The notes under the pieces: generated by a model | Told to the model about the DNA's origin: nothing | Databases searched by the model: none | What the model saw: the letters and a program-made list of their open reading frames with translations, nothing else | Assembly: GCF_963921235.1 (NCBI RefSeq) | Contig: NC_086108.1 | Location: 43,588,001-43,652,000, forward strand | Origin: Mobula hypostoma | Taxonomy: Eukaryota | Reading direction: 5' to 3' | DNA: 64,000 nt | Shown: in pieces, positions 1-64,000 of the stretch | Position numbering within the stretch: the stretch's first letter is position 1 | Layout: the number at the start of each line of letters is the position of its first letter | Position numbers and translations under genes: made by a program

Positions 1-320
1 CTGTGGTGGGAGAGTTTAAGGCCAGAGGATACAGCCTCAGAATAGAGGGGCATCCTTTTTGAATAGAGATGAAGAGGAATTGCTTTAGCCAGAGAGTACT
101 GAATCTGTGGAATTTGTTTGCCACTGGTGGCTGTGGAGGCCAAGTCATTGGGTTTATTTGAGGCAAAGGTTGATAGATTCTTGATTAGACAGGGTATGAA
201 GGGATACAGAGAGAAGGCAGGAGATTGGAACTGAGAGGGAAAATGGATCGGCCATGATGAAATGGTGGAGCAGACTCGATGGGCATATGACCTAGTTCTG
301 CTCCTATATCTTATGGCATG
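1..320 (+). mobile_element. CR1 LINE 3' end
   Basis: Matches the ORF2 C-terminus and 3' UTR of the CR1 at 16876-21146. Confidence 0.8.
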
Positions 321-1044
321 GAGAGAATCATTTCAGCTGAAGGTTGTCTCCTAAGCCAGTGGGGACCTCAGGTGAGGGATATGATGAATCATCTATGTGG
401 TACTTCTGGCCAAAGACGGTTGTAAGTGTTTTAGGCTTCCCTCAGTCTGTTATTTTTGAAGACAGAGCTATTCTTGGAATCTTCTCCTCCCAATATATAT
501 ATATATTTGATATTTTACCATTAACTATGGGATGTAACAGTACCTATGACATGCTACTTCATTCTATGGCACCAGAAATAATCCTTTGTTTGTTCCCTTG
601 CCAGATAGATGCCTCATTTGTTGTCAGGCTTGATTATTCTCTTGACCTGTTTTTCAGTGTTGTTAACTGAAGCAGGGTTGGTCCCTTGTCTTGATGAACA
701 TACTGCAGTTGAGGAAAGACACATTAGGCCATTAAATGGAATAACTCTGTTGCTACCATTGGCTCACATTGCCTCATGGATATGCAGTTTTGTGCTGCTT
801 AGATTCCATCAGGATCGATTTGTATTTGTCACAATCCTTGTGCCACTCAGTTGCTCTTGGTGTGAAGATGGAGTTCTGTTTCCACACAGTAGTGTGGCAA
901 TTATTGATATCAATACAGTCTCTGATTTAAAACACAGATTGATGAGGTAAGACTGGATTGATTTACCCCTCATGTTGGTTCACTCAATACTTGGTCAGTT
1001 CCAGCTGCTCCAGATTATTCTTATTGAACTTAAATATAAATAAG

Positions 1045-1300
1045 ACCATAAGACATAGGAGCAGAATTAGCCATTCAGCCCATTGAGTCTGCTCTGCTAT
1101 TCCATCATGGTTGATCCCAGATCCCACCCAACCCCAAACACCTGCTTTCTCGCCATATCCTTTGATGCCCTGACCGATCAGGAAACGATCAATTTTCGCT
1201 TTAAATGTACTCACAGGCACCACCACAGTCTGTGGCACAGCATTCCACAAAGCCAATACTTTCTGGCTAAAAAAATTCCTCCTTACCTCTGTTCTAAATG
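1045..1300 (-). mobile_element. CR1 LINE 3' end
   Basis: FKAKIDRFLIGQGIKGYGEKAG and the (cttatggt)-type tail. Confidence 0.8.
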
Positions 1301-1302
1301 AT

Positions 1303-1872
1303 TGACCTAGGCAGATTTACAGCTGTGCCATATTCTTTCCATTTCTTGATGATTGACTTATTGTATTCCAAGGGATATTCAGTGACTTGGAAATGTTCTT
1401 GTATCTATCTCCTGACTTGTGCTTTTCACTAACCTTTTCACGGAGTTGCTTGGAGTGTTTTTTTGTCTGCATGGTGTAGTTTTAGCCAGGATGCTGACTC
1501 GCCAACAGTTGGACTTTCCAGATACAGGGGTATTATTACTACAATCAACTGAAACATCTTGACTGCACATAGATGATCTCCATTTAACTAATTATGTGAC
1601 TTGCAAAGCTAATGAGGCTGCACCAGCGATGATTATAGTGTATCATATTAAAGGGAGTGAATACTGATGCAAACAATTATTTCATGTTTCCTATTTGTAA
1701 TCAATTTAGATCACTTTATAGAGATTGGTTTCATTTTGACATGAAAGAGTCTTTTTCTGTTGATCAGTGTCAAAAAAGACAAACTAAATCCACTGTGATT
1801 CATTGTTGTAAAATAACAAAACATGAAAACTTCCAAGGGGGGGGGGGTTGAATACTTTTTTTAGGCATTGTA
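1303..1872. mobile_element. Tc1/mariner-like DNA transposon remnant
   Basis: Ends in gaatacttttttaggcattgTA, a Tc1-type TIR plus TA. The other end is not seen. Confidence 0.55.
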
Positions 1873-2599
1873 AGTGGACAGTATCAAAAGGTAGAAATAC
1901 ATATAATCCCCAGTATCTTTTTAAAACTCATTTCAAGTTCTGCTTGGAAGTGTTTTATGTTCTCATGCTGCTTTGATTCAGCCAGCAGTCTTTGATGTAG
2001 AGAGATACTAAAAATGGTAGTTTCTCCTAAATGACATTTCTTTCCTTTGTTATAACTTTCTAATGGATTTCTGTTTGAGTAATCCTAAAAAAATAATTCT
2101 AGAGAGCAGTGCTGACATACGTGGAACAGGGTTAGTTTTCGGGGTAAATATTTCTATAATGGGTAATTTCACTGAACAGATTTCCTGTACTTTGCAAGGA
2201 AACCAAAACTGAAGTTTTAGACAAAATGTAGCTCTGATAAATCATGAGGTAATTCAGTTCAACATTACACCTACTTTCTTCTATAAACACAAATACTGAT
2301 GAAATTAAGAACTGGGAAGTTCTGGGAACTGTAAAGGAAGTTTTCATGAACAATGAAATTCACAGGGCTCTGGTCTGTCTATGATTTTGTTATATAACCT
2401 TAGTTTGAAAATTATTTTAATATTTCCTGTGTAATTCTCAGTGCAAGTGGATGATATCTAAAGTCAAGAAATTTGTGATAAAGGAGAACCATTTTTGTGA
2501 TAATGATGAAAATTAAAGCTATAGAAGTAGAGAGGTTGTGGCAGTCCCTTTTATGTCCTAATTCTTATATTGTTTAAATAAGAGCTTCTTATCTGAGTA

Positions 2600-4230
2600 G
2601 ACCATAAGAGATATGAGCAGAAATAGCCCATTCGGCCCATCAAGTCTGCTCCACCATATCATCATGGCAGATTCATTTTCCCTCTCAACCCCAATCTCCT
2701 ACATTTCCCCCATAAACTTTCAAGCCCTAACTAATCAAATATCTATCAACCTCCGCCTTAAAAACACCTAATGACCTGGCCTAATCAGCCAGTTGCAGCA
2801 ACAAATTCCACAGGTTCACCACCCTCTTGCTAAAGAAGTTCCTCATCATCTCCATTCTAAATGGATGTCCCTCTATCCTGAGGTTGTGCCCTCTTGTCCT
2901 AGACTCCCCGACTATAGGAAATAGTCTCTCTATATCCATTCGATCTAGGTATTTCAACATTCAATAGGTTTCAATGAAATCCCCCACGTACTTGTAAATT
3001 CCAGTGAGGACAGGCACACAACCATCAAATGCTTCTCATATGATAGCCCTTTCATTCCCCAATTGCTATTGTGAACCTCCTCTGAAACCTCTCCAATGTC
3101 AGCACATCCTTTCTTAGATTAAAAAAAACATGTTTATCTGTATAGCTCTTTTCAAACAAAGGCAGTTCAAAGTGCTATATATAGATATCAAACATCAAAC
3201 ATCAGATTTCAGACAATATATAAGAGAATAAAGTCACACAAAAAATACATATGACAATCAGAATCTACAGTGCAGGAGACTCTAATTAAAAGCTACAGTG
3301 AAAAGTTTTAAGTCTCGATTTAAAAGAGCTTAAAGTTGTGGTGGGCTTCTGTGGTAAACCACATATATATGTTGTAACTGGGTTACCTGTCTGGATGAGC
3401 CCCTCTGCTGATTGCTCCTGTGGCTCCTCCCACAGACCCCTGAATAAAGGCGATCATGCCACTGCTCCTCCCTCAGTCCGGGACAGATACTCAGCATGGT
3501 GGAGGTCACATTTTACTGCTAATAAAAGCCTTTCAGTATTTACTCTACTTTCAGTCTTTTGGAGTTACTGATGGTACATCAGCTTCAGATCCTTTGGAAG
3601 ATTATTCCAGATCCATGGAGCATAATAACTAAAAGCTGCTTCACCATGGTTAGTTTTGAGCCTGGAGACGGTAAGCAGACCTGCCCCGGATGACCTGAGA
3701 GCTCGGAAAGGTTCATAATGCAGCAAGAGATGGGAGATGTATTTTGGCCCTGGACCATTCAGTGCTTTATAAACCAGTAGTAACATTTTAAACTCAATCC
3801 TCTGATGGACAGGAAGCCTATGTAGTAATCTGAGAACTGGAGCGATATATAGGGTCCCAAAACTGCTCATGATACTCCAAGTGACGCCTCACCAGTGCTT
3901 TATAAAGACCCAGCATTGCATCCTTGCTTTTATATTCTAGTCCTCTCAAAGTGAATGCTAACACTGCATTTGCCACCAACTCAGTCTGCAAGTTAACCTT
4001 TAGGGAATCATGCACAAGGACTCCCAGGTCCCTTTGCACCTCTGATTTCTGAATTTTCTCTCTGTTTAGAAGATAATGTACTCTTTTTCTCCTTCGACCA
4101 AAGTGCATGACCATACACTTCCCGACACCATATTCTATTTGCCACTTCTTTGCCCATTCTCCTAATCTGATTCCTTCCTGCTCCCTCAACATTATCTGCC
4201 CCTTCATCTATCTTCGTAATCTGACCATTA
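2600..4230 (-). mobile_element. CR1 3' fragment interrupted by an L2-like LINE 3' end (about 3120-3855)
   Basis: CR1 ORF2 peptide at 3818-4207. L2-type peptide LHRLPVHQRIEFKMLLLVYKALNG...GEAAFSYYAP at 3565-3870. Confidence 0.75.
3350..3581 (+). mobile_element. Solo LTR (232 bp)
   Basis: TG...CA ends, internal AATAAA, exact 5-bp TSD GCTTC (3345-3349 and 3582-3586), inside the L2 fragment. Confidence 0.8.
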
Positions 4231-4589
4231 AACACCCATTTATACTGCAGGTTTTCACAAATAAAAATGGTGGATGCATTTTATGTTTAAGAAAAGCCGT
4301 AACAACTCATTTATTGTACTCCAAAAACAGAACACAAAGCACAGTAAAAACTTTTATGTAATTACACCATCATGTCAGATCAGCCTCCTAAAGTGAACTC
4401 CAACTCAATGTGGGTGATTGCGAATTAAGTATCTTTCCACCAGTGACTTTACCCTACTCAGGCCCCTCCAGAATTCACCAAAACCAGCATTGCGAGCCCA
4501 TCTGGAGCTTGGACAAGCAGCCTGGCTGGGGCTGTATGTTCCATGGGTGGAGTAACAGCAGGAGCCTCCTGGCTCGTTCAGATGTGTGA

Positions 4590-6360
4590 TGACGAAGGGT
4601 CTCGGCCCGAAACGTCGACTGTACCTCTTCCTAGAGATGCTGCCTGGCCTGCTGCGTTCACCAGCAACTTTGATGTGTGTTGCTTGAGATAACAGACCCA
4701 ATCTGGTCCCTTCCACCACCACTCTCCTCTGTCTGGGCGAACAGGTCCTCACTCTCAATAATTTCTCCTTCGGCTCCTCCCACTTCCTCCAAAACAAAGG
4801 TGTAGTCATAGCCACTCACATAGGTCCCAGCTATGCCTGCCTTTTTGTTGCCTATGTGGAACAGTCTATGTTCCGAGCCCATACTGGAATCACTCCCCAA
4901 CTTTTCCTGTGCTACATCAATGACTACATTGGTGCTACTTCCTGCACCTGTGCTGAGTTCATTGATTTCATCAACTTTGCCTCCACCCTCCACCCTGCCC
5001 TCAAATTTACCCGGTCCGTTTCCAACTCCTCCCTGCCCTTTCTCTATTTCTCTGTCTCTATCTCTGGAGACAGTTTGTCTACGGATATCTTTTACAAACC
5101 CATTGATTCTCACAGCTACCTGGACTATACCTCTTCCCACCCTGTCAATTGTAAAAATGCCATCCCCTTCTCTCAATTCCTCCATCTTCACCGCATCTTC
5201 TCTTAGGATGAGGCTTTTCACTCTAGAACATAATAAGATGTCTTTCTTCTTCAAAGAAAGGGGCTTTCCTTCCTCCACCATCGACGCTGTCCTCACCCAC
5301 ATCTCTTCCATTTCACACATGCCTGCCCTCACCCCATCGTCCTGCCACCCCACCAGGGATAGGAATCTTCTTGTCCTCACTTACCACCCCAGCAGCCTCT
5401 GCATCTAGAACATAACTCTGTGTAACTTCCACCATCTCCAAATGATCCCACCACCAAACATATCTTTCCCTCTTCCCAACTTTCCACTTTCTGCAGGGGT
5501 CGCTCCCTATGCGACTCCCTTGTCCATTCGTCCCTCCCCACTGAACTCCCTCCTGGTTTTTATCCTTGCAAGCACCTGTTCCTATACCACCTCCTTCATT
5601 ACCATTCAGGGCCCCAAACAGTCCTTCCAGGTGAGGCAACACTTCACCTGTAAGTCTATTGGTGTCATCTACCACATCCTGTATATCTCCTCTATATCAG
5701 TGAGATCCAATGCAGACTGTGAGACTACTTCGCTGAGTAACTATGCTCCGTTCACCAGAAAAAGCAGGATCTGCCGGTGGCCACCAACTTCAATTCTACT
5801 TCACATTCCCATTCCAACATGTCGGTCCATGGCCTCCTCTACTGCCACAATGAGGCCACACTCAGATCTGAGGAGCAACACTTTATATTCTGTATAGGTA
5901 GCCTCCAACCTGATGGCATGAACATCAATTTGTCGAACTTCTGATAATCTCCCCCCACCCCCCACACCTTCGCTATTCCCCATTCCTGTTTCCCTCTCTT
6001 ACCTGTCCATCACCTCCCTCCGGTGCTCCTCCCACTTCTCTTTCTTCCATGGTCATCTACCCTCTCCTATCAGATTTCCCCTTCTCCAACCCTTTATCTC
6101 TTTCAGCTACCAGCTTCCCAGCTTTTTACTTAACCTATCCCCCTCTCCCAGCTTCACCTATCACCTACCGCCTTGCACTTCTTCCTCCTCTCCCCATGCC
6201 TTTTTGCTCTAGTTTATCTTTCTTTGCAGTCCTGATGAAGGGTCTCAGCCCAAAATGTTAACTGTTTACTCTTATCCATAGATGCTGCCTGGCCTGCTGA
6301 GTTTCTCCAGCATTTTGTGTGTGTGTTGCTTTGGATTTCCAGCATCTGCAGATTTTCTCT
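4590..6360 (+). mobile_element. Penelope-like retroelement, decayed RT and GIY-YIG, with repeated termini
   Basis: LTLNNFSF...GPSYACLF...YINDYIG RT motifs and a GIY-YIG remnant. The terminal motif occurs at both 4590-4685 and 6228-6360. Confidence 0.8.
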
Positions 6361-6361
6361 T

Positions 6362-6590
6362 ACTTGTAACGGCTCTCTGTATACCAACTCAGCCACGGAC
6401 AACTGCAGGTCCTCCTTTGGAGCAGTTCTGAGCCCCGGCAGGACCCACGGGAGACAACCATGCCAACACTTACCTGTCAGGAAATCATCAGAGCAGCCTT
6501 TAAGGAGTGGTGAAACTGCTCGCACAGGATATTGGACTGCTGTTGGTGATAAACTGTGGTGTGACGTAGCCCAGGGGTCCCCAACATGTC
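6362..6590 (-). mobile_element. Gypsy integrase fragment
   Basis: HTTVYHQQSNILCEQFHHSLKAAL and LPWVLPGLRTAPKEDLQLSVAELVY. Confidence 0.7.
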
Positions 6591-6599
6591 TTTTACAGT

Positions 6600-7154
6600 T
6601 AGGGTTGCCAACTTTCTCAATCCCAAATAAGGGACAAAAATAGCAGTCAAATACGGGACTCTTGAATTTACCCTGAGCAAGACTACCATGACCATGAAGC
6701 CTTGCGCGGGCACCTGTGTGCTCATGCGTGACGTGCCGATCTTTTTTCTCTCCTCAAATCGGTTTTGGTTTAATCTTCCCGATTCTGTTAAGTCAAACTA
6801 CACTGTACATACATTATTTCTACTTTATATAGGCTGTGTATTTATCATATCATTCCTGCTTTTACTATATGTTAGTGTTATTTTAGGTTTTATGTGTTAT
6901 TTGGTATGATTTGGTAGGTTATTTTTTGGGTCTGCGAACGCTCAAAAAATTTTCCCATGTAAATTAATGGTAATTGCTTCTTCACTTTACGCCATTTCTG
7001 CTTACGAAAGGTTTCATAGGAACACGCTACCTTAGCGGGGGAAATACGGGACAAGGGCAGTCCCGTATGGGACAAGGGCAGTCCCGTATGGGACAAACCA
7101 ATTTAACCCAATATACGGGATGTCCCGGCAAATACGGGACAGTTGGCACCCCTA
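6600..7154. mobile_element. Non-autonomous hAT-like element
   Basis: TIRs TAGGGTTGCCAACT and AGTTGGCACCCCTA, repeated TACGGGAC subterminal motifs with 22-bp tandem copies at about 7045-7095. No TSD found. Confidence 0.6.
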
Positions 7155-7364
7155 TGTTCAAGTTTACCAGTGCGTGAGAGGGAATGAGGAAAGGTGCAGC
7201 TGACTCATATCGTTTCCTAGCGGCCCGGTAGCACATGTTTTGTGGCCCGGTACCAGTCTGCGGCCCAGTGGTTGGGGACCACTGATGTAGCCTAACGCCA
7301 AGGTTCTGGGCCATCGTAGCCTCCTCCTATTTTTCCTAGCTAAATCTATCATCATAACTTTCTA

Positions 7365-8010
7365 GTTCAAAGTAAATTTCTTATCAAGTTACGTATATGT
7401 CACAATATACCACCTTGAGGTTCATTTTCTTGCAGGAAATAAAGAAATTCAATAGAATTTATGAAAATTATACTTAACCAAGACTGACAAGCATTGAATG
7501 AAAAAAGAGGGCAAATCATGCAAATAATAAGTTTAAAAAAGTTCTGAGTTGTTGAATCCTCAAAAGTGATTCTATAGGTCAGTTCAGCATTGACGTAAGT
7601 GAAGCTGTCCACGTTGGTTCGGGAGCCTGATGGTTGTAGGATAATAATTTTCCTAAACCCAGTGGTGTGGGACTTAAGGCTCCTGCACCTCATGCCCCAT
7701 GGTATTAACGGAAAGAGAGCATGGCCTGGATGAAAGAGATCCATAACGATGGATAGTGCTTTCTTGTGGCAGCATTCCTTGTAAATGTGCTCAGTGCTGG
7801 GGATGGTATTGCCTGTGATGGACTGAGCTGTACCCATCACTTTGTGTAGACTTTTCTGTTCCAGGGCATTGGTACTCCCATACCAAGCTGCGATGCAATC
7901 AGCCAGGAAACTCTCCAGCCTGCAAATGTGGACGTTTTTGTCAAATTTTAGATGACATGCCAAATCTATGCAATCTTCTAAAAAAAATTAGAGGTGCTGT
8001 TTATGCCCTC
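7365..8010 (-). mobile_element. Rex/Babar-like LINE 3' fragment
   Basis: LESFLADCIAAWYG...HPGHALFPLIPWGMRCRSLKSHT. Confidence 0.65.
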
Positions 8011-10258
8011 CTTGCTCACGTACTTTTCCTGACACATTTGGAGTCATTTGGTTCAAGATTTCCCCATGTTTCAAATTCCACATTATCAAAACCTTTTTTG
8101 CTTCCTCTGGATTCCTTGCTTTTTTTTTGTGATTATATGGATAGATCAGTGTTGGGGCAGTGGGATCTAGGAAGGAGAAAAATAAAGGAAGAAGGGGAGG
8201 TTCGAAAAGTGGCAATCATCCTCAGAATTGTGGCTCAAATAAATAGGATGCAGAAACAAAGTCAGGTGGAATATAGACTCAAAGTACAGAAAATATTACA
8301 AAGACAACATGAAAGGTGCTACATCTGTAAGCTCATGCATTTGCGACAAAGTGGATGCATTATGGCACAACTCCAAGTAAAAGGTGATGATACAATTTCT
8401 ATGTGAAATGTGGCTGTGGAGTGATCAAAGCTGAATAGTCAAAGATATTTGACATGTAGGAAAGTCAAAAGTAAAGGAAAAGGAAATTATGTTGCACTAT
8501 TAGTGAGGAATGAGATTAATGAAACTAAAAAGCATAGGTTTATGACAGAGGAAGGAAGAAGAAAAGTACCCTACAGGGTAAATTATTTCCGAGAAAGAGT
8601 AGTTGTTGTCTGGAATGAACTGCCAGAGGAGGTGGCAGAAGTAGTAACAGTAATAACATTTAAGAGGCATGTGGACATTAACTGAAATAAGAAGACAAGG
8701 AGAGAAATGCAATTAATGCAGGCTAATTAGTGTAGTTAGGCGCAATGTCTGGCATGGATGGGTTGGGCTTCAGGGCCTTTGGCCCTGAATCACAATTCTG
8801 TGATTCTATGACTCAATGTAAAAAGAATTTTGCTTCAGAACATAATGACATAAAACTGGAATCAGCTTGGTTGAGCTAAGAAACAGCAAAGGGCAGAAAA
8901 TATTGGCAGCAGTTGTCCATGGGCCACAAAGCAGAAATCAGGAAACTAGAGGACCTTGCATAAAGATTAATATACTAATGACGGGGGAGTTTTAACCTAC
9001 ATAAAGTGTGGACAGGCCAAATTAGTAGTAGTAAGGTGGAGCGCAAATGCATGGGGTGTACATGATTTTGTTTTGTAGACCTACGAGTTGAGGTATCATC
9101 TTGGCAAAAGGTATTTCAGGTCATTCAATATGCAAATTAGTAAGTTGGTAAGTTGGTTACATATACTGAAGTGCAGTGAAAAATGTGACTTGCATACTGT
9201 TCATACAGATCAATTCATTACAGCACTGATGAAGAGTCTCAGCCCAAAACATTGACTGCTTATTCCCCTGCATAGATGCTGCCTGACCTGCTGAGTTCCT
9301 CCACCATTTTGTCTGTTTGCTCTGGATTTCCAGCATCTGCAGAATCTTTTGTGTTTTTAATTCATTACATAGGTAAATGCAGGAGGTTCCTTAACATTGT
9401 CCTAGCTGGGGTGGGAGGGGGGGTAGTGGGAGTAAGCTCCCACTATCTATTAAGTGCTCCCAGACATGTGCATCTCAAATAGCCTCTTAAAAACCAAGTC
9501 CTTCTTCTGCCTTCATGTATGACTTAGCTACTAGGCCCAGTAGAACCATTTCTATTGACAGGAGAAAGGGCAATGGTGGGTTACCAACGTCTTAAAACCA
9601 GCCATTTTGGGCAGATGGGGCTCATCAGCTATAGTTCATCTGGGAAAAGGAAAACTCTGATCTCAAATCTCCACCGCCTTGCTGCTATACCTGTTCATAG
9701 GGAAGGCTTCGGGAGTAAACCCCAAAGAAAATTCTGGAGCTGGAGTCCCTCAGGCAGTCCTGTGTTGAGTTCAATGTTGACTGGCAACTCCTGTGATGCC
9801 GCTGGTGCCAACTGTATTGGTATCAGCAGTTCCTTTGGATTCACCAACTGCATGGAGAGAAGGAGCCTACTGCATGGACAACAAGTTGCTCTCCATTTTG
9901 TACTGCCCTGGCTTGTGTAGACAGCTAGGACACAATGTCCATGGTCAACCCTGATCAACAGAGGACCTACTGCTACAATGGTAAACAAGGTAAGACAATA
10001 ACAGTGCACAGAATGAAGTGTTATAGTGCAGTGCAGGTAGGCAGTATGGTGTAAGATCACAGCAAGGTCGATTGTGAGATCAAAAAATCCATCTGATCTT
10101 ACTAAGAAACCTTCAGTAGTCTTATAACAGTGAGATTGAAGTTGTCCTTGAGTATGGTGGTATTTGCTTTCAGTCTTTGTATCTTCTTCCCAATGGAGGA
10201 GTGGGGAGGAAGGGGGATGGAGAAGAGAGAATGTTCAAGATGGATGGTATCTTTGATT

Positions 10259-11230
10259 AGATAGATAGATATACTTTATTGATCCCGAGGGAAATTGGGG
10301 TTTTGTTACAGCCGCACCAACCAAGAATAGAGCATAAATACAGCAATACAAAAACCACAGACAATCAAACAACAAAATGCAAACTATGCCAGATGGAAAT
10401 AAGTCCAGGACCAGCCTATTGGCTCAGGGTGTCTGACCCTCCATGGGAGGAGCTGCAAAGTTCGATGGCCACAGGCAGGAACAACCTCCCATGATGCCCA
10501 GTGTTGTATCTTGGTGGAATATGGCCGGGGTCCAACAGCAAAAAGTTCAATATCCGGTCTACAAACATGTTCTTCGATCATAATATGACCCGGATTGCAC
10601 CATCCGTTGTTAACCAGAACAGTAAGCACCCAACTCCTTTACGCTTACCGCTGTCAATGCACTTCCAGTCAGCCTGAATGGTCTGGAAGCCGTCCATGGA
10701 AAAGATTTGATCGGGTATGTCCTCGTGCAGCCCCATTCCAGTAAAACACATAACACTGCACTCCCGAAATGTTCTCTGACGCCTGGCTAGCGCCGTGAAC
10801 TCGTCCACTTTATTACCCACCGAACTTCTCTTCTCCATAAGTCTCTGTTGTCTCAACCTGGTCCTCTTTCCTCACCTTTGTGATCCCACTCTGCATCCTC
10901 TGTGTGTTTTCCTCCAGATTTCAGCAGGGGTGTCCGCCGCTCTGCTCGCTAAACCGGCCGGCATAAGCTCAATCAGCTGGTCGCTGGAATAAACAATGCG
11001 ACCATGCTTCTGTCCTGCTAATGAGACGTGTCGGAATGTAACTATTTCCAACGCTAAAAACCCAAATAAAACACTCTCTACCAGCATGTTAGAGATGGTG
11101 CAGCTTCAACGTGTTACTGTGGAAAAAAAAACAAAAAATAATGTAAGTTAAAAAAGTTAGAAGAAAAAAAGTAAAAATACTGATCAGAACGGCTGTAACA
11201 GGCTGCATGCACAACTGGCACATGTGCACT
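10259..11230 (-). mobile_element. Internally deleted Rex/Babar-like LINE
   Basis: 5' part encodes an endonuclease start (GNKVDEFTAL...RECSVMCFT) joined directly to a 3' end with gggatcaataaa and a (tatc)n tail. Confidence 0.65.
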
Positions 11231-11239
11231 ACATTATGC

Positions 11240-12000
11240 TGGCTACATTACAAGGCTACATATAATGGCTACGTTACCAAGGCAGCTAGAAGTATAGACA
11301 GAGTCTATGGAGGGAAGGTGAGGGTCAGGTTGCCATGATGCGTTGAGCTGCGTCCTCAACAACCCTCTGCAGGCTCTTTTGTTATGGAAACAGGAATTGT
11401 CACACCATGCCATGAGGATGCAGCATTGGATTGGAATGGGACTGGGGATGCAGCTTTGTGGGGAAACAGCACTGAGAATAACTGTGGAGGAGGTGTTGCT
11501 GTCTGATTGCGTTCTGTCAGTCAGGAAGTCAAGGATCCAGTTACAATGGAGTCTCAGGCTTAGGAGCTTGGAGATCACAGTTAGCTTTGAATTTTAATAT
11601 TGAAGGCAGAGCTGTAGTCAATAAATAATAGTCTAACATAGATGTCTTTACTGTCCAGGTGCTCCAGAGATGAACACAGGGCCAGGGAGAGGCATCTGCC
11701 ATAGACCTGTTTTGGCGATAGGTGATTTGCAGTGACTTGAAGTTGTCCTGGAAGTTGAAGATGATATGTGTCATGACCAGCCTCTCAAAGCAATTTAAGG
11801 CATGTTACTTTATTGGTAATGATCTTCTTAAAGTAGCTGGGAACCTCAGATTGGATCAGAGAGAGGTTAAAAATGCCATCAAATACCTCCACCAGCTGAT
11901 CAGTGCAGGATCTAAGGAGATGGCCATGGACACCATCCAAGCCAATTGCTTTCCATGGTTTTACTCTCCAGAAAATTGATCTTGCATTCCACAACAATGA
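11240..12000 (-). mobile_element. Decayed Rex/Babar-like RT fragment
   Basis: KAIGLDGVHGHLLRSCTDQLVEVFDGIFNLSL and CNWILDFLTDRTQ. Confidence 0.65.
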
Positions 12001-12139
12001 CTGTGCTTTCAGGTGCATTAGAGGCTGGCAGGGTGGGTGGTCATGTTCTAATTCCCTGAAGTTCCAACATGCATAGACTGAATTAAGATCTTTGGGAAGG
12101 GACCTACCGTTGTGGAAAATGCTGCCTGACTTCTTCTTT

Positions 12140-13290
12140 TGCAGAAGAATATAAGCACCTTAAGGCACTATTGGCCAACAGGAAAGTGTCCATCCATGAA
12201 TGACAGGGAAAAATAAAGGTAGCCAAGGAAGAGGCTTAAAATGTGCCAGGAATACCAGTTAGGCATGATATTCGAAGCATTGTAGAATACTGCAGAGGAG
12301 AACTTAGGAACTAATAAAGATAGGCAAGATAGAACTTGGAAGTATACCCACAAGGATCATAAGGATGGATTGTAAAAGGAAAAAAACTTAGCAAGGATGA
12401 GTGTGGGACCTTTATAAGTAAAGACTGGGGGAATTCATGATTGGAAATAATGAAATTGCTGAGGCACTGAACAATTACTTTGTCTTCATTTTCACACAAG
12501 AGAGCATTAAGTGGCTGTTAGAAATACCACCTGTCTAATGAAAATGAAAAATTGAAGAAAATAAGCATTAATTATAAAATATTGCCAGAGAGGTTGACGT
12601 TACCACAAACCAATAAATCCCAATTACTCAACGCCCTACATCCCTACATTCAGAGATTTAAAAGAGGTGACTATAGAGATATTAAATATTCCTTTTATCA
12701 TCCAAAACTTTATAGCTTCAGGAACAGTTCCAGTGGATGAGAGGATAGGAAATATTTAAGAAGGGATGGAAAGAGAAGTAATGGAACCAGTCACCTGTTT
12801 ACCCCCGTCAGTAATGTAGAAGGTGCTGGAGTATATGGGTCAAGGATGAATGACCAGAAAACTTGGAAAGAATTTAGGCAAGTTTCAAACAGCATGGAAA
12901 ACCATGAAAGCAACCATTATCAGACAGCTGCATAAATTAATGGAAGTAAAGGCAGACAACTCACCAGTTCCCAATGGCCTGCACCAAGGATTTTAAATGG
13001 TGTGGCTGCAGAGATAATGAAACCATTCACTGAGTTCAGGGAAGGTACCAGCAGGCTGGAAAAATCCAGATGCAATTCCATTATTCAAAGAGGGAAGAAA
13101 ACAAACAAAAGGTATTTATTGGTTTGTTGGCTTAACATCAGTTGTCAGCAAAATCCTGCCATATATAATCAAGCAAATAATAGTTTTCTTGAGTTTGGTC
13201 GAGTAGAACAGCTAAGAGGGAAAGGGTAGAAGGAATGTGTAGTATTTGGATTTTCAGAAATCTTCAGCTAAGATCAATGCAGGAGACTGG
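12140..13290 (+). mobile_element. Old decayed CR1 ORF2 fragments
   Basis: Patchy similarity to the CR1 ORF2 copies in this window. Confidence 0.5.
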
Positions 13291-13569
13291 TCATCAAGTC
13301 ATTGCGAATGACCAAAACTGAGCCACAGGGAAGCTGTAACTGTGAAATGTGTCTTTATTCACACAGCAGACCTTCAGAGAGAAAATCTAAGAGTGTCTCA
13401 TTCTCCTAACATGTTTATATCTTTTAAATACAAAGATAACAATAAAATAATTAATTGCTAGGTGATTAAATGATTAGGTAGGTGGCTGTATTCACCTACT
13501 TCAACATTTTACAGAATTACTTGTTTGCAATGGAAACACATTCTAACCAGCAGAACCCTTCGTTTTCAA

Positions 13570-14520
13570 ATGTTTTTATTGTGAAGCAACATCAGCTTAA
13601 CCACAACCGACAGTGTCCTAAAGTACAAAGCTTCTTTTTTTCTTTTCTTTCGTATAACAACATAATGAAAGTCAAATGAATGTATGTATAGTAAACAAGT
13701 AAAAAGCAAAGGAAACCCTACCACCCCATCTCCTTTCCCCTTCCCAGCCCTACCCTCCCCTCACCTCTCCTGTATGTGCTGTTTAGGTCCTACTGCCCCC
13801 CCCCCCACACTTAGTTCAGCTGTCGGTTTCTTCTAAATACAACAGTAATGGTCGCCAGATTTTTTCAAATTCCTTGAGTCTGTCCTTGATAACGTATCTT
13901 ATCCTCTCTAGATGCAGAGTATCCATTAATGCAACCAGCCATTGTCTGAGTGATGGAGTGTCCTCCTTTCTCCAGAACATCAGTATGAGTTTATTTGCAT
14001 TAAGTATGCCATAGGTCAGGAGTTGTTGCTGGGTAGCCTGGAATTTATCTGACCTCGCAGAAGTTCCAAAAATTATTCAAATGGGGTCTGGTGTAATCTG
14101 AACCTTTAGTACCTTCAATAGGACCTCAAATATTTCCTTCCAATTCTCTTGTATCCTGGAACATAAAGCATAACTATGTAACAAATTTGCCTCCGAGGAC
14201 TCTCATTTCACACACACTGGGGACATCCCTAGGAATATTTTACAAATCCTTACTTTTGAGTAATGTAGTCTATGTAGGATTTTAAATTGTATTGAACAAT
14301 GCCTGGCATTGATGGAACAGGAGTTAACATACTCCAAAGCCTCATTCCATATAACCTCCTCTATCTCTGTACGCAACTCCTTTTCCTACTCTTTTTAAAA
14401 TATTATCCATTGTTGTATGATACTTGTTTTGAATGGCATTATACAGATAGGCGATGATGTGTTCTGTCCCTAAACATGACTTTAAATGATTATCTAATTT
14501 ATCAGGTTCTGCCAGCAGAA
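13570..14520 (-). mobile_element. L1-clade LINE 3' end
   Basis: Minus strand reads ...LHRLHYSK...CVK*ES...NLLHSYALC... (Cys/His-rich C-terminus) followed by a G-rich then A-rich tail. Confidence 0.55.
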
Positions 14521-14669
14521 CCCTTTGAATATTCAGTACTGGCATCATTGTGGACACTTCTAAACCAAAATATACTCCCTTTGTTACAGTGTTAATAGAA
14601 GATCCCCTGAATATACAGTATAAACACAAGAGATTCTGCACATACTGGAAACCTTGAGGGACACACAGG

Positions 14670-15295
14670 AAATCAACAAGTCACAGATTGGGGGACCACT
14701 TTGTCAAGAACCTCTGTTCTTTCTGTCGCGAAAGACAGGATCTCCGATTGGCTGCCCATTTCAATTCAACATCCCATTCCAATTCCAACACGGCTGTCCA
14801 TGGCTTCCTCTACTGCCACGATGAGCCCATACGCAGTGTGGAGGAGCCAACACCTCATATTCCACCTGGGTAGCCTCTAACCCAATGGCATGAACATCAA
14901 TTTCCCTAACTTTCAGCAATTATTCCCCCCTCTGCCCTTCTTTCTTTTTTCCATTCCCTATTCTGGGCTCCCTTTCACCCCTTCTCTTCTAACCTGCCCA
15001 TTACCTCCCTCTGGTTCTCCTCATCCCCCCAATGTCCTCTTCTATTAGGTTCCTTTCTCCTCAGCCCTTTGTCCCTTCCACCGATCCCCTCCCGACTTCT
15101 TACTTCATCCTTGCCTTCCCCACCTTTCCCACTTTCGCCACCTTTGCCCTCACCTATCACCTGCCAGCTTGCACTCCTTCCCTTCCCCCCACCTTCTTGG
15201 TCTGGCTTCTGCCCTCTTCCTTTCCAGCCCTATTGAAGGGTCTTGGCCTAAGACACTGACTGTTTATTCCCCTCTGTACATGCAGTCTGACTTGT
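14670..15295 (+). mobile_element. Penelope-like 3' fragment
   Basis: GDHFVKNL...AAHFNSTSHS and the shared terminal motif. Confidence 0.7.
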
Positions 15296-16979
15296 CTCTG
15301 AATATGCAGCTGGCCAGAATGTTAAATGACAAACCAGACTATGTATAAGTGGCTAGGATACACATTAAACAATGTGCTAATACAGGAGGGGGCCACTTAA
15401 CAGCTTCCCTGCTCCCATTCTGAGATTTACAATGATCCCAACCACATGGACATTCATCTACTACCTTTCTCTGCATAGTTTCAATGGGACAAAATCTGAA
15501 TGCCCCATAACCAGTGATTGGTTTCACTAGCCATAAAGTATATCCAGAAGTTAAATTGTGAACAGGTTTGTTTCCCGAAGACTGGTTCTCATTTTAATCA
15601 AATTATAATTATGTAGTTCATAATTTCATAACTTTAGAATAATCTCTAACAAAGAGTTAGTGTACTCCTGTGGCCATCCCCCTCAACAACAGGCATACCA
15701 CTTTGGATACTGTTGAGGGGAATGACCTAGCAGAGGAAAGTCACAGTGGTTAGGTCTCGGGCACAGAGTCTGACTCTGAGACAGAATGGAAGGTGGGGGA
15801 GAAGAGGTGGGCTTTGGTGATAGGGGAACAGAAAGGAGGTTCGGTGGACAAGAATGAGATTCCTGGATGGTATATTGCCTCCTGGGTGCCAGGGTCTGGG
15901 ACATCTCAGATCGAGTCCTCAGCATTCTTAAGTGGGAGAGTGAACATACAGAGGTTGTGGTCCATGTAGATACCAATGGCATAGTTAGGAAGAGCACGAG
16001 GTTCTGCAAAGTGAATTCAGGGAGTTGGGTGCTAAGTTAAAAGGCAGGACCTTCAGGATTGTAATCTCAGGATTGCTACCGATATCACATGCTAGTGAGG
16101 CCAGAAATAGAAAGTTTATACAGGTTAACACGTGGCTGAGTGGTTGGCCTAGGAGGGGGGAATAAGATTTTTGGATCATTGAACTCTCTTACAGGGAAGA
16201 TGGAACTTGTACAGAAGAGAAGGTTGTATCTGAACCAGAAGGGGACTAATATCTTTCCAGTGCTGCACAGTGGAGTTTAAACCAGAGATGCAGTGGGCTG
16301 GGAACCAGAGGGCCAGAACAGCTAGTGAAGATGTTGCTAGGACAGATGTTGTTAAGGCCTAAAACAAAGTCAGTAATCAAAAGCTTGAGAATGATGCAAC
16401 TAATGTTCTGAGCTGCATATATTTCAATGCAAGAGGAATCATAGGAAAGGCAGATGAGCTCAGGGCATGAATCAACATGTGGAATTATGAAATTTGCAAT
16501 CATTAGTGAGACTTGATTGTAGGAGGGACAGGACTGGCAGCTCAATATTGTGGGGTTCACATGTTTTAGACATGACAATGGGAGGGATTAAAGGAGGAGG
16601 GATAGCGTTACTAGTCAGGGAGATTGTCACGGCAGTGCTCAGTCAGGACAGACTACAGAACTCAACTGGTAAGGAATTATGGGTGGAACTAAGGAATAAG
16701 AAAGGTATCACCACATTAATGGGGCTATATTATAGACCACCCAACAGTCTGAGGAATTTAGAGGAACAAATTTGCAGAGAGATCATAGACTGTTGCAAGA
16801 AACATCAGGTTATTATAGTAGGTGATTTTTACTTTCCACACATTGGCTGGGACTCCCATACTGTAAAAGGACTAGGGCCATAAGACCATGAGACAAAGGA
16901 GCAAAAGTCAGCCATTCAGCCCATCAAGTCTGCTCCGCCATTTTATCATAAGCTGATCCATTCTCCCATTTAGTCCCAC

Positions 16980-19828
16980 TCACCCGCCTTCACCCGCCTT
17001 CTCACCATAACCTTTGATGCCCTGGCTACTCAGATACCTATCAATCTCTGCCTTAAATACACCCAATGACTTGGCCTCCACTGCCGCCTGTCGCAACAAA
17101 TTCCATAGATTCACCGCCCTCTGGCTAAAAAAATTTCTTCGCATCTCTGTTCTGAGTGGGAGCCCTTCAATCCTTAAGTCATGCCCTCTCGTTCTAGACT
17201 CCCCCATCATGGGAAACAACTTTGCCACATCCACTCTGTCCATGCCTTTCAACATTTGAAAAGTTTCTATGTGGTCTTCCCTCATTCTTCTAAACTCCAA
17301 GGAATACAGTCCAAGAGCGGACAAACGTTGCTCATATGTTAACCCTCTCGTTCCCGGAATCATTCTAGTGAATCTTCTCTGTACCCTCTCCAACATCAGC
17401 ACATCCTTTCTTAAATAAGGAGACCAAAACTGCCCACAGTACTCCAAGTGAGGTCTCACCAGCACCTTATAGAGCCTCAACATCACATCCCTGCTCCTAT
17501 ACTCTATTTCTCTAGAAATGAATGCCAACATTGCATTCGCCTTCTTCACCACCGACTCAACCTGGAGGTTAACCTTAAGGGTATCTTGTACGAGGACTCC
17601 CAAGTCCCGTTGCATCTCAGAACTTTGAATTCTCTCCCCATTTAAATAATAGCCTGCCCGTTTATTTCTTCTGCCAAAGTGCAGAACCATACACTTTCCA
17701 ACATTGTATTTCATTTGCCACTTCTTTGCCCATTCTTCCAATCTATCCAAGTCTCTCTGCAGACTCTGTTTCCTCAGCATTACCGGCCCCTCCACCTATC
17801 TTCATATCATCAGCAAACTTAGCCACAAAGCCATCTATTCCATAATCCAAATCGTTGATGTACAATGTAAAAAGAAGTGGCCCCAACACGGACCCCTGTG
17901 GAAAACCACTGGTAACCGGCAGCCAACCAGAATAGGATCCCTTTATTCCCACTTTCTGTTTCCTGCCAATCAGCCAACCCTATCCATGTATGTAACTTTC
18001 CCATAATTCCATGGGCTCTTATCTTGTTAAGTAGCCTCATGTGTGGCACCTTATCAAAGGCCTTCTGAAAATCCAAATATACAACATCCACTGCATCTCC
18101 CTTGTCTAGCCTACTTGTAATTTCCTCAAAAAATTGTAATAGGTTTGTTGGGCAGGATTTTCCTTCAAGGAATCCATGCTGAGTTCTGCCTATCTTGTCA
18201 TATGCCTCCAGGTACTCTGTAACTTCATCCTTGACAATCGACTCCAACAACTTCCCAACCACCGATGTCAAGCTAACAGGTCTATAATTTCCTTTTTGCT
18301 TCCTTGCCCCCTTCTTAAATAGCGGAGTGACATTTGCAATCTTCCAGTCCTCCGGAACCATGCCAGAATCTATTGACTTTTGAAAGATCATCGCTAATGC
18401 CTCCGCAATCTCCACAGCTACTTCCTTCAGAACATGAGGGTGCATTCCATCTGGTCCGGGAGATTTATCTACCTTTAGACTATTCAGCTTCCTGAGTACT
18501 TTCTCTGTCGTAATTGTAACTGTGCACACTTCTCTTCCCTGCCACCCTTGAGTGTCCGGTATACTGCTGATGTCTTCCTCAGTGAAGACTGATGCAAAAT
18601 ACTCATTCAGTTCCTTCGCCATCTCCTTATCTCCCATTACAATTTCTCCAGCATCATTTTCTATTGGTCCTATATCTACTCTCACCTGTCTTTTACTCTT
18701 TATATACTTGAAAAAGCTTTTAGTATCCTCTTTGATATTATGTGCTAGCTTACTTTCATAGTTAATCTTTTCCCTTTTAATAACCTTCTTAGTTTCCTTT
18801 TGTAAGCTTTTAAAAACTTCCCAATCCTCTGTCTTCCCACTAATTTTTGCTTCCTTGTATGCCCTCTCCTTTGCTTTAACTTTGGCTTTGACTTCTCTTG
18901 TCAGCCACGGTTGCGTCCTTTTGCCATTCGAAAATTTCTTCTTTTTTGGAATATACCTGTCTTGCACTTTCCTCACTTCTCGCATAAACTCCAGCCACTG
19001 CTGCTCTGCCGTCCTTCCCACCAGTGTCCCTTTCCAGTCAACTTTGGCCAGTTCCTCTCTCATGCCACTATAATTTCCTTTACTCCACTGAAATACTGAC
19101 ACATCAGATTTCGGCTTCTGTTTTTCAAATTTCACAGTGAACTCCATCATGTTATGATCACTGCCTCCTAAGGGTTCCTTCACCTCAATCTCTCTAATCA
19201 CCTCGGGTTCATTACACAATACACAATCCAGTACAGCCGATCCCCTAGTGGGCTCAACAACAAGCTGTTCTAAAAAGCCACCTTGCAGACATTCTACAAA
19301 TTCTCTCTCTTGAGATCCAGTGCCGACCTGATTTTTCCAATCCACTCGCATGTTAAAATCCCCCACAATTATCATAACACTGCCCTTCTGACAAGCCTTT
19401 TCTATTTCCTGTTGTAATTTGTAGTCCACATCCCTGCAGCTGTTTGGAGGCCTATAAATAACTGCCACCAGGGTCCTTTCACCCTTGCGATTTCTTAGCT
19501 CAACCCATAAAGATTCTGCACCTTCCGATCCTATATCACCTCTTTCTAATGATTTAATATCATTTCTTACCAATAAAGCCACACCTCCCCCTCTGCCTAC
19601 CTTCCTATCCTTCCGATACACCATGTATCCTTGGATGTTCAGCTCCCAGGGACATGCATCCTTTAGCCAGGTCACAGTGATGGCCACGATATCATACCTG
19701 TCAATCTGTAGCTGTACGACAAGATCATCCACCTTATTCCTTATGCTGCGTGCATTTAAGTACAACACCTTAAGACCAGTATTTGGTACTTTTCGCTTTG
19801 ATTTCACTGTAACTTTATTGCACTGCAA
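16980..19828 (-). pseudogene. CR1 ORF2 (APE endonuclease and RT) broken by two frameshifts
   Basis: YLNARS, GDFN, SDH, YRPVSLTS, LDFQKAFD, GFPQGSVLGP and FADD spread over ORFs 17819-19828, 17743-17952 and 16980-17795. Confidence 0.9.
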
Positions 19829-20057
19829 CTCATCTCAATGGCTACAAATTTGCCCCACCACCTGCCTGTCTTTCCTGAGATCTTTACTGCTCACTATCTT
19901 AGATTTATTTCTGTTTTCCCCTTCCTCCGCTCTATCATTCCAGTTCCCATTCCCCTGCCAAATTAGTTTAAACCCCTCCCTAACAGCTCTATTAAACTTT
20001 CCCACTAGGATATTGGTCCCCTTCAGGTTCAGGTGTAACCTGTCCATTTTGCACAGG

Positions 20058-20906
20058 TCATACTTCCCCCAGAAGAGATCCTAATGATCCAAGAATCTGA
20101 AGCCCTGCCCCCTGCCCCCTGCACCAGTCTCTCAGCCACGCATTCACCTGCCTGATCCTGCTATTCTTGCCCTCGCTAGCACATGGCACAGGTAGCAATC
20201 CCAAGATTACTACCCTGGAGGTCCTGTTTCTCAGCTTTCTTACTAACTCCCGGAAATCTCTCTTCAGGACCTCCTCCCTTGTCCTATCTATGTCACTGGT
20301 ACCAACATGTACCAAGACAACTGGCTGCTCGCCTTCTCCCTTCAGAATATTCTGGACCTGATCCGAGACATCCCGTACCCTGGCACCTGGGAGGCAACAC
20401 ACCATGCAGGTATCTCTATCAGGCTCACAGAATCTCCTGTCTGTTCCCCTGACTATGGAATCCCCTATGACTACCGCATTCTTCTTCTCCCTCCTTCCCT
20501 CCTGCACAACAGTGCCAGGCTCAGTGCCAGAGACCCGGTCACCGTGGGCGTCCCCTGTCAGGTCATCCCCCTCAACAGCATCCAGAACAAGATATTTGTT
20601 GCTGAGCGGGACAGCCACAGGTGTGCTCTCCACTATCCGGGCATTTTCCTTCCCTCTCCTGACAGTCACCCAATTTTCTGACTCCCGCAGCCTAGGGATG
20701 ACTACCTCCCTGTAGCTCCTGTCTATCACCTCTTCACTTTCCCTGATAAGCAGTAGATCATCAAGCTGCAGCTCCAGATCCCTAACTCGGTCTCTGAGGA
20801 GCTGCAACTCAGTGCACCTGGCGCAGATGTGGCCATCAGGGAGGCTGGAGGTCTCCCAGGATTCCCACATCTGACACCCTGAACAAAGCACTAACCCTGC
20901 AGGCAT
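20058..20906 (-). CDS. CR1 ORF1: zinc finger, leucine zipper, SGNH esterase (frameshifted near the end)
   Basis: CSGC...CARC, heptad leucines, VIGDSIVRG, PGARVRDV, VHVGTSD. Confidence 0.85.
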   Translation of the reverse strand: MPAGLVLCSGCQMWESWETSSLPDGHICARCTELQLLRDRVRDLELQLDDLLLIRESEEVIDRSYREVVIPRLRESENWVTVRRGKENARIVESTPVAVPLSNKYLVLDAVEGDDLTGDAHGDRVSGTEPGTVVQEGRREKKNAVVIGDSIVRGTDRRFCEPDRDTCMVCCLPGARVRDVSDQVQNILKGEGEQPVVLVHVGTSDIDRTREEVLKRDFRELVRKLRNRTSRVVILGLLPVPCASEGKNSRIRQVNAWLRDWCRGQGAGLQILGSLGSLLGEV

Positions 20907-21514
20907 GCTATCTAATTTTACAGGAATGAAACAGGAAAAATAAGTCTACTCGCCCACTTACCTCGCCAAACAGATGAACTTTTTAAACCGTTAGCTCGTA
21001 CCATTAGCTGTGAGAGCCCTGCTGTTCCTGTCTGTCTGGGCCGATTCGTGAAGGGGGGGGTGGTGGGGAGGAAAAAAAAAAGGGTTGGTGCTGTGCTTTC
21101 ACCTCTTCCCGTTTACTGCCAAAGCCCGTTGAAGCCAAAGCCCTACACTAGATGGGATAGAGTTTGTCAAATGTGTTCAGAAAAGTTTCCTTAATCAGTA
21201 CATAAAGTACCAATGAGAGCGGGCGCAATGCTATTAGGAAATGAGATGGGGCAGGTAACAGAAAGTTGTGTAGGGGAACACTTTGCATCTAATGATCATA
21301 ATGTCATTAGTTTCAAAGAAAATATGGAGGATAGATCTGGTCTGTGGGTTGAGATTCTAAATTAGAGAAAGGACAACTTTGATGGTATCAGAAAGGATCT
21401 GACAGGTTGTTTTCTGGCAAATATGTACTTGGTAAGTGGGAGGCCTTCAAAAGTGAAATTTTGAGTGTACAAAGCTTGAATGTGCCTGACAGAATAAAAG
21501 GTAAAGGTAACAGG

Positions 21515-22425
21515 CCCGAGAGGTAATGTTACAGCTATATAGTACCTTGGTCAGACGCCACTTGGAGTACTGTGTTCAGTTCTGATCACCTCACTAGAGG
21601 AAGGATGTGGGAACTATAGAAAGGGTGTAGAGGAGATTTATAAGGTTGTTGTCTGGATTGGGGAGCATGCGTTATGAGAATAGGTTGGCCTTTTCTCCTT
21701 GGAGTGGTGGAGGATGAGAGGTGACCTCTGTGACTAAACACATTGATGAAGGTAGAGTAGTAGATGTAGTGTACGTGGATTTCAGCAAGGCATTTGATAA
21801 GGTACCCCATGCCAGGCTTTATGAGAAAGTAAGGAGGCATGGGATCGAAGGGAACATTGCTTTATGGATCCATAATTGGCTTGCTCACAGAAGGCAAAGA
21901 GTGGTTGTAGATGGGTCATATTCTGCATGGAGGTCAGTGACCAGTGGTGTGCCGCAGGGATCTGTTCTGGGACTGCTACTCTTTGTGATTTTTATAAATG
22001 ACCTGGATGAGGAAGTGGAGGGAAAGGTTTGTAAATTTGCTGATGACACAAAGGTTGGGGGTGTTGTAGATAGTGTGGAGAGCTGTTAGAGGTTACAGCG
22101 GGACATTGATAGGATGCAAAACTGGGCTGAGAAGTGGCAGATGGAGTTCAACCCAGGTAAGTGTGAGGTGGTTCATTTTGGTAGGTCAAATATAATGGTA
22201 GGTCAAATATGATAGTAGAATATAGTATTAATGCTAAGACTCTTGGCAGTGTGGAGGATCAGAGGAATCTTGGGGTCCGAGTCCATAACTGCTGCACAGG
22301 TTGACTCTGTGGTCAAGAAGGCATACGGTGCATTGGCCTTCATAATTTTAAAGTAGTACATGTTTGGCACAGCATTTTAGGCCGAAGGGCTGGTATTGTG
22401 CTGTAGGTCTTTTCTATGCTTCTAC
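21515..22425 (+). mobile_element. Rearranged CR1 RT insertion
   Basis: RT motifs GVPQGSVLG and FADD. Flanked by AACAGG repeats. Confidence 0.7.
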
Positions 22426-25400
22426 AACAGGTGTAGGGGACCTTGGATTTCAAGAGATATTGAGGCCATGGTTAAGAAAAAAAAGGGGATGCATAGCATG
22501 TATATGCAGGTAGGAGCAGATGGGGTGCATATGGAGTACAAGAAATGCAAGAGAACACTGAAAGAAAAAAATCAGGAGGGCTAAAATAAGGTACGAGGTT
22601 GCCTATCAGACAAGGTGAAGGAGAATCATAAGGGATTCTACAAATATGTTAAGAGCAAAAGGATTGCAAGGGACAAAATTGGTCCACTGGAATATCAGAA
22701 TGCTAATCCAGGCATGGAGCCAAAAGAGATGGGGGAAATCTTAAATATTTTTTCTCCATCTCTATTTCCTCAGGAGATGGACACAGAGTCTCCAGAAGTG
22801 GGGCAAAGTGGCATCAACTTCATGGACCCTATACAGATCACAGAAGAAGAGGTTTTAGTTGTCCTGATGCAAATAATGGAGGATAAATCGCCAGGGCCTG
22901 ACAAGGTGCTCCCTCAGACCCTGCAGGAGGCAAGTGCAGAAGTTGCTGGGCCCCTAGCAGAGATATTTAAATCACCCTTAGCGACAGATGAAGTACCAGA
23001 GGATTGGCGGATAGATGATGTTCCACTGTTTGAGAAAGGCTCTAAAATAAAGCTGGAAATTATAGGCCAATGAGCCTGACACTTGTAGTGGGAAATTGGA
23101 AGGTATTCTGATGGACCAGATGTATAAGTATTTGGATAGACATGGACTGATTAAGGATAGTCAGCATAGCTTATAAAGTTTCTCGAGAAAGTTTCCAGGA
23201 AACTTAATGAAGGCAAGGTACTGGATGTTGTCTACATAGATTTTAGTAAGACATTTGACATTTGGGAGGTTGGTCAAGAAGGTTTAGTCACTTGGCATTC
23301 AAGATGTCGCAGTAAATTGCATTAGACATTAGCTTTGTGGGAGAAACCAGAGAGTGATAGTAGATGGTTGCCTCTCTGACTGGAGGCCTGTGACTAGTGG
23401 AGTGCAGCAAGGATTAGTGCAGGGTCCATTGTTGTTTGTCATCTATAGCAATGATCTGAATGATGATGTGGTTAACTGAATCAGTAAATTTGTGGATAAC
23501 ACTGAGGCTAGGGGTGTAGTGGACAACAAGGAAGGCTATCATGGTTTGCAGCTGGATCTGAATTAGTTGGAAAAATGGGCTGAAAATTTGCAGATGGAAC
23601 TTAATGCAGACGAGTGCAAGTGTCTTACACTGTGAACATTAGCACACTAAGGAGTGTGGTAGCAAAGGGATCTGGGAAATCTGGGTACAGGTCCATACTT
23701 CGTTGAAAGTGGCGACACAAGTAGGCAAGGTTATAAAGAAAGCTTTTGGCACCTTACCTTCATAAATCAAAGTATTGAGAACAGGAGATGGGATGTTATG
23801 TTGAAGTTGTACAAGACATTGGTATGGCCTAATTTGGAGAATAGTCTGTAGTTTTGGTCACTTACCTACAGGAAAGATGTAAATAAGGTTGAAAGAGTGC
23901 AGAGAAAATTTACAAAGATGTTGCTGGGTTTGGAGGACCTGAGTTATAAGGAAAGATTGAATAGGTTAGGACTTTATTCCTTGGGATGTAGAAGATTGAG
24001 GAGAGATTTGACACTGTGAGGAGTAGAGATGGGGTAAATGGTAAATGGAAGCAGGCTCCTTCCACTGAGCAACACACACAAAATGCTAGAAGAACTCAGC
24101 AGGCCAGGTAGCATCTCTGGAAAGTTGTAAGCTGTCAATGTTTCGAGCCAAGACCTTTCATCGGGACCATGAGTGTTAATGCATAAACAATAAGGACATG
24201 TTTTTCTTTTGTTTGAACAATTTTACATTCAACATCTCCCTCAATACCTGAGGGCTGCCATCTTTATATCCCATAATTCCTCAAACACTCCATTATTTCT
24301 CCAACTTCTGATTTAATACTGTTTTTCAAAGTCAAATGACTTTAGTTACTAGGACATCTTCATCTTGATATTTCTCAGATGGTCCAGCCTGATCTATGAC
24401 TTGATTCAATATGAAGTCTGTCTGCACATGACGTGTCAACTGACCCTGCAGTACCAGCAACTGTGATTTGTTCTAGGTAATTGAAGTTGTACCGACTTTT
24501 GTTTCTCCCAGTAGCTTGCCTGCTCACCCTAAGACTTCAGCTTTATTTTGGTCTACAGATCTCACAGTTTGTCCTGTTTTAAGACTGAAACGTTCATGCA
24601 GTTGTGATAATTTCTGTTCAGGCAAGCCTGTTGAGTTCTCACTGAGTCCTGATGAAATGTCTCAGCCTGAAATATTGGCTGCTTACTCTTTTCCATAGAT
24701 GCTGCTTGGCCTGCTGAGTTCCTCCAGCATTTTGTATGTGTTCCTTTGGATTTCCAGCATCTGCAGATTTTCTCGTGTTTGTTTTTCCACTGAGGTTGGG
24801 TGGGACTACAACCAGCAGTCATGGGTTAAGGGTGAAAGGTGAAAATTTTAAGGGGATAATTAGGCAAGACTAGAAGTTCATGAGCATGTGGAACAAGCTG
24901 CTAGCACAAGTGCTGCATGCAAGCTTGATTTCAAAATTTAAGAGAAATTTGGATAGGTATATGGATGGTAGGCATAGAGTGCAGGTCAATGGGAGTAGGC
25001 AGGTTTCATTGTTCACCATGGACGAGATGGGTCAATGGGCTTGTTTCTGTGCTGTACTTCTCTATGACTCTAAAGGTACAAACGTTTGGATTGGGTGTCA
25101 TGCTGATGAAGAAAAGTAGTTATTGAACTGAAAGTGAAGAGTGGGAGGCAAAAAAAAAGATGCTGGAAATCTTGAGCAACATGCACAAAATTCTGAAGGA
25201 ACTCAACGAGTTAGGCAGACTCTAGTCAACATTTGAGGCTGAGTCCTTTAATCAGGAATAGGAGAAATAGACCTTTCAGAATTTGGCAAGTGTGACTATT
25301 GGGGGATATGTGAATACTAAAGAAAAATACTGCGAAGTGTCACCCAGGATCTTGGGAAATAGTGGAGAGGGCAGGGTCAAATAGGTTACTCCTGCTGAGT

Positions 25401-25833
25401 CCTTTCCTCAGCTCTTCATGCAGAGAAATGTAAGATGATACCATCTGGTAGGAAGAACAAGGAGAGACAGTATGGAATAAAGGATGCTTTTCTCTGGGAT
25501 GAGTAGGTGCAGAAGGACGTTGGGTTATGATAGGGCAGTGGATGCAGCTAGTGAGTTGCTCTAGTAGAGAGCTGGAGCAGACATGGTTGGTCAAATGGCT
25601 TCTTTTTGTGCTGCAACCATTCTATGATTCTATAATTATGTTCTCTTTGAAACAGAGGAGCTTGAGAGAAATCTGATTGAGGCGCTGACCTAGCCTATAG
25701 GTTAAAGAGAAATGATCCCATTAGCCCGAGCATCAAGAGTCAGAGCAAACAGGTTGAGGGGGATTGGGGGAAAAATCACGAGAGGAAGAAAATCTACTCC
25801 GTTGCAGCGTGCAAAGAAAAATGGATACGTACT

Positions 25834-25840
25834 TGACTCA
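25834..25840. promoter_or_regulatory. AP-1 consensus site
   Basis: TGACTCA about 250 nt upstream of the TATA box. Short motif, could be chance. Confidence 0.35.
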
Positions 25841-26030
25841 GGGGAGAAGAACCCAGATATATTCTTACATTGTACTGGCACTGACTCGAAGGACGGAGTG
25901 GTCCGTGTTCACAGGAAAAGTCTAATTGTAAGTGCTGCGATTCCATACATTTCTAGTTGCGTACTTTCTCAGAAGTGGGATTGAGAACCTGTGCAATTAT
26001 TTTTCTTGTTCAGTTATTTTGACAATCATC

Positions 26031-26099
26031 GGAAAATCCCGTTAGGAATGCACACTTCACTGCGAAGGGAAATTCCCTGTTCTTCCATGCTTTATAAAA
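26031..26099 (+). promoter_or_regulatory. Core promoter: two NF-kB sites and a TATA box
   Basis: GGAAAATCCC at 26031-26040 (GGGATTTTCC on minus), GGGAAATTCCC at 26067-26077, TATAAAA at 26093-26099. Confidence 0.8.
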
Positions 26100-26186
26100 C
26101 CGACCAGCGGAGCCCTGCCTCACAGCTTCAAATTTGGCATCCTTTGCAGCACAGAATTAAATCTCCTGTGACATAAACGCTGAACC

Positions 26187-26244
26187 ATGGCCAGTTGGAG
26201 ACTGCCTCTGACGGCGGCACTCGCTCTGATGTTCCTGCTAACAG
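26187..26244 (+). CDS. VCAM1: VCAM1-like exon 1, signal peptide MASWRLPLTAALALMFLLTG
   Basis: Kozak accATGG about 90 nt after TATAAAA, hydrophobic leader, phase-1 donor at 26245. Confidence 0.85.
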
Positions 26245-29200
26245 GTTTCTAATTTCGTTTTACTATGCCTTAATATTTTCTAATTATCTGCATTTTTTTC
26301 TTATTTTGTTCAATGCCCATTAAAGTTTCTGCTGTTTGAAGAAGTATGTAAATAGTATTAAAGTTGTAAGTCTTTAACATTGTACTTGCAATGTTTTCGT
26401 AAAAATTGTAAACTTTCTAGCATTAAACGCGCAAACGTTTAAAATATGTTACTGCAGTTATTCGAGTAAGGTTATCAATTCTCCTCCTCTGCATCCAGGA
26501 TATGCCTTGGATTTGGAGCTAACCCCACAAAGTGTGTGGTCCCGGATTGGGGAGAAGGCAGTACTGAGCTGCCGCGCTAAGGACTGTCCGTCCCCTACAA
26601 TCAAATGGACTGTCGGATTCGATCGTCCCATAGGAGAAGTCAGCAATCAAGGCTCGGTGTCCACTCTCACCATCGACCCGGTCACCGTGCAGAACGAACA
26701 GCTGTACAGATGTACCGCAAAATGCGAGGGAAAAACAAAGTGGAAGGATGTCACTCTGAATGTTTATTGTGAGTATCAATTCGTCACCGAGAGGTAAACT
26801 TGTTGCATTAAATAAAAACAGAAACACTCAGCTGGTCAGACGGCTTCTGTGATGAAAGAGACTGAGTTAGCATTTCGTGACTGGAAGGTCATTAACCCGA
26901 GGATAACTCTGCTTCTCTCTCCACGGATACTGTCTGACTTCAGTATTCTAGTTTTATTTAGGATTTCCAACAACTGCGTTTTGTTTCGTTTTCGTTAAGA
27001 GTTTCGCACTATTTTTGAGTGCAAAGGTGAATGACGCGGATTATCAGAGGTACTCCGAGTCGTTCGCAATCGGGGATCGGGGATTGGGAATTGAGGTCTG
27101 CGCCACCGGGCTCATTCTCTTCTCAAACCTGTCTGATTGTGTGTCGCTGCAGCTCTGCCGGAGGCGGTCACCCTGGAGACGGTAGGGAGTTTGCAAGTCG
27201 GCAGGAAAGGCGCCGTGAAATGTGTCGTCCCCGATGTCTACCCCGTTGATTTGACAGTAGAGTGGGTGAATGAAACGGGAGTAATGAATACTCAAAGAGT
27301 CAACGAATACACCAGGGAAAAAAAGAAGGTGACCGTCACCTATGAATTGACCCCAGAATTGCGGCATTCCGGACAAAATCTTGTATGCCGAATCCGTTTG
27401 CGAAATGAGAAGCTTCAGGTCGAGGGAACGCTCACTCTGGATATTCATTGTAAGTGTCCAGACAGAGATTTCACTTTAAGCTTTTATACATTCAAAACCG
27501 CCTGTCTTTAACTCTCTAAATGATTCGATCTTCTTCTGCAGATCCTCCCAGAAAGATAAACATTTCCGCAGAGCCCTCTCTCACCGTGAGGAGAGGTCAG
27601 AATGCCTCGCTAACCTGTACCGCCGACGGCAATCCTCCTGTCCGCATCGTGTGGAGCAGGTCATCAGCTGACGGCTGGTCAGTGATAGCCGAGAATCAAA
27701 CTGCATACCAGTTTTTACCGACCCGCATCGAGAATTCAGGAACTTACCGCTGTGAAGCCAAAAATGAGCTGGGGAAAATAGCTACGGAGGTGGAATTTTG
27801 CGTTCAGGGTGCGTGGATCTTACTGATATAATGTTTCAATTTGAATGGATTAATGAATATTAAAATCAGAATCATAAAGCAGAAACAGGGCCTATGTCCC
27901 AACTCATGTATACTGTCCAAGGTGTATATCCAAGCTAGTCCCAGCTGCCTGCATTTGCCTCATATCTTTCTAAACACTGTACCTATTTAAATATCTTTTA
28001 CGCATTGTAATTGTACCCACCTCTGCCACTTCCTCTGGCAGCTGGTTCCATACCCCACCACCTTTTGTGTGGGATAAAGTGGCACCTTTGGTTTCCCTTT
28101 TAAATCTCCGCTCTCTCACCATAATCTTCCAGTCTTGAATGCAGCACCAACACAGAGCCCGTGTACAAGAAGGGCCAGAGTCGCCTCTACTTTCTGAGGA
28201 GACTGAGGTCCTTTGGAGTATGCAGGTCTCTCCTTCACATGTCCTGCCAGCCTGTTGTCGCCAGTACAATCTTCTATGCGGTGGTGTGCTGGGGCAATGG
28301 CATCAACACGGGTGATGCCAACAGGCTCAATAATCTGTTTAGAAAGGCTGGCTCTGTTATAGGAGTCAAACTGAACACATTAGAGACTGTGATATAACAA
28401 AGGACCCTATGGAAAATCTTGGCAATTCTGGACAATGTTTCTCACCCTCTGTATGCCACCTTGGCTGAAGAGAGGAGCTCCTTTAGTATTACAGTAAGAC
28501 AATTGCACTGCTCGGAAGAGCGCTATAAAGGGTAGCTCTTACCTTCGGCCATTACGCTCTATAATGGGTCAACCTATAGCTGAAAAGTGATGATCCCCTC
28601 CGTTAGCCTTTTTGAGATAACTTATTTTTTATTTTTTCTTCTCTTCTAATATTTCTATACTTGGATATCTCTGCACTTGTAGTGTTACTGTAATTCTGTA
28701 ATTTCCTAGGATCAATAAATATATAAAAGACTGCCGTAGAATACGGCTATCCACCCTATCTATGCCCCGACCCTCGTGATTACATTCACCTCAGGCTACT
28801 ACACTCCAGGGAAAAACGTCCCTGGAACACAGGACTTTTTAAAAAATAGTTATTAATTTCACCCTGTTTCTTTCGTCAGGCCGCCCCAGCGACACCAGAC
28901 TCTCTGTCACACCTTCTGCGGTGAGGGAGGGAGACAATGTCACAATCAGCTGCACAACCCACTCAAACCCACCTGCCCATCTTGTGCTGACGAGAAATTC
29001 GACAAGTGGATGGATGGAGCTGAAGTCGGAGAATGGAATATTCTCTATTAGTGCTGTTCAGCCGGATGATGGAGGATGGTATCAATGTGAGGCCAGCAAT
29101 GATCTGGGAAGGCAGATTATTCACACAGAACTCAATGTGCAATGTATGTATGAACATTAATCAGCTGCTTACAGAATGTCAATGTGGAAAATTCATTCAA

Positions 29201-32200
29201 ATTGTTATGGGAAGGAAAAGAATGATCTTAATTTATCAAAGAGCCACACATGGTAGTCTAGCATTTAGCACAACATTTACAACAGTCAGTTATAAGATTA
29301 GGGCATGATTCCCACTGCTGTCTGCAAGGAGTTTGTACATTCTCCCCGAGACCACGTGGGTTTCCTCCACGTTCTCCAGTTTCCTCCCACATTCCAAAGA
29401 CATACAAGTTAGGTTAGTGAGTTGTGGGCATGCTATGTTGGCGCCAGAATTGTGGTGACGTTTACGGGCTGCCCAGCGCAATCTTTGCTGATTTGATTGG
29501 ACACAGTACGACACATTGCACTGTATGTTTCAATGCATGTGTGACAAATAATAAAGCTAATCTCATTTTAAAATTCTTACCATTCAAGCCTTTGTAAAGT
29601 ACTATCACACCAACCAAGTACCTTAGACAAATAATCATTCTAGTAACGAATTGTGTGATAATAAGCTGGCAGTCAGGTTACTCTAATGTTGTTTGAGGGG
29701 TAAGTATTGGGTGGGAGTCTGGAACATACAGGGGAGAGCTGTAATGCTTTATACTCAATATGGTATTATAGTAGCTTTTATGTAAACTGGAGTGGATCTT
29801 AATTTAAATATTTTAAACAACCCACTTTTAACTGTCTAAATGATACTACTGTATCTTCTTATTCTGCAGATCTTCGTAAAACACTAAGCATTTCCGCAAA
29901 ACCCTCACTCACTGTGAGGGAAGGTCAGAATGCCTCGCTAACCTGTAGTGCCAACAGCAGTTCTCCTGTCACCATCGTGTGGAGCAAGTTATCAGCCGAG
30001 GGCTGGTCAGTGATAGCCGAGGATCAAGCTGCCCTTCAGCTTTCACAGGCCCGGATCGAAAATTCAGGAATCTACCGCTGTGAAGCCAAAAATGAGCTGG
30101 GGAAAATAGCTACGGAGGAGGAATTTCACGTTGAGGGTGCGTGGATCTTACTGATATACTGTTTCATTTTGAATGGATTAATTAATGAATATTAAAGTCA
30201 GAACCATAAAGCAGAAACAGGGCCTTTGTCCCAATTCATGTATACTGTCCAAGGTGTGTATCCAAGCTAGTCCCAGCTGTTGGCATTTGCCTCACATCTC
30301 TCTAAACACTGTACCTACTTAAATGACATTTACGCATTGTAATGCTACCCGCCTCTGCCACTTCCTCTGGCAGCTGGTTCCATAACCAACCATCTTTTCT
30401 GTGGGATAAAGTTGCACCTTGGGTTTCCCTTTTAAATCTCTGCTCTCGCACCATAAACTTCTAATTTTAGACTGCCGTACCTTGGAAAGAAGAATGCAGC
30501 CATCCATCTTATCCACGCCCCTCATGATTACATACACCTCAGACCCCTACACTCCAGGGAAAAACATCCCTGGAACACATTTATTAATTTCAGTCCGTTT
30601 CTTTTGTCAGGCTGCCCCAGCGACACCAGACTCTCTGTCACACCTTCTGCGGTGAGGGAGGGAGACAATGTCACAATCAGCTGCACAACCCACTCAAACC
30701 CACCTGCCCATCTTGTGCTGAGGAGAAATTCAACAAGTGGATGGATGGAGCTGAAGTCGGAGAATGGAATATTCTCTATTAGTGCTGTTCAGCTGGATGA
30801 TGGAGGATGGTATCAATGTGAGGCCAGCAATGATCTGGGAAGGCAGATTATTCACACAGAACTCAATATCCAAGGTATGCATGAAAATTAATGTGCAGCT
30901 TCCAGAAAATTAATGTGAAAAAGTATCATGCAAAGTATTCTAGGAAGGAAAGAATGATTTTAAGATATAAAAGGGTCATGCATGGTAGTGTAACAGCACA
31001 TAACTTAAAAGCATTCAGGAGAGAATTGTACTGCTGTAAACTGAGTACATGTTATTACAGTATCTTTTATGTTAACTGGAATGGACCTTAATTTACCAAG
31101 ATGCAACTTCAACTGTAACATTCCCTCTAAGAAGAAATTGATTGCCTTTCTAGACCTTTAAATCTATGTCCTTGGACTGAGACATAAACCCAGAATTAGG
31201 TCATGATGAATATAGAAACTTAGAAACATAGAAAATATTCAGCACAATACAGGCCCTTCGGCCCACAAAGCTGTGCCGAACATGTCCCTACCTTAGAACT
31301 ACCTAAGCTTTACCCATAGCCCTCTATTTTCTAAACTCCATGCAGCCATCCAGGAGTCTCTTAAAAGACCCTATCGTTTCCACCTCCACCACCTCCGCCG
31401 GCAGCCCATTCCACGCACTCACCACTCTCTGCATAAAAAAGACTTACTCCTGACATCTCATCTGTACCTACTTCCAAGCACCTTAAAACTGTGCCCTCTC
31501 GTGCTAGCCATTTCAGCCCTGTGGAAAAGCCTCTGACTATCCACATGATCAATGCCTCTCATTATCTTGTACACCTCTATCAGGTCACCTCTCATCCTCC
31601 ATCGCTCCAAGGAGAAAAGGCCGAGTTTACTCAACCTATTCTCATAAGGCATGCTCCCCAATCCAGGCAACATCCTTGTAAATCTCCTCTGCACCCTTTC
31701 TATGGCTTCCGCGTCCTTCCTGTAGTGAGACGACCAGAATTGAGCACAGTACTTCAAGTGAGGTCTGACCAGGGTCCTATATAGCTGCAACATTACCTCT
31801 CAGCTCCTAAACCCAATCTCACAAATTGATGAAGGCCAATTCACCGTATGCCTTCTTAACCATAGAGTCAACCTGTATAGCAGCTTTGAGTGTCCTATGG
31901 ACTTGGACCCCAAGATCCCTCTGATCCTCCACACTGCCAAGTCTTACCATTAATACTATGTTCTGCCATCATATTTGACCTACCAATATGAACCACTTCA
32001 CACTTATCTGGGTTGAACTCCATCTGCCACTTCTCAGCTCAGTTTTGCATCCTATCAATGTCCTGTTGTAACCTCTCACAGCCCTCCACATTACCCACAA
32101 CACCCTCAACCTTTGTGTCATCAGCAAATTTACTAAGCCATCCCTCCACTTCCTCATCCAGGTCATTAAGAGGAGGAGTCCCAGAACAGATCCCTCAGGA

Positions 32201-33744
32201 ACACCACTGGTCACCAGCCTCCATGCAGAATATGACCCATCTACAACCACTCTTTGCCTTCTGTAGGCAAGCCAGTTCTGGATCCACAAAGCAATGTCCC
32301 CTTGGATCCCATGCCTCCTTACTTTCTCAGTAAGGGGTACCTTATCAAATGCCTTGCTAAAATCCATATATACTACATCTACGGCTCTACCTTCATCAAT
32401 GTGTTTAGTCACATCCTTAAAAAATTCAATCAGGCTTGTAAGGCACGAGCTACCTTTGACAAAGCCATGCTGACTATTCTTAATCATTTTATGCCTCTCC
32501 AAATATTCATAAATCCTGCCTCTCAGGATCTTCTCCATCAACTTACCAACCACAGAAGTAAGACTCACTGGCCTATGATTTCCTGGGCTATCCCTACTCC
32601 CTTTCTTGAATAAGGGAACAACATCCGCAACCCTCCAATCCTCCGGAACCTGTCCCATCCTCACTGATGATGCAAGGATCATTGCCAGAGGCTCAGCAAT
32701 CTCCTCCCTCGCTTCCCACAGTAGCCTGGGGTACATCCCTTCCGGTCCCAGTGACTTATCCAACTTGATGCCTTCCAAAAGCTCCAGCACATCCTGTTTC
32801 TTAATATCTACATGCTCAAGCTTTTCAGTCCACTGCAAGTCATCCCTACAATCGCCAAGATACTTTTCTGGAGTGAATACTGAAGCAAAGTATTCATTAA
32901 GTATCTCCACTATTTCCTCTGGTTCCATACATTCTTTTCCACGATCACACTTGATTGCTCCTATTCTCTCGTATCTTATCCTCTTGCTCTTCACATACTG
33001 GTAGAATGCCTTGGGGTTTTCCTTAATCCTGTCCACCAATGTCTTCTCATGGTCCCTTCTGGCTCTCCTAATTTCATTCTTAAGCTCCTTCCTGCTACCC
33101 TTATAATCTTCTAGATTCCTATCATTACTTAGTTTTTTGAACCTTTCATAAGCTCATAATCTATAAATATTACAGATTGTGATCTATAATGATAACAATT
33201 ATTGCTAAAATATATCTTCTCCAGCATCATTTCTGAATGTTTGGGCTCAGCCTTCCAAATAGGCCAATGAAAGAGAAGTCACCATTGGTTGCACTGTTCA
33301 TAACATTTCCTTCAACAGCTTCACCTGGAAGAAAGTAGAAAACAACAGCAAAGCTATTCTGCCCTTCATGCCCTTTACAATCCATAAAATAATCCCCAGT
33401 GATGCTGGCTTTTATGAGGTTGAAATAATCAGTAAATCTGGGTATCAAACAGGATTTGTGGAAATAAATGTTACTGGTCAGCTTAAGCAAAGACTGGGAC
33501 TATTGTGTTAAATGAGCATTGGTCCTCGGAAACTACATTTTACTGACTTTTTTTAAACACGGCCTCCTGTTTCTTTGCAGAACGAGATGTGGTAGTCGAA
33601 GCTAAGAGTCCCGTAGGAGTCATAGCACCAGCTTTCATAGGGGCAGCAGTGGGATCAGTTGGACTGGTGTTCTCTGGTCTATATTACGTCTATCGCAGAA
33701 TCAATTTAAAGAATTCATATCAAATGTCAAATGACATATTGTGA
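26187..33744 (+). CDS. VCAM1: VCAM1-like cell adhesion molecule, whole gene span (8 coding exons, 616 aa: signal peptide, 6 Ig domains, TM, short tail)
   Basis: Exons 26187-26244, 26499-26768, 27153-27449, 27542-27808, 28880-29143, 29870-30136, 30611-30874 and 33581-33744 join through GT-AG phase-1 introns into one open frame of 1851 nt. D1, D2, D7 and the tail resemble mammalian VCAM1 as recalled. Confidence 0.88.
26499..26768 (+). CDS. VCAM1: VCAM1-like exon 2, Ig D1 (integrin-binding type, four cysteines)
   Basis: LSCRAKDCPSPTIKWTVGFDRP...STLTIDPV...YRCTAKC shows the CxxxxC/CxxxC pattern of VCAM/ICAM/MAdCAM D1. Acceptor catccag, donor gtgagt. Confidence 0.93.
27153..27449 (+). CDS. VCAM1: VCAM1-like exon 3, Ig D2
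   Basis: SLPEAVTLETVGSLQVGRKGAVKCVVPDVYPVD resembles VCAM1 D2 (VKCSVADVYP). Acceptor tgcag, donor gtaagt. Confidence 0.92.
27542..27808 (+). CDS. VCAM1: VCAM1-like exon 4, Ig domain of D3/D6 type (copy A)
   Basis: LTCTADGNPPVRIVWSR...ENSGTYRCEAKNELG. Acceptor ttctgcag, donor gtgcgt. Confidence 0.92.
28137..28727 (+). mobile_element. Rex/Babar-like LINE 3' fragment in intron 4
   Basis: KKGQSRLYFLRRLRSFGV...FYAVVCWG, ends ggatcaataaa. Absent from the paralogous intron 6. Confidence 0.8.
28880..29143 (+). CDS. VCAM1: VCAM1-like exon 5, Ig domain of D7 type (copy A)
   Basis: VREGDNVTISC...LVLTRNSTSGWMELKSENGIFSI...DGGWYQCEASN resembles VCAM1 D7. Acceptor tcgtcag, donor gtatgt. Confidence 0.92.
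29270..29565 (+). mobile_element. V-SINE (HE1-like) in intron 5
   Basis: Core gtttgtacattctcccc...gtgggtttcctcc...tttcctcccacattccaaaga. Confidence 0.65.
29870..30136 (+). CDS. VCAM1: VCAM1-like exon 6, Ig domain of D3/D6 type (copy B)
   Basis: Same length as exon 4 (267 nt) and colinear with it. Open frame, intact splice sites. Confidence 0.9.
30611..30874 (+). CDS. VCAM1: VCAM1-like exon 7, Ig domain of D7 type (copy B)
   Basis: 264 nt, 7 differences from exon 5 by hand count. Acceptor ttgtcag, donor gtatgc. Confidence 0.9.
31215..33160 (-). mobile_element. 5'-truncated CR1 in intron 7
   Basis: RT ORF 31969-33039, C-terminal ORF 31458-31793 and a (tttcta..)n tail. Confidence 0.88.
33225..33476 (+). 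pseudogene. Degenerate seventh Ig exon (pseudo-exon or poison exon) of the VCAM1-like gene
   Basis: 252-nt phase1-1 segment between cttctccag and gtcagc reading SFLNVWAQPSK*ANEREVTIGCTVHN...FTWKK...FTIHKIIPSDAGFYEVEI...VEINVT. TAG at 33260-33262. Confidence 0.75.
33581..33744 (+). CDS. VCAM1: VCAM1-like exon 8, transmembrane helix and cytoplasmic tail
   Basis: Acceptor ttctttgcag, then ...VGVIAPAFIGAAVGSVGLVFSGLYYVYRRINLKNSYQMSNDIL*. The tail resembles VCAM1 RKANMKGSY. Confidence 0.9.
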
Positions 33745-33745
33745 C

Positions 33746-33756
33746 ATTAAAATAAA
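33746..33756 (+). terminator. Candidate proximal polyadenylation signal (ATTAAA overlapping AATAAA)
   Basis: Lies immediately after the stop codon. Usage unknown. Confidence 0.4.
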
Positions 33757-36011
33757 AGACTGAAAGAAGAGAACTTCCACTTCTAGCACAATCTAATCTC
33801 TGTTGCTGTGCTGTCAGGGCCAGTATGTTTGGACACCAGAAGGTGATATTTGTGGCATCATAAACATTTCTTAAAGGCATCACCAACAGCTGGTATCCAA
33901 GGAAGAGAAAGAAGAGCATATTTGAACTTTAGGCACTTTATTGTAAATAATCCTCAGAATTTACTGACTGTCTTGAAGGGAGTATTAGCTGGGGTATTCA
34001 TGTTGGAGGAAACGTAGCAGAAACATCTGCTCTAATGAAATTGTCTTTGGTATTGCTCACCCATGGCTCCCAGGCATATTTCAAACTGTTACCACTCACC
34101 TGTGAAACAAGCCTAGTTTTCAGATGCAACACACAAAATGTTGGAGGCACTCAGCCAGCCAAACATCATCTATGGAGGGAAATGAAGAGTCGCTGTTTCG
34201 GGCTGAGATCCTTCACTGGGACTTTTTTTTTCCTTCCATGGATGCTAGCTCACCAGCTGAGTTCCTCCAGCATTTTGTGTGTTGCATAAGATTTCCACCT
34301 TCTGCCTTGGGTGACTTGGGAGCAAAACACTTTACACTGACTATTCTACAGTTTAAGTTATTTGAACTCATGAAGAGTTTGTGATTATCTGTATTTTTTT
34401 AAAACTGCTACTGCTTCCCCTCAATACCTGTGAACTTCTGCTATTATTCCTAACACATTGAACCAGGGACACTGTCTGTTATGGACGAGATCTGGGAACT
34501 GTGTACTGGGTTAGGTACAGGGTGCGAGGCACCATTGGCTGCTTGCCAGAGTTTTCTGAAGCCGGAACTGGAGGTGTTAACTCCAGTTGGCTTAGTTTAA
34601 AATGTACTTTTAAACTAAGCCAACAAGTGAGATGCAGACCGAGTCCTGATGCAGGATTTTGACCAGAAATGTTGACAATTCCGTTCCCCCCACCACATAG
34701 ATGCTGCTTGGCTCATTGAGTTCGTCCAGCAGTCTTGTGTCTCCAAATCAAACTCAATTTACGTTGCACTCAACACAGGTTGATTCGATCATTTTTTCGC
34801 AAGATGTTAAAGCAGGCAATAATGTAAACTAAGCAACCTAATAAAAATAAAATCCAAACTGTTTTGAATTAATACATAATTCAAATTAAGTAACTTTTTT
34901 CCACAATTAGAATGCGTTATGTTCACCTTCATTGCTGTCAAAATTTGAAAATGTTTCAAGGAGGAAGCCAGGGTTTTCATTGATGGTTCCAATGAGTTGA
35001 AACAAAATGTCCGTGTTAAGTCTTCCCTGATGTGGTTTGTTTATCTCCAGTTACTAGATCTCACTATGTGTAAGTTCTCCACTGTTGTTGAAGCAATTAT
35101 GTTGCAAGTTGAGGGAGTTTGTACTGTAATGCATTGGTGAATAATAAAACCGCCTTCAACTACAACTATGCCGGGAATGCAGTTATCTATCAGTCTCCAG
35201 GGGAAGACTCTTAAGCAAGGGCAGAATTGTAAAAAGACACTTAACGGTGATTGAATCCGCGGTGGACAGATATTGATTCTGCGAGCTCCCGCAGGACTAT
35301 ATGTCAGCAAAGGAGAAAAGCCTTAAACAGGTCAATGTCGGCAACGGAGAAGAGAAGCCTTGAAACTAGGTCAGTCTGTTCTGTAAGTTCAGCTAGGTTA
35401 TTGAGAGAGGCTAGCGGATCAGCGGCAAGTGTGGCGGTGCTAGAAGCCCTGGTTAGGGCCGAAGCATCGCTAGCTAAGGTGTGGTTTGCACTAAGAGAAC
35501 TTGACATTGAAGTGAGACAGGCTGGAAGCCACATTAGAGACACTGCAACATAAAATGGAGGCGGAGGCGGCTTTAGCCGAAGCCAGTCTTTGTGGTGGGC
35601 ATAGAGCGTCTAGCTGACAATGATGATGTTAGGTCAAACTCACCTTGTCATTCCGCTGAGAGGAATACCAGGTATGTTCAAGACCAGTCGGCTTATGCTC
35701 ATACCCACCCACCAGCAAACACTGAAGACTTAGGCCAGCCAATCAGGACTGAAAGGGATTGTTCCCCTTTCACAGGATAACACCCTGCAACTCGACACCT
35801 TTTATGCAAACGGAACAGAACGAAGACCGCATCCCTCACATGCTTGTACTTGTATGAGACAGGCAGATATCTCAAAACACTTAATGACTGGCCACTCACT
35901 TGCCCACTAAGATGATGGAGAGATGTCATGTAGTAAGAGAAGACTCCAACACTCCTACATACCATGGTACAACACAAACACGAGGAAATCTGCAGATGCT
36001 GAAATTTCAAG

Positions 36012-36865
36012 TGTTACATAACCGGCAACAATGAATATTAATCGAGACAAGTTTTTTTAAAAAACTACTAAACATTTATTAAACACGTAGAAACGGTAAG
36101 AAAAAAAAAACAAAGGAACTTTAACAGAGGTTAATAGGTACGCAGCCGTTCACCAACTCGCCACTCGGCTCTGGTTCTTAAAGCGATACAGTCAGATATA
36201 GTTCTTAAAGCTATAACTTCGAAAGTCCGATAGTTTTACACATTCAATTGGGAGAGACTTCTCTGGAGAAGGATTTCTTCACAGACGCACCTTTACTGCT
36301 GGTTCTGTCCATAGGATTCCCGATGCCAAAAATAAACAGTTTAAATCAACTGACAAATTCCTTTAGAGAGAGAGCACCTTTTTGCATGAACTCATTGCCC
36401 TTTTGCAAGTTATCTCAATGCAGGTTCTCTCCAATGAAGACTCAATAAGGTCAATTCTTTATTAAACTGCCAAACGATGCCAACTTCTCTCCATCCTTCA
36501 CTTCGATGAATTCTTCACTCTCCCTTCAAAACTGTCGGAATTGAGTAAATTGGCACTTCCAGCCACAAATTCCCAGTCTAATAATACAAATCTTGTAAGA
36601 GAATGCACCTTCCATTTTAAAAATGAAACTGTTTCACAAAAACAAACACGCAACAGAAACGGAGATACAGCACGTTCTACCTGGAAATTTACAAACTCAA
36701 AAACTAACTGCGTCACCTGGGTTAACCCTTATATAGTCACGGGGGTGGGGGGTGGCACATGTCAACACGTGACCTCACATCGGCGGGAAAATCACATCAG
36801 GTGACCTCCAAAAGACCATTACATCATTCTCACAAGAAAAAACAGATCTCCTTGAGCATGTAAAA
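36012..36865 (-). mobile_element. Solo LTR (854 bp)
   Basis: Ends TGTTACAT...ATGTAAAA (one mismatch from a perfect inverted repeat), 4-bp TSD CAAG, TATA-like and AATAAA motifs on the minus strand. Confidence 0.75.
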
Positions 36866-36931
36866 CAAGCAACACACATAAAAGTTGCTGGTGAACGCAG
36901 CAGGCCAGGCAGCATCTCTAGGAAGAGGTAC

Positions 36932-36967
36932 AGTCGACGTTTTGGGCCGAGACCCTTCGTCAGGACT
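36932..36967 (-). ncRNA. Minimal type I hammerhead ribozyme motif, one core mutation (GAAA to AAAA)
   Basis: Minus strand AGTC-CTGACGA-AGGGTCTCGGCCC-AAAAC-GTC-GACT. Confidence 0.6.
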
Positions 36968-39054
36968 AACTGAAAGAAGAGATTTGAAAGTGGGAGGGGG
37001 AGGGGGAGATCCAAAATGATAGGAGAAGACAGGAGGGGGAGGGATGGAGCCAAGAGCTGGACGGTTGGTTGGCAAAAGGGATATGAGAGGATCATGGAAC
37101 AGGAGGCCTAGGGAGAAAGAAAAGGGGGGGCACCAGAGGATGGGCAAGGGGTATAGTGAGGGGGACAGAGGGAGAAAAAGGAGAGAGAGAAAAAGAATGT
37201 GTGTATATAAATAAATAACGGATGGGGTATGAGGGGGAGGTGGGGCATTAGGGAAGTTTGAGAAGTCAATGTTCATGCCATCAGGTTGGAGGCTACCCAG
37301 ACAGAATATAGGTTTCCCCTGCCATCCGAAGATAGAGCGTTCCTATGAAATGGTTCGTAAGCCGGAATGTCGTAAAGCGAAGAAGTAATTTCCATTTATT
37401 TACATGGGAAAATTTTGTGAGCGTTCACAGACCCAAAAATAACCTACCAAATCATGCCAAATAACACATAAAACCTAAAATAACAGTAACATATAGTAAA
37501 AGCAGGAATGATATGATAAATATATATCCTATATAAATTAGAAATACTTCTCTACAACGATTGCCTGCACTGTTCTCCGTAGCGAAAATCTCACACAAGC
37601 GCTGTTGGCAAAACACTCTCTCCAGTAACCTTTAGGTTATGAAGCTGCCAAATCCAGTAACACGTAAAAATACACAGCCAATATAAAGTAGAAATAATGT
37701 ATGTACAGTGTAGTATCACTTACCAGAATTGGGACAGCGCCGAGCACACTGATGATGGTGTGTTAGACTGAGTCGTCGCAGGTTGGGGTGGTGCAGTGAC
37801 CCCCACCCTCTGGGCAGCAACCCAATACCAATCCGTGAAGAATGCAGGGGTCCAGCGGTAGCCAGGAGGTACACAGCACATCTTTAAGAAAAAAACTGAA
37901 ATAAACATGCTAATTAATTGGGTGGCGCCCAGCACGTACTTGTTGGCCCAGATCAGAGGCTGCATTGCCTCTGATCAGGGCCAACATTTACATGCTGGGT
38001 GGCACCTAATTAATTAGCATGTTTATTTTGGCTTTTTTCTTAAAGAGGTGCTGTGTGCCTCCCGGCTACCGCTGCATTCTCTGCGAATTGGTATCTGTCC
38101 GGGCCCCAGGGGTTGGGGTGGTGGGACACTGAGGTGTCATCTCATCGTCCATCAGGGCAGACAGCTCATCTTCTCCTATGGCTGCCCACCTCGATGTCGA
38201 AGGTCGAGGTTGGTTGTCTGCTGTGGCTGATGTGGAAGGCTTGCTTGTCTGCTGCCTCGTGCATTTTTATATCATACAGTTCTTCGTAAGCTCTCAAACC
38301 ATCCTGCAAATATGCCCTAAACTGACGTACCCTTTCAAAGTCGTACTTTTCTGCAATCATTGTTGTCAATTGCGGCGAAAATCTCACGCAGTTGCTTCAC
38401 GTTCAGTTCCTGGACAACTTCACCTTCGGTCCATTTGCTACTGTATTCAGTTTCAATTGTTATCCTTTCCTCTTGCAATTGCATCAGCTCTTCATTTATC
38501 AGTTCTTGGTCATGGGATGCCAGAACCTCTTCAACATCATTTTCGTCAACTTCCACAAGTCAAACTCACTTTGTCCTTACTTTGTTCACCATGATCGAAA
38601 CGCTTAATTATGTCTAGTTTTATGCTAAGTGTAACACCCTTATGAGCTCTTTCAGGCTTTTCCGATGCCTTAGAACTCATCTTGCTAACGGATGCTCACC
38701 GGCACGTGTTTAAGCAATGCTGGCAATAATGCAGTTCTGAATCCAGGGGAGAGTGGCTGCTCAGGGCGCGCGCTGCTTTTATCACACGCTGCCCAGGGGC
38801 GGTGCTAAGGTGGTCCTAGCTGGTGCTATAGTACCACCAGAAATTACAATAGCACCACCAAGAAATTAACTGAAATTTGTCCTTTCTACACTTCTGCTTA
38901 TTCGTTCGTTGACAATGTCTTGCCGTTGCTGTCCTCAGATCAATTAAGCTGATCTAAGATTACTTAAGGTGGTGATGTCACTCACTCTCCCTCACGTGAG
39001 AGATTGATAGTATACATCCAGGCGCAGATCCATGGTCTCTCGAGACTAACGGAT

Positions 39055-39055
<1 letters not shown>

Positions 39056-39096
<41 letters not shown>
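39056..39096. repeat. (CA)n microsatellite
   Basis: Seen directly. Confidence 0.95.
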
Positions 39097-39098
<2 letters not shown>

Positions 39099-41559
39099 GC
39101 TTTTACAAGCTAGCGTGGGCCTGGCACGTGAATTATTTTGCCCGGCGTGAAAAGTTGATCGATTTTTAGTGAGAAAATGACCTCGTCCAGAGGAATTAAT
39201 TGAAAGTGACATGCAGAAAGAAATAAGTGGGGATGAGGACGACAGCAGTTCATCGAAGGAGTGCGAAGGCGAAGTAGAGGAACAAGGAATGGAGCGGGAT
39301 TTGGAAGAGAACGTGGATGAAACTGCTCTTAGCGCTAGTGGGAATTCTGTTAGTGATGTCAGCCAACAGCCTGAGGAAGGACCCTGTTGGCTAGCATTGA
39401 AAAAATACCCTTCGCTGCTCGCAACAGTTTGGCAATCAGCAAAGGAGTTTTATTCGTGGCTGGTTTGACCTGCTGGAATATTCGATGACGAAAGATACTA
39501 CGTTCTGCTTCGCATGCAGGCATTTCCTGTGCGGAGGACATGGGTTCCATTCTGAGTCTACCTCCATTGTCACCGGTTACTGCAACTGGCGGAAAGCTGC
39601 AACAGCTTTCATAACCCACCATGTAAATGCAGCTCATAAGTTTGCTATGGAGGCATGGGCTGAATTCAGATTGTGAAAACAAGATGATTCAAGATTGGGA
39701 AATATGCTTGACAAAGGACATGCAAAGATTGTCCAAGAAAATCGTGAGTATATGAGAGATGTGGTTGAGTCTCTATGCTATACTGCGTGCCAAGGCATTG
39801 CCCAGCGAGGATACAGGGAGGATGATGGATCTGGCAATAAGGGAAACTTTGTTGAGTTGCTCATTGTAATTGGACAGTGTGATAAGACTCTAGCTAAATA
39901 AAAGAGGACAATCCTGGAAATGCAAAAAACACCCATCACGATATCCAAAATGAAATTATGGGTATTATGTCAGACATGGTCAGACGTCAGATAAGTGCAG
40001 AAATCAAAGAGGCTGAACATTTTGCCATCATGGTGGATGAAAGTAAAGACGAGTAAAAAGAAGCAAATATCAGTGGTGGTGTGGTATTTCAATAACGAAA
40101 CAGTGCTTGAAGAATTCTTGTACTTCACTCCAGCAGAATGGTTGGACGCAGAGTCGCTTCTTAAAAGCATTGAACAGACACTCGCCCAGTGTGTTTTGAT
40201 AAGAACGTGTGTATAGGTCAGTGTTATGACGGGGCGGCAGTGATGCCTGGGTGCAATAAGGGGGTACAAGAGAGGTTCAGGAAAGAGGTCCCGCAGGCAT
40301 TATATATACACTGCCAAGCTCACAGACTTAATCTTGTTTTAGTGGATGTTGTGAGCAATATACAACAAGCAGGCGGGTGAGTTTTTTGAAACTGTGCAGT
40401 TGCTTTACAACTTCTTTTCATACTCTGTTGCCCACGATCTTTTCATGAAGAAACAGAGAGAACTGGAATCAACTGCACAGCCCGTGGAGTTGAAGAAATT
40501 GTCAGATGCACGCTGGGCATGGCAGTATACAGCTTTGTGGGCTATAAGGAAATCACTCCCTGCCATTCTAGCTACACTACAGGATATTATGTGTCAACCA
40601 AATGCACCGAGGAAAACGGAGGCCAGAGCTGTAAATGGACTGATTGACGAGCAGTTTGCTTTACTTCTCACTCTGAGGATTTATTCCGAGTCACCAAGTT
40701 CATGTCAGACCAGCTACAATCTCCCAGTTTGGAGCTTTCATCCGCTGTGGACTTGGCTCAGTCTGTTATCGATGCACTCTCAGCAAATCGGGGAGAGGAA
40801 TCATGGAGAGAAATTCAGACAAGAGCTAGGGACCTGTGCATCAAGGCCGGTATACACAGCAGACCACATGAAAGGAGACAGGCCCAGCCACCCCGCCGTC
40901 TACATGATTTTGTCGTTGAGGCCCAAACTGAACGCACACCTGTCACATCCTCTGATGACCTACGCAAGCGCTTTTTCTATCCAGTTATAGACAGACTTCT
41001 GACTGAAATGAAAAGACGGTTCTCAATTGAGACTGGGAGTGTACTGACTGGAGTTTCAGCATTGAGTCCCAAACACAAGTTTTTCCTAGACAAGAATTGT
41101 CTTTGGCCAATGGCCCAATACTTTGGAGTGACTGAAGTGAACCTGACCGCAGAGGTACATCAGGTTCGGCGTCTGCTGTAAATAAAACAAAAGCAAGGAC
41201 AGACAGTGAATGACACAGTGGAATTTCTAGCTCTAATGAGACCCTACCGCGATGCAGTTATAGATTTATATAAACTAATCTGCATATCACTGACTTTGCT
41301 TGTTACATCTGCCTCATGCGAACGGAGTTTCTCTTGCCTCAGACGCCTCAAAAACTACCCAAGGAACAGCAGCGGCGATGCTCGGAACAGCAACTTGACC
41401 CTGTTGGCCATAAACAGCCGGAGGACCAAAGCACTTGACATCCAGAAAATCATTGAAGCTTTCACCACCGGTCACAACAACAGATGGATTGTGCTTCTCT
41501 GAAAACATCAATGGTGAGTACAGTTGATTTTTTTTTAAATTTGGGCCAAGACTAATGCT

Positions 41560-41602
41560 GATTATGATTATGATTATTATTATTATTATTATTATTATTA
41601 TT
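41560..41602. repeat. (ATT)n microsatellite
   Basis: Seen directly. Confidence 0.9.
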
Positions 41603-42861
41603 TTGTGGTGGATACCCCACAGTCCTTATGTTTCCTGCAAATCCTAAAATATTACATTTACTGCTATTAAGCCTACTGGTTTTGCTTAGACTTCCAAACG
41701 GTGATTCTGTTGATTTTTGTTTTAAATTCAACAGCTGAATTAATGGAAGTATTGCATGGTCAGAGTACGATTTAGCCAACTCCTGGTAAAGCCTTTCATC
41801 TGTTGTTTGCCTTATTTGACTTTAATAACGGTGTATCTTTTGGCATTGTCTGTCTATGTAATGCGAATAGCTGTGGATATTGTGGGTTAGTGTTGGTTTT
41901 TCAGTTGAAAAGCACATACTTGACACTGATTGCGGGATTGGTGTGTGATTCATGTTGTGCGCTGTGGCTCGGATGCTCTGTTGGTTTGTTTGTTTATGCT
42001 CTGTGTAGCCCGGGTTGTCTCCGATGCTGTTGACACTGTCACAGTTCACTTCTATATTAGATCTATCAATTGCTGTCGCTTGTGAATCAACAGAGGCATT
42101 TATAGTAGGCACATAATGCTTGAAACTGACTTTTTAATGCACGGGTCTGGCCTTGCAAATGCATATTACCATAGGGTACATCCCTCAGCACCATCACTGA
42201 GTAATTCAGCCCCACTGTAGCACCAGCAAGAAAAAAACTCTGGCACCGCCACCTGCACTGCTTCTTTTCGTAACAGTGCAAATACCTTCTGTTAGCGAAA
42301 ACAGGGAATTAATGTAGGTCTTTCGTAACAGTGAGGTTTCGTAAAGCGAACGTTCGAAAAGCGGGGGACACCTGTATAGCATTTGTTCCTCCAACCTGAG
42401 TGTGGCTTCATCTTGACAGTAGAGGAGGCCGTGGATAGACATATCAGAATGGGAATGGGACGTGGAATGAAAATGTGTGGTCACTGGGAGATCCTGCTTT
42501 CTCTGGTGGACAGAGTGTAGGTGTTCAGATCACATTGAACACCCAGTGCTGCTCTCGGTTTAGTCCGGCAAAGACTGGAAGAGTGCTACGGATTCATGGA
42601 GGTAATGGAGACTGCTCTCTTCAACAAGCTTGAGTCCTTCCCCAAGATTTCTAGCGGGAAGCCCCAATCTGCAAGAGCTAGGAGACCTGCTATTGGAGTT
42701 GGAGGCAGCCAAAGCCAAAGACTACTTACCTAGCTTGCTTTACCTTGACACTGCATGAGGAATTGGTCCCATCCTGGAGAAACTCCCCTTTAGTCTATGG
42801 GAGAGATGGATGTCAGAGGGCACTAGATACAAACAGGAAAATGGAGTCAGCTTACCACCCT

Positions 42862-43903
42862 ATATAATACCAACATATAATTCCCACCAACATATAATTC
42901 TCCGTAACTTCTGCCACCTCCAATGGGGTCCAACATATAATTCTCCGTAACTTTCGCCACCTCCAATAGGATCCCACCACTAAGCACATCTTTCCCTCCT
43001 TTTCCTCCCCCCCCCCGCTTTCCACAGGGATCGCTCCCTACGCGACTCCCTTGTCCATTCGTCCCTCCCATCCCTCCCCACTGATCTCCCTCCTGGCACT
43101 TATCCTTGTAAGCAGAACAAGTGCTACACATGCCCTTTCACTTCCTCCCTCACTACCATTCAGAGCCCCAGACAGTCCTTCCAGGTGAGGCGACACTTCA
43201 CCTGTGAGTCGACTGGGGTGATATACTGTGTCCGGTGCTCCTGATGCGGCCTTCTATATATTGGTGAGACCTGACGCAGACTGGGAGACCGCTTTGCTGA
43301 ACATCTATGCTCTGTCCGCCAGAGAAAGCAGGATCTCCCAGTGGCCACACATTTTAATTCCACATCCCATTCCCATTCTGATATGTCTATCCACAGCCTC
43401 CTCTACTGTAAAGATGAAGCCACACTTAGGTTGGAGTCTGGGTAGGATTCTGTCTGGGTAGCCTCCAACCTGATGGCATGAACATTGACTTCTCTAACTT
43501 CCGCTAATACCCCACCTCTCCTTCGTACCCCATCCGTTATTTATTTATATATATGTGTATTCTCTTTCTCTCTCTCCTTTTTCTCCCTCTGACCCTCTCA
43601 CCACACTTCTTGCCCATCCTCTGGGCTTCCCCCCTCCCCCTTTCTTTCTCCCTAAGCCTCCTGTCCCATGATCCTCTCATATCCCTTTTGCCAATCACCT
43701 GTCCAGCTCTTGGCTCCATCCCTCCCCCTCCTGTCTTCTCCTATCATTTTGGATCTCCCCCTCCCCTTCCCACTTTCAAACCTCTTACTAGCTCTTCTTA
43801 CAGTTAGTCCTGACAAAGGGTCTTGGCCTGAAACGTCGACTGTACCTCTTCCTGTAGATGCTGCCTGGCCTGCTACGTTCACTAGCAATTTTTATGTGTG
43901 TTC
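42862..43903 (+). mobile_element. Penelope-like 3' fragment with GIY-YIG
   Basis: GVIYCVRCS*CGLLYIGET*RRLGDRFAEHL, flanked by CCACCCT repeats (42855-42861 and 43904-43910). Confidence 0.8.
43806..43841 (+). ncRNA. Minimal type I hammerhead ribozyme motif, one core mutation (CTGACGA to CTGACAA)
   Basis: AGTC-CTGACAA-AGGGTCTTGGCCT-GAAAC-GTC-GACT. Confidence 0.6.
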
Positions 43904-45235
43904 CCACCCTGCTTTTCCAGTTTCTTCCAGGATGAAGCCAAAATGAGGAATAACTTCAGCTTTATCATGATCACCTCTAGCTCAGTACAGTTTAAATCAA
44001 AGACCCTGTCATGGTGCACAAAACTGAGGCTGCCAGTGCTGCCCAAAAGGATGATCCTAACAAACAGTACTCTCTACATTAGAAATTACACCCTCTCTGG
44101 AAGTGCAGAGGCTTCCAGGAGAAACTTCTAAAGGAGGAAGGGCCTTCCTTAAAAAACACTCCATGTGTTTCCGCTACTGTTCTTCAACTAATCATCAGGC
44201 GAGGGGCTGTAATACTGTCATCCAGTGATGAGAATACGACAGCAACAAACACATTGCAGCTCTTCATGGTGGCCCATTACCCTGGTCTGTGAAGAGCAAC
44301 ACAAGTACCTCCCTGCAGCATGGCAGTGAGGGAGATGAATCACCTTCATCTTCAGTTGCCACCTCTTCCTGTACTGAGGTCTGTGGGGAAAACTCTGCCA
44401 GTACGTCATGTTTAAAGGTCTACTTGTCAATGTTTATGTGGAAGGCCACCGTGAGAAGAGGATGTATGTCATCTTCGATAATCAGAGAAGTCTCTAGCTA
44501 TTTCATCTTTCTTCAAGTCTTCGACATAACTGATGGAACCTCACCTTACACACTTAAGGCATGTGCAAGTGTGTCACAGACGGTTGGACAAAGAGCAAGA
44601 AACTTTATTGTTCAATCTGTTGATGAAAAGACTCGTTTAGCTCTCCCCACACTCATTGAGTGTGATGAACTTCCAGACAACAGGATGTCCCCACTCCAGA
44701 AGCAGAGGCTCACCTCTAATCCCTAGCCAGCAAGATACCGTCAATTGACCCAAAGCCTGAGATCCTGCCCCTGCTAAGAAGAAACAACATACAGGTACAC
44801 AAAGTACTCAAGCAACGTAAGGGGCCTCCAAACGTCACTGTTGTACAGAAGTCAGCACTGGGGTGGGTCATGGAGATGTCTGTCTAGACAGTGCACACAA
44901 ACCTGTCAACATCTTCAGAACTAGCATTCTAGAAAACAGGCGTCTCAGTCTCATAATTTCCTGTCTTAGCTGCATCCACATCAAGGAGAGTTTCTGCCAG
45001 CATCCTGTCTCTCCTGCCTTGACCTCACAACGAAGGTTTGACAAGCAACACAGCAAGCATGGGTGAATCTGTCTTTGTCCATACAAATGATGACAACAAA
45101 CCAGCTCCTTCAATGGATGACCTTATTTTCCTGAGGATAATGGAGAACTGATTCTATCAAGGCAACTCAAACAGCTGGGTGGCACCATTCCCCTTCCATA
45201 GTACCTGACAATGCCTCCCAAACAACCGTGAGCAA

Positions 45236-45845
45236 GCAAGCAACACACACAAAATGCTGGAGGAACTTAGCAGGCCAGGCAGCATCTATGGAAAAAAAGC
45301 ACAGTCAACATTTCGGGCTGAAACCCTTTTGCAGGACTGGAGAAAAAAAACCTGAGGAGCAGATTTGAAAGGTGGCGGGAGGGCAGAGAGAAACACGATG
45401 CTACAGGTGAAACTTGGAGGGGGAGGGATGAAGCAAAAAGCTAGGAAGTTGATTAGTGAAAGAGACAGAAGGCCCTGGAAGAAAGAAAAAAGTGGGGGGT
45501 GGGGGAGGAGCACCAGAGGGAGGTGATGGGCAGGCAAGGAGATAACATGAGAGAGGGAAAAGGGATGGGAAATGGTGAAGTGGGGGCCATTACTGAAGTT
45601 TGAGAAATTGACGTTCATGCCATCAGGTTCAAGACTACCCAAACGGAATATAAGGTGTTGTTCCTTCAACCTAGGTGTGGCCTTATCACGCCAGTGGAAG
45701 AGGCCGTGGATGGACCTATTGGAATGGGAAGTGGAATTAAAATGGGTGGCCACTGGGAGATCCTGCTTGTTCATGGTGGACAGAGCATAGATGCTTGGCG
45801 CAGTGGTCTCCCATTCTACGTCAAGTCTCACCGATATACAGGAGA
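45236..45845 (-). mobile_element. Penelope-like 3' fragment
   Basis: DLPVATHFNSTSHS...EQHLIFRLGSLEPDGMN. Confidence 0.75.
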
Positions 45846-45914
45846 ACTGAGCACAGTAAACGCTAGATGTGATAATGGACTTCAGGAAGGGCGGTGGGGG
45901 GGGGCGCGGGATGA

Positions 45915-46615
45915 GTGAACATGAACCAATCCTCATATAGAGATCAGAAGTGGAGAGAGTGAGTAATTTCAAGTTCCTGCTGTGCCAAGATCTGAGGATC
46001 TAGCCTGGTCCCAACATATTAATACAGCTATAAAAAAAGGCAAGACAGTGGCTATATATCATTAGGAGTTTGAGATTTGGTTTGCCATCTAGAACATTCA
46101 AACTTCTACAGATGTACCCTGGAGAGCATTCTGACAGGCTGCATCACTGTCTGGTACTGGGGTGGGGGGGGGGGGGAGGTGCCGGGGTGGTGGTACTGCA
46201 CAGGATTGAAAGAAGCTACAGAAAGTTGTATAATCAGTCAGCACCATCCTGGATGCTAGCCTTCGTAATATCCAAGACATCTTCTAAGGAATGGCGCCTC
46301 AGAAAGGCAGAGTCCATTATTAAGGACACTCACCACCCAGGACATGCCTTCTTACTGTTACCGTCAGGAAGGAGATACAGAAGCCTGAAGGCACACACTG
46401 AGCAATTCCTAAATGGACATTGAACCCATTAACACTACCTCACTTTGTTATATTATTTATTTTTGCACTATTTTTAATTTAACTAATATATATGTAAATA
46501 CACACACACACTTATTTTTCCTATATTATCATGTATTACATTGTACTGCTGCCACTAAGTCAACAGATTTCAAATTTCACGGCATATACCAGTGGTATTA
46601 AAACTGATTCTGACT
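45915..46615 (+). mobile_element. Rex/Babar-like LINE 3' fragment
   Basis: NFYRCTLESILTGCITVWY and IIKDTHHPGHAFLLLPSGRRYRSL. Confidence 0.7.
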
Positions 46616-48207
46616 CTGCGTAGTGCAGTTCCAGTATATTTTATTTATAATGTTTTCAATCCAAAGAGGATTGTTCTGGAATTCTGGTTGCTTGTTTTGA
46701 AAAGTGAGTAGCTGAAAACCTGTGAGTATGCACGTACTACTGACTATCTGATTTTGCTTGTTTTAATAAACTGTATAACCTTCTTAAGAGCTCTTTCTCA
46801 TGACATTCTTTGCATGTTGATGGTCTACGATTGACCTAAAATCATAGCAGTGTTATTGTTTCAGTCAAAGCACTTACCTTGAAAGTGATGAGACTTCTTG
46901 TTTTGAGTTGAGATTTGTATTTTCTACAATTATTAAATTTAATATTCGTAGAGCAAATAACAGGCATTTTGGAGCTACAGCTAAAAATAAACTATACTGG
47001 CTCCACAATTTCTGTGGAAACTGACACCTTAAAGAAACTGGTCATTAACAAATAGACAGAGATAACTGGCTTTAAAACTGTCATCACTTAAAACAAGCTA
47101 CTATCACATTTAAGTCAAAGGCCACCGAAGATGGGGAACTACTAATAATAAAGAGTAACAAGAACAAAATAATATAAGTAGTGATTACAGAATGTAATTT
47201 GTTCTTTAAAAGCTTTTGAAATATAATGGAACAGAAACATTTAAGGATAGTTTCAAGCATGACATGTTTATTTAGGCTTGTTACATAGTTTCAATTTCAG
47301 TACTGAAGATTCTTCTCAAGACCACCAGCCTGAATAACGTAAAATTAGGGGTTAGGGTTTAGGCTAGAGATCAGGAGGAACTTTTAGCTGTTTACAACTT
47401 AAGCATTCTCAGTTTTTGTAACTTCTACTTTAGATTATTTTGTGGAGTTTGATTCTTTAAATATATTCAAGGTTGAGTTAGGTACATTTTGTACTATACA
47501 AGAGTGCACAGTTAATGGGGGATGGTCAGTAAACTGCATTTGAGGCCACCATTAAATCTGATTGATAATGGAGCCAAGAGACATGGGGTCAACTTGTATT
47601 TCTTACATTCTGAAATAAAAGAAAAGGTTGTGATTTGGTAGTTTTTAAGTGAGACAAAGACTGCAATACATTGAATCAAAGTGTGCCCATCTCCACTATA
47701 GAGGAAGTTCTGCCTCTTCTACTGTGAGTGGAATGTGACATTCTATTGTTACTTTGGTTCAATGGAATGACTACAGATATGTGATATATTGATAAGACCT
47801 GTCAGTTCTCGAGAGGGAGCTTGGAGAGGCGAGTCGACACAGAAGATTGTAACAGTGGAACAGTGAGTTGCTGGTCTCTGCTCTGGTTGTTGCAGGAGTG
47901 ACCCATGCTGGAGAGAGAGTCAGTCTGAAATACCAGACTGCTGGTTTGTGGAGTGTGGTTTGATGGACTCTTGGTCCTTCTGCTGTTGTTTGCATGGAGG
48001 TGGGGAGCGTCGGTGCTTTCGCTGGTGGGGGTGGGGAGGGATGCTTTTTTTGCTGCTTCTTATGTGAGGGGAGGAGGATCTTTAGAGTTTCAATATTTCT
48101 ATTGCTCTATGGGGTTTCTTTGTTTTTGTGGCTGTCTGTGAAGAGGATGAATTTCAGGTTGTGTACTGGATACATACACTCAGATATTAAATGTACTTTG
48201 CAACATC

Positions 48208-51200
48208 ACATAACAACATAAGAAATAGGAGCAGGAGGAGGCCATCCGGCCTTTGAGCCTGCTCCACCATTCAATAAGATCATGGCTGATCTGGCCATGG
48301 ACTCATCTCCACCCTCCTGCCTTTTCCCCATACCCCTTAATTTCCATACTATGCAAAAATCTATCCAATCTTGTCTTAAATATGTTACTGAGGTAGCCTC
48401 TACTGCTTTATTGGACAGAAAATTCCACAGATTCACCACTCTATGAGAAAAGCAGTTTCTCCTCATCTCCATCCTAAATCTACTCCCCAAATCTTGATGC
48501 TATGTTGCCTAGTTCTAGTCTCACCTACCAGTGGAAACAACTTTCCTGCTCTTATCTTAGCTATCCCTTTCATAATTTTATATGTTTCTATAAGATCTCC
48601 TCTCATTCTTCTGAATTCCAGTGAGTACAGTCCCAGGCAACTCAATCTCTCCTCATAGCCTAACCCCTCATCTCCGGAATCAACCTGGTGAACCTTCTCT
48701 GCACTGCCTCCAAAGCCAGTATATCCTTCCAGAGCTGCATGCAGCACTCCAGATGTGGCCTCACTAGTACCCTGTACAGTTGCAGCATAACCTCCCTGCT
48801 CTTAAATTCAATCTGTCTAGTAATGAAGGCCAACATTCCATTTGCCTTCTTGATAGCCTGCTGCACCTTCAAACCAACCTTTTGTGATTCATGCACAAGC
48901 ACTCCCAAGTCCCTCTGCACAGAAGCATGCATTTAAATAATATTCTGCTCTTCCATTTTTTTCTTCCAAGTGGATGACCTCATATTTATCAACATTGTCT
49001 TCCATCTGCCAGACCCTTGCCCACTCACTTAACCTGTCTCTATCTCTCTGCAGACTCTCCTTATCTTCTGCACAATTTGTTTTTCCACTCAATTTAGTAT
49101 CATCCGCAAACTTGGATACACTATACTTGGTCCCCTCTTCCAGATCGTTAATGTATATCGTGAACAGTTGTGGGCCCAGCACTGATCCCTGTGGCACACC
49201 GCTCACCACTGATTGCCAACCAGAGTAACACCTATGTATCCCAACTTTCTGCTTTCTATTAGTTCACCAATCCTCTGTCCATGCTAATATATCACCTCGA
49301 CTCTATGCATCCCTATCTCATGAATAAGTCTTTTATGTGGCACCTTATTGAATGCCTTCTGAAAATCCAAGTAATTAACATCCATCTGTTCCCCTCTATC
49401 CACTGCGCTCATTATATCCTTAAAGAACCCCACTAAGTTTGTCAAACAGGTCCTGCATTGGCTGAATTTGTGCTGTGATGGATCTATTTCTTTCCAGATA
49501 CCTTGCTATTTCTTCTTTAATGATAGCTTCAAGCATTTTTCCAACTACAGATGTTAAATTAACTGGCCTATAGTTACCTGCCATTTGCCTATAACTTTTT
49601 TGAATAGTGGCATGACATTTGCCATCTTCCAATCTGCCAGGACGGCCCAAAGTCCGGAGAATTTTGGTAAATCATCACCAAAGCCTCTACTATAACTTCT
49701 GCCATTTCTTTCAGTATCCTGGGATGCATTCCATCAGGACCAGGGGACTTGTCTATCTTCAGGTCCACAAGTTTGCTCAGCACTACCTCTTCAGCAATAG
49801 CTATTGTATCCAGGACCTCACCTCCCATTGTATCCATCACATCTTTCTTTGGCATGTTAGGTGTATCCTCCACCATGAGGACTAACACAAAATTGTCATT
49901 CAATGCCTCTGCCATTTCCTCATTACCCAATATCAATTCACCCTTCTTGTCTTCCAAGGGACCTATTTTCACTTTAGCCACCTTTTTCCACTTTATATAA
50001 TTATAAAAACTTTTACTATCCATTTTTATATTTTGTACTAGTTTAGTTTCATAATCTATCTTCATTTTCTTTATTGCTCATTTAGTGATCCTTTGTTGCT
50101 TTTTAAAGTTTTCCAAATCTTCCAGTTTCCCACTACTCATGGCGACTTTGTATGCATGAGCTTTTAGTTTGATGCTTTCTTTTATTTTCTTAGTTATCCA
50201 AGGCCAGCCCACCCCACCCTTACTGTCCTTACTTTTAACTGGAATATAATTTCATTGAAAAATCTCTTTGAAAGTCTTCTACTGTTCCTCAGCCATCTCA
50301 CCATATAGCCTGTGTTCCAGTCTACACCAACCAAACCTCCCTCATCCCATTGTCGTCTCCATTGTTTAGGCATAATACACTAGTTTTAGATCAAACTATT
50401 GTACCCTCCATTTGTATGAGAAACTCGATCATACAGTGATCACTCTTTCCAAGAGGATCCCAAACTTCAAGATCACTAATTTTACCTATCTCCTTGCACA
50501 GGACCAGATCTAAAATAGCACGTTTCCTTGTAGGTTCGGTAACATCCTGTTCAAGTAAGCATTCTATGAAGTCCTCCTCAAGACTGCCTCGACTGACTTC
50601 ATTCACCCGATCTATGTGCAAGTTAAAGTCCCCCATGATAACTGCTGTTCCATTCTTACATGCCTCAGATATTTCTCAGTTTATTGCCTGTGCCACTGTA
50701 ATGTTATTATTCAGTGGGCAAGAGACAACTTCCACCAGTGATTTATTTTTCCCCCTTACTATTCCTAATCTCTACTCAGATGGATTCAACATTCTTCTTG
50801 GATTTTATATCGTCTCTCACTATCACCCTGATCTCATCTTTAATTAAAGGCGCTATCCTACCTCCCTTACATCCCTGCCTATCCATCCGTATTACCTGAT
50901 ATCCTTGGATATTTAATTTCCAATGCTCTCCACCCTGCAACCACGTCTCTGTAATGGCCACTAAATTATACCCCTTTGTACTGACTTGTGCCACGAGTCA
51001 CTGACCTTGTTTCGAAAACTATGGGCATTCATATAAAGTGCCCTTACACTCATTGTGCTTTTAAAATCTTGTAATATTTTACTCTTTTGCACTTGACTTT
51101 TCTTCACTCCACTCTTACTTTTCTTTTTTTCATCTTTTGCTTTTACTTTATCTTTATCCGTACTTCTCTTTTTTACTTTATCCCTATTTCTCCAATCTGT

Positions 51201-52343
51201 TGAACTCAGCCCCTATTATTTAGTTCGAAGCCCTATCCACAGCCCGAGTTATGTGATTCGCTAGGATCCAAGTCCCATCACAGTTCAGGTACAGCATGTC
51301 CCATTGGTACAGCTCCCTCCTTCCCCAATACTGGTGCCAATTTCCCATGAATTCAAACCCTCTTCTCCCACATCAAACCTTGAGCCACGCATTTAACTCT
51401 CTAATCTTCCTGACCCTATGCCAATTTGCACATGGCTCAGTTAGTAAGCCAGACATTACTTCCTTTTTGGTTTTGCTTTTTAATTTAGTCCCTAGCTGCT
51501 CAAATTCCCTCAGCAGAACCTCTTTCCTCATTCTACCTATGTTGATGGTAACCACATGGACCACAACAACTGGATCTTGCCCCTCCCACTGCAAATTCCT
51601 CTGCAGATCAGATAAGGTGTCCTGAATCCGGGCACCAGACAGGCAACACAGCCTTCAGGACACTCTAGACTCGCGACAGAGAACTCTGTCTATACTCCTG
51701 ACTATGTTATCCCAATTACCACTACATTTCTCTTCTTTCCCCCCTCTTGAATGGCTCCCTGAACTATGGTGCCACAGTTAAGTTGCTCATCCTTCCTACA
51801 GCCCCCACTCTGATCCACATAGGGAGCAAGATTCTCAGACCTGTTGGACAAACTCAAGGCCAGAGGCTCCTCCTGTACTGTCTCTTAGATCCCACTACCC
51901 ACCTCAGTCGCCTGCTCACAGACCGGATTTGACTGCCTCCTGAAACAGAGAATCCAGGTAACTCTCCCTCTCCCTGATGTATCGCAGTGTCTGAAGCTCA
52001 AATTGCAGGTTATCAACTTTGAGCCTGAGTCCCTCAAGCAGCAAACACTTGCTGCAGATGTGGTCACCAGGAACCACAATGGGGTTTGATAAGCTATAAT
52101 TTAGTACTTTTTATTCAACTACTACAAAAGCCTTGCCCGCTTCTCACCTGTGCCTCCTCGCCAAAGCCTCAAGCTTCCACTCCTACACTGGTCCGCTCAC
52201 ACAACAGCCGCTCCACTTTGAGCCTGCTTTACTTCTATTTGCTCCTGCTAGTGAACTGCAAATCGAATGGTCTGCAGCTAACATGCCGAGCCCAACGACA
52301 TGCTCCTTTTTTAAATTCTTCTCCCTGACCTGTGACCTGTGCA

Positions 52344-52383
<40 letters not shown>

Positions 52384-52510
52384 AATCAATGGGTCTGATG
52401 CTAATGCACTGAGCCCCGCGAAATGCTCCTTTTTTAAACTCTTCTCCCTGACCTGTGCGAAGCTCGCTCTCTCACTGTGAATTGACTGGTCTGCCGTTAA
52501 TGCGAAACCT
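48208..52510 (-). mobile_element. Decayed near full-length CR1
   Basis: Fragments of esterase ORF1 (51373-51594), endonuclease (AITETWL, GDFN, SDH) and RT ([14 protein letters not shown]) in order, plus a 3' tail. Confidence 0.85.
52347..52380. repeat. (CT)n microsatellite
   Basis: Seen directly. Confidence 0.95.
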
Positions 52511-55500
52511 TGAAGAATAGAATGGAAGTCTGGAAAGGTGGATGTAAATGTAATCATGTGTTTATTTGTATGTAAAGAGACCAGTTACTAGCCTGCTGCT
52601 AAGTAGATTGGTACTGGAAGGACATCAGTTGTGTTTGAGACATCAGGACATTTAACAGGCTCCCGCCATTGAGGTTGGGGATCTGTATTTCCTCAGCATG
52701 GATGTTGAAGATACTTCATAGCATGGTGGGTATTGTTTGGGATGCCAGAAGGAACTGTATAATTGTTTAGTAATCATTCAAAGACAGCATGTTTGTTAAA
52801 GCAGTTGTCCCGGTAATTTCAAACTGATCACTTTTTGTTATGAACCACACCAAGTCCAGCATTGTAGATGTAATAGATCTTTGCTCAGAACAAGCAGAAG
52901 ACACACCTGTGAGAGAATTTCTGGACTCTATTTGCCTTTTGTAAAGTCACACCACTAGAGTACTATCTTCAGATCGTTTAATATTGCATGTGATATTCAG
53001 CCCACACAGAAAAATTGAGTATGTTGCATTTTGAAGATTTATAAGTTTGTATAGAAACCAGAAACTTCGGAGTATTATTTACTGTAAAATTTGAGGCAGT
53101 TAGAAAGGCGAATTTTGCAACCAACAGGTAAATAACTAGAAATTTTAATCCCCAAAGATATTGTATTCTATATAACTTGCCATAGAATCCAGTATTCCAT
53201 AACCTTTTACAGATGCCACCTCATGCTGGCGCCTGCATACAAGTTCCTGAAGTCGACATCTTCTGGATAAACCATGAAACCACATATTTTACTTTCTTCT
53301 GTCTTTTACGTTTGTTTTTCATCTTGAATGTGATTCTGGAACTGTTGAAGCCTGTGATTTGCTGTTTAGAGATAGTTAGAGTGTTTCACCGCTCTGCAGT
53401 CTCCGAGAGTACTCCGGGAGGCAGAAGAAGCACGCGTGAACCTTGTGGTGAGAAGGCCATGAACTAGGCACAAGCTGATGTTCGACTCCATTTTGCTGAT
53501 TAAAGCTTCTATTGTTTGCCGATTTAAAACAACAAGGGAGATTGAAACATCATGGCGAATGTGGAAGGTGAGCGCCGGCTGCCTGCCTTTTGATTGCTGG
53601 TGGGATCGCTCTGCTGCCAGAGAGGAGAAACTGCCTTTTGCTCGCTGGTGGGTTTGCATGGCTGCCAGAGAAAGAAGCTACCACTGCACCTGGTGAATGT
53701 TACCCAGATTTTTTACATTTTGAATATGGATTTGGACTATTCTTCGGTCTTATAGTTATTATATTTTGTGCTTTTTGCCCGATCTTTTTCATTTCTTTGT
53801 GTGGGGGAGGGGAATTTGGTGGTTGATGTGCAAGTTCTATTTCTGCTCTTTTGTGTGTGGAGGGGGGATTTAGAGGTTGATGGTCGTGCTGCTGTTCTTT
53901 TCTTTCTTGGTTTCATGGCTATCTGGAGAAGAAGAATTTCAGAGTTGTAGGTTTTGATAATAAATGAACCTTTGAGCCTACTCCAGCATCTTACAGAGGT
54001 AGACTATTGAGTGGGATCAAGATGACTAAGATCCTTGTGCCGACTTTGGGCTTCAAACACTTTTCTTCAGATGAGCAGAGGCTGTGTTTGTTCCTGGAAG
54101 GCAATGAAGCACTTCATCACAGGATTTCTGCCTTCACTGAGAGCTGGCTCCTGAGATCTGTGCTTTATCCATGCTTTCTATGGTTCCTATCTGGACTTTT
54201 ATTGTTAGAGGGGAGTGTTGTTTGCAGATGATCTTTGTTTTACAGATGTTGAATTCATTGCACTTCCACTTTTGGGGTTCAGTACATGATTATTTTTTTA
54301 AATTTGTATTTGCACATTGTGCTATTGTCTTGTGCACATTAGTTGTTTTTCGATATTGTGTAGGTCTTTCATTAATTATATTGTGTTTCTTTGTAATTAT
54401 TGTGAATACCCACAAGAAAATTTATTCTCATGGTTGTATATGGTGATGTGTGTACTTTGATAATAAATTTGGTTTTGAATGTTTAAACTTTAAGTGGATA
54501 GTAACACATACTGAATTGTAGTTAATATTCTCAGTGTCCATTACACAAAATCGCCATTCCTGAAATGTCCATACTGTGTGAGGGATGACATGTAAGGTTC
54601 TTCTGTTGGTGAACAACTTACTGGAAGATGCAAGATATATTATTGTTAGAACTTCTGCCTTCTCTGAGTTCTACAACGAAAATAATGAAGTAAAGCAATG
54701 GCTTATGGTTGATGAGTGTTGTACCTGCTGCAATGAATAATCACCCCTCAATATCCCACAAGAACAGAAGCTGGATTTGTTATGTGTGTTGAGTGATGTG
54801 CATACAATGCAGAATCAGTGAAACTGCAATGCAGTTACTATGTGCAAATTGTTATCTTTGTCAATTGGATGGACTACCAGATGAAAGCTGAACATAATGG
54901 TAAGAAAGCAGTTCTTAGCAAATTTCTTAACATTATCACTAGATAAGAAGAGAGGCTCATGGGAATATATTAGAACTAATTTGTTCCATTTTGATTGCAA
55001 TTTCCTTTTCCTGCCCACTTAAAAAAAAATCGCTGCTTTCTAGTTACTCTGAAGTGCCTTATCCCCTTTCACATCTTTTCAGCAATATGATCATTGGAAG
55101 ATATTTCTTTCTGATACTCCCATCAAAGAAGAACATTCATAATCAAAGAATTAGTTTATGATCATACTATGGTTCAATGAATCAAATAGCAAAAGGACCG
55201 TAATGGCAACAGGAAACCAAATTCTAACTGGAAGTTGCTTAATCAACAAATACAGCGAGACAGACATCCTGTTCTTTCAGAAAATATTTTGTTCTGTAAA
55301 TCAGGGAAAGCAGACTTATTGCCGACCTGAAACTTTCTCCACTGAAATCAATCAACTGCATTTCAATATCAAAACAGGAACAGAATTCTGTTCCAGAAAA
55401 CTATGTTAGCTTTGCAGCAATCATTTTCTGTCATTAAAAGATAATTGTAGACAATAGACACTAAGTTTAATTTAATTTAATAAATCTTCAGCTGTCCTCA

Positions 55501-56769
55501 ATGTTTGAGGAAGTACCCAGTATAGATTTTTACAACAGATTGTGGTCCTAATGTTAACTATGTAGTATTCTAAGAAGGTCTCAGCCTTACAAAAACTTTT
55601 AAGTGATTTCAGTTGATTGATTATGAAAGTTCAATATGGCTATTTTGTTTATTTTTGACTTCCAGATTTGGTGTTACTGTGCAGCCATATTTCTGGAACC
55701 TATCTCCAGCATTTAAAAGGTCTACCTGTATATCGTGGAGGAGGTGCGGCTGGTACAGAGACAACACTTCAATGATGGATTCAAACGATGTGCTTTGATC
55801 TAGTGACACTTCCTAGGAGGAGCCAGTAAAAGTAGGAAATTGCATTTCATCCAGGTTTGGTTGGTCCTCACAATAATTATAAATTTGGTCAAATGCTATT
55901 TAAAATAGTGTTATGGCTGCTCTTATCCTGAACAATATAAGCCAGGATAGATACAATTCCCAGTGACAGCTGTAATAAATGTTACTGACTGCTATACTTT
56001 ATTTTTTCTGGATTGATCACCGAAGAGAGGCAAACCTTAAAATAACTTTCTCCATGAAGGCCATAGAACACCTACATAAAAACTTGTCGTGAGGAAGAGG
56101 GTAAGTGTGGGGGGTGTGACACAAAGCGAACATCTGCATGTGGGCATTGTCACTCTCACACTCAGCTGTTTGCCTGATGGTTTCTCCTATCATGATGGAG
56201 ATGCTGGATGATCAATGGAGCAACAGAGAATGGTTTTAATGGCCGATTTTAACTTTCATATAGGTTAGTAAAAGCATATCAGTCTGCTGATAAAACACGC
56301 CAAATTTTTTGCATGTGTTTTGGATAGTCTTCCCTCAAAAATGTCTCTGGGAATCAACTGAGGGTTAGGCCACATCAGTTTTAAGAACGATGAACATGCC
56401 AGAGTTGGTTCATTGCTTAAGATCTATTATTACGTCTAATAGTGACCATGATATGATTGTGTTTGATGCTGCGTGTGAAAGGAAGAAACCGGAAACAGCT
56501 AAATATCTACTGTTGTGATGGATTTGGTTAGGGTCAGTATTTCTAACTCTCTCAATTCCAAATAAAAGTGATCAACTTGAGCCACTGACTCTTGTTTCTC
56601 ACTTCATTGATGCTAATTTTGACTCAAGGATGGGGACTGACCATATAATCAATATAAATTAACAATGATGAACAAAATGTTGGCACAAAATATCAAGTTC
56701 CCAAATCTAGGTGTTTTCCACTTCTATGTTTTAAAGGAGTAGCAGAGATTATTGCACATATTTTATTGA

Positions 56770-59670
56770 AGGGACAGGCAGAGCGGATGACATGGCTCTG
56801 CTGGTAATAAATGAAATCAAAACCTTAGAAAGATGTGACATATGATCGAAAGATGTAGACTTACAGTGGATAAAGTTAGAAAGCTGCAAGAGTAAAAGGA
56901 TGGGGGTTATATACAGGCCTCTGAACAAGAGCCAGGATATGGGCTACAAATTACAATGGGAGATAGAAAATGTTATGACCGTCATGAGGGACTTCAGTAT
57001 GCAGGTAGATTGAGGAAAATCAGATTGGTGCTGATTTTGGATCCCAAGAGGGAGAATTCGTACAATGCCTATGAGATGGCTTTTAGAGCAGCTCATGGTT
57101 GAGCCCACTAAGGGAACAGCTGTTCTGAATTGGGTGCTGTGTAATGAGTCGGATTTGTTTAGTGAACTTAAGGTACAGGAACCCATAGGAGGGAGTGTTT
57201 ATAATATGATAGAATACACCCTGCAATTTAAGAGGGAGAAGCTAAAGTCAAATATATCAGTATTACAGTGGAGTAAAGGGAATTACAGAGGCAAGATAGA
57301 GGATCTGGTCTAAGTTTCTTGGAAGGCACAGGACAGATACATCCTAAAGAAGTATTCTAAAGGCGGGATGACACAACCATTGCTGACAAGGGAAGTCAAA
57401 GCCAACATAAAAGCAAAAGAGAGGGCATATAATAGAGCAAAAAATAGTTGGAAGTTAGACGATTGGGAAGCATCCTAAAAACCAACAGTGGGCAACTAAA
57501 AAGCCGTAAGGAGAGAAAGATGAAATACTAAGGTAGTCTAGCCAATAATATCAAAGAGGATACCAACATTTTTTCCCAGATATATAAAGAGTACAAAAGA
57601 GCTGAGAGTAGATATTGGACCACTGGAAATGACGCTGGAGTAGTAGTTATAGGGGACAAAGAAATGTCAGACAAACTGAATAAGTATTTTGTATCAGTCT
57701 TCCCTGTGGAAAATGCTAGCAATATGCTGGAAGTTTGAAGGCATCAGTGGGGAGAAGTTTGTGCAATTACTATTACTGAGAGAAGGTGCTTAGGAAGCTG
57801 AAAGGTCTGAAGGTAAATAAATCACCTGGACCAGATGGAGTACAACCCAAAGTTCAGAAAATGGTAACTGAGGAGATTGTGAAGGCATTAGTAATGATCT
57901 TTCAAGAATCACTAGATTCTAGAACTGGAAAATTGCAAAGGTCACTCCACTCTTCAAAAAGGGAGGCAAAAGAAAGGAAATTATAGGCCAGTTAGCCTGT
58001 CCTCAGTGCTTGGGAAGATGTTAAGGTCGATCGTTAAGGATGAAGTTTCAGGATACTTGGAAGCACATGATTAAAATAGGCCAAAGTCAGTATGGTTTTC
58101 TTAAGGGGAAATCTCGCCCAACAAATCTGTTGGAATTCTTTGAAAAAATAACAAGGCTAGAAAAAGGATGTTGTGTATTTGGATTTTCAGAAAGACTTTG
58201 ACAAGTTGCCACACATGAGGCTGCTTAACAAGCTATGAGCCTATGCTATTACAGAAAAGATAGCATGGATAGAGCTTTAGCTGATTGGCAGGAGTCAAAG
58301 AGTAGAAACATAGGGAGCTTTTTCTGATTGGCTGCCAGTGACCAGTGGTCAATGTTGGGATCACTTTTTATGCTATACTTCAATGATTTGGATGATGGAA
58401 TTGATCTTTTTTTGGCTAAATTAGAGGATGATACAAAGAAAGGTGGATGGGTCAGGTAGTGTTGAAGAAGCAAAGGAGGGAATTAGTCAGATTTGGAGAA
58501 TGAGCGAAGAAGTGGCTGATGTAATACATTGTCGGGAAGTGTATGGTCATGCATTTTGGTAGAAAGAATACAGGAAGACTATTTTCTAAGCAGAGAAAAT
58601 TCAAAAATCTGAGGTGCAAAGCAAGTTGGGAGTCCTTGTACCAGACTCCCTAAGGGTTAACTCACAGGATGGGTCCTCACTTGGAGTATTGTGAGCAGTT
58701 TTGAACCTTATATCTAAGAAAAGATGTGCTGACATTGGAGAGGGTTCAAAGGAGATTCACAAAAATGATTCCGGGAATGAAAGGCCTATCGTATGAGGAG
58801 TGTTTGATTTGACAGAGGAGTGGGATACAGAGTGGATGCATGGTGAGGGGTGATGGGGGAAGAGTCAAACACAGAAGAAAAACTAGGTCAACCCAGTAGT
58901 CAGAGCAGACATGTACATGGGAAAAGTTTTAAGTATAAATCTACAAAGGAATGTTGTATTTTGAAAAATCAAATCCAGGTAGGATTTTCACAGTAAAAGA
59001 TAAGGCGCTGTAGTACAGAGGGATCGTGAAGTACGAGCACATAGTTCACTGACAGTAGTCACTGGTAACAGGGTGGTGAAGAAGACTTTTGGCATGCTGG
59101 CCTTCATAAGACAAGGCACTGAGTATAAAAGTTGGGAAGTCATAGTGTGGATGTACAGGATGCTGGTGAGGCTGCACTTGGAATATCACGTTCCGTTTTA
59201 ATCAGTCTGCTATAGGACTTAGGGGACTGAGTTATAGGAAGTGTCTGGAGAGGCTATGACTTTATTTGTTGATCTAGGAGAATGAGAGGTGACCTTATGG
59301 AAGAGTATAAAATCATGTGGGGAAAAGAGAAGGTGAATGCACTCGATCACTTTCTCAGAGTTTGTGAATCAAGAACAAGGGAGCATTGGTTTAAGATGAG
59401 AGGGAAGAGATTTACTAAGAATTTCAGGGGCAACTTTTTTTTATATATAAAAAGGGTGGTATCATTGTGCAGTGACCTGCCAAAGGAAGTCATTGAGGAG
59501 TACAATAACAAATTTAAAAGACAGCTGGACAAGTATATGGATTGGAAATGCTTAGAAGATTATGGCCAAGTACTGGGAAGATGGACCTTCTTGGTTGGGG
59601 CGTTTTGATCAGTGTGGAGCAATTGGCCAGTAAGGCCTAGTTCCACTTCTTTCACTATATGACTCTAAAT
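56770..59670 (+). mobile_element. Decayed CR1 ORF2 fragments
   Basis: Colinear with the CR1 ORF2 at 17-19.8 kb, with many stops. Confidence 0.75.
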
Positions 59671-59769
59671 CAGTGGTACCTAAAGTGGGCAATATCATTC
59701 CCCCGAGGGTAGTGGGAGCAATAAAAATAAAGAGAGTGGTGGAAGGAGTGCATGGTAACAAAGACGACA

Positions 59770-60322
59770 GCTGATGGATTACAGGCTTCACTGATATCTT
59801 TAACCTCTCGCTTTGGCAGTCTAAGATACTCACCTGCTTCAAGCAGACTTCAATATTTACCAGTGCCTAAGAAAAATGTTGGAGCCTGTCCCAATGAATA
59901 TCAACCCGAAGCACTTGCATCCAATATGATGAGGTGCTTTGAGAGGTTGGTGACGAAGCATATCAACTCTCCTGCCTGTGAAGTGACATGGATCTGCTCC
60001 AATTTGCTTACCATCACAACAGGGCAACAGCACTCAACCCTGGAACATCTGGTTAGCAAACATGCATGTAGCAGCATGTTCTTCATGGATCATAGCTCGG
60101 CATTCAATGCTATCATCCCCTAAAAGCTAATCAATGACTTCAACAACTAGGCTTCAATCTCTCCTTGTGCAACGGATTCTCAATTTCCTCACTTGCAGAC
60201 CTCAATCAGTTCAGATTGGGAAATAACATCTCCTCCAAAATCTCCATCAGTACATGTGCACCACAAGACTCCATGCTCGTCCCTCTGCTCTAATCACTTT
60301 ATACTTACGACTGTGAGGCTAA
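59770..60322 (+). mobile_element. Rex/Babar-like RT fragment, target of the Gypsy insertion
   Basis: PVPKKNVGACPNEYQPEALASNMMRCFERLV. Confidence 0.7.
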
Positions 60323-61184
60323 TGTGACAAGAATACACATAGATTAAGATGTTAGCTGTCCTGTGTGATCAGCAGTTGGTCTGCCACCTGTCTTCAGGAG
60401 AAAGAGGGATAAGGGAAACAATGGAGCAGCATTTGGAGATGTGAAATGAAGGGATGGGAGAGAGAGTAACAGAAGGAGGGAGCTGTCAAGAGCAGCTCCC
60501 CCTTTGAACCCTGAACTGTTTGAAGTGATGGACAGGCGATACCCCAGCATGGGGATGAAAAGGGACAGGTTCGCTAAGGCAGGACACACATGACACCCGA
60601 GGTAACAAGACCCTGGAAGCGGTGCGTCTCTCACAAGTCGGTGGGAAGTACCGGGCCATAAACGCACAGGTTGGAAAGGCACGATCGGCGGGAACCTGGT
60701 GTGTGTCCACCCTTGCCTGGTTGCCAGGTTCACCGCAGAGAAACGATCGTATCTGGAAACGGAGGGGGGTCACGGTCGGTGACCTCAGATGACATCACAA
60801 AGGACTCGCCCGAAAGCTGACTGCGAAGGTCTGTCTGGAAACCTTGAATATTCATTCGTTTTGCTCTCTCTCTCCTCCCCCCCACTGTCCATCGCCACGG
60901 CAACGATTACTGCGAACTGAACTGAACTAAATTGAACTGAACTTTGCGTCACTTTGAAACTGGTCATTTACCCCTAGACAATGATAGAGCTTGATTAATC
61001 CTGTTATCTTAATTCTGTATACATGTGTGTTTATCATTGCTGAACTGTTGCATTTATTATCCTTCTGATTAGAGTACTGTGCTGCTTGTTTCTTTAATAA
61101 AACTTTCTTAGTTCTAGTAATCCAGACTCCAACTGAGTGATCCATTTCTGCTGGTTTGGCAACCCAGTTACAGGGTACGTAACA
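60323..61184 (+). mobile_element. 5' LTR of a Gypsy element
   Basis: TGTGAC...GTAACA ends and AATAAA, followed by a PBS-like TGGGGTTCTCGTCCGCGAT (61189-61207, resembles a tRNA-Pro PBS). Confidence 0.8.
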
Positions 61185-61283
61185 CAAGTGGGGTTCTCGT
61201 CCGCGATTTTGAACGCTAAATTTGGGACTGAGTAAATTGATTGGGTCAAAACTCCCGAAAGAAAGAAAAGACAAACAGCAGAA

Positions 61284-61598
61284 ATGGAGGCTGAGGAATT
61301 TATAAAGGCGCCGATCTTGGAGGCATTAGAGGATGCCAGGAAATCGGAATTGGTAGCTGTGGCCAAACGGTTGAATCTTGCTAAGGGGAAGTCGACAATG
61401 AGGAGAGAGGAGATACACAGAGCCATTGTAGAGCACTATGTATCTAAAGGTGTGTTTCCCCAAGGCGAGCTGGAGGTGGTGTCTATTGAAAAACCTGCTG
61501 GAGACGCGGTACAGGTGCAGCTTGAAAAGCTGAGACTCAAGCACGAGTTCCGGGTACGGCAGTTGGAGCGAGAAGAGAAGCAGAGAGAGTTAGAAAGG

Positions 61599-61632
<34 letters not shown>

Positions 61633-62878
61633 CTGGAGCGAGAGGAGAAACAGAGGGAAAGGGAATTCGAGCTGGAGAAGTTAAAGATAAGGGCAGAGCA
61701 GGGGCTCGTGCCGAACCAAGGTGGAGGGTTCCGGGCGACCCAGGAGGTTAGGCTGGTTCCCCCATTTGACAATACCGACGTGGATCGGTACTTTCTCCAT
61801 TTCAAAAAAGTTGCTATAAGTCAGGACTGGCCGAGGGATAAGTGGGTTGTTTTGCTTCAGAGTGTACTGAAAGGGAAAGCCCAAGAAGCTTACTCAGCTT
61901 TGTCCGCGGAAGATGCCCAGAGGTATGAGGTGGTGAAAGAGGCCATCCTCAGGATTTATGAGTTGGTCCCGGAGGCATACCGGCAGAGGTTCCGGAATGC
62001 GAGGAAGCAGTGGGACCGCACGTATTTAGAGTTTGCCCGTGAGATGCAGACATATTGTGAGCGTTGGTGCGCCTCGAAGGGGGTAGAGGGGGATTATGAC
62101 AGACTGCTACAGCTGATCCTGATTGAACAGTTTAAAGGTTGTGTCCCTGAGGGTATGAGACCCTACCTAGATGAGAAAGAGGCAGCCACGTTAGCCGCAA
62201 CTGCTAAGTTAGCGGATGAATATGCGTTGATGCATAAAATGAAGTTTTCCCCGAGTAAAGGCTACCAGAAGGGTAGTCAGGACGGCGGGGAAAGCCCGCC
62301 GGAAAAGTCAGAAAGTAAGCCGGGGACTAGTGAGAAGGATAAGGTAGACTGGGAGCAGTCTGGTAGGAAGTCTCCTGGGGTCGTCTGTTATAATTGCGGG
62401 AAAGTCAGACACTTTGCGTCCAGGTGCTTTGCCCCAAAGAAGGAGACGGGAAAAGGAAAAACGGCGATTTTGACTGGCTGTATCGAGCTGGTAAACGAAC
62501 CGCTAGGGAAGGACAGGTCTGCCAAAGTTCAGGAAGGGCGCGAGAAGTTTATCTCGGCCGGATTGGTGTCAGTGAAGGAGGGGTTAAAACCAGTTCCAGT
62601 CCGGATCTGGAGAGACACGGGAGCGTGTCAGTCACTAATACTGAAGAGTGTATTAGAGTTTAGCTCAGAGACCCAGACTGGGGAGTTCAAGGTCAAAAGG
62701 TATTGGAGAAGGGACAGAGACAGTCCCTTTGCACCAGGTACACTTACAAAGTAACCTGGTCTCTGGATTAGTCACAATCGGGGTGAGGTCCGAATTACCG
62801 ATGAAAGACGTGGAAGTCTTGCTCGGTAATGACGTCGCCGGGGGAATCGTGTTCCCAGCCGTGAGATTGACAGGTCAG
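61284..62878 (+). pseudogene. Gmr1-like Gypsy gag (SCAN-like capsid, CCHC knuckle) and protease, two frameshifts
   Basis: EAYRQRFR...LILIEQF...LADEY, CYNCGKVRHFASRC, RDTGA and LLGND. Confidence 0.85.
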
Positions 62879-64000
62879 CATCATCCTATTAAAAGGAAAA
62901 AAGTTTTTAAAGTGTTCCGGAGACTTAAAGCACAAATTTTATTTTTACAAGAGACCCATGTACGGAGGGGGGACAGACTACGTTTTTTCAAATTCTGGAA
63001 GGGACAACAATTTCATTCGAACTCCAATGCTAAGATTCGAGGCGTCTCTATTTTTATAGACTCCTCAGTTACTTTTATACAACAGGATATTATCTCTGAT
63101 CCGAATGGTAGATTTTTATTGGTTAGTGGTTTACTATTTAATAAAAAAGTAGTTTTGGTTAATGTTTATGCTCCTAATATGGATTGTCCGGAATTTTATA
63201 AATCATTGTTTGATCAGTTTCCGAATTTGAACGAGTTTTCATTGATTTGGGGCGGAGATCTTAATACCTGTTTATCTCCAGCTTTGGACCGTTCGGCTCC
63301 TTTACGGACTTTACCTAATAAATCTGCAAATTTGATTAATTTTTTCCTTTCTGATTCTGGGTCGACGGACATTTGGCGTTTTCTGCATCCTCAGGAAAAA
63401 GATTTTTCCTTCTTTTCACATGTTCATCATTCCTATTCAAGAATTGATTATTTTTTCATTGATTCTCGTCTCATTCCTTCAGTGATTAAATGTGATTATG
63501 ATTCTATAACCATTTCGGATCATGCTCCACTTAAGCTTTCTATTAAAATTATGGCCAATATACCAAACAATAGACAATGGCGTTTTAATTCGCTGTTGCT
63601 TCAGGACTCGGACTTTGTTAATTTTATGAATGAACAGATTGAGCTTTTTTTTACAATTAACCATACAGAAGATATTTCGGTTAACACTCTTTGGGACACT
63701 TTTAAAGCCTATATTCGGGGTCAGATTATTTCGTATTCCGTTGCTTTGAGGAAGAAACAGAAGCAGGAGGAGATGGCAATTGTGGACAAGATTAAAGAAA
63801 TTGATAAGAAATATGTTATGGCTCCTTCTGAGGAGCTATACAAACAAAGAACTGAACTTCAAATGGAACACAGTTTACTACTCTCGTCCTCGATTGTAAA
63901 CCAATTAAAGAAAACAAGAAGTGATTTTTATGTTCACAGTGATAAAATTGGCAAGCTGCTGGCTAATCAATTGAAATCTAATTATGTTAAATCTCAAATC
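62879..64000 (+). mobile_element. L1-clade LINE ORF2 (APE endonuclease), 5'-truncated and open to the window end
   Basis: HPIKRKKV...FLQETH...DPNGRF...NVYAPN...GGDLN...YSRIDYF...SDH...WRFN with no stop. Confidence 0.88.

Follow-up and report, generated by a model that had tools for sequence, protein, structure and literature searches.

A skipped and probably decaying membrane-proximal immunoglobulin exon in a VCAM1-like gene of Mobula hypostoma

Background

The closest counterparts of the exon analyzed here, termed D7, are the last immunoglobulin (Ig) domains of VCAM1-like proteins from sharks. In Pristiophorus, Cetorhinus (XP_078417788.1) and Rhincodon (XP_020390767.1) this domain lies before the transmembrane (TM) segment, as does D7, and the domains share 54-60% identity as well as the presence of the B-strand cysteine and the absence of the F-strand cysteine (DAGF/YYEV). 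The shark domain has an open frame and is included in the annotated protein, whereas D7 carries a stop codon, is skipped and is three residues shorter (83 versus 86 aligned residues).

Related domains are also found in mammals. VCAM1 of rabbit, hare and echidna has an optional eighth domain (828 versus 739 amino acids) that, like the last domain of the platypus protein (718 versus 629 amino acids), belongs to the same clade as D7, occupies the same position and can likewise be skipped as a block. The long and short database isoforms of these four species differ by exactly the D7-type domain; in rabbit this applies to one of the two short entries, the other being devoid of the preceding domain instead. 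An eight-domain form of rabbit VCAM1 was reportedly described by Cybulsky in 1991. In these mammals the domain is open and included in the long isoforms, whereas it is probably dead in the ray. The seven-domain VCAM1 proteins of primates, mole, deer mouse and Artibeus, which represent a lineage independent of the ray, carry a cysteine-containing D4-type domain directly before the TM segment and thereby resemble the ray protein of 616 amino acids. The latter is represented by the M. hypostoma entry XP_062920994.1, which comprises the same 616 residues as the product predicted upon skipping and is devoid of D7.

A further class to be considered is that of the poison exons of nonsense-mediated decay (NMD), which carry an in-frame stop codon more than 55 nt upstream of the last exon junction. 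D7 shares this position of the stop, located 214 nt upstream of the last junction, but differs from poison exons in that the stop is not conserved, excess conservation is missing and the exon is a former coding exon. The analysis described here was performed on a 64-kb window of the M. hypostoma genome, a term that denotes the whole stretch of 64,000 nucleotides.

Structure and product of the VCAM1-like gene

The exons assigned to the gene and the features of D7 and its surroundings are compiled in Table 1.

Table 1. Features of the VCAM1-like gene in the 64-kb window
Feature	Position	Strand	Basis or remark
Signal-peptide exon, ATG at 26187	26187..26244	+	joined gene model
D1 Ig exon	26499..26768	+	joined gene model
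D2 Ig exon, C1-set / ICAM D2-like	27153..27449	+	joined gene model
D3 Ig exon	27542..27808	+	joined gene model
D4 Ig exon	28880..29143	+	joined gene model
D5 Ig exon, tandem copy of D3	29870..30136	+	joined gene model
D6 Ig exon; 3' end matched by the loose 5' letters of the RNA contig	30611..30874	+
5'-truncated LINE with RT domain in the D6-D7 intron	~31210..33157	-	RVT_1 E=7.5e-15; ends read by eye, approximate
D7, putative pseudoexon; orthologous to the Ig domain next to the membrane in VCAM1, without F-strand Cys	33225..33476	+	252 nt, phase 1-1, shark homology, domain tree
Trp codon, open in the window, TAG in relative D	33242..33244	+	independent lesion in relative D
Premature TAG, one transition at 33261 from TGG (Trp)	33260..33262	+	also in relative B; relatives C and D have TGG
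AATAAA within the 3' end of D7 (E-I-N codons)	33463..33468	+	required by the soluble-form route; 95 such hexamers in the 64-kb window
TM and cytoplasmic-tail exon, coding part	33581..33744	+	RNA contig joins D6 straight to the TM exon

Joining of the exons without D7 yielded a membrane form of 616 amino acids with six Ig domains and a TM segment, which is identical letter for letter to the VCAM1-like RefSeq protein XP_062920994.1; the 90% cluster of this entry consists of two 616-residue proteins and nothing else. Inclusion of D7 resulted in 574 amino acids up to the stop, comprising six Ig domains and no TM segment. The joined models thus agree with the original prediction that skipping of D7 gives the six-Ig membrane form and that its inclusion ends translation before the TM segment. 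The deduced gene fits the VCAM1 family with respect to its signal peptide, the tandem array of phase 1-1 Ig exons, the single TM segment and the short tail. The D1 domain contains the pattern CRAKDC...GFDRP...CTAKC, which aligns with GTDNP and VMDNP of sharks, and accordingly shows two cysteine pairs of the C-x4/x3-C type together with an acidic CD-loop residue, a combination that is a feature of the VCAM1 family. A neighbouring gene was not identified within the 64-kb window.

The D5-D6 region (29827-30995) is a tandem duplicate of D3-D4 (27507-29263) with flanks that are approximately 85% identical; the exon identities amount to 97.3% for D4 versus D6 and 83.5% for D3 versus D5. The duplication is also present in stingray proteins, yet D4 and D6 of the window pair with each other in the domain tree, which, together with their identity of 97.3%, suggests gene conversion between the two exons. 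In the Hemitrygon and Hypanus proteins the TM segment is preceded by a truncated D4-type segment, about 49 residues long, which is present in Hemitrygon isoform X1 and absent from X2 and appears to be a second stalk exon in decay. In shark proteins, by contrast, the D4 type is repeated one to three times, and a D3-D4 pair is the difference between two chimaera entries. The length of the VCAM1 stalk is very labile.

Two observations concern the 3' end of the gene. In relative C, nine extra letters at 33646 represent a short duplication in the TM exon that adds three residues to the TM region. An AATAAA motif is located at 33751-33756 just past the stop codon, and the RNA contig continues beyond 34140, so that this motif does not represent the only 3' end.

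Exon D7 and its ancestry

The D7 segment comprises 252 nt in phase 1-1, the same phase as that of the six upstream Ig exons, and is bordered by ...cttctccag at the acceptor and gtcagc at the donor, i.e. by AG/GT ends. The TAG at 33260-33262 is the sole stop codon in its frame, and the translation contains the motifs VTIGC, FTWKK and DAGFYEV, with valine in place of the F-strand cysteine. These properties, including the single in-frame stop, had been noted in the original prediction and were borne out by the sequence and its reading frame. The proposed Ig character was likewise recovered by Pfam Ig_3 when the stop was read as X (E=6.5e-4), a weak match of 20.6 bits versus a curated cutoff of 30, and none of 500 shuffled sequences equalled the alignment score of D7 against the D4 or D6 domain of the same gene.

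Several ways of rescuing the frame were considered and rejected. The six in-frame AG dinucleotides past the stop are preceded by 4-8 pyrimidines in 17 positions, compared with 10-15 at live acceptors, and use of either the TAG itself or the CAG at 33248-50 as acceptor would shift the frame. A compensated double frameshift near LPFMP, where an out-of-frame cysteine occurs, is unsupported, as Stegostoma has LPS in frame.

Database comparisons identified the counterparts of D7. In the VCAM1-like proteins of Pristiophorus and Cetorhinus, the Ig domain in last position is 60% identical to D7 and has an open frame (2 matches among 33 candidates; E=3.7e-31 and 7e-27). A full HMMER scan with D7 resulted in 38 matches, and names were checked for 10 of them. 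Eight of the ten named clusters represent VCAM1 or VCAM1-like proteins, namely those of whale shark, chimaera, paddlefish, gar, coelacanth, caecilian, Bombina and platypus, the remaining two being a hypothetical Hymenochirus protein and a CD22-like protein. The best-matching domain adjoins the TM segment in most of the named matches.

For further comparison, 40 VCAM1-type proteins were selected by hand, leaving out duplicates, CD22-like proteins and large unnamed multi-Ig matches; the composition of this set is biased by the queries. A D7-type domain ends 24 of these proteins, ranging from sharks to rabbit, and all 24 domains carry valine or isoleucine at the position of the F-strand cysteine. 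The domain is missing from the other 16 proteins, of which five are from rays and 11 are mammalian or unnamed. In a domain tree (45 domains, 84 columns), 15 cysteine-less rows including D7 were separated from 30 others with a branch support of 99/96, the cysteine-less side comprising the terminal Ig domains from sharks, chimaera, bony fish and tetrapods. D7 clustered with the last domains of sharks and chimaera (support 100/98), with a terminal branch of 0.52 versus 0.13-0.17 for three sharks. The identity of D7 to the shark domains (54-60%) compares with 39-66% for the live domains.

Since valine or isoleucine occurs in 24 of 24 proteins ending in a D7-type domain and the cysteine-less rows share one side of the tree, the missing F-strand cysteine is, as judged from these alignments, an old trait of the membrane-proximal domain and not damage. 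The absence of this cysteine, which had been reported correctly, can thus no longer be read as a sign of decay. The data further suggest that a cysteine-less, membrane-adjacent domain was the ancestral last domain of jawed-vertebrate VCAM1. None of the five ray proteins, representing four species, contains a D7-type domain, and the absence from the stingray proteins may be an annotation effect.

Lesions of D7 in related genomes

Four of the 23 sequencing runs listed, all in the form of contigs, were compared over positions 33160-34140: one run that is presumably RNA and those of relatives B, C and D. Relative B shows 18 differences and covers the whole stretch in one contig, and no other letter is listed at 33261; a second match of this relative, consisting of 36 letters with unrelated flanks, was set aside as chance. 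Relative C (42 differences, depth 4.33) and relative D (71 differences, depth 14.3) both have TGG at 33260-33262, and the stop of D7 aligns with a tryptophan in Pristiophorus. The stop is thus present in one of the three relatives compared. By sequence comparison, the ancestral codon at this position is TGG (Trp). If distance is taken to reflect branching order, which is an assumption, the TAG would have arisen after the split from relative C.

The possibility that a base error conceals CAG or GAG in a normal seven-Ig gene, as considered in the original prediction, is virtually excluded. A lone stop in an otherwise open frame would be expected from such an error, but the TAG is common to relative B, whose contig spans the whole stretch, and is therefore not an assembly error; moreover, the RNA contig skips D7 regardless. 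Four DNA runs hold 1.00 of the sampled words and are possibly the source of the assembly, so they do not count as independent.

Relative D carries lesions of its own. These include a TGG to TAG change at 33242-44, deletions of six letters at 33279-86 and of seven letters at 33371-78, which leave 239 nt and cause a frameshift, and a TAT to TAA change at 33443-45. Among the changes listed between the window and relative D, 3 of 12 clean changes in D7 are synonymous (neutral expectation 0.21-0.26), five listed changes beside gaps having been dropped as alignment noise before this count, and 7 of 11 are synonymous in the TM exon. The resulting non-synonymous to synonymous ratios of 9:3 in D7 versus 4:7 in the TM exon are not significantly different among the changes listed (P=0.10). 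The substitution pattern of D7 in relative D is neutral-looking, with small counts. Relative C has TGG and six extra letters, and its D7 exon may be open. Among the changes listed, those occurring in at least two of the three relatives amount to 4 in the 252 nt of D7, 2 in the 104 nt of the intron and 9 in about 380 nt of the 3' UTR.

Because the lesions of relative D differ from that of the window and the annotated stingray proteins are devoid of the domain, the loss of function of D7 is probably older than the young TAG or happened twice. In this respect the initial notion of a recently killed domain has to be refined: homology, lesions and skipping all speak for a killed domain and the TAG is young, but the loss of the exon is probably older or occurred twice.

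Splicing of D7 and repeats in the adjoining intron

The only contig of the run presumed to be RNA starts at the TM acceptor, and its 30 loose letters at the 5' end match a single site of the window, the end of D6 (30843). This match indicates a direct D6-TM join and hence a spliced record. Four runs of organism A from one study, also presumed to be RNA, each hold 0.59 of the sampled words; the expected share is 0.56 without D7 and 0.80 with D7. The RNA evidence on the D6-TM join consists of the contigs of one run, in which rare variants are dropped, and lack of coverage on D7 was not counted. Rare inclusion of D7 may occur and would be compatible with the RNA contigs, since contigs drop rare forms.

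The splice sites of D7 resemble those of the live exons. The donor matches the U1 consensus at 6 of 9 positions (5-6 of 9 in live donors) and the acceptor has 11 pyrimidines in 17 positions (10-15 in live acceptors). A splice-killing change was not found in D7 of the window, in which both dinucleotides and the acceptor-proximal 67 nt are intact.

The LINE in the D6-D7 intron, which by its motifs is presumably of the CR1 type, ends about 67 nt before the D7 acceptor. The intron is 2350 nt long and would have measured roughly 400 nt before the insertion. No convincing target-site duplication of this LINE was detected, the only candidate being a 7-mer that is not present at both ends. The contigs of relatives B, C and D stop 41, 74 and 43 letters upstream of 33160, respectively.

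Other repeats were observed elsewhere in the window. An open LINE reading frame of 671 codons with endonuclease and RT domains is located upstream of the gene (17819-19834, minus strand), and its protein is 49% identical to the intronic LINE. The segment 34124-34287 shows an imperfect inverted self-match (72.7% over 165 nt), at which the contig of relative D diverges (34126), and probably represents two facing short repeats. A broken remnant of a hAT-type transposase lies at 40355-41502 on the plus strand (Pfam Dimer_Tnp_hAT, E=3.7e-8 on 41182-41499), and an open reading frame of 386 codons at 61594-62754 on the plus strand, which matches SCAN (E=3.2e-13) and, weakly, a zinc knuckle (E=0.004), is presumably the gag gene of an LTR retrotransposon.

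Discussion

The comparisons favour the view that D7 is a skipped, decaying pseudoexon, i.e. a vestigial exon, of a VCAM1-like gene, to which we assign a probability of about 0.8. A homologous coding exon exists in relatives, the exon carries a heritable lesion and it is skipped in the mRNA contig seen, as is expected of a pseudoexon. Among the observations that speak against decay are that the identity of D7 to the shark domains lies within the range of the live domains and that the splice sites are intact. According to this interpretation, D7 once coded for the ancient cysteine-less, membrane-proximal Ig domain of jawed-vertebrate VCAM1 and can be skipped without a change of frame because it is in phase 1-1. 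The ray mRNA seen in one contig splices D6 to the TM exon and gives rise to the membrane protein with six Ig domains. Skipping would have become the rule first, whereupon selection on D7 would have lapsed, either once in an ancestor of the rays or on two occasions. The lineages gained different lesions, the window and relative B the TGG to TAG change at 33261, and relative D another TAG together with a frameshift and a TAA. Rare inclusion would presumably be cleared by NMD, which as a rule acts on stop codons that precede the last junction by more than 50-55 nt and would thus recognize the stop of D7 at a distance of 214 nt. It might be speculated that the tandem duplication of D3-D4 restored the length of the stalk.

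As to the cause of skipping within the pseudoexon reading, the LINE insertion 67 nt upstream might have provoked it, with the stop coming afterwards. The proximity to D7 and the growth of the intron, from about 400 nt to 2350 nt, would fit this order of events, and the ends of all three relatives' contigs 41-74 letters upstream of 33160 provide a weak hint of a repeat that predates the TAG. We consider this cause unlikely, however, with the D7 acceptor and the preceding 67 nt being intact and the orthologous mammalian exon being skippable with no such insertion needed.

Two functional interpretations of the stop, both raised in the original prediction, gained no positive support, as the one RNA contig seen skips D7 and the stop is not conserved. 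It is improbable that D7 acts as a regulated poison exon whose inclusion would send the mRNA to NMD and thereby tune the level of VCAM. The stop lies far enough upstream of the last junction, the splice sites of the window are intact, early stops occur in relative D as well and steady-state RNA contigs would not show NMD targets; these points are opposed by the TGG of relatives C and D, by the redundant lesions and neutral-looking change in relative D and by the lack of excess conservation, the change rate of D7 being like that of intron and UTR among the changes listed. Similarly improbable is a route to soluble VCAM, in which D6 would be spliced to D7, translation would stop 12 residues on and the transcript would escape NMD via the AATAAA of D7 or a retained 104-nt intron. 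The inclusion form of 574 residues with six Ig domains and no TM segment, the AATAAA at 33463-68 and the occurrence of a stop within the first 12 codons in two lineages would all suit such a product, but this hexamer is found 95 times in the 64 kb and the RNA contig seen skips D7. Moreover, two of the three ancestral Trp codons (33260 read as TGG) are located at the exon start, and a single transition converts TGG into a stop, so that early stops are expected by chance. A more elaborate version has equally slim prospects: on two occasions in rays, TGG to TAG changes 18 nt apart would have made a terminal stop exon out of an optional exon of the stalk, and under inflammation a D6-D7 splice with an end at the AATAAA of D7 would yield a secreted six-domain VCAM decoy by splicing and not by shedding.

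Pseudoexons left by exon loss are of a known kind, and the product of the gene is already contained in RefSeq. In the literature searched, with subscription papers largely outside its coverage, no description of a D7-type exon in rays or of the rabbit domain was found. Should a regulated inclusion of D7 hold true, it would represent a splicing route to soluble VCAM. As a probable pseudoexon, D7 would document an ongoing domain loss whose lesions can be placed in order across four related genomes. Rays and several placental mammals seem to have lost the same optional last domain independently, which is of modest comparative interest.
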